Source: a virus
Virus genome (UHGV): UHGV-0378151
Direction: 5' to 3' (one strand)
Length of the DNA stretch: 6,071 bases
Shown: piece after piece, positions 1 through 6,071 of the stretch
Layout of the letters: each line of letters begins with the position of its first letter
Position numbering within the stretch: position 1 is the first letter of the stretch
The notes under the pieces: model-generated
The model's database searches: none
Told to the model about the DNA's origin: nothing
The model's input: only the letters and a program-made list of their open reading frames with translations
Program-made: the position numbers and the translations under genes

Positions 1-117
1 CCTTTTCAGGGTCGGCAAAATTAGCCAGCAAGCGACGGATAATTACGGGGATTTCAGCCGCGACCTTCTCCGGCAAATCCTTGTCTTTTTCGTCCTCCCT
101 TACAATGTTGTCGAACC
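1..117. repeat. Left copy of 117-bp inverted repeat (window-truncated, may extend further left)
   Basis: Bases 1-117 equal the reverse complement of 741-857 at 115 of 117 positions (mismatches at 62 vs 796 and 111 vs 747). Both copies encode the same peptide NIVREDEKDKDLPEKVAAEIPVIIRRLLANFADPEK on opposite strands. Confidence 0.9.
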
Positions 118-739
118 GGAAAATCACCCGACGGCGTGACACACCTCCGGCCCGCTCGGTGAATATCATCGGGTTATTGTTGGTAGCCAGCACCACCGCC
201 CTGATTACCGCCGTGAAACGCTTTTCATATTTCGGGTTAATTTCCACGGGGTCGCCGCCTGTGATTTTCTTGATGCCCGTTCCTTCGCCTGTATATTTCG
301 GCTGGTCAGCCAGGACGATAAGACGACTCCCGACAACCTGAGCACGCCCACCAGCATCATCAAGCGAAGTCATTTCAGCGCTTACCGTGTTCTGTTTCCC
401 TGCCAGAAGGCTGGCTATGTGTGTGAATGTACTTTTACCGCTACCGCCCTCTCCGGTGGCCTCAATAAACATCTGCCAGTCGTACCGGTTCGCCATAATC
501 ATGTACAGCGCGGCACATATACGCATCATCTTGCGCGAGTCTTTTCCGGCTGCGTGCTCAAGCCATTTATGAAAGTTTGGCGCGTTATCGCGGATGTTCT
601 CCCCTGGTGCTGGTGGCGTGTACTCAATGCCGTTGTTCGTGGTGATCCAGTTCTCCGGCGTGTGCGGGGAAAATTCCCCCGTTTTCAGGTCAAGCGCACC
701 ATTGGCGAACGGCAGCAAATCGCCGGACGGCTCGCCCAT
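1..739 (-). CDS. P4-family phage/plasmid primase-helicase, central ATPase fragment (partial; 3' end runs off window start; N-terminal primase domain absent)
   Basis: Own minus-strand translation is open from the stop at 866-868 down to position 1. It reads ...LPFANGALDLKTGEF...IEATGEGGSGKSTFTHI (Walker A P-loop, about 428-454)...SRLIVLADQ (Walker B-like, about 305-322)...VIFRFDNIVREDEKDKDLPEKVAAEIPVIIRRLLANFADPEK. First Met is at 737-739. Not in the ORF track because it is window-truncated. Confidence 0.65.
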   Translation of the reverse strand, partial: MGEPSGDLLPFANGALDLKTGEFSPHTPENWITTNNGIEYTPPAPGENIRDNAPNFHKWLEHAAGKDSRKMMRICAALYMIMANRYDWQMFIEATGEGGSGKSTFTHIASLLAGKQNTVSAEMTSLDDAGGRAQVVGSRLIVLADQPKYTGEGTGIKKITGGDPVEINPKYEKRFTAVIRAVVLATNNNPMIFTERAGGVSRRRVIFRFDNIVREDEKDKDLPEKVAAEIPVIIRRLLANFADPEK

Positions 740-1210
740 TGGTTCGGCAACATTGTAAGGGAGGACGAAAAAGACAAGGATTTGCCGGAGAAGGTTGCGG
801 CTGAAATCCCCGTAATTATCCGTCGCTTGCTGGCTAATTTTGCCGACCCTGAAAAGGCACGGGCTTTATTACTGGAACAGCGCGACGGTGATGAAGCACT
901 GGCGATAAAGCAACAGACGGATCCGGTTATTGAGTTTTGCCAGTTCCTGAATTTTCTGGAGGAAGCGCGCGGCCTGATGATGGGTGGCGGTGGCGATTCC
1001 GTGAAGTACACGACCAGAAACAGCCTTTACCGCGTCTATCTGGCGTTTATGGCATACGCAGGCAGGAGCAAACCGCTAAACGTGGCTGAGTTCAGCAAGG
1101 CCATGAAGCCAGCGGCAAAAGTTTACGGACATGAATATATTACGCGGAGAGTTAAGGGAGTAACGCAGACCAACGCAATTACAACTGATGATTGTGACGC
1201 GTTTTTATAA
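419..1210 (+). CDS. Primase C-terminal domain ORF; only 741-1210 is primase-like, the first ~108 codons are antisense to the minus-strand ATPase core (likely chimeric or disrupted gene)
   Basis: ORF track 419-1210. From 741 it reads ...NIVREDEKDKDLPEKVAAEIPVIIRRLLANFADPEKARALLLEQRDGDE...DCDAFL, continuing exactly where the minus-strand fragment stops being homologous. No in-frame ATG or GTG exists between 741 and about 975. Iterons follow immediately downstream, as expected after a P4-type primase gene. Confidence 0.55.
   Translation: MCECTFTATALSGGLNKHLPVVPVRHNHVQRGTYTHHLARVFSGCVLKPFMKVWRVIADVLPWCWWRVLNAVVRGDPVLRRVRGKFPRFQVKRTIGERQQIAGRLAHWFGNIVREDEKDKDLPEKVAAEIPVIIRRLLANFADPEKARALLLEQRDGDEALAIKQQTDPVIEFCQFLNFLEEARGLMMGGGGDSVKYTTRNSLYRVYLAFMAYAGRSKPLNVAEFSKAMKPAAKVYGHEYITRRVKGVTQTNAITTDDCDAFL
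741..857. repeat. Right copy of 117-bp inverted repeat
   Basis: Reverse complement matches 1-117 with 2 mismatches; one is synonymous (GTT/GTC Val), one changes Gly to Asp. Confidence 0.9.
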
Positions 1211-1224
1211 TTTTTTGTAAAAGT

Positions 1225-1448
1225 CCTCTACCCCATCCACCTGAATGAAATAAACGCATATTATTCAACATGATAAGTGGGTAGAGGGCTAGGTAGAAGG
1301 CTAATAAAACCTCTCTACCTCTTCTACCATGATTAAGATCGTTTGTGAGGGGCGGGTAGAGGATGGGTAGAGGGCCACGAAAGCCCTCTACCCATCTGAA
1401 AGCCGCGCCATTACTGACATGAAAGATGATTAGGTAGAGAGGTAGAGG
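1225..1448. repeat. Iteron array, putative origin of replication
   Basis: About 10 copies of GGTAGAGG or near variants in both orientations: direct at 1280, 1292, 1355, 1366, 1433, 1441; inverted CCTCTACC at 1225, 1312, 1321, 1385. Includes an inverted pair GGGTAGAGGGC / GCCCTCTACCC at 1365-1393. Non-coding, directly after the primase stop at 1210. Confidence 0.7.
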
Positions 1449-1496
1449 AGGTGCACCACAACCTAAAACTTTTTAAACACGAGAGTAAAAATAAAA

Positions 1497-1775
1497 ATGC
1501 ACACATCAGGAAGATTTAACAAATCACTCAAAAAACGCAAAGACAGAACAGCACCAAGATATAAAGCGCTGGAGATGACAGAGCACGCCTTAAAGGTGGC
1601 TATAAAGGTGATAGACATCACAGCGGGAGAAGGATACTCGAAAGCACATCCCGAACTAATAAGCGCATTCATGACCACGGCGGCGGCAAACTTTGCCACG
1701 CTGACAGAGCGGGAGATTGCAGAAGCGGAACAGGTAACAACCATCAACGTTAAAACCGGAGAGCAGACAGCATGA
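1497..1775 (+). CDS. Hypothetical 92-aa protein, translationally coupled to downstream SSB
   Basis: ORF track. Its TGA stop (1773-1775) overlaps the ATG (1772-1774) of the next gene as ATGA. No family recognised. Confidence 0.5.
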   Translation: MHTSGRFNKSLKKRKDRTAPRYKALEMTEHALKVAIKVIDITAGEGYSKAHPELISAFMTTAAANFATLTEREIAEAEQVTTINVKTGEQTA

Positions 1776-2182
1776 CAGCACAGATAGCGGCTTACGGGCG
1801 GCTGGTGGACGACCCGCAGGTAAAACAGACCAGCAAGGGCACACCAATGACGCTGGCACGTATGGCGGTATCGTTGCCATGTAGTCAGGCGCAGGATGGG
1901 CAGGCTACGTTATGGCTATCGGTGATGGCATTTGGTAAGCAGGCCGACTTCCTGGCTAAACATCAAAAAGGCGACGTTGCCAGCGTATCCGGCACGATGC
2001 AGGTCAGCCAGTGGACCGGACAGAACGGGGAAACGCGGCAGGGTTATCAGGTTATTGCAGACAGCGTAATCAGTGCCCGTGCGGCACGTCCTGGCGGGAA
2101 CAGACGCAAAACCACAGGCACACAGGGTAATCAGCCACCAGCGGGAGGCGATGACCCTTACGGTGATGATATTCCGTTCTGA
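1772..2182 (+). CDS. Short single-stranded DNA-binding protein (SSB family)
   Basis: 136 aa. N-terminal OB-fold pattern resembling E. coli SSB (YGRLVDDPQVK...WLSVMAFGKQADFLAKHQKGDVASVSGTMQVSQWTGQNGETR), a Gly/Pro/Gln-rich linker, and the characteristic acidic C-terminal tip DDIPF. Confidence 0.8.
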   Translation: MTAQIAAYGRLVDDPQVKQTSKGTPMTLARMAVSLPCSQAQDGQATLWLSVMAFGKQADFLAKHQKGDVASVSGTMQVSQWTGQNGETRQGYQVIADSVISARAARPGGNRRKTTGTQGNQPPAGGDDPYGDDIPF

Positions 2183-2192
2183 GGGGGTGAGG

Positions 2193-2465
2193 ATGGTACA
2201 TGACCGCATAGCGGAGGAACTCGAGGCAAAAGGCTTTTACCGGAGGGCGGCGGCACGATGGGGTGAAGTCATGCAGCTGGTGGAGACAGACAAGGAACGG
2301 CATCAGGTTACGATGCGACGGCTGGAATGTTCCAGGAAGGCACAGAGGCCACCGGAGCCGCCGGATAACTTCGGAGACCTGAGAAAGGCAGTCGATCGCA
2401 CTTATGCTGAAATGGGTATAGATGGTGTAAGCGATGAAATATGGCGTAATTACCCAGGCAGCTAA
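2193..2465 (+). CDS. PerC-family-like small transcriptional regulator
   Basis: MVHDRIAEELEAKGFYRRAAARWGEVM... resembles the conserved N-terminal motif of PerC/Pch-type regulators as I remember it. Start taken at ATG 2193, preceded by GAGGGGG (2181-2187). The track start at 2073 would overlap the SSB 3' end in another frame. Confidence 0.55.
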   Translation: MVHDRIAEELEAKGFYRRAAARWGEVMQLVETDKERHQVTMRRLECSRKAQRPPEPPDNFGDLRKAVDRTYAEMGIDGVSDEIWRNYPGS

Positions 2466-2471
2466 TCAACA

Positions 2472-2493
2472 GCCGGAGTAATCCGGCTTTTTT
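2472..2493 (+). terminator. Rho-independent terminator
   Basis: GCCGGA-GTAA-TCCGGC hairpin followed by a run of 6 T, 7 nt after the stop at 2463-2465. Confidence 0.7.
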
Positions 2494-2505
2494 GTACCCA
2501 AAAAA

Positions 2506-2542
2506 AGCCCGATAAGTACAGGAGGCATCTTATCGGGCTTTT
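2506..2542. terminator. Second hairpin terminator, possibly bidirectional
   Basis: Perfect 11-bp stem AGCCCGATAAG (2506-2516) / CTTATCGGGCT (2529-2539) with a 12-nt loop, an A7 run upstream and T-run downstream. Confidence 0.55.
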
Positions 2543-2621
2543 GCATATGAGGTTTTTTTTGGCGCACTGACACACATGATCGGGATCATCATTTCATAAT
2601 TTGCAACACAACTCAACATCA

Positions 2622-2670
2622 TTGCATAAAATGCAATCATGATTATAATCAGATCTGGATGAACATCCAG
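2622..2670 (+). promoter_or_regulatory. Putative sigma70-type promoter with overlapping palindromic operator-like sites, upstream of the capsid operon
   Basis: TTGCAT (2622-2627), 16-bp spacer, TATAAT (2644-2649). Palindromes: TTGCAT-AAA-ATGCAA (2622-2636), perfect 12-bp TGATTATAATCA (2640-2651) over the -10, and CTGGATG-AA-CATCCAG (2655-2670) near the predicted start. SD AAGAGGA at 2689-2695 before ATG 2706. Confidence 0.45.
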
Positions 2671-2705
2671 TTATGATTTTTTAAGTCAAAGAGGAATTTC
2701 TTACT

Positions 2706-2912
2706 ATGGCTGAAGAGAAAAAAGGCGGTGTTTCGGTGTACATAAGCCCCGACATCGTGAAGGCGCTCAAGGAACGCCACCAGCAGAACGTAAAAGCAGG
2801 CATTGCGGCAGGACTTGATCCGCTGGCGATGGTTGAGCCGTCAACAGGCTGGCAGGTACGCGCCTATTTACGCGCGGCGCTGGGTATGAATCAGGTTCAC
2901 GGGGGTGAATAA
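2706..2912 (+). CDS. Hypothetical 68-aa protein, first gene of capsid operon (possible ribbon-helix-helix fold)
   Basis: ORF track. Its TAA stop overlaps the capsid gene ATG as TAATG at 2910-2914. The segment VSVYISPDIVKALKERHQQ has a strand-then-helix pattern, but this is only a guess. Confidence 0.5.
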   Translation: MAEEKKGGVSVYISPDIVKALKERHQQNVKAGIAAGLDPLAMVEPSTGWQVRAYLRAALGMNQVHGGE

Positions 2913-3967
2913 TGACAGTAAAAGCAATATCACTTAACACTAACCAGCTTTTTGCGTACCTGAATCGCGAGGATATTGCGGAATTTAAATTCAGTCCGCT
3001 GTTTACCGCGCTGTTTTTCCCGAACGTGGCGACATTCAACACACAGGACATCATGTTAGATAACCTGGATATTGAAGAAGTCACTATGTCGGCGTTTTGT
3101 TCGCCTATGGTGGGTAGCCAGGTTCAGCGCGATAAAGGGTACGAAACAAGCATTATTCGCCCTGGCTACATGAAGCCAAAACACGAAATCGATCCATTAA
3201 AAACAATAATGCGCATGGCTGGAGAAGATCCAGCACAGCTTAACGACCCTACCTACCGCCGTATGCGCCTGATTACTGGCAACATGCGCCGCCAGATAAA
3301 CGCCATTAAAGCGCGCGTGGAATGGCTGGCGGTAAATGCGGTAACGACCGGAAAAAACATCATTGAGGGCGAAGGCATAGAGCGCTATGAAATCGACTGG
3401 AAGATACCGGAAAAAAACATCATAGAGCAGGCCGACGGTAAAAAATGGTCAGAGCAGGACAAAGACATACACGACCCAATCTATGACATTGAGCTATACG
3501 CAGATCAGGCAGGTTGCCCCGCAAACGTCATGATTATGGGCGTTGATGTATGGCGCATGTTACGCAGCTTTAAAAAATTCCGTGAACTGTACGATCTCTC
3601 CCGTGGTTCAGAATCCGCCGCAGAGCTGGCATGTAAAAACCTGGGAGAAGTGGTGAGCTTTAAAGGCTATCTTGGTGATCTGGCCCTTATCGTCTATTCC
3701 GGCAAATACACTGACAGCGACGGCACAGAAAAATATTTCCTTGAGCCTGATTTGCTGGTCCTGGGCAACACCAACAATAAAGGGCTGGTGGCCTATGGTG
3801 CGATTATGGAACAGGAAGCGGTAAGAACGGGCGCAACGCAAAACATGTTTTACCCGAAAAACTGGATTGAAGACGGCGATCCGGCGATTGAGTACGTGCA
3901 GACACACAGCGCACCGCAGCCTGTTCCGGCAGATATTCGCAAATTTGTTACCGTCAAAATTGGTTAA
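2912..3967 (+). CDS. Major capsid protein, lambda gpE family
   Basis: 351 aa, colinear with lambda gpE as I recall it: FKFSPLF..LFF, RPGYMKPKHEIDP, EDPAQLNDPTYRRMRLI, WRMLRSFK, SFKGYLGDLALIVYSGKY, LVLGNT, YPKNWIEDGDPA, and a SAP...KI C-terminus. Similar length to gpE (341 aa). Confidence 0.9.
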   Translation: MTVKAISLNTNQLFAYLNREDIAEFKFSPLFTALFFPNVATFNTQDIMLDNLDIEEVTMSAFCSPMVGSQVQRDKGYETSIIRPGYMKPKHEIDPLKTIMRMAGEDPAQLNDPTYRRMRLITGNMRRQINAIKARVEWLAVNAVTTGKNIIEGEGIERYEIDWKIPEKNIIEQADGKKWSEQDKDIHDPIYDIELYADQAGCPANVMIMGVDVWRMLRSFKKFRELYDLSRGSESAAELACKNLGEVVSFKGYLGDLALIVYSGKYTDSDGTEKYFLEPDLLVLGNTNNKGLVAYGAIMEQEAVRTGATQNMFYPKNWIEDGDPAIEYVQTHSAPQPVPADIRKFVTVKIG

Positions 3968-3978
3968 CGGTGGATTCT

Positions 3979-4314
3979 ATGAACACTCCATACATTGAGT
4001 TATTTGCAGGCAGTCAGCAGGTATCAACGACGCTGGTACATTTTGCCGCTGATGCTGGCGTTATTCAGGAATTTACCCCGCTGATGCTGGCGGACAATGG
4101 CGAGTTTAAGCCGTGGGATGGTCAGGAATCTGGCAAGGCTGTTTATCTGACCTCGTACCCCGTTGACACGTCGACGCAGAAATCAGCACAGTGCTATAAG
4201 ACGGGGATATTCAATATCGCCGCCGTTAACTGGCCTGAGAGCGTCGACACCGATGCGAAAAAATGCGCCGCCTTTGCGGGTTCTGGCGTATCCGTTCAGC
4301 CGCTGGCCCGATAA
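3979..4314 (+). CDS. Head decoration protein, lambda gpD family
   Basis: TPLMLADNGEFKPWDGQESGKAVYL...CYKTGIFNIAAVNWPESVDTDAKKCAAFAGSGVSV matches lambda gpD [27 protein letters not shown]...[35 protein letters not shown]. ATG 3979 preferred; the in-frame GTG at 3970 used by the track is an alternative. Confidence 0.85.
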   Translation: MNTPYIELFAGSQQVSTTLVHFAADAGVIQEFTPLMLADNGEFKPWDGQESGKAVYLTSYPVDTSTQKSAQCYKTGIFNIAAVNWPESVDTDAKKCAAFAGSGVSVQPLAR

Positions 4315-4326
4315 GCAGGGGGAACG

Positions 4327-4740
4327 ATGGCAACGAATGAAAGCATCATGGCGCTACCGCTGGCGAGTAAATTTAAAGCCGAAGCGCGGGCAATGGCTGA
4401 CAGAGGGTTATCAACCTACGAGGCCGTATATCAACTCAACAAACTGGAAGAACAGGACAAGCCGCGCGCTGATGCGATTATGGCGCTTCATGAACATAAC
4501 GACTATCAGCCGCTGTTACGTGCAATGGCAAACGTGCCATGTATTAGCGTCGATAATGCTCGTGAAATCCTGAACATGACCATAGAGCAGGAGCGCCCAA
4601 AGGTTGCACCAGAGCTTACCGCAGCCTTTGAAAACTTTATGGACATGCACAGCCCGCAAGCCGTATCAGCTGGCATGGCATACGATGGCAGAAACCAGGG
4701 CGATGACGGCGACATCGATCACATACTGAAAACCATCTGA
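4327..4740 (+). CDS. Hypothetical 137-aa acidic protein, positioned where lambda has FI after the capsid gene
   Basis: ORF track. SD AGGGGGA at 4316-4322. No recognisable similarity to lambda FI or any other family; the functional guess is positional only. Confidence 0.5.
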   Translation: MATNESIMALPLASKFKAEARAMADRGLSTYEAVYQLNKLEEQDKPRADAIMALHEHNDYQPLLRAMANVPCISVDNAREILNMTIEQERPKVAPELTAAFENFMDMHSPQAVSAGMAYDGRNQGDDGDIDHILKTI

Positions 4741-4745
4741 GACAA

Positions 4746-4770
4746 GGCCGGAGAAATCCGGCTTTTTTTT
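4746..4770 (+). terminator. Rho-independent terminator
   Basis: GGCCGGA-GAAA-TCCGGC hairpin followed by T8, directly after the stop at 4738-4740. Near-identical to the hairpin at 2472-2493. Confidence 0.75.
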
Positions 4771-4947
4771 ACGGGTCCTTTCCGGCATATGGACCCGTTA
4801 CGGGGCGGCGACCTCGCGGTTTTTCGCTATTTATGAGCCTTTTCAGGGGGGTGGTGGTGGTTTTGTTGTTTGATCTATCTTTATGAATGAAAAGGGAAAG
4901 ATGCAAGCAATACACCAACCTGAAGCAGTAATTAAGTTGGTGTATTA
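4771..4947 (+). other. cos site 1 (plus orientation): lambda-type cosQ and cosN with a divergent cosB
   Basis: ACGGGTCCTTTCCGG...TTACG / GGGCGGCGACCT / CGCGG-TTTTTCGCTATTTATGA is almost base-for-base the lambda right-end/left-end junction as I recall it. The 12-nt cohesive-end sequence GGGCGGCGACCT is at 4803-4814. Downstream of about 4835 it no longer resembles lambda cosB. A perfect 9-bp inverted repeat TACACCAAC (4911-4919) / GTTGGTGTA (4936-4944) ends 3 nt before the ATG. Confidence 0.8.
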
Positions 4948-5490
4948 ATGAAATCTCATCTGATGAACAAAAAAAACATGGCGAAAAGCTGCCGTGTAAG
5001 TGCGACAGCGTTCGACAAGTGGGGAGTAACTCCCGTTGAGCGTAAAGGCCGTGAGGCGTTTTATGATGTTGCCAGCGTGATAGAAAATAGGGTTAACAAT
5101 GCAATTAGCCAGCTTATAAACGACAAAGGCGAGATTGACGATGATGAACTTTTACGAGTCAGGATCAGATTACTGACAGCACAGGCAGAGGCGCAGGAAC
5201 TTAAAAACGATCGCGATCGCGGTGACGTGATTGATACTGAGTTTTGCCTGTACGCGCTTTCAAAGCTGGCGAGTCAGATTTCATCAATCATGGACAGCCT
5301 CCCGCTTACTATGCAAAGGAGCTTCCCACAGATTACCCCCGCCATGCTGGATAGGCTTAAAAGGGAAGTGGTTAAAGCCTGTAATGCCAGTGCCAGAGTT
5401 GCCGACAACCTCCCACAGATACTGGCTGATTACTTGAAAGAAACAACCGGAAACGTACCGGAAAAGTTGCTACAGAAGAAAGGCGAGTAA
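4948..5490 (+). CDS. Terminase small subunit, lambda Nu1 family
   Basis: Colinear with lambda Nu1: N-terminal region (KSCRVSATAFDKWGV vs ADIFGASIRTIQNWQEQGM) and strongly in the C-terminal half (LTAQAEAQELKNDRDRGDVIDTEFCLYALSKLASQISSIMDSLPLTMQRSFP vs LTRAQADAQELKNARDSAEVVETAFCTFVLSRIAGEIASILDGLPLSVQRRFP). Alternative start at ATG 4963. Confidence 0.9.
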   Translation: MKSHLMNKKNMAKSCRVSATAFDKWGVTPVERKGREAFYDVASVIENRVNNAISQLINDKGEIDDDELLRVRIRLLTAQAEAQELKNDRDRGDVIDTEFCLYALSKLASQISSIMDSLPLTMQRSFPQITPAMLDRLKREVVKACNASARVADNLPQILADYLKETTGNVPEKLLQKKGE

Positions 5491-5712
5491 CAGACGCGCA
5501 ATTATTGAACAAAACTGAGAAACGACATGAAAGCGTCATAAATCGCCATTTTAGATGATTACCGTGTCGTTTCTTTTTATTGTGTATCTATTTAAAAACA
5601 AATAGTTATGTTCGAGAAGTACCGACATGCTTTTTCCAGAAAAATTTTCATAAACAGATAAAAACCGCGAGGTCGCCGCCCCGTAACGGGCCATAATTCC
5701 AGGAAGGACCCG
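5491..5712 (-). other. cos site 2 (minus orientation): lambda-type cosQ-cosN plus lambda-like cosB
   Basis: Reverse complement of 5661-5712 reads CGGGTCCTTCCTGG...CCCGTTACGGGGCGGCGACCTCGCGGTTTT, with a perfect match of about 30 bp to cos1 (4794-4823). Continuing on the minus strand, TTTATGAAAATTTTC, CATAACT and the inverted GAAACGACA (5519-5527) / TGTCGTTTC (5565-5573) motifs track lambda cosB closely. Complement of the cohesive-end 12-mer is at 5670-5681. Confidence 0.8.
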
Positions 5713-5745
5713 ACGACACCAGACTATCAGAACGATGGGGGCACA

Positions 5746-6027
5746 ATGACAGAAGCCGAAATACTGGGATTAATCCGCCGCGTTGCCGGAATCAGCCAGC
5801 AGGTTGACGAACAGGCCACGCAGCCGGACAGCGTGATCGCCGAAAATTACGCGCGTGTTGTTGCTGATGTGATGCGCCGTGATGGTATTGAGCTTAACGG
5901 CGTGGATATGCGCGACATACGGATCAGATTCCTTGAGTTGCTGGCCTACCGTCGCCGCGTGGAGATGTATCGGGAGAAGGAGAAAATAACGTACCACTGG
6001 AAGAAGCCGGAGCGGTTGCGGCGGTAA
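5746..6027 (+). CDS. Hypothetical 93-aa protein
   Basis: ORF track. Basic, helical-looking composition; GGGGG 4 nt upstream of the ATG. Preferred over the overlapping minus-strand ORF 5770-5997 because it is longer and follows the operon strand. No family recognised; not similar to the lambda gpA N-terminus. Confidence 0.45.
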   Translation: MTEAEILGLIRRVAGISQQVDEQATQPDSVIAENYARVVADVMRRDGIELNGVDMRDIRIRFLELLAYRRRVEMYREKEKITYHWKKPERLRR

Positions 6028-6071
6028 CTGGTTGATATTCCCGACGGACCAAAAATGGGTGGCTACATCCC

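Follow-up and report, generated by a model that had tools for sequence, protein, structure and literature searches.

Why does the primase gene of a common Escherichia coli satellite lie here in two pieces on opposite strands? The question is raised by the left end of the stretch of DNA that we analysed (the window, 6,071 bases), where the helicase core of the primase is encoded on the minus strand, the C-terminal domain is encoded on the plus strand, and the two copies of an inverted repeat flank the core. In a first-pass annotation, three explanations were put forward: the core could flip as a switch that governs replication competence, the locus could be the scar of a recombination event, or part of the gene could have been duplicated in inverted orientation, with the other arm to the left of the window. 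In our judgement, it is very probable that the locus contains a one-off, non-programmed strand-switch junction inside an ordinary primase gene of a phage-inducible chromosomal island (PICI). The parts of the locus are as follows, with nucleotides and residues numbered as in the intact 582-aa gene of related islands; we call gene nt 1280-1396 R.

1-117, minus strand: left arm of the repeat, antisense of primase gene nt 1280-1396 (residues 427-465).
118-740, minus strand: primase-helicase core, gene nt 657-1279 (residues 220-426), with the Walker A motif GEGGSGKS.
741-750, no strand assigned: junction microhomology, which reads GGTTCGGCAA and is the exact reverse complement of gene nt 647-656, TTGCCGAACC.
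751-857, plus strand: remainder of the right arm, gene nt 1290-1396 in sense orientation, running on into the C-terminal domain.
858-1210, plus strand: primase C-terminal domain, residues 466-582 and the stop codon (Pfam Pox_D5, 22.2 bits).
1222-1448, no strand assigned: putative iteron-type replication origin, with at least nine copies of (G/A)GGTAGAGG in both orientations, directly after the primase stop.

The 117-bp inverted repeat proposed in the first-pass annotation was borne out. Positions 1-117 and 741-857 are complementary at 115 of 117 positions (98%) in the 6,071-base window, and, as was also claimed, the two arms encode the same 36-residue peptide (NIVREDEK...ADPEK). This repeat stands far above chance, because the next-best inverted repeat in the window is only 72 nt long at 82%; all remaining ones are 27 nt or shorter. 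The two mismatches pair position 62 with 796 and position 111 with 747, and the outer 61 bases of the arms are perfect as far as the mismatch at 62. The repeat stops exactly at base 1. Its full length may therefore exceed what the window shows, and the 117 bp probably represent only a portion of an inverted duplication that continues leftward.

The division of the gene between the strands was likewise as first described. On the minus strand of 1-739, there is an open frame of 246 aa that contains the Walker A motif. It scores 111.4 bits against the NCBIfam model TIGR01613 ('phage/plasmid primase, P4 family'; cut-off 108.7), and its Pfam matches are DUF5906 and the C-terminal third of D5_N. On the plus strand, 741-1210 corresponds to residues 427-582, i.e., the C-terminal 156 residues, of an intact 582-aa homologue. 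Fragments consisting of this C-terminal domain carry the NCBI label 'primase-like DNA-binding domain'. The core is thus antisense relative to the rest of the island. Like the alpha primase-helicase of phage P4, the protein has a P4-family C-terminal/helicase domain that scores above the curated TIGR01613 cut-off. Unlike P4 alpha, its relatives are 582-aa PICI pri-rep proteins found in a PICI context, with D5_N, DUF5906 and a weak Pox_D5 match.

We inverted 118-740 in silico. This gave an open frame of 363 aa that is identical at 361 of 363 positions to residues 220-582 of the primase of locus L002 (6551-8299), which confirms the earlier claim that a flip would yield a continuous frame from the core to the C-terminus. 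Alignment to an intact primase, suggested in the first-pass annotation as a check, had a divided outcome: the flip restores residues 220-582, but residues 1-219 are found nowhere in the window. The breakpoint falls at residue 220, within the Pfam D5_N domain (residues 151-280), and the minus-strand fragment begins at an internal Met within a domain. Read antisense, R is an open frame of 39 codons, in phase with the flipped 118-740.

The setting of the gene is that of a PICI of the EcCICFT073 type (Fillol-Salom et al. 2018, PMC6092414), and the window is part of an ordinary E. coli island of this kind. With gene identities taken from Pfam and from the source names of homologues, the order after the primase is the iteron field, a 92-aa ORF, SSB, PerC, a lambda gpE-like capsid protein, a gpD-like decoration protein, a head-tail connector, a Nu1-like small terminase (TerS) and a 93-aa ORF. 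This order of pri-rep, iteron ori, SSB, PerC, capsid, decoration protein, connector and TerS is shared with EcCICFT073-type PICIs. The window is unlike them in that its pri-rep core is inverted and R is duplicated, whereas other members have one colinear 582-aa gene. In E. coli PICIs, ori lies immediately 3' of pri-rep, and the rep-ori module is required for PICI replication (PMC6092414). Both parts of such a replication module are recognizable in the window: the gene for a D5-type P-loop helicase initiator, disrupted here, and iterons immediately 3' of it. Judging from its repeats and position, 1222-1448 is the predicted iteron-type origin of the island and the presumed target of the primase/initiator.

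An integrase and att sites would lie outside the window; near-identical relatives are located between a sulfatase/DUF3413 gene and narP-ccm, with an integrase at the left end. The window also contains a sequence that resembles cosN/cosB of phage 21: on the minus strand, 5594-5687 matches the cosN-I2-R3-I1 region of that phage. This cos-like region was the only match when the window was compared with a phage collection.

Two further observations concern the right-hand part of the island. The 72-nt, 82% inverted repeat (4772-4843 and 5641-5712) brackets the Nu1-like terS gene (4948-5490). Loci L002, L005 and L006, which are without terS, have one cos-like copy and are missing 4837-5640, and L008 has the same layout as the window. 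This looks like a cos-plus-terS cassette that was inserted, in inverted orientation, beside the island's own cos. Separately, two near-identical GC hairpins, each followed by a T run (GCCGGAGnAATCCGGCTTTTTT), lie at 2472-2497, after PerC, and at 4747-4772, after the connector gene. From their form, they look like intrinsic terminators that would delimit transcription units.

Islands of this kind are common: homologues are present in 576 of 5,426 complete E. coli genomes. None of these 576 genomes has the layout of the window, and the best coverage of 1-1210 by a single piece is 62%. In the intact relatives, the primase is one colinear 582-aa gene, and a colinear gene with a single copy of R was found in L001-L003, L005, L006, L008, L010, L014 and L015. 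The first-pass annotation had named homologous elements with a colinear, intact primase and no internal inverted repeat as part of what would speak against a programmed inversion, and such elements are what we found.

The closest comparison is with the intact island L008. When un-inverted in silico, the window is colinear with L008 over 5,954 bp at 99.7% and without gaps. There are no differences at all over 797-5836; those that exist are at 341, 347 and 368, at the junction base 747, at 796 (synonymous), and in a patch of 13 differences at 5837-5931. Segment 858-1210 is 100% identical to L005, L006 and L008, and segment 118-740 is 99.5% identical to the same three loci. The three differences from L008 within 118-740, at 341, 347 and 368, are all synonymous and at third-codon positions, and L014 and L015, which are natural alleles with a colinear gene, have this patch as well. 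Sequencing error can therefore be ruled out as their cause. As a separate matter, the window is mosaic relative to L008: the patch at 341-368 (three synonymous changes, common to the more distant L014 and L015) and the patch at 5837-5931 (13 changes, in the last ORF) suggest that island alleles circulating together have exchanged sequence by gene conversion.

These comparisons bear directly on whether the locus is a programmed switch. According to this explanation, 118-740 is a discrete cassette between two 117-bp repeats, a second junction lies just to the left of base 1, and flipping by a site-specific recombinase or by RecA-dependent recombination toggles replication competence. Several features are in keeping with it. 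The segment is flanked by a 98% inverted repeat that is long enough for homologous recombination, the flip gives back the frame from core to C-terminus, and the antisense of R is open for 39 codons in phase with the flipped segment. However, the repeat is present in no relative, as all loci compared have a single copy of R, and a recombinase gene was found neither in the window nor beside the primase in homologous loci. The one recombinase that related loci do have is the island integrase, which is encoded about 3-4 kb upstream of the primase. The breakpoint at residue 220 would cut through D5_N, and the flipped product would either lack residues 1-219 or carry a 39-aa junk insertion. In addition, a conserved Asp is replaced through the G at 747, and the supposed outer boundary of the cassette coincides with the end of the window. 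Promoter-like sites also give no encouragement: in 1-1500, both promoter-like and terminator-like sites occur at the same level as in shuffled controls.

Site-specific invertible switches include those of the Hin, Gin and Cin invertases, the fim switch and the shufflons. The window resembles these systems in that inverted repeats bracket a DNA segment. It differs in that no recombinase is present and the repeats are duplicated coding sequence rather than short conserved recombination sites; moreover, relatives do not share the repeats, and the gene product is incomplete in either orientation. Of the four features that define a programmed invertible switch, three are thus absent, namely an adjacent recombinase, conserved repeats, and an effect on expression or alternative functional products. 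The databases contain the colinear orientation only, and without the repeat. The idea of an invertible switch on replication competence is therefore not supported, and we regard the discrete cassette as very unlikely. Equally improbable, in our view, is a related form of this idea, in which a RecA-flippable 623-bp helicase core has newly arisen, with a real junction in a living strain, a discrete 117-bp pair and a second junction to the left of base 1. If it were true, it would constitute a newly arisen reversible switch on satellite replication, and the satellite would alternate between a dead replicon and one whose product is a helicase truncated at its N-terminus or else a primase into which 39 aa have been inserted in frame.

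The exact position of the join is more informative about its origin. It had been placed at 740|741. The split between strands is correct, but the position is not: 741-750 is still antisense gene, and the only non-natural join in the window is at 750|751. Homologous primase genes align to window positions 1-750, past 740, and the whole of 1-750 is one unbroken natural block of the gene, nt 647-1396, in antisense. To the right of 750|751, the natural gene and island follow in sense orientation. The '117-bp repeat' is therefore the overlap of the antisense block (1-750) with the sense block. Complete genomes confirm this placement. Positions 711-750 are matched in 453 of them, 243 at an identity of at least 99%; all of the matches end at 750, and in none of the 453 do they cross 750|751.

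The bases just before the join have a counterpart at the other side of the switch. The natural R starts with GGTTCGACAA (nt 1280-1289), which matches GGTTCGGCAA at 9 of 10 positions, and gene nt 647-656 and 1280-1289 are accordingly 9/10 reverse complements of each other. The continuation of R starts at 751, directly after GGTTCGGCAA. The intact gene contains 71 inverted 10-mer pairs that match at 9 or more of 10 positions, and thus the site of the junction is a chance one, and not a dedicated one. The single differing base of the microhomology is G747, which is the base of the upstream microhomology copy; in an alignment of eight alleles, no other has it, and it puts Gly in place of a conserved Asp. 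The 111/747 mismatch between the arms hence exists because the two microhomology copies naturally differ at that position. A simple reciprocal inversion between the two 10-bp sites was also considered. It is excluded, since the sequence to the left of 108 is the reverse complement of R, and not the natural upstream sequence.

Given these features, we propose the following strand switch. The 3' end of a DNA strand would copy the primase gene in antisense, starting at some point past nt 1396 and stopping at nt 647, so that the copied end would terminate in ...GGTTCGGCAA-3'. This end could then re-anneal to the 9/10-complementary nt 1280-1289, which could lie within its own 5' part (snap-back) or in a different strand. 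From there, synthesis in the sense direction would continue across the C-terminal domain and the ori into the remainder of the island, and the product would be an inverted partial duplication. Such a switch would explain the retained G747, the duplicated R and the 623-nt loop. What we see at the join agrees with it: close, opposite-strand segments of one locus are joined, the switch points are 623 nt apart, and the join lies in 10 nt of 9/10 complementarity that carry G747, the base of the invading end. Of the explanations originally offered, a recombination scar or an inverted partial duplication with its other arm to the left of the window is therefore supported, in that 1-750 is unbroken antisense and the repeat stops at the edge.

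The differences between the arms deserve separate consideration, because they had been cited as an argument against an artefact. This argument is weak for both mismatches: the one at 747 is a by-product of the junction microhomology, and the one at 796 amounts to one substitution at a wobble position that varies naturally. The left arm shows 100% identity to the lone natural copy of R in L001, L002, L005, L006, L008 and L010. The right arm holds a private T at 796, a wobble site that has C, T or A in other alleles. Its exact sequence is in no complete E. coli genome (best match 98.3%), and a T at 796 in an L008-like background is absent from the complete E. coli genomes and from all three contig collections that were searched. 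It is important to emphasize that the 62/796 difference counts against a snap-back, as a snap-back on a single molecule predicts identical arms. For a snap-back, one arm would have to have mutated afterwards, a base would have to have been misread in sequencing, or there would have to have been two source alleles, and any of these is possible; two source alleles might come from two islands in one genome or from a mixed sample. If there were two source alleles, the junction could be a fusion of oppositely oriented island copies.

A strand switch of this kind could have happened in vitro or in a cell. Among chimeras formed during strand-displacement amplification, 85% have the inverted form, and the joined segments mostly lie less than 10 kb from each other; in 93.5% of the inverted chimeras below this distance, a complementary stretch of 2-21 nt is found at the junction (Lasken and Stockwell 2007, PMC1855051). 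The window is like these chimeras in that opposite strands of the same locus, 623 bp apart, are joined at 10 nt of complementarity, within the 2-21 nt range. It is unlike them in that its arms differ at a further base, 796, and in that the junction survived assembly. The assembler retained the junction over the natural N-terminal link, which suggests that the junction was not a rare minority of the reads. This favours either a clonal event in vivo or an early, dominant amplification chimera. More speculatively, the perfect outer 61 bases and the end at base 1 might be the output of a de Bruijn assembler with k=61 for a hairpin-shaped graph (stem, loop and k-base overlap).

In cells, template switching at short inverted repeats occurs in quasipalindromes and in the formation of head-to-head dimers of E. 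coli plasmids; it is RecA-independent and yields inverted duplications. By analogy, a strand switch at short inverted repeats may have led to the inverted duplication here. Weighing what the window itself offers, we would place an origin in vitro or in assembly, as an amplification or library fold-back chimera at a contig end, slightly above even. A sporadic rearrangement in vivo, within which we count the fusion of two oppositely oriented island copies, would stand slightly below even.

The junction was found in one sample only, based on searches of complete E. coli genomes, three contig collections and a protein collection. Specifically, a 38-mer across the junction had no match in the viral, metagenome and species-representative genome contig collections. 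Among 5.8 billion protein clusters, none spans the 263-aa junction ORF; the maximum coverage is 61%, and all matches are to the C-terminal part. Neither the junction-spanning ORF, in four start variants, nor the 93-aa ORF has an exact match in the protein collection, and the capsid protein and other window ORFs looked up in the same way are too widespread to be traced to one contig. By contrast with these, the 127-aa and 142-aa C-terminal ORFs have exact matches on other contigs, L012 (P0001) and L013 (P0002). L012 is colinear with the un-inverted gene of the window. L013 is an ENA metagenome contig (NODE_51797) with a coverage of 1.7x. It corresponds to window positions 758-1652 at 99.8%, its positions 1-126 have no match in complete E. 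coli genomes, and its own join lies 17 nt from the junction of the window. It is probably an unrelated low-coverage chimera.

These contigs are relevant to two more explanations. One is that the helicase core and the DNA-binding domain have become separate genes on opposite strands as an inherited arrangement of a sub-lineage. Stand-alone C-terminal fragments are indeed called as genes in some assemblies (P0001 and P0002), which would be expected in this case. However, the contig of P0001 is colinear, and that of P0002, which has very low coverage, runs into unrelated sequence. Moreover, no database sequence has the same layout, and the Met at which the minus-strand fragment begins is an internal one that lies within a domain. 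We therefore view an inherited arrangement as extremely unlikely. As a side observation from the search with the junction ORF, two 461-aa proteins of Enterobacter kobei (P0148 and P0149) combine Pfam Phage_integrase with Pox_D5, i.e., the primase C-terminal domain. They may represent a fusion of an integrase with a primase C-terminus, or a deletion product, in another satellite.

The other explanation is a pure mis-join, in which an assembler took a wrong path through a repeat in the graph, and no physical molecule ever had the junction. The repeat does reach the end of the sequence, draft assemblies often break inside the primase gene (there are numerous 'partial' fragments at contig ends), and the low-coverage contig L013 also has an odd join, as noted above. 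On the other hand, the sequence across the join (GGTTCGGCAACATTG...) is in no natural allele examined, and the stretch that is naturally shared is just 10 bp with one mismatch. An assembler with a k or an overlap above 10 would therefore need real reads that contain the junction. For this reason, we think a pure mis-join improbable, and continue to prefer a physical strand switch, whether in vitro or in vivo, inside an ordinary PICI primase gene.

The practical value of this result is in quality control. The window bears the marks of a fold-back: a repeat that touches the contig end, an inner border on a short chance microhomology, and colinearity with all relatives once un-inverted. Before windows of this kind are interpreted in functional terms, they should be filtered out or compared with the reads. 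Biologically, the rearrangement is of little consequence; it is not novel, and at most it marks a common satellite of which one copy is dead. If a cell does carry the junction, then one copy of a very common E. coli satellite has lost pri-rep. Since pri-rep is needed for rep-ori replication (PMC6092414), an island copy with this junction would be replication-dead.

Follow-up and report, generated by a model that had tools for sequence, protein, structure and literature searches.

Replication and lambda-type packaging genes of an E. coli phage-inducible chromosomal island of the EcCICFT073/EcCIED1a type

The virus genome UHGV-0378151, of which the whole stretch of 6,071 nucleotides (the window) was analysed, raises the question of what kind of element joins satellite-type replication genes to capsid and packaging genes of the lambda type. 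Searches with Pfam, PHROGs and BLASTP, and for repeats and the cosN core, recovered the gene content that an earlier note had read from the letters, namely a primase (of which the window has the 3'-end), iterons, a single-stranded DNA-binding protein (SSB), a PerC-like regulator, homologues of gpE, gpD and Nu1 and the lambda cosN (Table). The note's view of the element as a satellite and not a prophage, with an integrase-regulator-primase-origin module of P4/PICI type joined to lambda-type capsid and packaging genes, also stands. The window covers the right-hand two-thirds of an E. coli phage-inducible chromosomal island (PICI) of the EcCICFT073/EcCIED1a type. More precisely, with a probability of about 0.9 it spans the genes from replication to packaging of a classical Gram-negative PICI of the cos type, which belongs to this family and to its terS-carrying variant.

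This architecture is not new, since the gene layout was published in 2018 by Fillol-Salom et al. EcCICFT073 was reported in that year with the capsid gene c1499 and the head-decoration gene c1500, and the layout, the origin, the cos sites, the helpers lambda and phi80 and the presence of terS in some islands have all been reported for the family (PMC6092414). A capsid gene is present in 21 of 29 reference PICIs (PMC10111431). The layout is thus that of a classical Gram-negative PICI, and the suggestion of an undescribed satellite family fails. On the other hand, as the 2018 and 2019 papers described both this layout and the helpers, it was right to read the element as a satellite of cos-type lambdoid phages; published relatives are mobilised by lambda and phi80 (PMC6092414, PMC6739421). 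The architecture adds nothing new. The element is very common, parts of it matching 2,205 of 5,426 complete E. coli genomes, and the remaining value lies in the purpose of its conserved capsid, decoration and scaffold-like genes and in the way in which the terS variant redirects packaging compared with the Rpp variant.

Table. Features of the window, with position, strand and supporting evidence
Feature	Position	Strand	Evidence
Inverted duplicate of upstream primase segment	1..742	-	SF3 helicase domain, Walker A GSGKST, minus-strand translation
3'-end of PICI primase/replication initiator (D5_N/DUF5906/Pox_D5 family)	743..1210	+	Pfam Pox_D5; collinear with relatives
Replication origin region with iterons	1211..1460	.	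GGGTAGAGG x6 on both strands and GGTAGAAGG-type repeats
Conserved 92-aa protein, phrog_1231	1497..1775	+	PHROG; same position in relatives
Single-stranded DNA-binding protein	1772..2182	+	Pfam SSB E=4.8e-17; dN/dS 0.11
PerC-family transcriptional activator, 90 aa	2193..2465	+	Pfam PerC E=2.5e-44; 90-aa call in relatives
Two terminator-like hairpins closing the replication/PerC unit	2471..2542	+	2471-2488 and 2503-2542; family-conserved
Putative intergenic control region of the capsid operon	2560..2705	+	Sequence reading; near-invariant in six family members
68-aa protein, phrog_3255, first gene of the capsid operon	2706..2912	+	PHROG; dN/dS 0.35
Lambda gpE-type (HK97-fold) major capsid protein homologue, CFT073 c1499 orthologue	2912..3967	+	Pfam Phage_cap_E E=3.9e-49
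Lambda gpD-type head decoration protein homologue, c1500 orthologue	3979..4314	+	Pfam HDPD E=3.7e-18; phrog_49
137-aa homologue of the Nu3-type internal scaffold domain (C-terminal part of lambdoid prohead protease gpC)	4327..4740	+	
Terminator-like hairpin closing the capsid operon, near copy of the 2471-2488 hairpin	4744..4765	+	
cos1: cosQ-like element and cosN, core 4803-4814, then island-specific cosB-like stretch	4772..4947	+	
Nu1-type small terminase subunit (TerS)	4948..5490	+	Pfam Phage_Nu1 E=3.2e-23; phrog_57 E=8e-53
cos2, inverted: cosQ-like element and cosN, core 5670-5681, cosB more lambda-like	5509..5712	-	
Conserved 93-aa protein, phrog_1561, last conserved gene of the island	5746..6027	+	All relatives; dN/dS 0.22

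The closest comparison in layout is EcCICFT073, the prototype Gram-negative PICI, in which the genes follow one another as in the window all the way from the primase to the end: EcCICFT073 also has the iteron origin, SSB, PerC, the 68-aa gene, c1499, c1500, the 137-aa gene, cos1 (+), cos2 (-) and the 93-aa gene. The CFT073 island (L020:7931-18655) shows this same order with rppA between cos1 (+) and cos2 (-) where the window has terS, so that the slot between the cos sites holds a 180-aa Nu1-type terS in the window but a 144-aa rppA in EcCICFT073. The cosB-like stretch after cos1 differs as well. EcCIED1a (CU928162; L005) has an identical capsid protein, and positions 2501-4848 of the window are 98% identical to it in DNA; nevertheless, its replicase is of the DUF927 type, where the window has a D5_N/DUF5906 primase, it has neither terS nor rpp, and its segment between the cos sites is flipped with respect to both the window and CFT073.

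Positions 741-6071 are 99.7% identical to another locus (L009), where the island extends over about 11.8 kb, with an integrase (2379-3620) at the left end adjoining tRNA-Pro. At the ends of this island lie imperfect direct repeats of 37 nt, separated by 11.77 kb, and the core genes yejM and ccm/narP lie on either side. The same architecture was found at at least four further sites, with core-gene flanks each time (cspD/clpS, tqsA, roxA/phoQ). The complete relatives measure about 11-12 kb, the classical PICI size being about 10-15 kb, and tail, lysis, portal and large-terminase (TerL) genes are present neither in the L009 island nor in the other complete relatives. The window itself contains no integrase, alpA or att site; judging from such near-identical relatives, the present copy presumably has them outside it. 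Regarding these three elements, for which the earlier note proposed to look in the flanks, L009 has the integrase and the direct repeats. For alpA, whose product is in classical PICIs an activator encoded downstream of int, L009 offers a 68-aa candidate below the Pfam cutoff (17.9 bits against 21). Phage_AlpA matches are clear in L004 and in L011-L018.

The lambda type of the capsid, decoration, scaffold-like and TerS proteins and of the cos sites might also be explained by the decay of a lambdoid prophage that gained a primase and retained the genes for its head and terminase, the more so as one relative (L004) sits inside a lambdoid prophage. However, the relatives are discrete units of about 11 kb, with their own integrase and at several att sites between core genes, and in the flanks of close relatives, where tail, lysis and immunity genes would by the earlier note have refuted the satellite, core genes were found instead. 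Furthermore, the order E-D-scaffold-cos-terS differs from the lambda order, among 50,697 phage records none exceeds 48% identity to the capsid protein, no phage TerS exceeds 44% identity to that of the island (the best being N15 gp1), and purifying selection acts on all the genes (dN/dS 0.11-0.35; 0.125 for the capsid protein). Even the L004 island has its own integrase and interrupts a separate prophage, with gpW on one side and the protease on the other; such a helper-embedded configuration has been published for PICIs (PMC10111431). A decaying prophage is therefore largely refuted already, and we regard it as very improbable.

The earlier note had called the replication module P4/PICI-like; the element as a whole is of the PICI and not of the P4 type. 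The relatives do carry a P4-type integrase, AlpA, Ash-family and Icd-like genes and a D5_N-type primase-helicase, and P4 shares with the island the type of integrase-AlpA-primase module, the helper-dependent induction and satellite-encoded decoration and scaffold functions. Nevertheless, P4 uses Sid (an external scaffold), Psu, a P2-type cos and P2 helpers, none of which is present in this island: homologues of Sid, Psu and Delta are absent from the window and its relatives (Pfam, PHROG), the cos is of lambda rather than P2 type, and it is with lambda and phi80, not with P2, that helper activity has been published for the family. There is hence very little chance that this is a P4-like satellite.

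A capsid-forming PICI (cf-PICI), which builds its own heads and borrows only the tails of the helper, would also encode a capsid protein, a decoration protein, a scaffold-like protein and TerS, and the cf-PICI EcCIEDL933 shares the int/alpA/rep module with classical PICIs and has its own capsid protein and TerS. However, cf-PICIs are defined by capsid, protease, portal, connectors, TerS, TerL and HNH; no portal, prohead protease, large terminase, HNH or head-tail connector gene was found in any complete relative, and the element of the window likewise lacks those additional genes. Moreover, the defining paper itself sets EcCIEDL933 against the 'classical' EcCICFT073 and EcCIED1a. An assignment to the cf-PICIs is thus most unlikely, and the classical PICI remains the preferred reading.

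In the classical Gram-negative PICI the primase is followed directly by an iteron-type origin, the ori having been described directly 3' of pri (PMC6092414), and the position of the iterons in the window agrees. Six copies of GGGTAGAGG within one mismatch lie at 1225-1448, a number reached in 0 of 200 shuffles. The primase itself is interrupted by the inversion 1-742. Its only collinear coding sequence, 743-1210, matches the 582-585-aa primases of L009, L001 and CFT073, with Pox_D5 on the C-terminus just above the Pfam cutoff (E=1.2e-4). The preceding bases are the reverse complement of the upstream helicase part of the same gene, and therefore the primase is not intact in the window: positions 1-750 are the reverse complement of L009:7197-7946 (99.6%), arms 1-117 and 741-857 form an inverted repeat (117 nt, 98% complementary), and the junction falls in a GGTTCG(G/A)CAA microhomology. 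Bases 1-742 are probably a chimera or a private rearrangement and, because of this disruption, the present copy may be non-functional or mis-assembled. Regarding PerC, of which variants have been noted in E. coli PICIs (PMC6092414), a longer start at 2073 was discarded as an artefact of the ORF listing, the relatives having the 90-aa call.

The genes for the gpE-like, gpD-like and Nu3-like proteins belong to an operon of their own, which is conserved and under selection but, so far, apparently dispensable. Its putative control region (2560-2705) contains the palindrome ATTGCATAAAATGCAAT (2621-2637), exact in 15 of 21 loci and overlapping TTGCAT-16 nt-TATAAT (2622-2649), and the hairpin CTGGATGAACATCCAG at 2655-2670. 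The capsid protein is 43% identical to lambda gpE (BLASTP, E=8e-91), its structure-database matches being PDB 3BQW (E=7e-229) and lambda gpE 7vi9 (E=4e-81); E. coli ED1a has the very same sequence, and CFT073 c1499, the protein of PDB 3BQW, is about 95% identical. The decoration protein shares 37% identity with lambda gpD (BLASTP). The 137-aa protein corresponds to the C-terminal part of phrog_53 (E=7e-10) and is 36-37% identical to residues 416-493 of 501-aa S49 proteases (BLASTP), with a dN/dS of 0.24; hhalign supports the homology (97.9%, E=3.5e-13). RefSeq labels this protein 'head-tail connector'. Genes for a portal, a protease or a large terminase are absent from the element.

The earlier note supposed that the satellite works with its own shell proteins, and the published genetics give this no support: deletion of c1499 and c1500 left transfer and interference unchanged, and the EcCICFT073 DNA in the particles had the size of the phage's (PMC6092414); no transfer or interference phenotype is attached to the capsid homologues (Fillol-Salom 2018, 2019; PMC6092414, PMC6739421). 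The Ccm of SaPIbov5 is a satellite-borne homologue of the helper major capsid protein in an element with cos packaging, but Ccm has a demonstrated role in size redirection and c1499-type proteins do not. It is conceivable, though we consider it rather unlikely, that the capsid, decoration and Nu3-like proteins are one kit that builds or remodels heads with the right natural helper, for example by assembling satellite-sized shells on the portal of the helper. This possibility draws its support from the terminator-bracketed operon, the near-invariant control region, the purifying selection and the identity of at most 48% to phage homologues. The EcCICFT073 derivatives that were tested all carried either c1501::tetA or c1499::cat, to judge from how the strains are named in PMC6092414 (Table 1), and c1501 probably corresponds to the scaffold-like gene, given its place in the gene order. 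In that case the experiments included no island in which the three genes were all intact, and the published negatives are compatible with such a kit.

The cosN core GGGCGGCGACCT, identical to that of lambda, occurs at 4803-4814 (+) and 5670-5681 (-), each copy preceded by a cosQ-like GGGTCCTT(T/C)C(C/T)GG as at the lambda right end. These two exact cores flank terS in the same arrangement as cos1-rppA-cos2 in CFT073; cos1 lies at the position of the functional cos1 of EcCICFT073, for which two cos sites were reported by Fillol-Salom together with the helpers lambda and phi80 (PMC6092414). Both sites share an inverted repeat with 72-nt arms (4772-4843 and 5641-5712). The cosB-like stretch of cos1 ends, right before terS, in the inverted repeat AATACACCAAC/GTTGGTGTATT (4909-4919 and 4936-4946), which is exact in 10 of 11 terS-carrying relatives (L001 has no exact match) and in none of the terS-less loci. 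The cosB of cos2 has a stretch that is AT-rich and I1-like, together with an inverted pair of GAAACGACA (5509-5527 and 5565-5583). TerS, in the slot held by rppA in EcCICFT073, is 36% identical to lambda Nu1 over 180 aa (BLASTP); its C-terminal region aligns with Nu1, whereas the N-terminal helix region differs. No similarity between TerS and RppA was detected.

In this family a lambdoid helper phage switches the island on through AlpA, the island excises and replicates from its own primase and iteron origin (PMC6092414), and the helper terminase packages it from its own cos into heads and tails made by the helper (PMC6092414, PMC6739421). The mechanism of Rpp has been described (PMC6739421). 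In the terS variant, the Nu1-type TerS of the island would replace Rpp: its DNA-binding N-terminal part, which is diverged, may recognise the cosB that is specific to the island and adjoins cos1, and its C-terminal part, which is conserved, may recruit the TerL of the helper, packaging being diverted to island concatemers. Binding of TerS to cos1 and to the helper TerL is what the sequence comparison predicts. Induction, packaging and high-frequency transfer of EcCICFT073 were shown with lambda, phi80 and CFT073 phage 4; efficient transfer has been reported for no terS-type E. coli PICI, and for the islands of IHE3034 and 18098 transfer by resident prophages did not exceed about 10^2 per ml (PMC6092414). 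By analogy, the pac-type SaPIs (SaPI1, SaPIbov1) may be compared to the terS variant, as they also encode their own small terminase, which re-targets the large terminase of the helper. Nevertheless, these are Gram-positive headful (pac) elements with an unrelated TerS, plus Ppi and CpmAB, whereas the window has a lambda-type cos.

The window is a terS-carrying variant of the EcCICFT073/EcCIED1a type of phage-inducible chromosomal island (PICI). E. coli ED1a (CU928162, L005) has a protein 100% identical to its capsid protein, and PDB entry 3BQW, titled there 'Putative capsid protein of prophage', is around 95% identical to it. Furthermore, its gene order is shared with the CFT073 island (L020:7931-18655), where a 144-aa gene (L020 17660-18094) lies between the plus- and minus-strand cosN sites, which is the position of terS in the window. 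Fillol-Salom et al. 2018 (PMC6092414) presented the Gram-negative PICI EcCICFT073, which has int, alpA, pri-rep and ori, and pointed out that a TerS is encoded on the islands of two other strains, IHE3034 and 18098. The cf-PICI paper places EcCICFT073 and EcCIED1a together as 'classical' E. coli PICIs. Since both the EcCICFT073-type layout and islands with terS have been published, the organisation of the window is already in the literature and is not the new family that the earlier note suspected. Nevertheless, the description given there, a satellite of cos-type lambdoid phages whose replication module is of P4/PICI type, was borne out. The testable hallmarks of PICIs were found: a replication module with an iteron origin, own cos sites with a redirecting gene and identity with named members, as well as, in the relatives, the size and a lack of structural and lysis genes of phages. 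Its remaining interest lies in the terS variant and the capsid operon.

The window has a series of genes on the plus strand. Pfam recognised the C-terminus of the primase (Pox_D5), SSB (E=4.8e-17), PerC (E=2.5e-44), the capsid protein (Phage_cap_E, E=3.9e-49), the decoration protein (HDPD, the lambda gpD family, E=3.7e-18) and TerS (Phage_Nu1, E=3.2e-23), and the PHROGs assignments were consistent with these. By BLASTP, the capsid protein is 43% identical to its lambda counterpart (E=8e-91), the decoration protein 37%, and TerS 36% over 180 residues. The iterons lie immediately 3' of the primase stop, and none of 200 shuffles matched their six copies. Together with the two cosN sites, these results agree with the list of parts that had been read from the sequence alone. 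None of seven proteins was matched by NCBIfam, Rfam gave a single chance match below threshold, and a word-indexed homologue search returned nothing beyond close E. coli relatives.

Features of the window and their coordinates
Feature	Position	Strand	Remarks
Inverted duplicate of primase segment	1-742	-	Helicase domain of the same primase
Arms of the inversion	1-117 / 741-857		117 nt, 98% complementary
Iterons	1225-1448		Six copies of GGGTAGAGG
Listed ORF for PerC	2073-2465	+	130 aa, begins within SSB
PerC	from 2193	+	90 aa, conserved gene
Likely regulated promoter region	2466-2705		Also holds two terminator hairpins and hairpin CTGGATGAACATCCAG
Terminator hairpins	2471-2488 / 4744-4765		Near-identical, bracket the capsid operon
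Decoration gene, most likely start	3979	+	ATG, rather than GTG 3970
137-aa gene	4327-4740	+	Scaffold-like
72-nt inverted repeat	4772-4843 / 5641-5712		82% complementary, around terS
cosN of cos1	4803-4814	+	Exact lambda core GGGCGGCGACCT
cos1 with its cosB-like flank	4772-4947
Inverted repeat of cos1 flank	4909-4946		AATACACCAAC(16 nt)GTTGGTGTATT, one base 5' of terS start
cosN of cos2	5670-5681	-	Exact lambda core GGGCGGCGACCT
cos2 with its cosB-like flank	5509-5712		Flank differs from that of cos1
Inverted pair of cos2	5509-5527 / 5565-5583		GAAACGACA, resembles lambda R2/R1

Regarding the left end, bases 1-742 duplicate, in inverted orientation, the helicase segment that lies further upstream in the primase gene. 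Window 1-750 matches L009:7197-7946 in reverse complement (99.6%), L009 being the nearest relative. The join of the inversion sits in a 9/10 microhomology, GGTTCG(G/A)CAA, and base 796 is one more position at which the arms differ. A search of the genome and metagenome contig collections gave no instance of the junction, none of the complete E. coli genomes covered it by megablast, and no record was found of the chimeric ORFs. The likeliest explanation is either a chimera of assembly or amplification or a private rearrangement that inactivates the primase.

Megablast matched the window in 2,205 of the 5,426 complete E. coli genomes, at least 80% of it being covered in 106 of them. The annotated relatives are discrete islands of around 11 kb, in the order integrase, HTH/AlpA regulator, Icd-like and small genes, DUF4222; primase, origin, small gene, SSB, PerC; 68-aa gene, major capsid, head decoration, 137-aa gene; and finally terS and a 93-aa gene. 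They sit between core genes at cspD/clpS and tqsA, and exact-protein look-ups added islands at yejM/tRNA-Pro and roxA/phoQ. L009 is 99.7% identical across window 741-6071. Its integrase is at 2379-3620, a tRNA-Pro gene lies immediately outside the element, and imperfect 37-nt direct repeats are 11,771 bp apart. AlpA is clear in other relatives, whereas L009 has no clear match. The flanks had been proposed as the place where lambdoid tail, lysis and immunity genes would reveal a prophage; both flanks of L009 are core genes, which favours a satellite, and the element itself carries no tail, lysis, portal, protease or large-terminase genes.

Three other classes were set aside. A prophage does not fit relatives without tail, lysis and immunity genes. 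A P4-like satellite would be compatible with the replication module, but there is no Sid, Psu or Delta and the cos is of lambda type, not P2 type. A cf-PICI is rejected because there is no portal, protease, TerL or HNH.

In L004:1-21056 an island with an identical capsid protein is embedded in a lambdoid prophage, with gpW on one side and the S49 protease on the other, and the portal gene seems to be split by it; this agrees with the published helper-embedded configuration of PICIs. Furthermore, comparing L003 and L009 with L005, L008 and L010 and with L011-L018, one capsid/packaging module is accompanied by three replicases (D5_N/DUF5906 primase, DUF927 and AAA_25), which shows that the replication module is exchanged as a unit.

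The capsid genes look like a separately regulated operon running from the 68-aa to the 137-aa gene. The 140-nt intergenic region upstream is almost invariant in six family members and has a palindrome, ATTGCATAAAATGCAAT, that overlaps a TTGCAT-16 nt-TATAAT motif. This candidate promoter was picked by eye, and a sigma-70 scan gave fewer sites than in shuffles. The capsid-module genes and terS are long-resident genes of the satellite and not recent debris: all of them are under purifying selection (dN/dS 0.125 for the capsid gene, 0.24 for the scaffold-like one, 0.19 for terS), and no phage capsid is more than 48% identical to the capsid protein.

The 137-aa protein is homologous to the scaffold region, equivalent to Nu3, that forms the C-terminal part of lambdoid prohead proteases. 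This assignment was based on a PHROG profile (C-terminal part of phrog_53, E=7e-10), pairwise BLASTP (36-37% identity with two S49 proteases of 501 aa, over their residues 416-493) and hhalign (profile-profile probability 97.9%, E=3.5e-13). The common unit is a motif that is repeated in the S49-protease proteins and single in lambda Nu3. A whole-library HMMER search with this protein returned 8 representatives only, none of protease length. The protein also goes by the name 'hypothetical', and the RefSeq label 'head-tail connector protein' seems to derive from old 'preconnector' names. With this homology, capsid, decoration and scaffold-like genes are found together on the island.

A role of this trio in building or remodelling heads is, in our opinion, unlikely. 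That the satellite uses its own shell proteins, as the earlier note had it, finds no support, published work having seen no phenotype for c1499 or c1500, the capsid and decoration genes of EcCICFT073 (PMC6092414). According to a later paper, 21 of the 29 reference Gram-negative PICIs have a major capsid gene, which is dispensable for transfer (PMC10111431). Judging by strain names, every derivative of EcCICFT073 in the tests was either c1501::tetA or c1499::cat (PMC6092414, Table 1; L020:15669-17497). By gene order only, c1501 is probably the scaffold-like gene; a cluster look-up did not return its old CFT073 accession. If so, the intact trio was absent from the assays, and the islands behind the 'no phenotype' and 'phage-sized DNA' results may have had one of its three genes disrupted.

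Regarding packaging, each cosN is preceded by a cosQ-like GGGTCCTT(T/C)C(C/T)GG, as at the right end of lambda, and cos1 and cos2 are the cores of the 72-nt inverted repeat. Downstream of cos1 the similarity to lambda ends around 35 nt past cosN, and the flank terminates in an 11-nt inverted repeat. Of the 11 terS-carrying relatives, 10 have this repeat exactly and L001 does not, and it was found in none of the terS-less loci. The cos2 site is nearer to lambda cosB than cos1, with an AT-rich I1-like stretch. TerS can be aligned to lambda Nu1 over its full length, with a well conserved C-terminal region and a diverged N-terminal helix region, and is at most 44% identical to any TerS among 50,697 phage records, N15 gp1 being the best.

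In EcCICFT073 the same slot holds c1503 (RppA, 144 residues), which was shown to bind the helper TerS and to redirect it to the cosB of the island at cos1 (Fillol-Salom et al. 2019, PMC6739421). TerS was rejected as an Rpp homologue: BLASTP against RppA was empty, and a PDB sequence search with TerS gave no Rpp or Nu1 structure. Therefore, we treat them as different proteins that occupy one slot. From the sequence features, the island TerS would bind the island-specific cosB at cos1, and its Nu1-like C-terminus would then recruit the helper large terminase. In this way TerS alone would do what Rpp does by heterodimerising with the helper TerS.

The ED1a-type relatives (L003:11830-12491, L005:11831-12492) lack both terS and rpp in the inter-cos segment, which is flipped relative to the window and CFT073. 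Next to cos1 they have the sequence that flanks cos2 in CFT073, in reverse complement (94%), and next to cos2 a sequence that resembles, again in reverse complement, the cos1 flank of the window. The cassette may invert by way of the 72-nt inverted cos repeats.

Follow-up and report, generated by a model that had tools for sequence, protein, structure and literature searches.

Two-strand iteron array with a conserved 21-nt core: almost certainly the origin at which an EcCICFT073-type E. coli PICI replicates

Replication origins of E. coli PICIs are formed by iteron sets that flank an AT-rich region and are found immediately 3' of the pri-rep gene (Fillol-Salom 2018, PMC6092414). The pri-ori segment of EcCICFT073 maintains a plasmid, and this maintenance is abolished in the absence of pri and reduced in the absence of ori (PMC6092414). 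The EcCICFT073 initiator has 584 aa and is followed by a gap of 288 bp. In SaPIs, the Rep proteins are self-loading helicases, which bind iterons located directly downstream of rep by a C-terminal winged helix (PMC9371898). The satellite P4 has, according to its record, ten 8-bp "ori type 1 repeats" with the sequence TGTTCACC, which are distributed on both strands over 300 bp directly 3' of the alpha gene and form crr, while the P4 ori is a separate cluster placed about 2 kb away, on the other (upstream) side of alpha.

The DNA analysed here, the 6,071-nt virus genome UHGV-0378151 (the window), is an EcCICFT073-type E. coli PICI, a phage-satellite island and so a known kind of element. Its genes encode, in this order, the C-terminal part of the initiator (named as a DNA primase family protein), a 92-aa protein, an SSB, a PerC regulator and then the capsid and packaging proteins, which are a lambda gpE-like capsid protein, a gpD-like decoration protein and a Nu1-like small terminase. 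The 92-aa protein (1497-1775, + strand), which has no family match, and the SSB (1772-2182, + strand; Pfam SSB, 4.8e-17) make part of the replication module, both being encoded downstream of the array. Islands matching the window from position 741 onward are found in 2,205 of 5,426 complete E. coli genomes, with a median of 2 and a maximum of 13 matching places per genome, and the annotated relatives have an integrase and an AlpA-like regulator and are located at fixed chromosomal sites. Members of the cf-PICI group are defined by their own portal, protease or scaffold, and large terminase; of such a capsid and packaging set, the window and its relatives carry only the gpE-like, gpD-like and Nu1-like genes. 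The island L003, which is 99.8% identical to window positions 741-4836, encodes an integrase and an HTH regulator and adjoins a tRNA-Pro gene; these integrase and regulator parts lie outside the window. EcCICFT073, whose coordinates were taken from the supplement of its paper (PMC6092414), has the same layout as L003, with integrase, regulator, operon and chromosomal site.

Two near-duplicate hairpins followed by a T-run, GCCGGAG(T/A)AATCCGGCTTTTTT, are 92% identical and found at 2472-2497, after perC, and at 4747-4772, after a 137-aa ORF; they look like intrinsic terminators that would divide the operon of the island. The Nu1-like small terminase gene (4948-5490) is flanked by a 72-nt inverted repeat (82%) with arms at 4772-4843 and 5641-5712, and each arm contains the 12-mer GGGCGGCGACCT (4803-4814, + strand, and 5670-5681, - strand), which we take to be the sequence of the lambda cohesive ends. 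In L003 the DNA enclosed by the two arms is missing, and EcCICFT073 has a 144-aa ORF in its place. The supplement of the EcCICFT073 paper mentions two cos sites, cos1 and cos2 (PMC6092414).

The array is located in a 286-bp non-coding gap between the stop codon of the upstream ORF (1208-1210) and the start of the next ORF (1497). The motif GGTAGAGG has six exact matches in the window, on both strands and all within 1225-1448, while 0.09 are expected on average by chance, and six were reached in none of 200 dinucleotide-preserving shuffles. When one mismatch is allowed, there are 13 matches against 2.7 expected, a count also reached in 0 of 200 shuffles, and ten of these 13 lie in 1225-1448, again on both strands. 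Iteron 1 (1225-1232, - strand, exact) is separated from iterons 2 (1280-1287, + strand, exact) and 3 (1292-1299, + strand, GGTAGAAG, one mismatch) by an AT-rich spacer (1233-1279), a candidate unwinding region in which the 25-nt stretch at 1244 has 80% A+T. These are followed by iterons 4 (1312-1319, - strand, GGTAGAGA) and 5 (1321-1328, - strand, GGTAGAAG), both with one mismatch, by the exact iterons 6 (1355-1362, + strand), 7 (1366-1373, + strand) and 8 (1385-1392, - strand), and by the abutting iterons 9 (GGTAGAGA, 1433, + strand) and 10 (GGTAGAGG, 1441, + strand), which occupy 1433-1448. Iterons 7 and 8 are placed head-to-head and form the left and right halves of a perfect palindrome at 1365-1393, GGGTAGAGGGC (1365-1375)-CACGAAA-GCCCTCTACCC (1383-1393), with 11-bp arms and a 7-nt spacer. 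The right flank of the array (1455-1496) is also AT-rich, with the least stable 30-mers at 1464-1470, and is a second candidate unwinding region, which holds in addition the ribosome-binding region of the next gene. The original prediction, made from the letters of the window, had described a dense array of about ten repeats in both orientations, an 11-bp-armed palindrome, a non-coding location and a motif different from the P4 iteron, and all these points are borne out, the last one by the P4 record, which gives TGTTCACC, the P4 iteron that the prediction had named, where the window has GGTAGAGG.

The same prediction placed the array immediately after the primase gene, which holds for the C-terminal 155 codons (743-1210, + strand; Pfam Pox_D5, 4.1e-5) and fails for the whole gene, since this is not intact in the window. 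The initiator segment of the window is 99.8% identical to L003, in which the gene is intact (L003:7252-9000), and the intact homologue, WP_151329572, matches the D5_N, DUF5906 and Pox_D5 models of Pfam. Residues 486-574 of this homologue match PDB 1KA8, the origin-binding domain of P4 alpha (phmmer, E=5.6e-6), and by this homology an origin-binding winged-helix domain is assigned to about 917-1183 (+ strand) of the window. The helicase part matches the structure of SaPI5 PriRep5 (7OLA, 1.4e-15). A structural model of the initiator C-terminus has 1KA8 as its top Foldseek match (probability 0.97, TM-score 0.48-0.55) and as its sole credible structural neighbour; as the model has only moderate confidence (mean pLDDT 65), it was used for secondary-structure placement and for no further inference on DNA contacts. 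Pfam detects a zinc ribbon and a TOPRIM primase domain in P4 alpha and neither of them in the intact PICI homologue, whose residues 1-150 have no Pfam match. Since the PICI protein lacks both primase domains, "primase" may be a misnomer, and the protein may be an initiator-helicase devoid of primase activity; it probably works like the P4 and SaPI initiator-helicases and is not a full member of the P4 alpha family. Homologue searches gave mostly fragments, and three apparently diverged initiator homologues (P0010-P0012) turned out to be frameshifted assemblies and not real variants. A profile search of genome contigs with the initiator alignment gave at least one locus, in Shigella.

The initiator gene is not intact in the window because positions 1-750 carry, in reverse complement, the helicase-domain segment of a gene of this kind. 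This segment corresponds to L003 7898-8647 with 97.7% identity, and the inverted fragment (1-740, - strand) encodes D5_N (3.1e-9) and the DUF5906 helicase domain (6.3e-11) with the Walker A motif GEGGSGKS. Positions 1-117 and 741-857 form an inverted repeat of 117 nt with 98% identity. Identity to L003 is 99.83% in the forward piece and only 97.7% in the inverted one, so the two stem from different alleles. The join at 740/741 results from a rearrangement between two islands that is specific to the strain, or else from chimeric assembly. The origin as such is undamaged in this copy, which, should the join be real, would depend on an initiator provided in trans. The array could then be an orphan origin in a rearranged and defective island, silent unless a related island in the same cell supplies the matching initiator, a reading that agrees with the split and partly reversed gene, with the two alleles and with the several matching places that E. 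coli genomes hold. The junction, however, is spanned in 0 of 5,426 complete E. coli genomes, its 37-mer is absent from IMG/VR, and the gene index contains neither the fused ORF (419-1210) nor the version of it with an internal start. The join also sits on a short stretch common to both pieces (741-750), a pattern that is typical of chimeric assembly as well, and on this balance the orphan state is rather unlikely, while still deserving consideration.

The array is almost certainly the replication origin of this EcCICFT073-type PICI, a reading that draws on position, architecture and homology to an origin of proven function. The first iteron starts at 1225, after the stop codon at 1208-1210, so the array is directly 3' of the initiator gene as in the described PICI origins. 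The order of elements, with iteron 1, the AT-rich stretch 1233-1279, iterons 2-10 and the second AT-rich stretch 1455-1496, also agrees with them, the left iteron "set" of the window being one clear copy. The gap aligns position-for-position with the pri-ori gap of EcCICFT073, 8-9 of the ten aligned positions being occupied by iterons, and all syntenic relatives that were examined have the array. A satellite origin bound by the primase C-terminus, which the original prediction expected at this place, is supported by position, architecture and homology, and the conservation of the repeat in homologous elements, which was proposed there as a check, gave no refutation. A counterpoint comes from the published EcCICFT073 test, in which deletion of ori left some colonies (PMC6092414).

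The array resembles P4 crr in its position, repeat length and repeat number, and since the P4 cluster directly 3' of alpha is crr and the P4 ori is separate, the array could instead be a cis-acting replication enhancer, with the true origin elsewhere in the island. The whole islands L003 and L004, however, have no second iteron cluster, and in EcCICFT073 the pri-ori segment was by itself sufficient for a plasmid to be maintained (PMC6092414), which makes an enhancer of this type improbable. Slightly less probable still is a function of the repeats as operators of the downstream genes (those of the 92-aa protein, SSB and PerC), for example by roadblock or autoregulation, and no function as origin. 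The array is upstream of these genes, iteron-binding initiators often double as repressors, and the P1 RepA iterons overlap the repA promoter according to the annotation of its record. Against this, no sigma-70-like promoter and no terminator were predicted in a scan of 1100-1600, the array is downstream and not upstream of the initiator gene, its homologue is a tested origin, and Gram-negative PICIs are described as unidirectionally transcribed (PMC6092414). Chance or low-complexity sequence, or a structured RNA to which the palindrome could contribute a hairpin, is effectively refuted by the shuffles and the comparative data, as iteron positions are conserved while the iteron sequence changes, Rfam gave only far-below-threshold matches over the array region and no T-tract follows the hairpin.

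With the array taken as origin, replication would begin when the island is induced and the initiator acts at the array. The initiator would be a helicase of the SF3/D5 type whose C-terminus forms a P4-alpha-type winged-helix domain for origin binding, and this domain would bind the ten 8-bp iterons, probably as dimers on the head-to-head pairs. The protein would then assemble on DNA, open one of the adjacent AT-rich stretches (1233-1279 or 1455-1496) and self-load to serve as the replicative helicase. An origin-initiator specificity allele would be constituted by the two 3'-terminal bases of the iteron, which are GG here and CA or TA in EcCICFT073, together with initiator residues 542, 543 and 545. 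The locus as a whole is very probably explained by an EcCICFT073-type PICI origin with a winged-helix SF3/D5 initiator, a specificity allele made of iteron and residues, and an initiator-independent core.

The specificity allele is suggested by about 200 related loci, which were collected from IMG/VR at first by a conserved 21-mer and then, without that bias, by the initiator protein. The relatives have two iteron classes, GGTAGAnG (n = G/A/T), to which the window belongs, and GGTAGAyA (y = C/T), to which EcCICFT073 belongs. The class tracks residues 542, 543 and 545, which are A/E(or D)/S in the first case and N/D/G in the second, with one exception in 79 protein-selected loci and with r2 0.90-0.95, and no other residue of the binding domain does so. 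The codons for residues 542-545 (A-E-F-S; N-D-F-G in EcCICFT073) are at 1085-1096 (+ strand). Among 78 distinct 2.85-kb segments, r2 with the iteron class exceeds 0.9 only within window positions 1084-1448, while it reaches at most 0.38 upstream of 1050 and at most 0.61 downstream of 1450, where it drops under 0.4 by 1600. Iterons and binding-domain tip thus move as one cassette of about 370 bp in a recombining background. This pairing fits the distinct primase-origin specificities put forward in the original prediction, and the co-variation could alternatively come from tight physical linkage of one diverged 370-bp segment and not from selection.

The exception, a locus retrieved as both L039 and L167 (IMG/VR contig 3300029303_000153), has A-E-F-S residues together with GGTAGAyA iterons. 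It may have arisen by natural recombination and have a relaxed or mismatched specificity, or the metagenome contig may be chimeric. More distant relatives agree with the pairing in part: diverged relatives from Klebsiella, Pantoea and Morganella have Gly545 with iterons ending in YA, and a further diverged element has Ser545 with a third iteron, GTAGGGAT. In the moderate-confidence model, residues 542-545 are at the N-terminus of helix 2, before the beta-hairpin wing, so that the co-varying residues would belong to helix 2, outside both the wing and helix 3 and away from the surface that classically serves in recognition. In Morganella morganii GCA_003287815.1, two contigs (L225 and L226) carry copies of the same truncated P4-type binding-domain gene, which share the left half of a GGTAGATAAC iteron array and then diverge completely, with no core in either; these copies appear to have broken inside the origin. 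The coupling of three residues to the 3' half of the iteron in a cassette of about 370 bp offers a simple code for origin-initiator specificity, which could explain how several related islands replicate separately in one genome.

A conserved 21-nt origin core, CTGAAAGCCGCGCCATTACTG, is located inside the array between iterons 8 and 9 (1396-1416, + strand). It is identical to EcCICFT073 at 21 of 21 positions, while the rest of the gap is 55-72% identical, and it is exact in 60 of the 79 protein-selected relatives. The sequence CATTACTG is invariant in 78 of the 79, the core of the remaining one not being found in the 300 bases searched, and the wider consensus of 21-27 bp is cgCTGaAaGCCGCGCCATTACTGGgct. 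The core is also present in the diverged PICI-like origins of Klebsiella and Pantoea. The same 21-mer occurs in the middle of iteron arrays of unrelated sequence within the O-type replication genes of lambdoid phages (CUS-3, Stx2a phages and Sf6), where the Sf6 record annotates the region as a putative rep_origin, and it adjoins the 22-bp iterons of a Rep_3 initiator. A second scan of IMG/VR found it inside several further repeat arrays, on contigs with 42-60% G+C, and one of these copies is 143 nt downstream of a 754-aa ORF that is primase-helicase-like as judged by eye alone. Full-text literature searches with 13-18-mers of the core gave no paper.

The P1 oriR carries a related element, TTGCAGGCCGCGCCACGTCTGGCTT, between its Dam-methylated heptamers and the RepA iterons, and has GCCGCGCCA...CTGG in common with the core consensus; TTGCAGGCCGCGCCACGTCTGG, at this same place, is the G+C-rich stretch of P1. 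In the P1-like phage SJ46, the core variant CTGTAAGCCGCGCCATTTCTGG occupies the interval between GATC heptamers and RepA iterons. In the fetched loci, 31 distinct 32-nt contexts match GCCGCGCCA-NNN-CTGG, which A-class relatives, SJ46 and P1 match exactly and the window (GCCGCGCCATTACTGA) matches at 15 of 16 positions, with ...CTGA for ...CTGG. The core and the G+C-rich stretch of P1 oriR are most likely one and the same element. Brendler, Abeles and Austin reportedly found in 1991 that the length of the P1 stretch is critical and its sequence tolerant, and are said to have suggested a clamp, and this tolerance sits oddly with the conservation seen here. The role of G+C-rich flanks of origin unwinding regions, for which the 1991 study is cited, remains unclear according to a 2016 review (PMC5043065). 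The distance between the PICI core and the AT-rich stretch that begins at 1455 is 39 nt, and the orientation of the core relative to AT-rich DNA varies between replicons. The core may position or limit strand opening by acting as a spacer or clamp, or be a site for a shared host factor. The broader reading, in which the core is a sequence-specific and initiator-independent origin element, the same as the P1 oriR stretch and common to P4-alpha-type, lambda-O-type, Rep_3 and P1 RepA replicons, is a tentative one, with a reasonable chance of being right although short of an even one. If it is true, exact conservation over hosts of 42-60% G+C would point to a common host factor or to a precise DNA geometry, and not to a mere spacer.

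Several known sites were considered for the core by eye, and none of DnaA, IHF, LexA, dif/Xer, Ter, sigma-54 and sigma-32 sites or a tRNA arm fits. A role at the RNA level is unlikely, because the core is not oriented in the same way to transcription in PICIs and in O genes. Exact or nearly exact copies are also found away from obvious iterons or an initiator, in L217, L044, L098, L093, Salmonella phage YSD1 (448-472) and Pectobacterium phage Taid (30-57), and are placed between small- and large-terminase genes, after lysis genes, or less than 500 bases from a genome end; these are either unrecognised origins or a second use of the core.

The array is a new allele of an already described kind of PICI origin, so it changes little in itself and its own interest is modest. 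The parts worth following are the linkage between the binding-domain tip and the iteron class and, above all, the cross-family core. Conservation of the core at the sequence level over at least four unrelated initiators bears on the open question about G+C-rich flanks (PMC5043065), and the core is a defined sequence that can be mutated in several well-studied replicons.

Among the described systems, EcCICFT073 shares with the window the initiator, a gap of 286-288 bp (286 bp in the window), the small ORF and the SSB, PerC, capsid and decoration genes in the same order, as well as the GGTAGA iteron core at aligned positions and the central 21-nt block. They differ in the iteron 3' half, which is CA or TA in EcCICFT073 and GG, AG or GA in the window, in residues 542, 543 and 545, which are N-D-G in EcCICFT073 and A-E-S in the window, and in the initiator gene, which is interrupted in the window. 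The gap is 63% identical, whereas the flanking genes are more than 90% identical.

P4 alpha has a homologous C-terminal origin-binding domain (1KA8) and the D5_N, DUF5906 and Pox_D5 models in common with the PICI initiator, and P4 also has 8-bp iterons on both strands in a cluster directly 3' of the initiator gene, which is its crr. In contrast with the PICI, which has one cluster in the whole islands L003 and L004, P4 has two (ori and crr); its type 1 iteron is another sequence, its alpha protein has the zinc-ribbon and TOPRIM domains that the PICI protein lacks, and P4 has no 21-nt core. SaPIs resemble the window in having ori directly 3' of the initiator-helicase gene, with opposed iterons on both sides of an AT-rich stretch (PMC9371898), and the PICI helicase domain matches that of PriRep5 (7OLA); the PICI protein may be self-loading as well. 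They differ in their iterons of 5-6 nt, in their Gram-positive hosts and in that no conserved G+C-rich core is described for them.

The putative O-gene origins of lambdoid phages (Sf6 gene 43, HK620, CUS-3 and Stx2a) have, like the PICI origin, two iteron sets that flank the core and AT-rich DNA on one side. Their iterons (ATGTGCGG or GGTTCATCG) are unrelated to that of the window, the origin lies within the coding sequence of the initiator, and this initiator is a Phage_rep_O protein with an adjacent DnaB-like helicase gene. P1 uses an initiator of another family, and its G+C-rich stretch is placed between heptamers and iterons, while the PICI core is placed between two groups of iterons.

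Follow-up and report, generated by a model that had tools for sequence, protein, structure and literature searches.

EcCICFT073, the model Gram-negative PICI (phage-inducible chromosomal island, an E. coli phage satellite), is among the closest described systems to the locus analysed here. Studies of this island have dealt with alpA induction, replication, cos packaging and Rpp (Fillol-Salom et al. 2018, 2019; PMC6092414, PMC6739421), and expression of alpA in PICIs is helper-dependent (PMC6092414). In the literature on EcCICFT073 we found no description of the capsid-operon promoter, its terminators or its operators, and for Gram-negative PICIs in general no description was found of the timing of the capsid/packaging genes, the publications reaching AlpA induction, replication and packaging by Rpp. 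The helpers that are known belong to the lambdoid phages; their late regulator is Q, an antiterminator that acts in cis at its own promoter-proximal site. The late promoters of P2 and P4 carry a TGT-N12-ACA dyad at -55.

Two systems outside this group are also close in layout. For SaPI operon I, the S. aureus packaging/capsid-morphogenesis operon, control by LexA has been demonstrated (Ubeda et al. 2007, as cited in PMC6092414). Operon I is a satellite operon with its own promoter and a host LexA box, and is tied to the SOS signal that induces the helper prophages. Colicin promoters are reportedly double-locked by LexA together with IscR/AsnC.

The regulators named after PerC form a separate line of work. 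PerC and PchA-C have LEE1/ler as their defined target. PchD and PchE do not activate the LEE (PMC6265319), PICI homologues of PerC do not activate LEE1, and the targets of PchE are host genes, for example csgD and flagellar genes. Here we analysed a stretch of 6,071 nucleotides from virus genome UHGV-0378151 (the window), in which a gene of the PerC family lies just upstream of a capsid/packaging operon.

Results

The junction and its relatives

Judged by gene order and DNA matches, the window belongs to an EcCICFT073-type PICI, and the region described here is where its replication/accessory module meets its capsid/packaging operon. The type was defined by int, an alpA-type HTH gene, a P4-family primase, an iteron ori and a small packaging/capsid module with cos, in an element of about 11 kb integrated beside a tRNA or host gene; annotated matching islands, CFT073 itself and Pfam matches all placed the window in it. 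The gene order was shared by islands from numerous E. coli strains, Nissle among them, and their DNA was 88-100% identical to that of the window; the junction was also found in CFT073, probiotic Nissle 1917 and O157:H7. The cos of the window matched that of phage 21. EcCICFT073 has the order primase, ori, ssb, perC, orf68 (c1498), capsid (c1499), decoration (c1500) and, further on, Rpp (c1503), and it shares with the window the two terminators (T1 and T2), the dyads and the -10 described below. The start-site repeat of CFT073 is a perfect 32-bp palindrome; in the window two pairs of the lower stem are mismatched, and the terS/cos segment is not the same.

The comparison set consisted of 84 related islands together with Salmonella and Pluralibacter relatives, and held 52 distinct junction sequences. 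The presence of perC was counted over the 78 islands keeping the same promoter. A capsid-protein query returned 80 loci from IMG/VR, and a search of genome contigs returned no confirmed loci. T2 and the promoter were present in 84 of 84 loci at 85-100% identity, and a search of Rfam at E<=1 gave nothing credible within the junction.

perC and the hairpins behind it

The upstream side of the junction holds the following features.

2193-2465, plus strand: perC, 90 aa, the end of the replication module; Pfam PerC PF06069
2471-2494, plus strand: T1, intrinsic terminator with a 7-bp GC-rich stem (5 G-C), a GTAA loop and T6
2500-2545, no strand assigned: T2, hairpin with a 14-bp perfect stem between an A-run and a T-run

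A preliminary description of the window had read the first of these as a small PerC-like gene, and this was borne out: the protein matched PF06069 over residues 1-89 of 90 (E=8.5e-45; 151.4 bits against a cut-off of 22.6), and in a 100%-identical strain its RefSeq annotation is PerC family regulator. Members of the PerC family are annotated as transcriptional activators. In O157 islands the PICI perC is pchE (ECs1588), which adjoins ssb in Sakai Sp7. The likeness to EPEC PerC and EHEC PchA-E consists in the full-length Pfam match and in the O157 PICI copy being pchE; the difference is that PchE acts on host genes and that nothing ties the family to control of a PICI capsid operon.

The same description had PerC regulate the capsid promoter, and here the comparison pointed the other way. 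perC was missing from 31 of the 78 islands, all of which retained T2 along with promoter and operators, and in a further 20 of the 78 it was set apart by an insertion of ~360 bp. By this distribution perC is a facultative accessory regulator gene, and it seems to lie outside the capsid-operon switch. Expression in O157 agreed, in that pchE was basally expressed and the capsid operon almost silent, and both dropped together under SMX-TM.

Two hairpin terminators had been reported behind perC, and both were recovered. T1 was called by the terminator scan, its stem (2471-2488) being followed by TTTTTT (-12.6 kcal/mol, z=-4.0). The T1 hairpin follows ssb in perC-less islands, and it recurs at 4744-4765 in the window. 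T2 was missed by the scan solely through the scan's loop limit of 8 nt: its arms (2503-2516 and 2529-2542) enclose a loop of 12 nt, with an A-run before and TTTT after (-20.7 kcal/mol, z=-3.7). It has U-runs on both strands (TTTT on the plus strand, T7 on the minus strand) and looks like a bidirectional terminator. Across the 52 distinct sequences its stems were invariant (99.7% paired) and its loop variable, and in Salmonella and Pluralibacter hairpins of different sequence occupied its position; invariant stems in E. coli, a variable loop and stem replacement in the other genera together argue for a terminator. T2 was retained in the perC-less islands, and by this comparison T2 moves with the capsid operon, as do the promoter and the operators.

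The region is a module boundary, as the preliminary description had it, and T1 and T2 plausibly insulate the capsid/packaging operon. In RNA-seq of EDL933, ssb had 0 RPKM and the capsid gene 2, against 69 for the only gene annotated between them, which lies before the junction. These read densities bear on termination indirectly, and they fit insulation.

The capsid promoter

Downstream of T2 the following elements were examined.

2576-2589, no strand assigned: inverted repeat ATGATC-GG-GATCAT
2622-2649, plus strand: predicted sigma-70 promoter; -35 TTGCAT at 2622-2627, 16-bp spacer, -10 TATAAT at 2644-2649
2640-2651, no strand assigned: perfect 12-bp palindrome TGATTATAATCA surrounding the -10, conserved

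The -10 matched the consensus at 6/6 positions, and because the -35 matched at just 3/6 the consensus promoter scan made no call here. Transcription is predicted to start at about 2656-2658 (with 2655 as the lower end in another estimate). TTGC and GATTATAATCA were invariant or nearly so among the E. coli islands, and the layout of -35, 16-bp spacer and -10 was the same in Salmonella and Pluralibacter. A minus-strand promoter at the palindromic -10 was considered and rejected, as it had no plausible -35.

The inverted repeats noticed earlier fared differently from one another. A consensus -10 inside a perfect 12-bp palindrome, an inverted repeat at the -35 (TTGCATAAAATGCAA, 2622-2636) and another at the predicted start (CTGGATGAACATCCAG, 2655-2670, extendable to 2647-2678) were all recovered as described. 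The -10 and the left arm of the downstream hairpin account for the conservation of the 12-bp palindrome. The repeat at 2576-2589 is probably due to chance; its right arm reads GATAAT in most relatives, and some have unrelated sequence there.

Such observations invite the reading that this is an ordinary weak constitutive promoter, its repeats being by-products of AT-rich sequence, of an UP element or of a leftover terminator. AT-rich promoters are full of short palindromes, and neither the unconserved repeat at 2576-2589 nor the 12-bp palindrome needs more than this. However, the dyads and the CTG-N10-CAG core described below are fixed in three genera while their neighbours diverge, and the LexA score of that core is far beyond chance. 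We consider this reading very improbable.

The dyad pair and orf68

Two dyads of the form TTKCA-N5-TGCAA lie at about -57 and -27 of the promoter, and the operon begins with a small gene, orf68.

2592-2606, no strand assigned: dyad 1 TTTCATAATTTGCAA, TTKCA-N5-TGCAA, centre about -57, nearly invariant
2622-2636, no strand assigned: dyad 2, the repeat at the -35, centre about -27, overlapping the -35 and the spacer
2691-2694, plus strand: Shine-Dalgarno GAGG before orf68
2706-2912, plus strand: orf68, first gene of the capsid/packaging operon; phrog_3255 (labelled unknown function)
2912-3967, plus strand: major capsid protein, lambda gpE-like; Pfam Phage_cap_E E=3.9e-49
3979-4314, plus strand: decoration protein, gpD-like; Pfam HDPD E=3.4e-18
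4327-4740, plus strand: orf137, matching the C-terminal part of head-maturation protease family phrog_53

At no more than one mismatch these two dyads were the sole matches in the window, 0.18 being expected per 6 kb; two other whole islands had one extra 1-mismatch match each elsewhere in the island (three per island). The dyads are three helical turns apart, and their position relative to the -10 was identical in E. coli, Salmonella and Pluralibacter. By its coordinates, the placement of dyad 2 is operator-like.

Several known host regulators were considered for the dyads. The dyads may resemble CytR octamers (GTTGCATT), of which the Pluralibacter relative has perfect copies. LysR-type regulators (T-N11-A), ArgR, MetR, Fur, CII and sigma-54 were considered as well, and for most of the candidates spacing or core would differ. 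RgdR was rejected as the regulator, being a DUF4222 protein upstream of the primase whose DNA binding is only non-specific.

The one small protein always linked to the promoter was orf68, and this held in Salmonella and Pluralibacter too, where the islands carry other replication modules. Its family is narrow and enterobacterial, and the N-terminal GGVSVYISPDIV is the most conserved stretch. An AlphaFold model (pLDDT 73) had the order beta-alpha-alpha, with an inter-helix loop longer than in a typical RHH, and 3 of 16 homologues gave faint RHH hits (RHH_1 E=0.13; BrnA antitoxin E=0.017). For orf68 itself there was no match in Pfam, none in a Foldseek search of the PDB at <=1e-3, and none in a profile search of PDB sequences.

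These features suggest autoregulation, in which orf68, as a possible RHH protein, would bind the dyads and perhaps also the start-site palindrome. The operon would then be held at a low, steady level, and its output would grow chiefly through a higher copy number of the island once a helper has induced replication. The constant linkage of orf68 to the promoter, the conservation of its N-terminal stretch, the strand-helix-helix model and the faint RHH_1 and BrnA hits speak for such a role, and a steady low basal level with no SOS induction fits the published RNA-seq. Against it count the lack of any significant family, fold or PDB match, the moderate confidence of the model and the long inter-helix loop. 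We hold autoregulation to be a tentative possibility. It is compatible with the double operator control proposed below and does not exclude it.

The start-site palindrome

The repeat at the predicted start can be read both as a protein site and as an RNA hairpin.

2653-2672, no strand assigned: putative LexA SOS box ATCTGGATGAACATCCAGTT, CTG-N10-CAG, about -3 to +17
2647-2682, plus strand: T3, extended hairpin, arms 2647-2660 and 2665-2678, then T6; predicted start in the left arm

LexA sites were scanned for with a matrix of 19 training boxes. For 11 of these the promoter region was inspected in MG1655, and 11/11 boxes were verified there, among them that of ruvAB (CTGGATATCTATCCAG), a near-identical one; the matrix also took in the 8 other boxes, and one built on the 11 verified sites gave values similar to those of the 19-site matrix. 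The start-site box was the best in the window, with a heterology index of about 8.7-8.9 (next best 13.3). Among the islands the index was 4.4-8.7 in 83 of 84, with 5.9 for the commonest variant. True K-12 boxes scored in leave-one-out fashion had a median of 6.7 and a maximum of 13, and the island box was within the range of proven boxes in both motif and index. Random 20-mers reached an index of <=9 at about 2e-6 per position, or about 1e-3 per 150-bp region.

Position and conservation pointed in the same direction. Relative to the predicted start, the box has a promoter-occluding location: it covers about -3 to +17 in both E. coli and Salmonella, and in Pluralibacter about +9 to +28. The CTG-N10-CAG core was retained in Salmonella and Pluralibacter, the arms CTGGAT/ATCCAG were conserved in sequence in all three genera, and the variable positions exactly flanked the core. 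Arms kept at the sequence level across genera are the pattern of a protein site. In the natural variants ATACAG and CTGGATAAAC hairpin pairs were broken or altered and the LexA consensus was approached. The E. coli ruvAB SOS box (CGCTGGATATCTATCCAGCA, verified in MG1655) also has CTG-N10-CAG and G at position 6, and its core CTGGAT....ATCCAG is identical; the central four bases differ, and the island site is a predicted one. As at many chromosomal SOS genes, the candidate operator overlaps the start site. FadR was rejected for the CTGG...CCAG palindrome on spacing (N5, not N8). Taken by motif and location, the start-site palindrome fits a host LexA SOS box, and LexA is predicted to bind it.

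As RNA, the box forms the top of the longer hairpin T3, which in the window has two mismatches and folds at -10.7 to -13 kcal/mol, weaker than in most relatives. Over the 52 variants the energies ran from -9.4 to -21.8 kcal/mol and were <=-15 in 26. Pair 172/194 of the lower stem was UA in 21 variants, CG in 3, GC in 2, UG in 3 and a mismatch in 23, the window among the last. A T-run followed the stem in all three genera. The stem-loop and U-run of a Rho-independent terminator were thus seen in T1, T2 and T3 (interrupted in the window); structure was kept while sequence drifted in T2, and in T3 compensation was confined to the lower stem. From its fold, T3 looks like an intrinsic terminator that would stop transcripts coming from upstream. 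Palindrome-correcting mutation could imitate the compensatory changes in T3.

It could be asked if the palindrome is an RNA hairpin only, a third terminator or attenuator with a coincidental LexA-like score, the operon being expressed through suppressed termination or simply from an embedded promoter. Half of the relatives have an uninterrupted 14-bp stem directly before the T-run (-17 to -22 kcal/mol), the lower stem shows compensatory and G-U changes, the T-run persists in three genera, and the O157 RNA-seq was without SOS induction of the operon. However, the sequence of the upper-stem arms is kept from genus to genus, whereas terminator T2 exchanged its stem entirely, and natural variants break pairs yet come near the LexA consensus. 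The lower stem is mismatched in 23/52, and an index of <=9 would arise by chance in 150 bp with a probability of only about 1e-3. Moreover, the operon's own transcript would be without the left lower arm, and the remainder folds like shuffled sequence (z=-0.14). A purely RNA-level role for the palindrome is in our view doubtful.

Helper signals and published expression data

The preliminary description had also suggested a late activator of a helper phage as the signal for the operon, and the promoter gave no support to this, being without similarity to phage late promoters or to lambda PR'/qut. A blastn search of 2500-2712 against 50,697 phage records gave chance-level matches only, the best (E=0.02) to a virulent T1-like phage. 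Lambda PR'/qut, the one Q-dependent site read directly against the junction, had no meaningful similarity. By eye, the window promoter had no TGT-N12-ACA dyad at -55, and neither lambda nor the CFT073 lambdoid prophage had paired TTGCA-N5-TGCAA sites. A 12-mer common to the junction and the 6S region of lambda is no more than chance would give. In general layout, lambda PR'-qut-tR' and P4 Psid (Ogr/Delta-activated) do resemble the island, each having a promoter that enters morphogenesis genes and a terminator-like element downstream. Lambda PR'/qut differs from it in having no sequence similarity and in that the island hairpin starts at the start site, not far downstream.

The whole of the earlier model, in which PerC binds the palindromes or a helper late activator acts on them and the operon fires only after helper infection, can now be weighed. 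Identical promoters and operators in 31/78 perC-less islands, basal pchE expression beside a nearly silent capsid operon in O157 with both declining on prophage induction, a promoter unlike phage late promoters, and the missing paired dyads in lambda and the CFT073 lambdoid prophage all tell against it. So does the nature of the lambdoid late regulator, an antiterminator (Q) with its own promoter-proximal site. What can be said for it is that perC is the neighbouring gene in the window, its family being annotated as activators, and that the two conserved dyads might take a phage-encoded protein; PICIs are moreover helper-dependent, alpA needing a helper (PMC6092414). We judge it unlikely.

Published expression data bear on the alternative signal. 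In the tables of a study of O157:H7 strain PA20, SMX-TM raised recA and lexA (Table 2) and umuD (supplement) 3-4 fold; the island capsid operon, ECs1589-1593, is given there as showing no change at 5 h and a drop of about 5-fold at 12 h. These data concern one strain at 30 deg C under mild SOS induction. The induction by DNA damage that a LexA operator should bring was not seen in these PA20 tables, which represent one condition and are not decisive. Either the loss of LexA did not suffice in PA20 under this treatment, or the binder is not LexA. For EDL933 treated with ciprofloxacin, a separate published account lists four phage-associated genes as down, on CP-933T and CP-933C, and does not mention CP-933C genes among the induced ones.

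Discussion

We propose that the capsid/packaging operon of these islands is served by an insulated promoter under double operator control, by a LexA-type box and by the dyad pair, and we give this reading, drawn from conserved sequence and geometry, a probability of about 0.5. perC would be expressed independently, with T1 ending its transcript and T2 blocking further read-through. The capsid operon would fire from its own sigma-70 promoter with a start at about 2656. Some protein, for which orf68 is one candidate, would bind the dyad pair, with the proximal dyad covering the -35 and the spacer, and the LexA-type box would cover the start site. Transcripts from upstream would hold both arms of T3 and terminate, and those initiated locally would start inside the left arm and escape. 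In a quiescent island the capsid/packaging genes would be low, and they would be released by LexA cleavage once the second lock is also lifted. The preliminary description had the operon repressed until a specific signal. An operator-laden promoter of its own speaks for the repression, and PerC or a helper late activator as the signal is not supported; SOS together with a dyad-binding protein is the more likely signal.

Under a more elaborate version, the LexA operator, a dyad lock held by orf68 or a helper protein, and a promoter nested in a terminator would form one logic element that needs SOS and a second signal. We regard this as speculative, though within reach of the same observations. 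If true, the need for SOS and a second signal would explain why the operon was off in O157 with SOS but without a productive helper.

Colicin promoters offer an analogy to such a double lock, and no more than that. There too a LexA box would lie just downstream of the -10 together with a second site, and cleavage of LexA would be necessary and insufficient. A double lock as in colicins could explain an operon that was not induced together with recA and lexA. The colicin promoters differ in having another motif for the second regulator and two overlapping LexA boxes. SaPI operon I differs in its Gram-positive host, its different LexA consensus and its unrelated sequences, and LexA control of the island is predicted only. 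The island adds the dyads and the embedded terminator-like hairpin, and the O157 data are without SOS induction.

If LexA does not bind, the junction would be a clean example of module insulation, and otherwise ordinary. The separation of perC/pchE, a host-directed virulence regulator, from control of the island life cycle matters for the interpretation of pch phenotypes. If the LexA box is true, packaging by the satellite would be coupled to the damage signal that induces its lambdoid helpers, as a convergent counterpart of SaPI control.

Island type and gene order

The gene arrangement of the 6,071-bp window was found by megablast in 2,205 of 5,426 complete E. coli genomes, in islands of about 11 kb that began with an integrase gene and an AlpA-type HTH gene and adjoined tRNA-Pro or cspD. 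Strain S1-CAM-02-A matched window 741-4836 at 99.8-100% identity, and CFT073 itself carried the same junction. The window represents a phage-inducible chromosomal island (PICI) of the EcCICFT073 type (PMC6092414, PMC6739421), a type for which the island itself, the perC gene, the capsid genes, cos and Rpp are already described. The features ran as follows.

First in window: P4-family primase gene, 3' part
Downstream of the primase gene: iteron-rich origin
Between origin and SSB gene: 92-aa ORF
1772-2182: SSB gene (ssb)
2193-2465: PerC-family gene (perC)
From perC to the 68-aa ORF: non-coding junction, 240 bp
2706-2912: orf68, 68-aa ORF
2912-3967: lambda gpE-like major capsid gene
After the major capsid gene: gpD-like decoration gene
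4327-4740: orf137, 137-aa ORF, after the decoration gene
4948-5490: Nu1-like small terminase gene, cos-like sequences on both sides
5746-6027: 93-aa ORF, end of the operon

Positions 741-857 of the window recurred in inverted orientation at 1-117 (98%), and 1-750 carried the upstream part of the primase gene as its reverse complement. An inversion or fold-back thus breaks the primase ORF, reflecting either an assembly chimera of two island copies or a real rearrangement. An origin-like array at 1215-1450 held GGGTAGAGG-type iterons in both orientations, with a 27-nt inverted pair at 1349-1409; its place after the primase gene is the one described for PICI origins. orf137 matched the C-terminal portion of phrog_53, the head-maturation-protease family (E=7e-10), a relation that parallels lambda Nu3 and the C-terminal part of gpC, so the island may have a scaffold of its own besides the gpE-like and gpD-like proteins. 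Inverted lambda/phage-21-like cos segments flanked the Nu1-like gene at 4772-4836 and 5648-5712; the stretch they enclose was missing from the otherwise 99.8% identical S1-CAM-02-A locus, pointing to a deletion or inversion in which the cos copies recombined. The 93-aa ORF occupied the place of CFT073 c1503, a correspondence by position only; c1503 encodes Rpp, which redirects the helper terminase to the island cos site (PMC6092414, PMC6739421).

Terminator hairpins between perC and the capsid operon

The comparison set comprised 80 related IMG/VR loci found by capsid protein and four annotated E. coli loci. Homologues of orf68 led to more distant islands, namely one in Salmonella, one in Pluralibacter and one on a metagenome contig, the last with a junction close to the E. 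coli type. The two hairpin terminators proposed after perC were both present. The first, T1, was canonical (2471-2488, then T6), and the second, T2, had perfect 14-bp arms (2503-2516 and 2529-2542) with an A-run on one side and a T-run on the other. T2 and the promoter region were kept in 84/84 loci at 85-100% identity. The T2 stems were invariant and 99.7% paired while the loop differed in sequence and length, and in Salmonella and Pluralibacter a hairpin of wholly different sequence with a T-run stood in its place; in this pattern T2 behaves as a structural element. T1 was placed 3' of whichever gene closed the upstream module, such as ssb in perC-less islands. Its hairpin GCCGGAGnAATCCGGC with T-run was repeated after orf137 (4744-4765), and in one perC-less locus (L091, 3600-3625) it followed ssb and was itself followed by a degenerate cos-like stretch. 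The T1 hairpin seems to be a terminator reused at module boundaries, where recombination may also occur.

The predicted promoter and its dyads

As first described, a consensus -10 (TATAAT, 2644-2649) lay inside a perfect 12-bp palindrome, TGATTATAATCA (2640-2651), with two further inverted repeats, one at the -35 (2622-2636) and one at the predicted start (2655-2670, or 2647-2678 when extended). A consensus promoter scan of the window did not call this promoter because its -35, TTGCAT, matches at only 3/6 positions. The conserved blocks were dyad 1 TTTCATAATTTGCAA (2592-2606), dyad 2 TTGCAYAAAATGCAA (2622-2636), GATTATAATCA, CTGGATGAACATCCAG, the T-run and the ribosome-binding site; the repeat ATGATC-GG-GATCAT (2576-2589) was not conserved among relatives. 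In the window the dyads were the only TTGCA-N5-TGCAA matches at one mismatch or fewer (0.18 expected by chance per 6 kb), and two other whole islands each had one extra one-mismatch match elsewhere. In all three genera they were centred 45 and 15 bp before the first -10 base, which corresponds to about -57 and -27 and to a spacing of exactly 30 bp. They may resemble CytR octamers or LysR-type T-N11-A sites; a search of lambda and the CFT073 lambdoid prophage gave no counterpart. Among small proteins, orf68 alone was linked to the promoter throughout, and it was best conserved in its N-terminal stretch. It gave no significant family, fold or PDB match; its model has a strand-helix-helix order, with faint RHH_1 or BrnA matches in 3/16 homologues.

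A putative LexA box at the start site

The enterobacterial SOS box is CTG-N10-CAG with an A/T-rich centre. We scored candidates by heterology index (lower being closer to known boxes) with a matrix from 19 published K-12 boxes, of which 11 were confirmed by exact match in MG1655 promoters (recA, lexA x2, uvrB, sulA, umuDC, recN x3, ruvAB and dinB). The 20-mer at 2653-2672 scored 8.7-9.1, by far the best in the window (next best 13.3), and its core equalled the ruvAB box except at three central positions. AACTGGATGAACATCCAGTT, the variant most often seen in E. coli and the one present in CFT073, scored 5.9. The index was 4.4-8.7 in 83/84 loci, the single exception having a 1-bp insertion; true K-12 boxes, left out one at a time, had a median of 6.7 and a maximum of 13, and random sequence reaches 9 or less at about 2e-6 per position. 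The LexA-like core was kept in the Salmonella island (CTGGATAAATATCCAG) and, 11 bp farther downstream, in the Pluralibacter island (CTGGATGTTTGTCCAG). The variable columns were exactly those flanking the core. The start-site palindrome is, on sequence grounds, a strongly predicted LexA SOS box. A second LexA-like box, AGCTGTACAGAAAACCAGTA (index 8.8), overlapped the 3' end of the integrase gene outside the window (L002 4742-4761; L003, from S1-CAM-02-A, 3091-3110), with a small ORF and an alpA-type gene downstream.

The same palindrome could also act as RNA. In relatives it extended to AATCAnnnCTGGAT-GAAC-ATCCAGnnnTGATT with T6 directly after. The stem reached -15 kcal/mol or lower in 26/52 distinct sequences, with uninterrupted 14-bp stems down to -21.8, while the window copy had a 3x3 internal loop (-10.7 to -13 kcal/mol). 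The lower stem showed compensatory changes (ATAA/TTAT, ACAA/TTGT, AGGA/TCCT), G-U pairs and, in 23/52, a G-A mismatch; palindrome-correcting mutation could also yield such apparent covariation. A transcript from upstream would hold both arms and meet a canonical terminator, and one starting 7-8 nt after the -10 would begin inside the left arm; the 5' end left by such a start folded no better than shuffled sequence (z=-0.14). The hairpin may thus form a third insulation layer nested around the promoter. A protein site is argued by the arms, conserved in sequence while the adjoining T2 drifted fully; two natural variants altered a hairpin position and came nearer the LexA consensus.

PerC and expression in O157 strains

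PerC matched Pfam PerC over its full length (E=8.5e-45), confirming the small PerC-like gene. It was absent in 31/78 informative loci, Nissle 1917 included, adjacent in 27/78, and separated by an insertion of about 360 bp in 20/78 (O157 type); perC is a facultative module. In Sakai Sp7, ECs1588, annotated as a transcriptional activator, directly follows ssb (PMC5931665). ECs1588 shares its fold changes with the table entry for pchE, which regulates curli and flagella, so the O157 PICI perC is pchE; the window PerC was 91% identical to this type. In strain PA20, pchE is basally expressed and drops under SMX-TM (PMC5931665). In EDL933 RNA-seq, a single annotated gene lies between ssb (Z1845) and the capsid gene (Z1847); it shows expression under all conditions and has 69 RPKM in LB, versus 0 for ssb and 2 for the capsid gene (PMC4048457 supplement). 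With the island otherwise almost untranscribed, perC/pchE thus resembles a moron gene that has a promoter of its own within the ssb-perC region. These data fit a well-insulated junction, as the preliminary description had held. Its proposal that PerC regulates the capsid promoter was wrong: the 31 islands without perC keep the promoter, and pchE expressed beside a near-silent operon is not a sufficient activator.

PA20 RNA data mapped to Sakai also bore on LexA. After 5 h of SMX-TM the capsid operon (ECs1589-1593) showed no change, and by 12 h its expression had dropped 5-6 fold, while recA, lexA and umuD rose 3-4 fold in the same samples (PMC5931665). Loss of LexA alone therefore did not switch the operon on in PA20 at 30 deg C. 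It is this result, above all, that speaks against a simple SOS-inducible promoter; the transcriptome of this one relative did not support the LexA-box prediction.

Proposed control of the capsid operon

Of the preliminary reading, the insulated junction and an operator-controlled promoter stood and PerC did not; a helper-phage late activator is probably wrong as well, lambda Q-type and P4 Psid-type control being unsupported. In the literature on Gram-negative PICIs we found no description of the capsid-operon promoter or of LexA control. Three papers that name EcCICFT073 also name LexA, once each; in PMC6092414 the word occurs where the reference list cites the paper on SaPI operon I. Because LexA loss alone did not turn the operon on, we propose a second lock at the dyads. 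Control by LexA together with a second repressor has a precedent in colicin promoters, and SaPI operon I, a satellite packaging operon controlled by LexA, is the closest functional analogue. We give a probability of about 0.5 to the full model, in which an insulated capsid-operon promoter would be held by the predicted LexA box together with a second lock at the dyads.

Follow-up and report, generated by a model that had tools for sequence, protein, structure and literature searches.

Helper-dependent induction, packaging and transfer have been shown experimentally for EcCICFT073 only, a classical Gram-negative PICI whose two cos sites are functional (PMC6092414). This island encodes a capsid protein (c1499) and a decoration protein (c1500), and an analogy with the Ccm protein of SaPIbov5 was both raised and tested by Fillol-Salom et al. 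in 2018 (PMC6092414). Deletion of c1499 or c1500 left transfer and interference with lambda unchanged, islands carrying c1499::cat or c1501::tetA transferred well, particles made with lambda contained only phage-sized DNA, and no 'PICI monomer' band was seen after induction of CFT073 (PMC6092414). Three helpers were used in the transfer tests (lambda, phi80 and CFT073 phage 4), and all the island derivatives in the transfer table carried their marker within the module, as c1501::tetA or c1499::cat (PMC6092414). Interference was traced to Rpp (c1503) in a 2019 paper, in which none of the other post-ori genes inhibited lambda when cloned and expressed singly (PMC6739421). Later papers describe EcCICFT073-type islands as packaged in large capsids. 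Of 29 reference Gram-negative PICIs, 21 are reported to have a capsid gene (Mageeney et al. 2023; PMC10111431), and our searches of the later literature turned up no paper that gives c1499 or c1500 a function.

SaPIbov5 is likewise a cos-packaged island with a satellite-encoded HK97-fold capsid homologue. Its Ccm redirects phi12 to small isometric capsids and blocks the helper, whereas the c1499-type orthologue does neither with lambda, and the island described here also has decoration and scaffold-like genes of its own. The cf-PICIs, represented by EcCIEDL933, share the E. coli int/alpA/rep backbone and likewise encode a capsid protein whose lineage is distinct from that of phages, but they add portal, protease, head-tail connectors, HNH and TerL, all of which are absent from the present island. 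Helper-embedded PICIs (11capE; Mageeney et al. 2023), of which our loci L012 and L016 are examples, belong to the same family of late modules, in which the capsid gene (E) precedes the decoration gene (D); they differ from L001, L004 and L006, close relatives of the present island that are tightly flanked by chromosomal genes on both sides.

Position of the locus within the EcCICFT073 family

The window, by which we mean the whole 6,071-nucleotide stretch of virus genome UHGV-0378151 that was analysed, is almost certainly the right half of a classical Gram-negative PICI of the EcCICFT073 family, and its capsid and decoration genes are the known 'late' module of that family. It is 90.5% identical to EcCICFT073 DNA over positions 741-4844, and gene order from the primase to the last gene is the same in both. 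There is likewise hardly any doubt about the layout of the module, which runs from hyp68 through E (c1499), D (c1500), p137 (c1501), a terminator and cos1 to a small-terminase cassette and an inverted cos2. The preliminary description of this locus, which had implied that the arrangement was new, is a rediscovery of a published puzzle, that of the capsid and decoration genes of E. coli PICIs: the two proteins are 95-96% identical to EcCICFT073 c1499 and c1500, which were published in 2018, and the structure of c1499 is available as PDB 3BQW.

At the left of the window lies the replication module, beginning with the 3′ end of a PICI primase gene (pri-rep; 741-1210, plus strand), which matches Pox_D5 and PHROG DNA-primase families and whose product has 90.6% amino acid identity to the C-terminal 160 residues of the EcCICFT073 primase. 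Downstream of pri is a putative replication origin (1220-1460) with GGTAGAGG-type iterons in both orientations and an inverted repeat (I3), a position that agrees with the published location of the PICI ori (PMC6092414); a primase of its own followed by an iteron origin is what is expected of a PICI. The genes that follow on the plus strand encode a single-strand DNA-binding protein (1772-2182; Pfam SSB, 4.8e-17), identical at 100% of positions to the EcCICFT073 SSB, and a PerC-family regulator (2193-2465; Pfam PerC, 2.5e-44), after which the terminator scan placed a hairpin at 2471-2488. The last gene (5746-6027, plus strand) encodes a conserved 93-aa PICI protein (phrog_1561, 3e-55) that is 82% identical to its EcCICFT073 counterpart and precedes attR in relatives.

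Between the module and this last gene lie the packaging sites. Downstream of the E/D pair, cos1 (4772-4843, plus strand) forms the left arm of an inverted repeat of 72 nt (I2); its cosN, which lies at 4803-4814 and points towards terS, matches the lambda 12-mer GGGCGGCGACCT perfectly. The right arm is cos2 (5594-5712, minus strand; cosN at 5670-5681), which has a phage-21-like cosB flank (I2, R3, I1) and is 90% identical to positions 161-254 of phage 21 (M81255). The window therefore holds two exact lambda cosN 12-mers in inverted orientation, which are cos sites of helper type. Two inverted cos sites with lambda-type cosN are also found in EcCICFT073, but there the cassette between them encodes the 144-aa RppA, whereas in the window it encodes a 180-aa small terminase (TerS; 4948-5490, plus strand) of the Nu1 family (PF07471, 3.2e-23), located where EcCICFT073 has rppA. 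The phage-21-like flank of cos2 is a further difference, as is the absence of the int/alpA half from the window. TerS is 36% identical to lambda Nu1 and 44% identical to N15 gp1; an identity as Rpp was rejected, given that BLASTP gave no match to RppA, no Rpp structure was matched in the PDB, and the protein falls instead within PF07471. The TerS-encoding E. coli PICIs of strains IHE3034 and 18098 (Fillol-Salom 2018) are of the same island type with a Nu1-type terS, as are L001 and L002, which are 92-95% identical to window positions 743-6071; the TerS-type islands of IHE3034 and 18098 showed poor or no transfer in the 2018 tests. The window is mosaic, its left part being 99.7% identical to L004, whose cassette contains no gene; its first 750 bases appear to be inverted.

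The remainder of the element was followed in five full-length relatives from complete genomes (L001, L002, L004, L006 and L009), all of which carry int, alpA, primase, SSB, E, D and a cos/TerS or Rpp cassette, with PerC also annotated in three. Although int and alpA fall outside the window, they are present in its syntenic relatives L001, L002, L004 and L006, which are 90-99.7% identical to it. No portal, protease, large terminase or tail gene was found in the five full-length relatives; similarly, no Pfam or PHROG match to a portal, protease, connector or large terminase was obtained in the window, and none is annotated in L001, L002, L004 or L006. The island ends in host genes in all five relatives, the flanks being cspD/clpS in L001, a split tqsA in L002, tRNA-Pro/yejO in L004 and roxA/phoQ in L006. 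The unit length is 11.1-12.1 kb, with att-proximal repeats 11,140 and 12,085 bp apart; the window itself stops short of the attachment site of its own island. A size of about 10-15 kb, an attachment site of its own, flanking host genes and the absence of tail and lysis genes are all PICI traits. These relatives bear out two suggestions of the preliminary description, namely that the element is a satellite rather than a rearranged prophage and that it has its own lambda-type shell and cement genes but no portal, protease or TerL; the annotation of the rest of the element that it had called for revealed, in the full-length relatives, no portal, large terminase, protease or tail genes. A rearranged or ordinary prophage was rejected on account of the bordering host genes, and a cf-PICI because the element lacks genes for a portal, a maturation protease, head-tail connectors and a large terminase. 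A P4-like satellite was also rejected, no sid, psu or delta family being found among the window proteins or annotated in the relatives.

The capsid operon and its last gene

The operon opens with hyp68 (2706-2912, plus strand), a 68-aa protein (phrog_3255, 8e-37) that is 98.5% identical to its EcCICFT073 counterpart and whose stop codon overlaps the start of the capsid gene (ATGA). Of eight islands examined from other clades, five (L008, L009, L010, L012 and L016) have a small ORF at the corresponding place. The major capsid protein, the orthologue of c1499 (2912-3967, plus strand; 351 aa), is a full-length match to the lambda gpE family, which has the HK97 fold: Phage_cap_E (PF03864) is matched over model positions 14-328 of 329 with E=3.9e-49 and 167.9 bits, against a curated cut-off of 22.9, and PHROGs name it a major head protein (5e-107). 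Its PDB matches include lambda gpE (7VI9, E=4e-81) and 3BQW (E=7e-229), the latter being the crystal structure of c1499, which is 94.9% identical to the window protein. The decoration protein (3979-4314, plus strand), of the gpD/SHP family, is the orthologue of c1500 and is 96.4% identical to it. Annotated from an alternative GTG start at 3970, the ORF (3970-4314) matches HDPD (PF02924) with E=3.7e-18 and 66.2 bits against a curated cut-off of 29.1, is named head decoration in PHROGs (6e-28), and matches the phage 21 SHP structures 1TD0/1TD3 (E=6e-14); RefSeq starts the gene at ATG 3979, giving 111 aa, the same length as c1500. The numbering and lengths of c1499, c1500 and c1501 were checked against the supplement of the 2018 paper.

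Thus the full-length pair reported in the preliminary description holds up, as do its E-then-D order and its position upstream of cos. In lambda, D (5747-6079) precedes E (6135-7160). The island genes share PF03864, PF02924 and a scaffold-like tail of 21-type gpC with the head genes C/Nu3, D (SHP) and E of lambda and phage 21; E is 43-46% identical, D 37-45% identical and the scaffold piece 37% identical across 83 aa. Unlike these phages, the island has its genes in reverse order (E, D, Nu3-like) and upstream of cos, and it lacks B, the C protease domain, W, FI and FII.

The scaffold-like piece is p137 (4327-4740, plus strand), a 137-aa protein that follows D and is 92% identical to c1501. On the evidence of sequence comparison, p137 looks like the Nu3-like scaffold tail of phage-21-type gpC, and the earlier statement that the locus has no scaffold was wrong. 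It matches phrog_53 (head maturation protease) at positions 494-567 of 583 (E=7e-10) and is 37% identical to residues 416-493 of the 501-aa gpC of a CFT073 prophage, both sharing the motif FExFMxxHSPxAV; the homology is therefore to the non-protease C-terminal region of lambdoid gpC, as expected of a Nu3-type scaffold. In phage 204576, tblastn matched it to the 3′-terminal part of the gene that precedes D/E (E=2e-5). Because a word-indexed protein search returned close E. coli relatives only and missed any Nu3-like protein, an exhaustive profile search was needed, and this identified a stand-alone protein of 195 aa in which the repeat and motif of p137 recur (E=1e-8); P0109 and P0111, two of its weakest hits, were discarded as repeat or low-complexity artefacts. 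BLASTP gave no match between p137 and lambda Nu3 itself. The AlphaFold model is all-helical and of low confidence (pLDDT 62.6), so a fold search was not justified. Neither NCBIfam nor PADLOC gave a match to any protein of the module, so our analysis lends no support to the label 'phage head-tail connector protein' that RefSeq gives to p137.

An intrinsic terminator (4744-4765, plus strand; a 9-pair stem followed by a T-run) ends the hyp68-E-D-p137 operon, and the terminator scan placed two terminators upstream of it. A scan of the plus strand for the sigma-70 consensus over 2400-6071 gave no promoter, whereas alignment revealed a conserved, putative promoter/operator-like element at 2588-2651 (plus strand), which contains the palindrome ATTGCA-N5-TGCAAT (2621-2637) and TATAAT (2644-2649). 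Most of the invariant columns across seven aligned PICI upstream regions fall within this block, which is clearly common to six of the seven (E. coli and Salmonella). The upstream terminators and the conserved element suggest that the capsid operon is regulated separately. The sole Rfam match, Spy1186876, scored 26 bits against a gathering score of 208 and is due to chance.

Conservation and lineage of the module

Of 5426 complete E. coli genomes, 598 contain DNA of the E-D pair, 597 of them at a nucleotide identity of at least 90%. We estimated dN/dS at 0.05-0.19 (capsid protein), 0.06-0.34 (D) and 0.05-0.29 (p137). The closest proteins in a set of 50,697 phage records are 48% (capsid) and 45% (D) identical, identities to the proteins of three helper-type phages are 38-46%, and the island proteins cluster apart from those of lambda, a 21-like prophage and the helper prophage in which the L016 island is embedded. 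Judged from these comparisons, the island capsid and decoration proteins are an old, satellite-only lineage under strong purifying selection. Contexts from other clades were obtained by a search for homologous proteins and retrieval of the contigs encoding them; nine of the nine examined are PICI-like with E-then-D order (E. coli, Salmonella, Serratia and Edwardsiella; 50-68% identity to the window). A capsid-protein scan of genome contigs gave 43 pattern matches, from which no locus was confirmed.

Possible roles of the module

The best overall explanation, which we hold to be very probable, is a known PICI late module with a trio that may contribute conditionally to shell building. Starting from the observed identity, synteny, conservation and purifying selection, and from the published dispensability of the orthologues, we tentatively propose a mechanism, which could well prove incorrect as a whole, in which the shell, cement and Nu3-like piece build or join procapsids on the helper portal. 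Shell subunit (E), cement (D) and scaffold piece (p137) would co-evolve as a matched set, and a conserved promoter of their own would drive their expression while the helper grows. The trio would assemble into, or join, procapsids nucleated on the helper portal and matured by the helper protease, and the helper large terminase would fill the capsids containing it; in the window copy, the Nu1-type TerS of the island, and not Rpp, would direct this terminase to the island cos. A difficulty is that, with neither portal nor protease encoded, such an island shell would depend on cross-compatibility with helper proteins, and the helpers' own capsid proteins are only 38-46% identical. The contribution of the module may be conditional or redundant, as orthologues lacking c1499, c1500 or c1501 still transfer with phage-sized DNA, which fits four island copies of about 11-12 kb per lambda-sized head. 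Counting against the mechanism are the 95%-identical orthologues with no deletion phenotype, the phage size of DNA packaged with lambda, and the failure of singly expressed genes to inhibit lambda.

The preliminary description suggested a different role, the redirection of capsid size in the manner of SaPIbov5 Ccm, whereby small capsids would accept one island genome of about 11 kb and exclude that of the helper. A satellite capsid homologue accompanied by a scaffold-like protein that mimics the tail motif of helper gpC does recall the competing-scaffold and Ccm mechanisms, and the unit length of 11.1-12.1 kb is about a quarter of lambda. However, orthologue deletions had no effect on lambda interference or transfer and all DNA packaged with lambda was phage-sized (PMC6092414), CFT073 induction gave no monomer band, later papers place these islands in large capsids, and Rpp fully explains interference in EcCICFT073. 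Moreover, four unit lengths amount to 92-100% of the lambda genome, so a small capsid would be unnecessary. We consider redirection improbable, and retain it at low weight because the islands behind the negative results of the 2018 transfer table carried their marker inside the E/D/c1501 module (c1501::tetA or c1499::cat), with three helpers only. We give similarly little credence to the proposal that island E and D are backup copies that replace helper late genes which are limiting or have been interrupted by the island, as in helper-embedded PICIs (PMC10111431). Related islands do lie inside a helper gene, which is E in the case of L012 and the portal gene in that of L016, but L016 breaks a portal gene while carrying E and D and no portal gene, and L001, L004 and L006 are closely flanked by host genes on both sides. 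Even in embedded pairs the island capsid proteins are only 40-47% identical to helper E, and theirs is an old separate lineage rather than a set of recent captures.

Strong purifying selection on genes that are dispensable for transfer would also be compatible with a non-structural role, in which the proteins act against non-helper phages as decoys or poison subunits, or modulate host defences that sense capsids; a related island, L015, lies within a P2-like prophage that has a different capsid family. Such a role is quite doubtful, since no PADLOC defence model was matched, the genes expressed singly did not inhibit lambda, and assembly is the simplest explanation for a shell, a cement and a scaffold that match one another. 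It is extremely unlikely that the genes are a decaying remnant of captured phage late genes, or part of an ordinary defective prophage, with no present function. The lack of a deletion phenotype would be accounted for, and capture of helper genes is known for island late zones; however, the genes keep full-length ORFs and dN/dS values of 0.05-0.34 over deep divergence, nucleotide identity of the E-D DNA is at least 90% in all but one of the 598 complete E. coli genomes that match, E-then-D order and the upstream control element are kept across genera, and the island is bordered by host genes and has the hallmark int, alpA and primase.

If the trio does help to build particles, as we tentatively propose, classical and capsid-forming islands would be less sharply separated. 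The remaining puzzle is that old, satellite-only genes are under strong purifying selection despite having no deletion effect in the laboratory, and it is made more testable by the scaffold-like c1501, by the location of the assay markers within the module and by the TerS-bearing variant. It may be that the E, D and Nu3-like genes function only when all three are intact, a reading that we regard as unlikely, and both marked EcCICFT073 derivatives in the 2018 table break one of the three genes. Jointly with this, and likewise with a low probability, a suitable helper, perhaps a phage-21-like one, might allow satellite shells to form on the helper portal, possibly small and holding a single genome of about 11 kb. 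Islands that work in this way would be 'half capsid-forming' PICIs and, in evolutionary terms, would stand between the classical type and the cf-PICIs.

The EcCICFT073-type island and its capsid genes

That the window belongs to an EcCICFT073-type satellite is secure. The CFT073 island, which we located at NC_004431.1 1377930–1388654, is EcCICFT073, the prototype Gram-negative phage-inducible chromosomal island (PICI), in which c1499 encodes a capsid protein of 351 aa, c1500 a decoration protein of 111 aa and c1501 a 137-aa protein without assigned function (2018 supplement of Fillol-Salom et al., PMC6092414). The capsid protein, decoration protein and 137-aa protein (p137) of the window are 94.9%, 96.4% and 92.0% identical to these, its SSB and the 68-aa ORF upstream of the capsid gene are 100% and 98.5% identical to their EcCICFT073 counterparts, and window 741–4844 shares 90.5% identity with EcCICFT073 DNA. 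In five full-length relatives from complete genomes, the gene order is int, an alpA-type regulator, icd-like or other small genes, primase, SSB, the 68-aa ORF, the capsid gene (E), the decoration gene (D), the 137-aa ORF, the cos cassette and small terminal ORFs; PerC is also annotated in three of the five, and a 93-aa ORF is terminal in four. Host genes (cspD/clpS, a split tqsA, tRNA-Pro/yejO or roxA/phoQ) border these islands, and portal, protease, large terminase, tail and lysis genes were found in none of them. Because no complete head module adjoins any of the five, the reading as a rearranged prophage fails, and the satellite call of the preliminary description is upheld. Unit lengths from att-proximal repeats are 11.1 and 12.1 kb. 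The island ends in two relatives, L001 (6694–6766 and 17834–17906) and L002 (6009–6084 and 18094–18169), carry a doubled GGTGTAGT(C/T)A motif beside att, apparently the equivalent of the 'doubled DNA motif' described as unique to helper-embedded PICIs (PMC10111431), though these two islands are chromosomal.

On the plus strand, E (2912–3967) is a 351-aa ORF covering nearly the entire Pfam Phage_cap_E model (E=3.9e-49), and D (3970–4314, or 3979–4314 from the RefSeq ATG) matches the lambda head-decoration family (E=3.7e-18); PHROGs concurs with both assignments. Among solved structures, the capsid protein matched lambda gpE (7VI9, E=4e-81) and the decoration protein matched phage 21 SHP (1TD0/1TD3, E=6e-14) as well as lambda gpD. 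The top structural match of the capsid protein was PDB 3BQW, a 'putative capsid protein of prophage' (E=7e-229), whose printed sequence is that of the CFT073 island capsid protein, residue for residue over the compared stretch. The window thus encodes full-length gpE-like and gpD-like proteins, as first described, in E-then-D order where lambda has D then E, and with cos 3′ of the pair (exact lambda cosN 12-mer at 4803–4814). The E-to-D gap is 2–11 nt; one homologue, P0030 (463 aa, from a Logan contig of 3243 bp), carries Phage_cap_E and HDPD in one ORF, whether through natural E-D fusion or through sequencing read-through of the intergenic gap. The stop codon of the 68-aa ORF (2706–2912), which matches phrog_3255, overlaps the capsid gene start as ATGA, suggestive of translational coupling, and a small ORF lies just 5′ of the capsid gene in five of eight other-clade islands examined.

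The 137-aa protein and the lineage of the module

The preliminary description was wrong in denying the module a scaffold: p137, encoded after D at 4327–4740, is by sequence a homologue of the scaffold-like tail of phage-21-type gpC. It matches the C-terminal, non-protease end of a head-maturation-protease PHROG (positions 494–567 of 583, E=7e-10) and is 37% identical to residues 416–493 of gpC (501 aa) from a CFT073 lambdoid prophage, with which it has the motif FExFMxxHSPxAV in common. A tblastn search of 50,697 phage records gave a sole match, at the 3′ terminus of the gene that immediately precedes D and E (E=2e-5), and a profile search run exhaustively over 1.8 billion proteins reached a free-standing 195-aa protein (E=1e-8) having the repeat and C-terminal motif of p137, along with a second such protein. 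Its structure model is all-helical, at low confidence, and BLASTP gave no match to lambda's own Nu3. Many copies (e.g. P0064, P0067, P0070, P0071) are labelled 'phage head-tail connector protein' in RefSeq, an assignment that has no Pfam or NCBIfam support, the detectable homology being to the scaffold-like tail of gpC.

Capsid and decoration homologues at 50–68% identity occur in E. coli, Salmonella, Serratia and Edwardsiella, and all such loci examined are PICI-like islands that keep the E-then-D order; some of these islands are helper-embedded, L012 within the E gene of its helper and L016 within the portal gene. A distance tree places the island proteins apart from lambda, a 21-like prophage and the helper of an embedded island, with identities of 50–95% between islands, 38–46% between island and phage and 59–81% between phages. 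Identity to any phage record is at most 48% for the capsid protein and 45% for the decoration protein. On such sequence comparisons, both proteins form a lineage confined to satellites. E-D DNA was found in 598 of 5426 complete E. coli genomes. In Salmonella, a PICI-like island with an E-then-D pair (L015 3292–12978, GCA_005980655.1) sits inside a P2-like prophage, with tail-fibre genes on one side and tail tube and gpU/gpD genes on the other. P2-like phages have a capsid family that is not known to be related to gpE; if this prophage is the helper, the island capsid protein could not co-assemble with that of its helper.

Function of the capsid module

The remaining interest rests solely on the function of the capsid module genes. 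Capsid remodelling, put forward in the preliminary description, is an already published hypothesis: Fillol-Salom et al. (2018) likewise cited Ccm of SaPIbov5 as a model for c1499 and c1500 (PMC6092414). The analogy is shared, but the published tests, though imperfect, were negative. Single deletions of c1499 and c1500 altered neither lambda interference nor resident-prophage-mediated transfer, the authors report the absence of any phenotype for c1499, and DNA packaged in lambda-made particles was exclusively phage-sized, so that size redirection was excluded as the explanation for interference (PMC6092414). Interference and packaging were assigned in 2019 to c1503, the redirecting phage packaging protein RppA, and none of the other post-ori genes, cloned and expressed singly, inhibited lambda (PMC6739421). 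The capsid gene, present in 21 of 29 reference Gram-negative PICIs, is dispensable for transfer (Mageeney et al. 2023, PMC10111431), and the paper on capsid-forming PICIs describes classical E. coli islands as packaged as concatemers in large capsids, with which our unit lengths are consistent, four of them amounting to 92–100% of the lambda genome. Among the later papers searched, none assigns a function to c1499 or c1500. The 2018 transfer table names just two marked EcCICFT073 derivatives, c1501::tetA and c1499::cat, and it was in the former that c1499 and c1500 were deleted, so that, if c1501 belongs to the module, an island with E, D and p137 all intact is absent among the listed transfer assays; the derivative used for sizing packaged DNA is not stated in the text (PMC6092414). 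This caveat does not overturn the published conclusions, and leaves room for a function of the intact trio only, with satellite-encoded shells on a helper portal, which we consider unlikely.

We tentatively propose, at somewhat less than even confidence, that the trio provides shell, cement and scaffold as a matched set, which would assemble on the helper portal and form, or contribute to, island-carrying particles. The island's own TerS would recruit helper TerL to the island cos, and the benefit of the trio would be conditional on the helper. Since a cognate cement and scaffold piece are carried along, the gene content is most simply explained if the island capsid protein builds its own lattice, not a few odd subunits. 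Size redirection, with the Ccm analogy on its side and the phage-sized DNA against it, is distinctly improbable. Equally doubtful are a non-structural role for the trio proteins and the use of E and D as backup copies of helper genes. Decay is scarcely credible: dN/dS is 0.05–0.19 for the capsid gene, 0.06–0.34 for D and 0.05–0.29 for p137, and selection on all three is strongly purifying.

The cos cassette, operon control and replication region

Inverted repeats of 72 nt (4772–4843 and 5641–5712), each with a perfect cosN, bracket a cassette whose product, a small terminase of 180 aa, belongs to the Nu1 family (PF07471, 3.2e-23) and shares 36% identity with lambda Nu1 and 44% with N15 gp1; no similarity to RppA was found. 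Next to cos2, the flanking sequence shares 90% identity with the cosB of phage 21. Whereas the EcCICFT073 cassette holds RppA, Nu1-type TerS occupies it in the window and in three other islands (L001, L002, L011); that of L004 has no credible gene, and that of L009 carries its Nu1 gene on the other strand. The variable content and the L009 orientation suggest a swappable, perhaps invertible, cassette. E. coli PICIs bearing TerS were recorded in 2018 (Fillol-Salom et al., PMC6092414).

Hairpin terminators lie upstream of the capsid operon (2471–2488 and around 2507–2544) and another closes it (4744–4765). A conserved promoter/operator-like element (2588–2651) combines a palindrome, ATTGCA-N5-TGCAAT, overlapping a -35-like hexamer with a TATAAT box (2644–2649); it is clearly present in six of seven aligned island upstream regions and, among island clades of E. 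coli and Salmonella, is better conserved than the downstream genes. Judged by these predicted elements, the operon is insulated and separately controlled. Just 5′ of it is a PerC-family regulator gene (2193–2465), a position shared with the EcCICFT073 and EcCIMP1 islands; the PerC-like protein of EcCIMP1 silences LEE expression (PMC11773190).

Dense GGTAGAGG-type iterons in both orientations (1220–1460) separate the primase gene from the ORF that follows and are probably the island replication origin. Window 1–750 is the reverse complement of the primase segment expected there, which is in forward orientation in all four E. coli relatives compared (L001, L002, L004 and L006, the last being EcCICFT073), and a 117-nt arm (1–117) is 98% complementary to 741–857. 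This looks like either a contig-end fold-back artefact or a strain-specific inversion disrupting the primase gene.

Follow-up and report, generated by a model that had tools for sequence, protein, structure and literature searches.

The DNA analysed here, a window of 6,071 nt from the virus genome UHGV-0378151, is the right half of a PICI of the EcCICFT073/EcCIIHE3034 type, a common phage satellite of E. coli. It encodes the C-terminus of a primase, SSB, PerC, an E-like capsid protein and a D-like decoration protein, followed by a cos site and a small terminase gene, terS. Here we focus on the cos region at 4771-4947, termed cos1. A related island in NCTC9112 carries int, an alpA-type HTH gene, primase, PerC, the E-like capsid and D-like decoration genes, a 137-aa ORF, cos and terS, and also Icd; it adjoins tRNA-Pro and is devoid of tail or lysis genes. 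This is the gene order of Gram-negative PICIs (int, alpA, pri-rep, capsid-related gene, cos and specificity gene, with no tail or lysis genes). Such islands are also about 10-15 kb long and integrated where prophages are not. EcCICFT073 has the same order with RppA standing where terS would be, while EcCIIHE3034, stated to encode a TerS (PMC6092414), is ordered as the NCTC9112 relative and its TerS is 98% identical to that of the window. The cf-PICI and P4-like classes were considered and rejected, the relatives having no terL, portal, head-tail genes, sid, psu or delta.

Conservation was assessed on an alignment of 11 E. coli islands (the window and L005-L014) and on a cross-genus set of 14 distinct cos sites, taken from islands of E. 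coli, Enterobacter and Citrobacter; phages were compared in a collection of 50,697 records. Relatives from other genera were obtained by protein search and contig look-ups, and a scan of species-representative genomes with the TerS protein gave no confirmed locus. Among complete E. coli genomes, the RppA type is present in 97, and the module formed by cos1 and a TerS-type gene is about 8 times more frequent.

Such elements are routinely annotated as defective prophages, and the cos site and terS could in principle be relics in a decaying prophage remnant, without present function. The poor transfer of EcCIIHE3034 from its native strain would fit this idea: induction there, the sole published test for this island type, gave from <1 to 40 transductants/ml (PMC6092414), so that no efficient helper is known, and helper-dependent induction, packaging and transfer are published for EcCICFT073 alone. 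However, terS has an intact ORF, and 766 of 5426 complete genomes (14%) contain the module; islands of three genera retain specific non-coding blocks although the bases around them vary; and the sister island EcCICFT073 is a proven mobilisable PICI (PMC6092414, PMC6739421). We therefore regard decay as highly improbable.

The left half of cos1 is that of a lambdoid phage (Table 1). A terminator-like hairpin, kept in EcCICFT073 and in the NCTC9112 island, stands 3' of the 137-aa ORF and its T-run runs straight into cosQ. The latter is the same in lambda, PhiR5_1 and CFT073 phage 4 and is invariant in all 14 distinct island cos sites, with its heptamer at bp -29 to -23 and thus at the lambda spacing from the nick. 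The 12-nt 5' cohesive end is exactly that of lambda, a match expected by chance only 0.03 times per window, and alignment with the annotated cos of phage DE3/lambda shows the lambda flanks TTACG and CGCGG on its two sides, the nick-site context of a lambda-type cos. Further to the right, the invariant flank has CGCTATTTATGAA as its lambda counterpart, the last base (bp 35) being G in the island and A in lambda. The initial annotation had located a cos site here on the letters alone, and its features are confirmed with small corrections. Its description of the site as almost identical to lambda is correct for cosQ, for cosN and for the right flank (CGCGG.TTTTCGCTATTTATGA) but not for the cosQ-cosN spacer, a sequence of PhiR5_1 type. 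Between bp -34 and +35, cos1 is identical to lambda at 59 of 69 positions, to PhiR5_1 at 65 and to EcCICFT073 cos1 at 66. Judging from these alignments, the left half (cosQ, cosN and the CGCTATTTATGAG flank) was taken over from lambdoid helpers, with PhiR5_1-like phages as the closest.

Similarity to phage cos sites stops at about 4837-4838, and the window diverges from EcCICFT073 cos1 directly after the right flank. From bp +36 on, identity to lambda falls to 44/110, approximately background, and no phage among the 50,697 records matches beyond position 4848.

Table 1. Positions of the cos1, terS and cos2 features in the window (bp numbering of cos1 from the first base of the cohesive end)
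Feature	Position	Strand	Remarks
Intrinsic-terminator-like hairpin and T-run	4744..4770	+	9-pair stem, 5 G-C pairs
cosQ of cos1, CGGGTCCTT	4772..4780	+	core GGGTCCT 4773-4779
cosN of cos1	4801..4816	+	12-nt cohesive end GGGCGGCGACCT 4803-4814; bp 1 = 4803
cosN right flank, CGCTATTTATGAG	4825..4837 (bp 23-35)	+	invariant in 14/14 island cos sites
R3-equivalent, GGTGGTGGTGGTTTTGTT	4850..4867 (bp 48-65)	+	proposed main island TerS binding site
Spacer between R3-like and R2-like blocks	4868..4907	+	A/T-rich, partly conserved, at lambda I1 position
R2-equivalent, inverted, CAATACACCAACCTGAA	4908..4924 (bp 106-122)	+	includes left arm of inverted repeat, 4909-4919
Right arm of inverted repeat, GTTGGTGTATT	4936..4946 (bp 134-144)	+	R1-like forward copy, this lineage only
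terS, 180-aa Nu1-family small terminase	4948..5490	+	PF07471, PHROG 57
TerS winged-helix DNA-binding domain	4948-5109 (~aa 1-54)	+	from alignment and AF2 model
TerS C-terminal segment homologous to lambda TerL-binding region	5302-5445 (~aa 119-166)	+	from homology
cos2, complete, convergent with cos1	5510..5712	-	helper-type cosB
cos2 cosQ	5711-5705	-	
cos2 cohesive end	5681-5670	-	
cos2 R3 core	5627-5623	-	
cos2 R2 core	5569-5565	-	
cos2 R1 core	5527-5523	-	

The ORF next to cos1, noted earlier as Nu1-like, belongs to the Nu1 family: the protein scores 82.6 bits against PF07471 (cut-off 30) and matches PHROG 57 'terminase small subunit' (E 8e-53). Aligned along its full length with lambda Nu1, it shows 36% identity (E 1e-33), the homology spanning the gpA-binding region. 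NCBIfam has no model for it. The closest phage TerS is gp1 of N15, 44% identical overall and about 60% over the DNA-binding domain as counted from the alignment, and no phage in the 50,697-record collection has a TerS more than 45% identical or the island cosB. Residues 6-50 align with the DNA-binding domains of lambda and N15. The AF2 model, confident for the N-terminal domain only, has the winged helix-turn-helix characteristic of the Nu1 family at aa 5-54 (strand, helix 1, helix 2, beta-hairpin, helix 3; pLDDT 72-86). Foldseek returned no match to this model at E <=0.001; the weak matches to MerR, RacA and excisionase winged helices (E >=0.07) are at most consistent with the fold. A sequence search of the PDB found neither the lambda Nu1 DNA-binding domain nor an Rpp chain.

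Translation is assigned to the ATG at 4948. A start at Met6 (4963), suggested by the lambda and N15 proteins aligning from there, was rejected because the upstream ATG and its Shine-Dalgarno-like purines are conserved in the Enterobacter and Citrobacter homologues, in which residue 6 is Leu. A search for a sigma-70-type promoter of terS gave none, and the terminator-like hairpin lies ahead of cos1.

The two ends of the protein have different affinities. Searched by tblastn, the DNA-binding domain had matches in N15, an N15-like phage of Enterobacter, an Alteromonas phage and Pseudomonas phages only (best 52-62%), and none in lambda-like phages of E. coli; to the Nu1 domains of E. coli lambdoid phages it is about 32% identical. 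The C-terminal segment (aa 119-166), by comparison, is 52-54% identical to PhiR5_1, 48% to PhiR12 and 35-37% to lambda. Among the 11 E. coli islands, mean identity is 96% for residues 1-50 and 74% for residues 119-166, and the DNA-binding domain is nearly unchanged between TerS proteins that are just 57% identical overall. The central oligomerisation segment (QAxAQELKN) is well conserved with phage Nu1 proteins. As far as homology can tell, TerS is a natural chimera of a DNA-binding domain of the N15/Pseudomonas-phage (D3) class and a C-terminus like that of E. coli lambdoid phages. Since the C-terminus is at most about 52-54% identical to any sequenced phage Nu1, its binding to the TerL of a given helper is uncertain.

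In cos1 from bp +36 on, neither the lambda R core (CGTTTCC/GGAAACG) nor the phage-21-type core (TGTCG) is found, bearing out the earlier proposal that cosB has been replaced. The lambda-type series R3-I1(IHF)-R2-R1 is not present; what is kept is the layout of a forward and an inverted element at the R3 and R2 positions, with different sequences. R3 occupies bp 50-65 in lambda and bp 48-60 in N15 (PMC9026076), and the island R3-like block sits at these coordinates. It is the most conserved element of cosB (bp 50-65): GGTGGTGGT (bp 51-59; 4853-4861) and TTGTT (bp 61-65) do not vary among the islands of E. coli, Enterobacter and Citrobacter and constitute, with cosQ and the right flank, the longest invariant runs in the 14 distinct cos sites. 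The block resembles GAGGTTGTTGTTT of N15 and GAGGTTGGTTGTTGT of MD8 and Hali, motifs that lie at bp 44-60, upstream of terS, in these three phages. In the I1-equivalent spacer of cos1 no IHF consensus was found at up to 2 mismatches, and the total of IHF matches in the window was not above chance.

The element at the R2 position is inverted; its reverse complement, TTCAGGTTGGTGTATTG, starts with AGGTTGGT, as the MD8/Hali motif does. From 4912 onward (ACACCAACCTGAA) the element is invariant in all 11 E. coli islands, and CAATACACC(A/C)AC is kept in 12 of the 14 distinct sequences across genera. Its CACCA core is at bp 111, compared with bp 113 for the lambda-type CGACA of cos2 (described below), which aligns with lambda R2. 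The likeness between the R3-like and R2-like elements is modest: they agree at 8 of 11-12 positions, and the motif is a G/T-rich one of low complexity. On this comparison the island R sequence is G/T-rich with the core (A)GGTTGGTG or GGTGGTGG, like that of N15 and D3-like phages of Pseudomonas. Citrobacter islands and the E. coli island S586 have a different cosN and the same R3 block, and across three genera the DNA-binding domain of TerS and the cosB blocks are conserved jointly while cosN and the TerS C-terminus vary. Read from these patterns, cos1 is modular, with cutting signals of helper type and a cosB of island class, and we propose 4853-4867 and 4908-4924 as candidate TerS binding sites. 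The altered DNA specificity initially ascribed to TerS is thus supported in that its DNA-binding domain differs in type from those of E. coli lambdoid phages and is co-conserved with cosB; the specificity is probably not a new one, the domain and the R motif both being of the N15/Pseudomonas-phage class.

Directly before terS lies a perfect inverted repeat of 11 bp, with AATACACCAAC at 4909-4919 as its left arm, a 16-nt spacer and a right arm that ends 1 nt from the ATG. The initial annotation had recorded it as perfect but as 9 bp long and 3 nt from the start. Repeats of at least 11 bp arise in 0.12% of 5000 dinucleotide-preserving shuffles of 4815-4950. The right arm overlaps the terS ribosome-binding region and holds its sole Shine-Dalgarno-like GGTG. 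Elsewhere it is replaced by GTTGGGATATT, GTGGGGATATT, CAGAGGT or AAAGGTGG, and the left arm shows no change that would compensate. The variation led us to reject, as general features, both a perfect repeat serving as a conserved TerS site and a conserved RNA hairpin. Of the repeat as a signature of TerS specificity, then, the left arm stands as conserved and the right arm is lineage-specific; the bp 50-65 block, which had gone unmentioned, is more conserved than either.

In the present lineage, the repeat might nonetheless act as an RNA hairpin that masks the ribosome-binding site and start of terS and so controls translation, rather than as a pair of TerS sites. A hairpin of -17.9 kcal/mol (z-score -3.4) is indeed predicted, and the right arm carries the only GGTG and stops just before the ATG. 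Nevertheless the pairing is not conserved, relatives having GGGGAT, AGAGGT or AAAGGTGG opposite an invariant left arm; Rfam gives no match; and what is conserved at the R2 position is the DNA sequence of the left arm, in keeping with a site for protein binding. Control by a hairpin in place of protein binding is decidedly unlikely, and the two roles could coexist in this lineage.

Beyond terS, 870 bp downstream of cos1, lies a second and complete cos site, cos2, which converges with cos1 and which the initial annotation had missed. It aligns with lambda, PhiR5_1 and CFT073 phage 4, and its R3, R2 and R1 cores have the same positions as those of lambda (bp 55, 113 and 155). With an IHF-like site (1 mismatch) in its I1 region, cos2 has the whole lambda-type R3-I1-R2-R1 series, built from 21-type R cores. 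In blastn against phages the match extends about 105 bp past cosN, at 82.9% identity to PhiR5_1, and bp 36-145 are 68% identical to CFT073 phage 4 and 62% to PhiR5_1. EcCICFT073 has a like arrangement of cos1 and cos2.

With such a complete helper-type cosB, the island may also be a substrate for the terminase of the helper and could then be packaged without its own TerS. Packaging might even be the work of helpers only, through cos2 or, for helpers with an N15-class TerS, through cos1, with the island terS redundant or interfering and not the specificity factor of cos1. The helper-like elements of cos2 agree with this, and helper terminase alone moves cloned EcCICFT073 cos sites, although at a reduced level (PMC6092414). 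But in 7 of the 11 aligned E. coli islands the 400 bp 3' of terS contain no cos2, whereas all 11 have cos1 and terS, and transfer of EcCICFT073 needs cos1 and rises when cos2 is deleted (PMC6092414). The joint conservation of the DNA-binding domain and the R3 block across genera also speaks against a dispensable TerS, as does the fact that N15 alone among E. coli phages has this class of domain. Packaging by helpers only is on balance unlikely.

We consider it probable instead that cos1 is the packaging site of the island, in which a helper-type cosQ and cosN are joined to an island cosB matched by a chimeric island TerS that recruits helper TerL. From the anatomy of the sequence, its homologies and its conservation and mosaic patterns, we infer binding, TerL recruitment, cutting and independence of helper TerS as follows. 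The left half of cos1 would supply helper TerL (gpA) with the nicking site and, on approach from the cosQ side, with the termination signal. The cosB, on the lambda ground plan with a forward R3-like and an inverted R2-like element (and an R1-like copy in this lineage only), would be bound by island TerS, the C-terminus of which would assemble with helper TerL. The latter would then nick cosN, package rightward towards terS and end at the next cos1 of the concatemer. This would be the logic of SaPIs, satellite TerS plus helper TerL, applied to a cos substrate and, unlike Rpp, needing no bridge through helper TerS. The convergent cos2, with its 21/PhiR5_1-type cosB, would offer a second route, dependent on helper TerS and in the opposite direction. 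The earlier suggestion that the satellite's own TerS recruits helper gpA to satellite DNA thus gains comparative support from co-conservation and the mosaic TerS, with the qualification that a site with helper-type cosB lies nearby. More tentatively, and with somewhat less confidence than an even chance would warrant, we put forward the full proposition that in the commonest cos-type PICI of E. coli a chimeric TerS (N15/D3-class DNA-binding domain, lambdoid TerL-binding C-terminus) suffices, without helper TerS, to retarget helper TerL to the island R3/R2 cosB, cos2 being a second, helper-TerS-dependent route of opposite polarity.

The known system nearest to this locus is EcCICFT073, for which a PICI cos with lambda-like cosQ/cosN and a foreign cosB has been published (Fillol-Salom 2018, PMC6092414; Fillol-Salom 2019, PMC6739421; PMC9026076). 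The two islands share capsid and decoration genes, the 137-aa ORF, the terminator, cos1, a specificity gene, the convergent cos2 and a 93-aa ORF; they are near-identical in DNA sequence as far as bp +34 of cos1, and both combine lambda-like cosQ/cosN with a non-phage cosB that has a conserved element at the R3 position. Their cosB sequences differ (30/110 identity), with (ACC)3 at the R3 position in EcCICFT073 and (GGT)3 here, and in place of the 144-aa RppA the window encodes a 180-aa Nu1 homologue with a TerL-binding-like C-terminus.

Island TerS could nevertheless work mainly as Rpp does, forming mixed complexes with an essential helper TerS by way of its DNA-binding and oligomerisation domains, retargeting the helper holoenzyme to cos1 and blocking helper packaging. 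It occupies the place of rppA beside a cos1 identical to bp +34; Rpp itself acts through mixed complexes, mimicking the dimer interface of the TerS DNA-binding domain (PMC6739421); and the conserved oligomerisation segment makes mixed oligomers conceivable. However, Rpp proteins have 139-154 aa and are without the TerL-binding end (PMC9026076), whereas island TerS is a full-length protein whose homology to lambda Nu1 continues through the gpA-binding region at the C-terminus. It does not have the Rpp build of a winged helix-turn-helix with a coiled-coil dimerisation helix and no TerL-binding C-terminus, and comparison with RppA gave no similarity (E 3.4). The low identity of its DNA-binding domain to lambdoid Nu1 domains (about 32%) further argues against a mimicked dimer interface. 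An Rpp-like action is doubtful on these grounds, and the predicted consequence of direct recruitment of TerL by island TerS is that helper TerS is dispensable here.

Lambda has the identical cohesive end and cosQ, shares the right flank save its last base, and likewise has a forward element at bp 50-65, an inverted one at about bp 107-122 and terS directly downstream. In the island, by contrast, the R sequences are unrelated to CGTTTCC, the IHF consensus is missing, the leader is shorter (ATG at bp 146 versus bp 191), the TerS wing and linker are 5 and 13 residues shorter than those of Nu1, and no terL follows terS. N15 has almost the same recognition helix, (A/Q)AFDKWGV, and a G/T-rich, period-3 R3 at matching coordinates (8/13 positions). 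It differs in having a single R3 and no counterpart of the conserved inverted, R2-like element of the island, and in its cosN (GGGCGGCGTCCG), its lambda-type C-terminus, the island C-terminus being of another class, and its own terL. N15 terminase is able to package lambda DNA (PMC9026076), so an N15-class domain may not strictly discriminate between island and helper.

The pac-type SaPIs (SaPI1, SaPIbov1) also redirect packaging by a satellite TerS with helper TerL (PMC6092414, PMC6739421), but they use a headful pac site, a TerS from an unrelated family and, for interference, a separate protein, Ppi. Unlike theirs, the island substrate is a cos site, at which the cutting and termination signals must match the helper TerL. 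The cos-type SaPIbov5 (PMC5052747) has, like the island, a helper-type cos and a capsid-protein homologue; its cos is a copy of that of the helper and it encodes no TerS, a behaviour shown here by cos2 only.

The general idea is one that a specialist would expect, and the arrangement is already published for EcCICFT073; here a Nu1 homologue replaces RppA. PICIs spread virulence and defence genes, and the capture of the packaging motor decides which helper phages they can use. To our knowledge, the Rpp solution is the only one worked out for cos islands of Gram-negative bacteria, and the TerS-type module appears to use a different, SaPI-like solution. Direct recruitment of TerL makes a simple genetic prediction, namely that transfer of the island survives deletion of the helper terS. 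The modular layout, with a helper-class cosQ and cosN, an island-class cosB and a mosaic TerS, is also a design for packaging specificity in lambda-based delivery. If the proposed mechanism is true, TerS-type and Rpp-type islands, identical to bp +34 of cos, would constitute a natural matched pair, which could serve to decide a question posed by Murialdo and Feiss in 2022 (PMC9026076), namely whether TerL has to be carried by the very subunit that binds R3.

A cos site on the plus strand immediately upstream of terS, the gene of a terminase small subunit, had been proposed in the initial annotation, and we confirm this site (cos1) with minor corrections. Its left half carries the exact lambda cohesive end GGGCGGCGACCT, for which a pattern search of the window gives a chance expectation of 0.03 matches, together with the cosQ (termination) sequence GGGTCCT. 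With bp 1 set at the start of the cohesive end, alignment over bp -34 to +35 gives identities of 59/69 to lambda, 65/69 to the lambdoid phage PhiR5_1 and 66/69 to cos1 of EcCICFT073, an RppA-type phage-inducible chromosomal island (PICI). The lambda-like character claimed for cosQ and cosN (the nicking part) thus holds, but the spacer between them is of the PhiR5_1 type and contains most of the lambda mismatches. A perfect 8-bp inverted repeat, ACGGGTCC / GGACCCGT, encloses cosQ and this spacer; its distal arm and its proximal arm minus one base are common to EcCICFT073 cos1 and PhiR5_1, and in the aligned cos regions the repeat is present neither in lambda nor in islands carrying an AlpA-like helix-turn-helix (HTH) gene ahead of cos1.

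Beyond bp +35 only 44/110 positions agree with lambda, and neither the lambda R core nor the phage-21 R core was found in cosB, the putative TerS-binding part, in agreement with the earlier view that cosB has been replaced. Past window position 4848, none of 50,697 phage genome records gave a match. From islands of E. coli, Enterobacter and Citrobacter we aligned 18 cos1 regions, which give 14 distinct sequences; the longest runs invariant across the 14 are CGGGTCCTT in cosQ, CGCTATTTATGAG at bp 23-35, and GGTGGTGGT at bp 51-59 followed by TTGTT at bp 61-65. This last block lies exactly at the R3 position given by Murialdo and Feiss for lambda (bp 50-65) and N15 (bp 48-60) (PMC9026076). Another conserved block, at bp 106-122, reads CAATACACC(A/C)AC, then CTGAA in E. 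coli, with a CACCA core at bp 111. The cosN differs among islands and the R3 block is constant, the pattern expected if cosQ/cosN track the helper TerL and cosB tracks the island TerS.

The cohesive end is GGGCGTCAGGCG in E. coli DETEC-S586 (L014:364-375) and AGGCGGCAGCGT in the Citrobacter islands (L019/L020 ~2850-2865), with the R3 block and the TerS DNA-binding domain as in the other islands. Such differing ends suggest adaptation to helpers with other cosN.

Coordinates of the packaging features and adjoining elements in the window
Feature	Position	Strand	Source
137-aa ORF	4327-4740		
Terminator-like hairpin	4744-4770		
cos1	4771-4947	plus	
cos1 cosQ	4773-4779	plus	
cosQ-spacer inverted repeat	4771-4778 and 4791-4798		
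cos1 cohesive end	4803-4814	plus	pattern search
(GGT)3-4 at R3 position	4850-4861		
Inverted repeat before terS	4909-4919 / 4936-4946		
terS	4948-5490		
cos2	5712-5510	minus	terminator scan and pattern search
cos2 cosQ	5711-5705	minus	pattern search
cos2 cohesive end	5681-5670	minus	pattern search
cos2 R cores	TGTCG bp 55, CGACA bp 113, TGTCG bp 155	minus	alignment

The inverted repeat preceding terS is perfect as annotated, but its arms are 11 bp rather than 9, with a 16-nt spacer, and it ends 1 nt rather than 3 nt before the ATG. Repeats of at least this length occur in 0.12% of shuffles of the cos1 region. The left arm falls inside the block at bp 106-122. The right arm is not conserved, relatives having the purine-rich, Shine-Dalgarno-like sequences GTTGGGATATT, GTGGGGATATT, CAGAGGT or AAAGGTGG instead, and no compensating left-arm change was found in the aligned island cos1 regions. 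Hence only the window/Nissle/IHE3034 lineage has the perfect repeat, three substitutions there having brought complementarity up from 8/11 to 11/11. An RNA hairpin controlling terS translation (free energy -17.9 kcal/mol, z-score -3.4) is a doubtful explanation of the repeat, as the hairpin is not conserved; it may nevertheless coexist with binding of TerS to cosB.

The 180-aa ORF following cos1 encodes a full-length Nu1 homologue (Pfam PF07471, 82.6 bits; PHROG 57 match), upholding the Nu1-like small terminase proposed there. It is 36% identical to lambda Nu1 over residues 6-166 (E 1e-33) and 44% identical to N15 gp1. The AlphaFold model has a winged helix-turn-helix at residues 5-54 (pLDDT 72-86) and low confidence elsewhere; a fold search with it returned weak matches only, to MerR-class winged-helix proteins. 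The matches of residues 1-62 are confined to N15, an N15-like Enterobacter phage, an Alteromonas phage and Pseudomonas D3/MD8-like phages (best 52-62%) and, up to E 1, include no E. coli phage of the lambda-like kind, and the best matches of the last 63 residues are E. coli lambdoids (PhiR5_1 52%, PhiR12 48%, lambda 37%). Judged by these matches, TerS is a mosaic of an N15/D3-class DNA-binding end and an E. coli lambdoid-class C-terminus. Mean identity among 11 E. coli islands is 96% for residues 1-50 and 74% for residues 119-166; Enterobacter and Citrobacter TerS are 57% identical overall, with a nearly unchanged DNA-binding domain. Phages with the same class of domain carry similar G/T-rich motifs at the R3 position, namely GAGGTTGTTGTTT at bp 48-60 in N15 and GAGGTTGGTTGTTGT at about bp 44-60 in MD8 and Hali; the reverse complement of the island left arm is AGGTTGGTGTATTG, which has AGGTTGGT in common with the MD8/Hali motif.

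The best-supported reading is that cos1 is probably a functional packaging site, with the island TerS on cosB and the helper TerL on cosQ/cosN. The left half would serve the helper TerL for nicking and termination, TerS would bind the right half at the R3-like and the inverted R2-like element, using its winged-helix domain of the N15 class, and its C-terminus, of the E. coli lambdoid class, would recruit TerL. The comparisons show the anatomy of the sequence, the homologies, the joint conservation and the mosaic origin; from these, binding, recruitment, cutting and polarity are inferred. Weak points of this reading are the terminator-like hairpin preceding cos1, the lack of a terS promoter in our scan and of an IHF site in a consensus search of cos1, the modest, low-complexity likeness between the R3-like and R2-like elements, and a TerS C-terminus at most 52% identical to any phage Nu1. 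Packaging by TerS at cos1 predicts independence from the helper TerS, unlike packaging redirection by RppA (Rpp). An Rpp-like mode requiring the helper TerS is unlikely: the cos anatomy is like that of EcCICFT073, but comparison of TerS with RppA showed no similarity.

A second complete cos, cos2, absent from the initial annotation, lies on the minus strand. Its cosB is of the helper type (21/PhiR5_1 class): phage similarity (blastn) continues about 105 bp beyond cosN (PhiR5_1, 82.9%), R3, I1, R2 and R1 can be aligned with those of PhiR5_1 and CFT073 phage 4 (21 type), cosB aligns with that of lambda, and the I1 region holds an IHF-like site with one mismatch. The CACCA core of the second cos1 block is close in position to the inverted R2 core of cos2. 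The two sites are convergent, so terS is bracketed by cos sites of predicted opposite polarity. EcCICFT073 has the same convergent pair around its specificity gene; both sites are published, and transfer requires cos1 (PMC6092414, PMC6739421). That the helper packages chiefly through cos2, or that packaging is done by helpers whose TerS is of the N15 class, is likewise improbable: within the retrieved flank cos2 is present in 4/11 aligned E. coli islands (the window plus L005-L014), as well as in the NCTC9112 relative and EcCICFT073, and cos1 with terS in every TerS-type island examined. In islands L006-L011 and L014, a 127-128-aa AlpA-like HTH gene directly upstream of cos1 (positions 1-307) replaces the 137-aa ORF and its terminator; no cos2 was found within 400 bp downstream of terS.

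The window encodes, in order, a primase C-terminus, SSB, a PerC-family regulator, a lambda-E-like capsid and lambda-D-like decoration protein, the 137-aa protein and, after cos, the 180-aa Nu1-family TerS and a 93-aa protein. E. coli NCTC9112 has a 95%-identical element beside tRNA-Pro, with additional integrase, HTH regulator, Icd and Ash genes and a full primase, and no tail or lysis genes. The gene order of EcCICFT073 is the same, but its post-cos gene is RppA (144 aa). EcCIIHE3034 also shares the order, and its TerS is 98% identical; it was noted as TerS-encoding, with transfer from the native strain of <1 to 40 transductants per ml (Fillol-Salom et al. 2018, PMC6092414). In SatelliteFinder the small terminase ranks among the core components of a PICI (PMC10085698). 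Of 5426 complete E. coli genomes, 766 carry the TerS-type cosB-terS module, O157:H7, Nissle 1917 and IHE3034 among them, and 97 of the same collection carry the experimentally studied RppA-type module. Thus, the uncharacterised TerS type is the common one, and a prophage remnant without function is very improbable.

The 137-aa protein matches PHROG 1999 (function unknown) and, less strongly (E 7e-10), the C-terminal portion of the head-maturation-protease family PHROG 53, the region of the nested lambda Nu3 scaffold; a set of three proteins, E-like, D-like and Nu3-like, may therefore be encoded in the island. Window 1-117 is a 98% inverted copy of 741-857, and 100-750 is 97.7% identical to primase genes. 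As no long ORF is listed on either strand of 100-750, the minus strand is the most likely one for reading this primase-like segment, which would then run off the left end. On the plus strand the primase C-terminus begins at ~743, as do the best genome matches; either the primase gene is rearranged (inverted duplication) or the region is an assembly chimera. In the Enterobacter-type relatives L015-L018 (~5040-6510), a truncated capsid gene of the lambda-E type directly follows the island, with FI and head-tail genes beyond it; this layout resembles that of helper-embedded PICIs sitting in the capsid gene of a prophage, as described in PMC10111431.

The cosQ and cosN of cos1 belong to the lambda-type cos class and its cosB does not; the module belongs to the Nu1 and Gram-negative PICI families, not to the Rpp system. 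For EcCICFT073, whose cos anatomy is alike and identical up to bp +34, the cos1/cos2 pair, foreign cosB and Rpp mechanism are described (PMC6092414, PMC6739421, PMC9026076). SaPI TerS follows the same specificity logic, here on a cos substrate, so that the module would act like a hybrid of the two. At the R3 position TerS-type islands have (GGT)3-4 and EcCICFT073 (L004:2607-2623) has, at bp 55-63, the reverse complement ACCACCACC, which four Rpp islands are reported to carry in identical form (PMC9026076): the same motif in opposite orientation, with unrelated binding proteins. The element and its annotated TerS are already known, having been noted in 2018. We found no paper in the searchable literature dissecting the cos of TerS-type E. 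coli islands, and as far as that literature shows, the cosB anatomy, N15/D3-class specificity and mosaic terminase are undescribed. Specialists would expect the general idea; the gain is in exact sites open to testing and in the matched pair that these islands and those of the Rpp type naturally form.

Follow-up and report, generated by a model that had tools for sequence, protein, structure and literature searches.

The window analysed here is a stretch of 6,071 nucleotides (UHGV virus genome UHGV-0378151) that corresponds to the late, packaging end of a cos-type phage-inducible chromosomal island (PICI) of the EcCICFT073 family, the complete island being about 10 kb. The window contains the 3' end of the primase gene, iterons, the genes for SSB and PerC, and capsid E-like and D-like genes. 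The left end of the window is a foldback. The gene complement of the family, with int, an HTH regulator, Icd-like, primase, PerC, capsid, decoration protein and terS or rpp lying between host genes, is annotated in three related loci (L001, L002 and L003). L001, Nissle 1917 and EcCICFT073 all have the gene order int, alpA-type HTH, icd-like, primase, (ssb), perC, capsid E-like and D-like, followed by orf137, cos1, the bracketed gene, cos2 and orf93. Islands of this kind have lambdoid helper phages, with which they move at high frequency and which they block. Helper-phage induction, excision, replication and transfer have an experimental basis for EcCICFT073 only (PMC6092414).

Positions 4300-6071 are colinear with complete E. 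coli genomes at up to 98.9% identity, and approximately 490 genomes cover at least 80% of the stretch. The cos1-terS-cos2 junction is present in about 480 of 5,426 complete E. coli genomes; as this arrangement is colinear in hundreds of complete genomes, an assembly artefact, considered in view of the foldback, could be ruled out. The features of the region are as follows.

4327..4740, plus strand: orf137, conserved left-flank gene after the capsid E-like and D-like genes (ORF list)
4744..4770, plus strand: terminator-like hairpin and T-run between orf137 and cos1 (terminator scan; also in CFT073)
4773..4779, plus strand: cosQ1, GGGTCCT (motif search; aligned with lambda cosQ)
4794..4824, plus strand: cosN1 core, perfect 31-nt arm, with the 12-mer GGGCGGCGACCT at 4803-4814
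4825..4947, plus strand: I2-like segment and island-specific cosB1 (phage cos match ends at about 4848)
4852-4860: TGGTGGTGG, candidate TerS-like binding motif in cosB1, at about +50
4912-4920: ACACCAACC, candidate TerS-like binding motif in cosB1, at about +110
4937-4945: GTTGGTGTA, inverted partner of ACACCAACC and candidate binding motif in cosB1
4948..5490, plus strand: small-terminase homologue of 180 aa, full-length and Nu1-like, with a divergent N-terminal DNA-binding region (Pfam, PHROG)
4825..5659, no strand: cassette of cosB1, terS-like gene and cosB2 between the cosN cores, exactly inverted in natural isolates
5491..5659, minus strand: cosB2, complete phage-type cosB (aligned with lambda and PhiR5_1 cosB)
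Parts of cosB2, minus strand: R1 at 5517-5529; R2 at 5562-5575; I1-like at 5593-5610; R3 at 5616-5629; I2 at about 5633-5659
5660..5690, minus strand: cosN2 core, second 31-nt arm, with the 12-mer at 5670-5681
5705..5711, minus strand: cosQ2, GGGTCCT (alignment, motif search)
5746..6027, plus strand: orf93, conserved right-flank gene, followed by the island end (ORF list; phrog_1561)

The product of orf137 has a match in phrog_1999 and a weaker one at the C-terminus of the phrog_53 head maturation protease. In EcCICFT073, as in most TerS-type loci, the gene is located upstream of cos1; a cross-species survey of genome contigs for orf137 returned nothing usable. On the other side, orf93 follows either cos2 or the terS-like gene in those related loci that extend far enough. 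A promoter scan identified no sigma-70-like promoter within the cassette.

A convergent pair of lambda-type cos sites

A repeat search returned two inverted arms of 72 nt (4772-4843 and 5641-5712) that are 82% complementary and have 797 nt between them. Their perfect common core spans 31 nt, CCCGTTACGGGGCGGCGACCTCGCGGTTTTT, at 4794-4824 on the plus strand and 5660-5690 on the minus strand; no such match arose in 200 dinucleotide-preserving shuffles, and none is expected by chance. The cohesive-end 12-mer occurs at 4803-4814 (plus) and 5670-5681 (minus), and each cosQ heptamer, at 4773-4779 (plus) and 5705-5711 (minus), is placed 30 nt upstream of its own 12-mer, a spacing as in lambda. The sites are convergent, with their cosB sides facing inward and flanking the 180-aa Nu1-like open reading frame at 4948-5490. 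The preliminary description of this DNA had claimed two inverted lambda-type cos sites with a perfect core of about 30 bp, 867 bp apart. The pair is real, the core being 31 nt long and the starts of its 19-mer 866 nt apart, in keeping with the distance given. Synteny with relatives bears this out, as the same convergent pair surrounds rppA in EcCICFT073 and the arrangement is colinear in complete E. coli genomes. It is not a new arrangement but the published cos1/cos2 pair of the EcCICFT073 island family (2018, 2019).

The bracketed gene encodes a full-length Nu1 homologue

The protein encoded between the two sites belongs over its full length to the lambda Nu1-type small terminase family. It matches Pfam Phage_Nu1 (PF07471) with an E-value of 3e-23 and 82.6 bits (cut-off 30), and phrog_57 with an E-value of 8e-53 across residues 1-174. 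Residues 6-166 align with residues 3-180 of lambda Nu1 at 36% identity (E=1e-33). Identity to PhiR5_1 TerS is 42% overall and, taken segment by segment, 31%, 56%, 62% and 28%. The last 40 or so residues are only 18-28% identical to the lambda, PhiR5_1 and 21-type TerS proteins in global alignment, so that compatibility with TerL is uncertain. A sequence search of the PDB gave no meaningful match.

Among 50,697 phage records the closest match is gp1 of N15, at 44%. No TerL match to the N-termini of lambda and PhiR5_1 gpA was returned by tblastn next to the terS-like gene, either in the window or in 80 related loci. The gene thus lies downstream of cosB1 without an adjacent large terminase gene, as a satellite orphan. 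With phage proteins at no more than 44% identity and a TerL match in 0 of 80 loci, the protein is restricted to satellites. A known phage as the origin of the terS-like gene and cosB1 was likewise ruled out, given the same ceiling of 44% among phage TerS proteins and a cos1 that is phage-like only through cosN and I2.

Rpp (redirecting phage packaging) proteins are approximately 139-154 aa in length and have a TerS-like winged-helix N-terminus with an R21/T22 recognition helix. They do not have the C-terminal part of TerS and act by heterodimerising with the TerS of the helper. The gene described here was considered as an rpp and this was ruled out, as BLASTP against RppA gave an E-value of 3.4 and the alignment with Nu1 extends over nearly the whole length. 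The recognition-helix region reads SATAFDKW, compared to NRTTIRAW in RppA, and the 180-aa protein has no detectable similarity to the 144-aa RppA of EcCICFT073. Redirection of packaging in this island would therefore be carried out by a full-length satellite TerS homologue and not by a TerS-binding protein of the Rpp type.

cos1 carries an island-specific cosB

In cos1, directly upstream of the specificity gene, a lambda-type cosQ and cosN are joined to a cosB that is not that of a helper. Resemblance to phage cos extends through cosQ, cosN and I2 only (window positions 4766-4848, approximately), and the sequence is divergent beyond. The divergent cosB that had been ascribed to cos1, ahead of the Nu1-like gene, is thereby supported. 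Each cosB1 motif occurs once within the window, and the motifs are found in 82 of 83 and 83 of 83 related loci, regardless of the state of cos2. We infer that the TerS-like protein binds cosB1 from the fact that the gene and the cosB1 motifs are inherited together. The protein would presumably partner with the TerL of the helper.

A non-phage cosB at a cos1 placed directly upstream of the specificity gene is common to this island and EcCICFT073, but the top strand of cosB1 reads GGTGGTGG here and ACCACCACC in the Rpp type. In EcCICFT073, cos1 is reported to be essential and dependent on RppA, with cos2 yielding residual transfer only (PMC6092414, PMC6739421). RppA boosts the transfer of plasmids carrying cos1, and it is the cosB of cos1 that confers this dependence (PMC6092414, PMC6739421).

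cos2 is a complete helper-type site with discrete cosB alleles

In cos2, on the minus strand, every element of the cos of lambda, phage 21 and PhiR5_1 was found: cosQ at -30, cosN, I2, R3, an I1-like/IHF region, an inverted R2 and R1, all with lambda-like spacing. The TGTCG[GT]T motifs follow the orientation pattern of lambda R3, R2 and R1. Over approximately 125-150 nt, cos2 is 75% identical to the cos of lambda and 83% identical to that of PhiR5_1. The minus strand aligns with both through R3, I1-like, R2 and R1, which upholds the lambda-like cosB that had been attributed to this site. Unlike in lambda, no Nu1 and A genes come after cos2, which abuts the 3' end of terS in antisense; the lambda cos also differs from cos1 in its cosB, and both sites of the island are found in a satellite without a large terminase. 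As a second cos beyond the specificity gene, cos2 has the same relative position and the same flank on its cosQ2 side as in CFT073. Its cosB2 is of the lambda/PhiR5_1 type, however, whereas that of CFT073 is of the PhiR12 type.

Across related islands, cosB2 falls into discrete alleles, which are of the lambda/PhiR5_1, phage 21 or PhiR12 type. There are at least four alleles, and in each the three R sites are consistent with one another and set between almost identical flanks. The cos of phage 21, in which terminase and IHF sites are annotated, shares 80% identity with the gamma allele, and a PhiR12-type phage cos matches the CFT073 cos2 at 93.3% identity over 179 bp; for the beta allele the phage match is no more than weak (73%, SerU-LTIIb). 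Diversity is 0.20-0.29 across cosB2, compared to 0.05 in terS and cosN2. Decay was ruled out as the source of the cosB2 diversity by the discreteness of the alleles, their three consistent R sites and their phage counterparts. Identical N-terminal 48-aa sequences of TerS occur together with alpha, beta, truncated, absent or other states of cos2. The cosB2 alleles thus vary independently of the DNA-binding domain of the island TerS, whereas the cosB1 motifs are invariant. The possibility that cosB2 is the target of the TerS-like protein was ruled out, since an identical DNA-binding-domain sequence is found with several cosB2 alleles and with none.

Many close relatives do without cos2. A cos2-less junction is present in about 225 complete genomes, compared to about 481 with cos2; the site is absent from 24 of 83 related loci and truncated in 9 loci, where a deletion that extends from the stop codon of terS as far as cosN leaves a stump. 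These absences and truncations make cos2 a dispensable, accessory element. The preliminary description had proposed that relatives lacking the second cos, together with use of a single terminus, would mark cos2 as an inert remnant of recombination with a lambdoid phage, and the first of these is partly borne out. There is a real though minor chance that cos2 is a non-adaptive passenger of this origin, which can still be cut, confers no benefit and is being lost. Such a history would fit the pattern of loss and truncation, and also the rise in EcCICFT073 transfer with lambda and phi80 that is reported upon deletion of cos2 (PMC6092414). It would further fit CFT073, in which the PhiR12-type cosB of cos2 mismatches the 21-type cosB of the resident helper prophage. 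Where the site is present, however, it is complete from cosQ to R1, and conservation at cosN2 and cosQ2 (diversity 0.04-0.05) equals that of coding sequence. At least four cosB2 alleles each have three consistent R sites, a pattern that would not survive random decay. The site is moreover retained in the 481 or so genomes and in 20 of 20 RppA-type IMG/VR loci with a lambda-type cosN and sufficient extent, and the published cos2 is reported to support plasmid transduction and residual island transfer. Taken together, the dispensability of cos2, the gain in EcCICFT073 transfer on its deletion and the mismatch between PhiR12 and 21 types imply that any benefit of cos2 must be conditional.

The cassette is found inverted in natural isolates

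Exact inversion of the segment between the cosN cores was found in two natural lineages, 33 genomes in total, with breakpoints inside the cosN cores. The terS-type cassette is flipped in 2 genomes (PM4-5 and LZHX12) and the rppA-type cassette in 31 genomes, compared to 69 with the canonical junction, these counts being exclusive of beta or gamma alleles and of other Rpp types. Flipped isomers of both types retain intact genes. In PM4-5, window positions 4772-5712 align in reverse (L086, 4030-3091) with both flanks forward, and the annotation places the terS-like gene on the other strand.

The flipped genomes represent one lineage per cassette type, with the same integration site, identical protein accessions and, between L086 and L088, 99.7% identity. 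The possibility that the 31 rppA-type genomes had flipped independently several times was considered and rejected; the four loci examined have identical protein accessions and flanks, so one event was counted per type. None of 105 IMG/VR loci has a flipped cassette, and no invertase or recombinase gene adjoining the cassette was found in the ORF list or the annotated contexts.

The suggestion that the repeats delimit an invertible segment therefore holds insofar as the flips are exact and occur in two lineages, but these look like rare, lineage-fixed events without a recombinase gene and not like a switch. As in the Hin, Gin and Cin systems, a segment between short inverted repeats occurs naturally in either orientation. 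Here, however, the repeats are sites at which terminase cuts, flips are rare and each has become fixed in its lineage, the two orientations are functionally equivalent on paper, and neither a dedicated recombinase nor frequent switching within a clone was seen. It is very improbable that the convergent pair is a programmed switch that alters packaging direction or expression of the specificity gene at appreciable frequency: exact inversions at the cosN cores with intact genes in both cassette types are what such a switch would produce, but the single lineage per type and the lack of a nearby invertase or recombinase gene count against it. A flip also leaves both cos sites structurally unchanged, so that there is nothing obvious to switch.

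A different role for the cosN cores could be conceived, in which the convergent pair works as a terminase-bounded, exchangeable cassette and offers an in-vivo cut-and-paste route for the evolution of packaging specificity. A double cut at cosN would free cosB1, the specificity gene and cosB2 with the same 12-nt end on both sides and the complementary end on the flanks. The freed cassette might then re-insert either way round, or be swapped with co-resident islands or helper cos DNA. Re-insertion in either orientation would explain the natural flips. Swapping would explain the finding that the islands of CFT073 and Nissle 1917, at the same chromosomal site, differ by the entire cassette with borders at the cosN/I2 cores. 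We regard this proposal as speculative and rather unlikely; if true, it would account for the retention of two cos sites by some PICIs, a question left open in the literature.

A possible but unsupported mobilisation of host DNA

It had also been suggested that the inverted placement permits packaging in both directions, such that flanking host DNA could be moved. This is unsupported, as packaging by a cos terminase can be completed only at a second co-oriented cos (PMC6687093). With cos1 pointing toward attR and host genes and cos2 pointing back through the island, the opposed sites could conceivably package chromosomal DNA on either side by a cos-type lateral or specialised transduction. The only suggestive geometry was found in CFT073, where the cos of the helper prophage (1,424,744, plus strand) is co-oriented with the island cos1 (1,387,558) at a distance of 37,186 bp, near the lower size limit of a lambda-sized head. 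Nevertheless, the need for a second co-oriented cos for termination is the reason why cos phages are considered poor transducers (PMC6687093), and PICIs are reported to excise and then to replicate as concatemers (PMC6092414). Moreover, cos2 aims into the island and not at the nearby host flank. Nothing in the window requires packaging of host DNA, and we consider it highly unlikely.

Discussion

We think it probable that the two convergent sites are two entry points for packaging with different recognition modules, cos1 being the island-specific packaging site and cos2 an accessory site of helper type. According to this model, cos1 would be the cognate site of the small-terminase homologue of the island, with lambda-type cosQ, cosN and I2 joined to the island-specific cosB1. 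The TerS-like protein would bind cosB1 through its divergent N-terminal domain and bring the large terminase of the helper to cosN1. It may also interfere with the helper TerS, because its central assembly region resembles that protein. As a complete helper-phage cos, cos2 would be usable by unmodified helper terminase and would form an accessory, exchangeable module. The adaptive reason for the convergent orientation would rest on the established termination rules of lambda: neither site would offer the order of cosQ and cosN needed to end a packaging run that had begun at the other. Neither recombination between the two sites nor a double cut by terminase would ever delete the 0.84-kb cassette; either would only flip it, which would do no harm. 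Since the ends of the cassette share one cohesive end and the flanks have the complementary one, the terS cassette could not be lost in this way.

The division of labour proposed in the preliminary description, with cos2 for unmodified helper terminase and cos1 for redirected terminase, agrees with the experiments reported for EcCICFT073 (PMC6092414, PMC6739421) and with the variation of cosB2 independently of the TerS DNA-binding domain; it requires correction in that the redirector here would be a full-length TerS homologue. In that work, deletion of cos1 strongly lowered transfer, deletion of cos2 raised it and deletion of both abolished it (PMC6092414), the use of cos2 having been shown by plasmid transduction together with deletion analysis (PMC6092414). 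The island shares with EcCICFT073 its family, gene order, orf137 and orf93 flanks and terminator hairpin, as well as a lambda-type pair with near-identical cosQ and cosN that converges around a packaging-specificity gene. The available text of the papers on EcCICFT073 (Fillol-Salom et al. 2018, 2019) reports no phage cosB at either site and does not discuss orientation or inversion (PMC6092414, PMC6739421). Beyond those papers, the present analysis adds a full-length Nu1 homologue in the bracket, invariant cosB1 motifs, a complete phage cosB at cos2, discrete cosB2 alleles, the dispensability of cos2 and exact inversion of the cassette in two lineages.

In SaPIs, the satellite similarly encodes a TerS homologue, TerS-S, which has a DNA specificity of its own and redirects the TerL of the helper to the island, as reported (PMC6739421). 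That system is however of the headful (pac) type in staphylococci, whereas the island described here has a cos system, a protein of the Nu1 family and, in addition, a second site of helper type. Satellites that carry the cos of their helper are also known, namely the helper-embedded PICI 11capE, in which 258 bp are 90% identical to the helper's cos (PMC10111431), and cos islands of the SaPIbov4/SaPIbov5 type, two putative cos sites having been reported in SaPIbov4 (PMC6092414). These rely on the specificity of the helper, whereas the present island pairs an island-specific cos with an opposed site of helper type.

Islands of this kind are found in hundreds of sequenced E. coli genomes, including those of the probiotic Nissle 1917 and the pathogenic IHE3034 and CFT073. 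In place of Rpp, a large sister group of islands employs a full-length small terminase encoded by the satellite, and the flipped natural isomers show that the cassette between the cos sites is mobile. Those who described the two cos sites left open why some islands carry two. The answer proposed here is that one site is keyed to the specificity protein of the island and the other is a swappable copy of the cos of a helper phage. This would bear on the prediction of helper range and on the evolution of packaging specificity, and also on PICI-based delivery vectors, as transfer in the published assay is lower when a second cos is present.

Identity of the island

Complete E. coli chromosomes are colinear with the segment 4300-6071 of the window, with identities reaching 98.9%; of 5,426 complete E. 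coli genomes, about 490 (Nissle 1917 and IHE3034 among them) cover at least 80% of it. In annotated genomes it forms the right end of an island of about 10 kb, ordered integrase, HTH regulator, Icd-like protein, DUF4222 protein, primase, PerC and a 68-aa ORF, followed by major capsid protein (lambda E-like), head decoration protein (D-like), a 137-aa ORF, 'terminase small subunit', a 93-aa ORF and host genes. Pfam matches in the window are to SSB, PerC, Phage_cap_E, HDPD and Phage_Nu1. The model Gram-negative PICI, EcCICFT073, has the same gene order at the roxA-phoQ site of CFT073, with a 144-aa rppA in the slot that holds a 180-aa gene in the window, and the same convergent repeat (arms 17529-17605 and 18263-18339 of its locus, L003). 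The window is a sister island of EcCICFT073. The element type is known, since in surveys of satellites a capsid gene and terS already count among the usual components of PICIs (PMC10085698, PMC10111431).

Window 2912-4740 encodes the E-like major capsid protein, the D-like decoration protein and the 137-aa protein (orf137), which matches the C-terminal, scaffold-like part of phrog_53, a head-maturation-protease family. By contrast, the published model island is said to be packaged in phage-sized heads, and its capsid gene was reported to be unnecessary for transfer. Just past the primase gene, at 1230-1450, GGGTAGAGG-type iterons are clustered in both orientations (repeat pairs I3, I14 and I23); the cluster looks like the island replication origin. 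At the left end (1-857), the first 750 bases or so are the reverse complement of an internal island primase segment (8998-8249 of the annotated island locus L001), joined to the forward continuation through a 117-nt inverted repeat (1-117 and 741-857, 98%). This foldback is absent from complete genomes and is therefore probably an assembly or amplification artefact. The 5' end of the 93-aa ORF (orf93) carries a tandem ATGACC hexamer, in 5, 3 and 2 copies in the otherwise similar loci L070 (4290-4320), L071 and L080.

Anatomy of the paired cos sites

Two inverted repeat arms of 72 nt, 4772-4843 and 5641-5712, are 82% complementary and hold two cos sites, cos1 on the plus strand before the 180-aa gene and cos2 on the minus strand after it:

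4794-4824 (plus) and 5660-5690 (minus): perfect 31-nt core, CCCGTTACGGGGCGGCGACCTCGCGGTTTTT
4803-4814 (plus) and 5670-5681 (minus): lambda cohesive-end 12-mer inside the core, GGGCGGCGACCT
4773-4779 (plus) and 5705-5711 (minus): cosQ heptamer, GGGTCCT

A match like that of the core was seen in none of 200 dinucleotide-preserving shuffles. Each cosQ lies exactly 30 nt upstream of its own 12-mer, as in lambda, and the sites are convergent, with their cosB sides facing inward and the ORF 4948-5490 between them. The preliminary description of this arrangement was correct in its coordinates and its spacing of 867 bp; the core starts lie 866 nt apart.

The bracketed gene encodes a small terminase-like protein

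The reading of the bracketed gene as an Rpp was rejected: in BLASTP its 180-aa product shows no similarity to RppA (E=3.4), and it aligns instead over residues 6-166 with residues 3-180 of lambda Nu1 (36% identity, E=1e-33). It also matches phrog_57 over residues 1-174 and is 42% identical to the TerS of PhiR5_1; the best TerS match among 50,697 phage records is N15 gp1, at 44% identity. By segment, identity to PhiR5_1 TerS is 31% (residues 1-55), 56% (56-100), 62% (101-140) and 28% (141-180), so that the DNA-binding end and the extreme C-terminus are the most diverged. From these alignments, the gene is a predicted satellite small terminase.

Relatives of the protein at 80-100% identity are encoded by a set of 80 IMG/VR loci, nearly always in an island context (capsid E/D-like genes in 77, orf93 in 69). 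A TerL match was found in none of the 80 by tblastn with the N-termini of lambda and PhiR5_1 gpA. No functional study of this cos-type TerS was found in the literature.

A related island, in E. coli GF60 (L087, 3001-3893), encodes a 194-aa hybrid small terminase. The N-terminal 100 or so residues of this protein match the 21-type TerS of the CFT073 helper prophage almost exactly; its C-terminal half is of island type. Its gene has a phage-type cosB upstream in forward orientation, and the island has neither orf137 nor cos2. This hybrid is evidence that helper and island TerS have swapped domains at the conserved AQA(D/E)AQELKN segment.

cos1 carries an island-type cosB

As first described, the cosB of cos1, before the Nu1-like gene, is divergent: likeness to phage cos ends some 33-45 nt beyond the 12-mer. 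In its place, TGGTGGTGG is found at about +50 in 82 of 83 TerS-type loci and ACACCAACC at about +110 in all 83, both kept regardless of what lies on the cos2 side and each occurring once in the window. Conservation is lower in a third motif at 4937-4945, the inverted partner GTTGGTGTA. We infer that these are R-site equivalents, putatively bound by the island TerS-like protein.

For Rpp-type cos1, Murialdo and Feiss proposed ACCACCACC at +55 to +63 (PMC9026076), a similar triplet repeat on the other strand. A GGT/ACC triplet repeat stands at about +50 to +63 in both island-type cosB1 regions (window 4846-4860, L003 17613-17621), on opposite strands (GGTGGTGG in the window, ACCACCACC in the Rpp type), and the specificity proteins are unrelated in sequence. 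The length of the poly-G/GGT tract differs among relatives (L014-L016). In some relatives (L057-L066, L068, L076, L080, L085), the cos1 region some 150 nt before terS carries other 12-mers at cosN1, GGGCGGAAGGCG, GGGCGTCAGGCG, GGGCGGCAGACG and GGGCGGCTGACG, and retains cosQ, I2 and the cosB1 motifs, which suggests that they have adapted to helpers whose cohesive ends differ.

cos2 carries a helper-type cosB that varies and is often lost

The preliminary description's lambda-like cosB at cos2 was borne out in full, the minus strand aligning with lambda and PhiR5_1 across the entire cosB:

5616-5629: R3, CATGTCGGTACTTC
5593-5610: I1-like segment, CATAACTATTTGTTTTTA
5562-5575: R2, AAGAAACGACACGG
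5517-5529: R1, CATGTCGTTTCTC

As in lambda, R2 is on the opposite strand to R3 and R1. Between the end of R1 and the terS stop codon are 27 nt; in a phage, Nu1 would start there. The same is true of EcCICFT073: its cos2 region shares 93.3% identity with PhiR12-type phage cos over 179 bp, well into cosB, whereas the resident helper prophage has a 21-type cosB, to which it gives no match. This accounts for the published view that no phage cosB is recognisable in the island (PMC6092414, PMC6739421; also stated by Murialdo and Feiss 2022, PMC9026076), as the authors had compared it with lambda, phi80 and phage 4.

In cosB2, the 32 loci that have both sites (30 distinct sequences) show a nucleotide diversity of 0.20-0.29, versus 0.05 in terS and in the cosN2/cosQ2 segment. 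Noise was rejected as its source: the cosB2 sequences form discrete alleles, in each of which three R sites agree among themselves and stand between near-identical flanks. Identical TerS N-terminal sequences co-occur with alpha, beta, truncated, absent or other cos2 states, which argues that cosB2 is not the target of the island protein.

Table. Alleles of cosB2 and states of cos2 in 83 TerS-type loci
Alpha allele: TGTCGTT; lambda/PhiR5_1-like
Beta allele: CAGATCC; only a weak match in the phage collection
Gamma allele: TGTCGGGCC; 80% identity to phage 21 cos, in which terminase and IHF sites are annotated
Lambda-type cos2 present: 33 (17 alpha, 14 beta, 2 gamma)
No cos2: 24
cos2 deletion stump: 9
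Other cos-like sequence in the cos2 slot: 11
Locus ends early: 6

In the stumps, the sequence from the terS stop codon into cosN is lost, and CGCCGCCCCGTAACGGG and cosQ remain. Of the complete genomes, about 481 hold the terS-cos2-orf93 junction and about 225 a cos2-less junction. Both sites are present in 20 of 20 RppA-type IMG/VR loci with lambda-type cosN and enough extent. In sum, cos2 is modular and dispensable.

The slot between terS and orf93 holds other cos-like sequences in L070, L071, L079-L082, L085 and L084. One variant has a cosN-like ACGGGGCGGGAGCATCGCGG followed at about +51 by CACCACCAA, resembling the Rpp-type motif; L084 carries three R sites of the AGGATCTGA type, but where cosN would be expected its sequence is different.

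Orientation of the sites and inversion of the cassette

As established for lambda in work of the Feiss laboratory and in reviews, packaging needs cosN plus cosB for initiation, runs from cosN towards cosB, and terminates where cosQ and then cosN are met in that order by a nearly full head. By these rules, a run started at either convergent site should pass the other, which it would meet backwards after only 0.85 kb and should ignore. Cutting would leave 5'-GGGCGGCGACCT on the cosB-side end and 5'-AGGTCGCCGCCC on the cosQ-side end; both cassette ends would then carry the GGGCGGCGACCT overhang and both flanks AGGTCGCCGCCC, so that the cut flanks would be unable to anneal mutually and the cassette could re-anneal in either orientation. 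Homologous recombination between the inverted repeats would likewise give inversion, not deletion, while with sites in direct orientation cutting or recombination would delete terS. The convergent geometry would thus permit a flip and not the loss of terS, in keeping with the flipped isomers found in nature.

To look for such isomers, the junction that an inversion between the cores would create was constructed and searched for in complete genomes. For the terS type it was found in two (PM4-5 and LZHX12; full-length match at 97.6%). Their annotation places the terS-like gene on the other strand from capsid, decoration, orf137 and orf93, and the alignment is reversed over window 4772-5712 but forward in both flanks. 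The two loci are 99.7% identical at the same site and were counted as one event. For the CFT073 (rppA) cassette, the flipped junction is present in 31 genomes versus 69 with the canonical one. The rppA accession is that of CFT073, on the opposite strand at the same phoQ site, and protein accessions are identical in the four flipped loci fetched, so that these again represent one lineage, from human, cat and river-water isolates in Japan, China and Thailand.

Inversion happens, and its product is stable with intact genes. The suggestion of an invertible segment holds to that extent; no recombinase gene adjoins the cassette, none of 105 IMG/VR loci is flipped, and inversion looks like a rare event rather than a switch.

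The further proposal that flanking host DNA could be moved found no support in the window. In CFT073, island cos1 (L003 17559, chromosome 1,387,558) is co-oriented with the cos of the helper prophage at icd (L118 5745, 1,424,744), 37,186 bp downstream, near the minimum length for packaging in a lambda-sized head; a cos-to-cos molecule with phoPQ-purB-icd is geometrically conceivable there.

Relation to published work and significance

The interpretation first offered, of two coexisting entry sites for unmodified and redirected helper terminase, was partly right, and its core had been published for EcCICFT073. Either site enables plasmid transduction by lambda and phi80; deletion of cos1 strongly reduces island transfer, deletion of cos2 raises it, slightly with phi80 and significantly with lambda, and the double deletion abolishes it (Fillol-Salom et al. 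2018, PMC6092414). RppA forms a complex with helper TerS that favours the cosB of cos1, and of the two sites it is cos1 that is essential, not cos2 (Fillol-Salom et al. 2019, PMC6739421). With these papers the central two-cos observation is already known for the family. The words 'inverted' and 'orientation' are absent from the 2019 main text and the 2018 supplement text, and no later paper on the two sites was found in the literature.

Four points are added here: the gene between the sites encodes a predicted satellite TerS where EcCICFT073 has an Rpp, cos2 has a complete helper-type cosB that exists as several alleles, cos2 is frequently lost, and the cassette flips in nature. None of the four was found in the searchable literature, and they are modestly novel. 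Higher transfer after the published cos2 deletion, together with frequent natural loss, indicates that cos2 is costly when cos1 works well; we therefore regard it as a conditional asset, either a fallback or a helper-range module. With these additions, the published question of why the islands carry two cos sites becomes testable.

Follow-up and report, generated by a model that had tools for sequence, protein, structure and literature searches.

Gram-negative PICIs disseminate genes for virulence and defence. Only one mechanism by which they redirect packaging has been worked out to date, that of Rpp, a protein encoded after cos1 in islands of the EcCICFT073 type (Fillol-Salom et al. 2019, PMC6739421). 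Rpp binds the N-terminal domain of the phage TerS and redirects packaging to cos1 (PMC6739421); the Rpps are 139-154 aa long and are devoid of the TerL-binding C-terminus (Murialdo and Feiss 2022, PMC9026076). terS is absent from EcCICFT073, an island with two cos sites, whereas some other Gram-negative PICIs carry a homolog of the gene, including E. coli islands of the strains IHE3034 and 18098 (Fillol-Salom et al. 2018, PMC6092414). The latter two islands were not transferred after mitomycin C induction (PMC6092414). SatelliteFinder counts 'small terminase' and 'capsid' as two of its five core components of a PICI (10.1101/2022.09.14.508007). Given these islands and this marker set, a TerS standing alone on a PICI is of an already known kind. 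For the SaPIs, redirection of packaging by the satellite TerS together with the helper TerL is an established paradigm (Ubeda 2007, as cited in PMC6739421 and PMC6092414). Our literature search turned up no experiments on a PICI TerS of the Nu1 family and cos type.

Here, we describe a small terminase gene of this kind in a 6,071-nt stretch of the virus genome UHGV-0378151 (hereafter, the window). Like the SaPI TerS, its product is a satellite-encoded TerS homolog unaccompanied by a TerL, and it would likewise recognise the packaging site of the satellite and partner the helper TerL. However, the SaPI protein belongs to another TerS family and serves headful (pac) packaging, whereas the window TerS is of the Nu1 family and would act on lambda-type cosQ, cosN and cosB. 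Unlike in SaPI, no Ppi-like companion inhibitor was identified beside the window TerS. What is new here is the alternation of terS and rpp in one slot, the mosaic TerS, the covariation of its wHTH with cosB1, the PhiR5_1-like cosB2, the co-occurrence with particular prophages, and the dN/dS estimates.

A small terminase gene flanked by two cos sites

The terS gene (4948..5490, + strand) encodes a full-length Nu1-family small terminase of 180 aa, which matches the Pfam family Phage_Nu1 (PF07471; E-value 3.2e-23; 82.6 bits, with the threshold set at 30) and, over residues 1-174, PHROG 57, annotated as 'terminase small subunit' (8e-53). The product is 36% identical to lambda Nu1 over residues 3-180; whole-length identity of the satellite TerS is 45% to N15 gp1 and 36-40% to lambda Nu1, and no phage TerS in 50,697 records exceeded 60%. 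The domain order and the cos-proximal position of the gene are those of N15 gp1 and lambda Nu1. Three traits of the PF07471 family, namely a match above threshold, an N-terminal wHTH and a gene placed after cosN-cosB, are present, and the one that is absent, a gpA gene directly downstream, is a trait of the phage operon rather than of the protein family. Indeed, in the matches with visible annotation, phage Nu1-type genes overlap or abut the large terminase gene, whereas the window terS has no such neighbour.

Upstream of terS, a terminator-like hairpin with a T-run (4744..4765, + strand; 9-pair stem with 5 GC pairs) closes the block of capsid genes and is followed by the cos1 core (4772..4843, + strand), which was aligned with lambda cos. 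Within the core, a cosQ-like element, GGGTCCTTTCCGG (4773-4785, + strand), precedes cosN (4803-4814, + strand), where GGGCGGCGACCT is the lambda cohesive-end sequence, located 133 bp before the terS ATG; the orientation of cos1 relative to terS is as in lambda. The intervening stretch, cosB1 (4815..4947, + strand), is a putative satellite-specific terminase-binding region. It contains an R3-like element, GGTGGTGGTGGTTTTGTTGTTTG (4850-4872, + strand; +48 to +70 from cosN), and an inverted R2/R1-like pair, AATACACCAAC and GTTGGTGTATT (4909-4919 and 4936-4946), which ends 1 nt before the ATG. The cosQ-cosN-cosB-terS order is canonical, the R3-, R2- and R1-like elements of the cos site lie at lambda-like distances, and the layout of cosB1 mirrors the R3...R2/R1 arrangement of lambda and resembles the N15 cosB, GAGGTTGTTGTTTAAT. 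In sequence, cosQ and cosN are lambda-like; cosB1 differs from the cosB of lambda, of PhiR5_1 and of a prophage used below as a helper proxy (L160), and blastn of cosB1 against 50,697 phage records returned no match. Near terS, scanning for sigma-70 promoters identified no candidate site, and an Rfam search of the window recovered no RNA family.

The terS stop codon abuts a second cosB, on the opposite strand (cosB2, 5491..5669, 179 bp, - strand), which is phage-style, with a complete R3/I1/R2/R1 set: an R3-like element, GCATGTCGGTACTTCTCG (about 5614-5631), an A/T-rich I1-like spacer (within 5491..5669), an R2-like arm, AAAGAAACGACA (5565-5583), and an R1-like arm, TGTCGTTTCTCAG (5509-5527), all on the - strand, the inverted R2/R1 pair carrying GAAACGACA. 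The cos2 core (5641..5712, - strand) converges on cos1 and includes a cosN at 5670-5681 (- strand), an inverted copy of GGGCGGCGACCT, and a cosQ-like element at about 5699-5711 (- strand). The two cores are the left and right arms of a 72-nt inverted repeat (4772-4843/5641-5712) that are 82% complementary and hold one cosN each. Past cos2 lies a 93-aa ORF of PHROG 1561 (5746..6027, + strand), the last gene of the island, which follows cos2 in terS-type and rpp-type islands alike. An earlier, sequence-only reading had described terS as a stand-alone Nu1 homolog on a satellite, followed by an inverted cos and a 93-aa gene, and this arrangement is borne out by the matches and coordinates given above and by the absence of TerL documented below.

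The window covers the right-hand half of a Gram-negative PICI of E. coli and contains the 3' part of the primase gene, followed by the genes for SSB, PerC, gpE-like, gpD-like and TerS proteins. In this particular window, the primase gene is disrupted or mis-assembled. Related complete islands encode int, an alpA-type HTH protein, Icd-like genes, DUF4222, primase, in some cases SSB, and PerC, and continue with the gpE-like capsid and gpD-like decoration proteins, a 137-aa scaffold-like ORF, terS and the 93-aa ORF. In the complete relatives L001, L002 and L014, int, alpA and primase are present and tail and lysis genes are missing, as is typical of PICIs, elements of about 10-12 kb, and a reading of the window as a prophage remnant was rejected on this gene content. 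A capsid-forming PICI was likewise rejected. Such elements (cf-PICIs) are also satellites with head genes and TerS. Their set of head and packaging genes is complete, and genes for head-tail adaptors and connectors are among the markers that set them apart (10.1101/2022.09.08.507074, 10.1101/2022.09.14.508007), whereas the window island has only the gpE-like, gpD-like and 137-aa scaffold-like proteins and TerS.

No large terminase was found by Pfam and PHROG among the ten plausible proteins of the window, and tblastn with the TerL of lambda, N15 and PhiR5_1 against the window and four complete related islands yielded only hits with E>3 (positive control, 90% identity over 640 aa). A gpA-like ORF elsewhere in the element, for which the sequence-only reading had recommended a check, is thus missing from the window and from all four islands. 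The islands of the relatives end about 0.6-1.2 kb past the 93-aa ORF at chromosomal genes: at tqsA in L001, in the tRNA-Pro/yejM-narP region in L002 and L014, and at phoQ in L163; where terS is identical to that of the window, the boundary falls at a tqsA remnant, at phoQ or at an autotransporter pseudogene followed by narP. Because chromosomal genes follow the 93-aa ORF, no large terminase lies in these islands just downstream of the part covered by the window, where it would have made terS one half of a conventional terminase pair.

The cos1-terS-cos2-ORF93 module was detected with at least 80% query coverage in 484 of the 5426 complete E. coli genomes, and the N-terminal two thirds of this type of terS in 721 genomes of the same collection. 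The cassette is carried by roughly 9-13% of complete E. coli genomes, O157:H7 included, and the terS ORF is intact in hundreds of them.

Collinearity between the window and a related island, L003, extends over the capsid genes and cos1 and resumes over cos2 and the 93-aa ORF; between the two cos sites, L003 encodes a 146-aa protein matching RppC (6HLK; 2.4e-31). BLASTP of the window TerS against this Rpp detected no similarity (E-value 2.8). Given collinear flanks and unrelated proteins between the cos sites, terS and rpp are alternative cassettes at one locus, and terS would represent an alternative solution at the rpp locus that is common in E. coli. The Rpps (RppA/B/C) and the window TerS share the island family, the slot after cos1, the inverted cos2 and the 93-aa ORF, and the N-terminal wHTH of Rpp is presumed to read a PICI-specific cosB, as that of the window TerS would (PDB 6HLK, 6HN7). 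Unlike Rpp, however, the window TerS is 180 aa long, has the full Nu1-like C-terminal half and does not match 6HLK. The cassette also appears to be mobile: the window, L001 and L002 share the same 543-bp terS sequence, from which that of L163 departs by a single synonymous base, and the islands bearing these near-identical genes are only ~92% identical to each other and occupy three different attachment sites, which indicates recent exchange of the terS cassette between islands.

Mosaic TerS and covariation of its wHTH with cosB

The predicted layout of TerS comprises an N15-like wHTH (residues ~6-50), a linker helix (~51-86), a self-association segment (~87-126), a PhiR5_1-like equivalent of the lambda gpA-binding domain (~127-166) and a clade-specific extension of 13-14 residues, TTGNVPEKLLQKKGE (167-180). 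A single-sequence search of the PDB with satellite TerS recovered neither lambda Nu1 nor RppC, so that a profile was needed to reach a structure: positions 6-84 of the clade profile, covering the wHTH and helix alpha3, matched lambda TerS 1-98 (6HN7_B, E-value 0.007). The AlphaFold2 model of TerS is of low confidence (30-sequence alignment, pLDDT 61.7, pTM 0.27), and secondary structure alone was used from it; the order predicted by this low-confidence model is H8-14, H19-24, two short strands, H41-54 and three long helices.

Conservation was assessed segment by segment by comparing satellite TerS with the TerS of N15, lambda and PhiR5_1 in lambda residue numbering. Identity to the three phage proteins, in this order, is 58%, 42% and 37% for the wHTH (lambda residues 1-55), 49%, 51% and 66% for the self-association segment (100-140), and 31%, 32% and 48% for the gpA-binding tail (141-181). 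The wHTH is thus the best-conserved part relative to N15, the closest phage relative, and the equivalent of the gpA-binding tail is the least conserved part relative to lambda and N15, whose own tails are 80% identical to each other. This segment is still alignable and helical (31-32% to lambda and N15, 48% to PhiR5_1), and it is followed by the 13-14-aa C-terminal extension, which is added relative to lambda and N15. These values divide the claim that the C-terminal half is the best-conserved part of the protein: it holds for the middle, self-association segment (~50-66%) and fails for the TerL-binding tail (~31% relative to lambda and N15). The companion claim of a more divergent N-terminal DNA-binding region holds only in part, the wHTH being the best-conserved segment relative to N15 (58%).

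The satellite TerS also shares with N15 the short wing and the linker deletions, and has a C-terminal half that is closest to that of PhiR5_1 Nu1 (66% and 48% in its two segments), with the TPAMLD motif common to both. On the evidence of the segment identities, the short wing, the linker deletions and the extension, satellite TerS is a mosaic whose DNA-binding module is N15-like and whose C-terminal half is PhiR5_1-like. The dN/dS of terS, estimated from more divergent alleles (the DNA of the gene being identical in the window, L001 and L002), is ~0.18 overall and 0.03-0.32 across segments, with 0.19-0.32 for the C-terminal 54 residues, and every segment, including the C-terminus, is under purifying selection. 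Within the satellite clade, the wHTH is the slowest segment (dN 0.01-0.03) and the tail the fastest (dN 0.16-0.26).

The type of wHTH tracks the cosB repeats beside cos1 in every locus examined. In the six loci with a window-type wHTH (the window, L001, L019, L021, L024 and L025), a cosB of the GGTGGTGGTGTTGTTGTT type is found at the same position, and the GGTGGTGGTGTTGTTGTT element is also retained in L164 and L165. Four of these loci (L019, L021, L024 and L025) are embedded satellites of other Enterobacteriaceae, with a wHTH 72-76% identical to that of the window. In the cq9 island (L014), the C-terminal half of TerS is as in the window (76% and 65%) and ends in the same extension, the wHTH is PhiR5_1-like (76% identity), and cos1 has a PhiR5_1-type cosB. 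In the Rpp island, ACCACCACC stands at the corresponding cosB position, as opposed to GGTGGTGGT in the window, at equal distance from cosN. This three-way covariation is the strongest evidence obtained here and argues that the protein reads cos1, that is, that the N-terminal domain of TerS probably recognises the adjacent cosB. The modular exchange of wHTH and cosB provides, moreover, a natural data set on the evolution of lambda-type terminase specificity.

In the window, cosB2 aligns over 105 nt with the cos region of phage PhiR5_1 (80% identity), shares 71% identity with that of lambda, and belongs to the same sequence family as the cosB of cos1 in the cq9 island. The cos2 of the Rpp island has the exact N15-type motif, and that of cq9 a third R type, CAGATCCTTTCT.

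Candidate helpers and the TerS tail

Two independent features of the locus, the C-terminal half of TerS and cosB2, are PhiR5_1-like, and the candidate helper is most plausibly a PhiR5_1-like lambdoid phage. A literature search on phage PhiR5_1 found nothing relevant. The PhiR5_1-type Nu1-A junction is rare, being present with at least 80% query coverage in 38 of 5426 genomes, and yet, of the five genomes whose window-like islands are best, three (STEC17-183, NCTC9112 and DETEC-S792) carry it with 100% identity. Among the ~67 sampled genomes with terS islands, a PhiR5_1-type terminase is found in 5, most having no such prophage. The co-occurrence of this rare prophage type with window-like islands can be taken as no more than suggestive, given a small, non-random sample with no correction for phylogeny.

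Relatives at 57-58% identity are helper-embedded: these PICIs are integrated within the gpE gene of lambdoid prophages, a configuration that has been described previously (PMC10111431); no helper-embedded example of the window TerS subtype was found in the E. coli collection. For one of these relatives, L019, the prophage with an empty site is represented by L158/L160, which is 98% identical in the flanks and lacks exactly the 10.8-kb element. The Nu1 of L158/L160, which is lambda-type, was used as a proxy for that of the actual helper of L019. The L019 TerS tail is only 37% identical to this proxy tail, which, for the one satellite with a known helper, does not support matching; for L024 and L025, identity of the tails to the proxy Nu1 is 24-34%. 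In contrast, L021, located inside a lambdoid prophage, has a window-type wHTH joined to a C-terminal half of lambda type (66-68%), as would be expected if the C-terminus were matched to the helper. With L021 on one side and L019, L024 and L025 on the other, tail matching to the helper is, as far as these comparisons go, a feature of some satellites and absent from others. The weak identity of the window TerS tail (31-32%, 48%) and the mismatch in L019 make TerL binding through an interface homologous to that of lambda only putative.

Packaging redirection and alternative readings

The most plausible role of TerS is packaging redirection. We consider it probable that the satellite TerS binds cosB1 and recruits the helper TerL, which then cuts the cosN of cos1. 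Under this scheme, terS and the adjacent cos1 would form a self-contained packaging-specificity cassette: the N-terminal wHTH of TerS would bind the satellite-specific cosB1 repeats GGTGGTGG... / GTTGGTGTATT; the Nu1-like C-terminal half would oligomerise and bring in TerL of the gpA type from a lambdoid helper, for which a PhiR5_1-like phage is the most plausible candidate; and the recruited TerL would cut the lambda-type cosN of cos1. The SaPI TerS strategy would in this way have been moved to a cos/Nu1 system, as a functional alternative to the Rpp of sister islands. DNA binding, TerL binding, the identity of the helper and interference with it are what we infer from the comparisons described above, and the scheme makes testable predictions, among them a PhiR5_1-like helper class, strains that carry both partners, and the cosB1 repeats as the binding site. 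The sequence-only reading had placed the mechanism close to, and apart from, the known packaging-redirection proteins. The protein is indeed distinct from Rpp, to which it has no detectable similarity and from which it differs by its 180 aa and its C-terminal half; the mechanism itself would not be new, as it follows the SaPI paradigm.

Less likely, although closest to what the sequence-only reading had proposed, is a heterocomplex of the kind formed by Rpp, in which TerS would have no direct contact with TerL and would co-assemble with the helper Nu1 through the central self-association segment. The satellite wHTH would then read cosB1 and the helper TerS subunits would supply TerL, so that recognition of the phage cos would be blocked and packaging redirected simultaneously. 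The terS gene sits in the exact slot of rpp, whose product works by forming a heterocomplex with the phage TerS (PMC6739421), and it is the self-association segment that is best conserved relative to helper-type TerS (46-66%, compared with 24-48% for the tail); moreover, the C-termini of L019, L024 and L025 are unlike the Nu1 of the helper proxy of L019. However, Rpp does without such a tail altogether (PMC9026076), whereas the C-terminal 54 residues of the satellite TerS are under purifying selection (dN/dS 0.19-0.32) and the clade-specific extension is conserved across proteins with different wHTH types, neither of which would be expected of a tail that has no partner. The lambda-type tail of L021 inside a lambdoid prophage also speaks against this possibility.

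A more novel reading, which we put forward tentatively and regard as doubtful, is a system with two keys, in which cos1 is read by the mosaic TerS or by Rpp, each exchanged between islands as a cassette with its cosB, and the convergent cos2, a copy of a helper-type phage cos, by the native terminase of the helper, with TerS perhaps co-assembling with the helper TerS, as Rpp does, instead of replacing it. If true, this would amount to a second way, of independent evolutionary origin, to redirect packaging through a heterocomplex, and would explain why the TerL-binding tail is mismatched with the known helper.

Should the island be packaged from cos2 through the helper's own terminase, the main effect of TerS might be interference, with helper TerL or TerS titrated into unproductive complexes and the yield of the helper lowered. 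That cos2 could function in this way is suggested by its complete phage-style cosB, 80% identical to the PhiR5_1 cos, and by the finding that either cos site of EcCICFT073, when cloned, supported some transfer (PMC6092414). In some terS-type islands, however, cos2 is truncated (L164) or degenerate (L165) and cos1 is retained with its R elements, and deletion of cos2 from EcCICFT073 increased transfer (PMC6092414). Considering these observations and the variable, phage-style cosB, cos2 looks like an accessory helper-type cos that is dispensable to the island family. The strict covariation of the wHTH with the cosB of cos1 is a further argument against TerS acting mainly by interference, which we judge improbable.

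Finally, an inert relic, be it a decaying prophage fragment or a functionless hitch-hiking gene, is very improbable: the cassette does resemble a piece of a lambdoid left end with no TerL partner encoded, transfer of TerS-type E. coli islands has never been seen experimentally (PMC6092414) and the window primase gene is damaged or mis-assembled, but hundreds of genomes carry the ORF intact, its dN/dS is ~0.18, terS is identical or one base apart in ~92%-identical islands at three attachment sites, the architecture is that of a PICI with int, alpA and primase and no tail or lysis genes, and comparison with the empty site shows the related element to be a discrete 10.8-kb insertion.

Probable recent spread of the cos1-terS cassette

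The terS gene (window 4948-5490) is identical, or one synonymous base apart, in L001, L002 and L163, three related terS-type islands that, together with the window, are about 92% identical overall and are integrated at tqsA, tRNA-Pro and phoQ. Near-identity of a single gene within islands of this divergence, at differing chromosomal sites, indicates that the cos1-terS cassette has spread recently by recombination. In the sister island of E. coli cq9 (L014), TerS consists of a window-type C-terminal half fused to a PhiR5_1-like wHTH, the N-terminal DNA-binding domain. The PhiR5_1-type terminase operons of E. coli prophages share one Nu1 3' end plus gpA, joined to differing 5' ends, with breakpoints in Nu1 at nt 63 and 145, so the wHTH module is evidently swapped among phages as well.

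Cohesive-end elements of terS-type and rpp-type islands

The proposed recognition element of Rpp, the packaging-redirecting protein that occupies the terS slot in the sister island L003, is ACCACCACC, located at about 6157-6165 of L003, +55 to +63 from cosN. The terS-type islands carry GGTGGTGGT (window 4850-4862) at a very similar spacing from cosN, and its reverse complement is ACCACCACC, suggesting that the TerS and Rpp specificity factors may read related DNA in opposite orientations. The cohesive-end region differs in the cq9 island (L014 19500-20600), with CCGGGGGTACGTGTACGCG instead of GGGCGGCGACCT, and the inverted cos2 of this island contains a third type of R element, CAGATCCTTTCT.

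Helper-embedded relatives

Relatives of the window TerS from Citrobacter, Enterobacter and metagenomes belong to helper-embedded PICIs (L157 1702-12534; L008-L013), whose insertion site lies within gpE of lambdoid prophages; a phage that matches but has the site empty was also located (L158/L160). Variable accessory genes adjoin terS in these embedded elements, encoding FRG, DUF3892, TIR-domain and CoiA-like proteins, and look like defence cargo.

Other genes of the island

Within window 2912-4314, the satellite has capsid genes of its own, one for a major capsid protein resembling lambda gpE (351 aa, PF03864), the other for a gpD-like decoration protein (114 aa, PF02924). The satellite has neither a portal nor a protease gene. 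According to the literature, capsid genes of the gpE/gpD kind are common in PICIs, and transfer of EcCICFT073 does not need its own.

At the start of the window, residues 218-467 of the PICI primase are encoded on the minus strand (1-751) and residues 430-584 on the plus strand (743-1207). Positions 741-857 and 1-117 are reverse complements (98.3%). Window 1-857 is a head-to-head inverted partial duplication, which means that either the assembly folded back artefactually where the contig ends or the primase gene is disrupted. The related islands show homology from position 743 onward.

In lambda, the Nu3 scaffold is encoded at the C-terminal end of the head maturation protease. The 137-aa ORF (window 4327-4740; PHROG 1999), variably labelled hypothetical or head-tail connector in RefSeq, also matches PHROG 53, the head maturation protease, at that end (positions 494-567 of 583), and its product may therefore be scaffold-like. 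A 127-aa AlpA/HTH-type protein replaces it in the terS-type islands L164 and L165 and in the embedded satellites. The 93-aa ORF (window 5746-6027; PHROG 1561), for which no Pfam match was found, is kept as the last gene past cos2 in terS-type and rpp-type islands alike.
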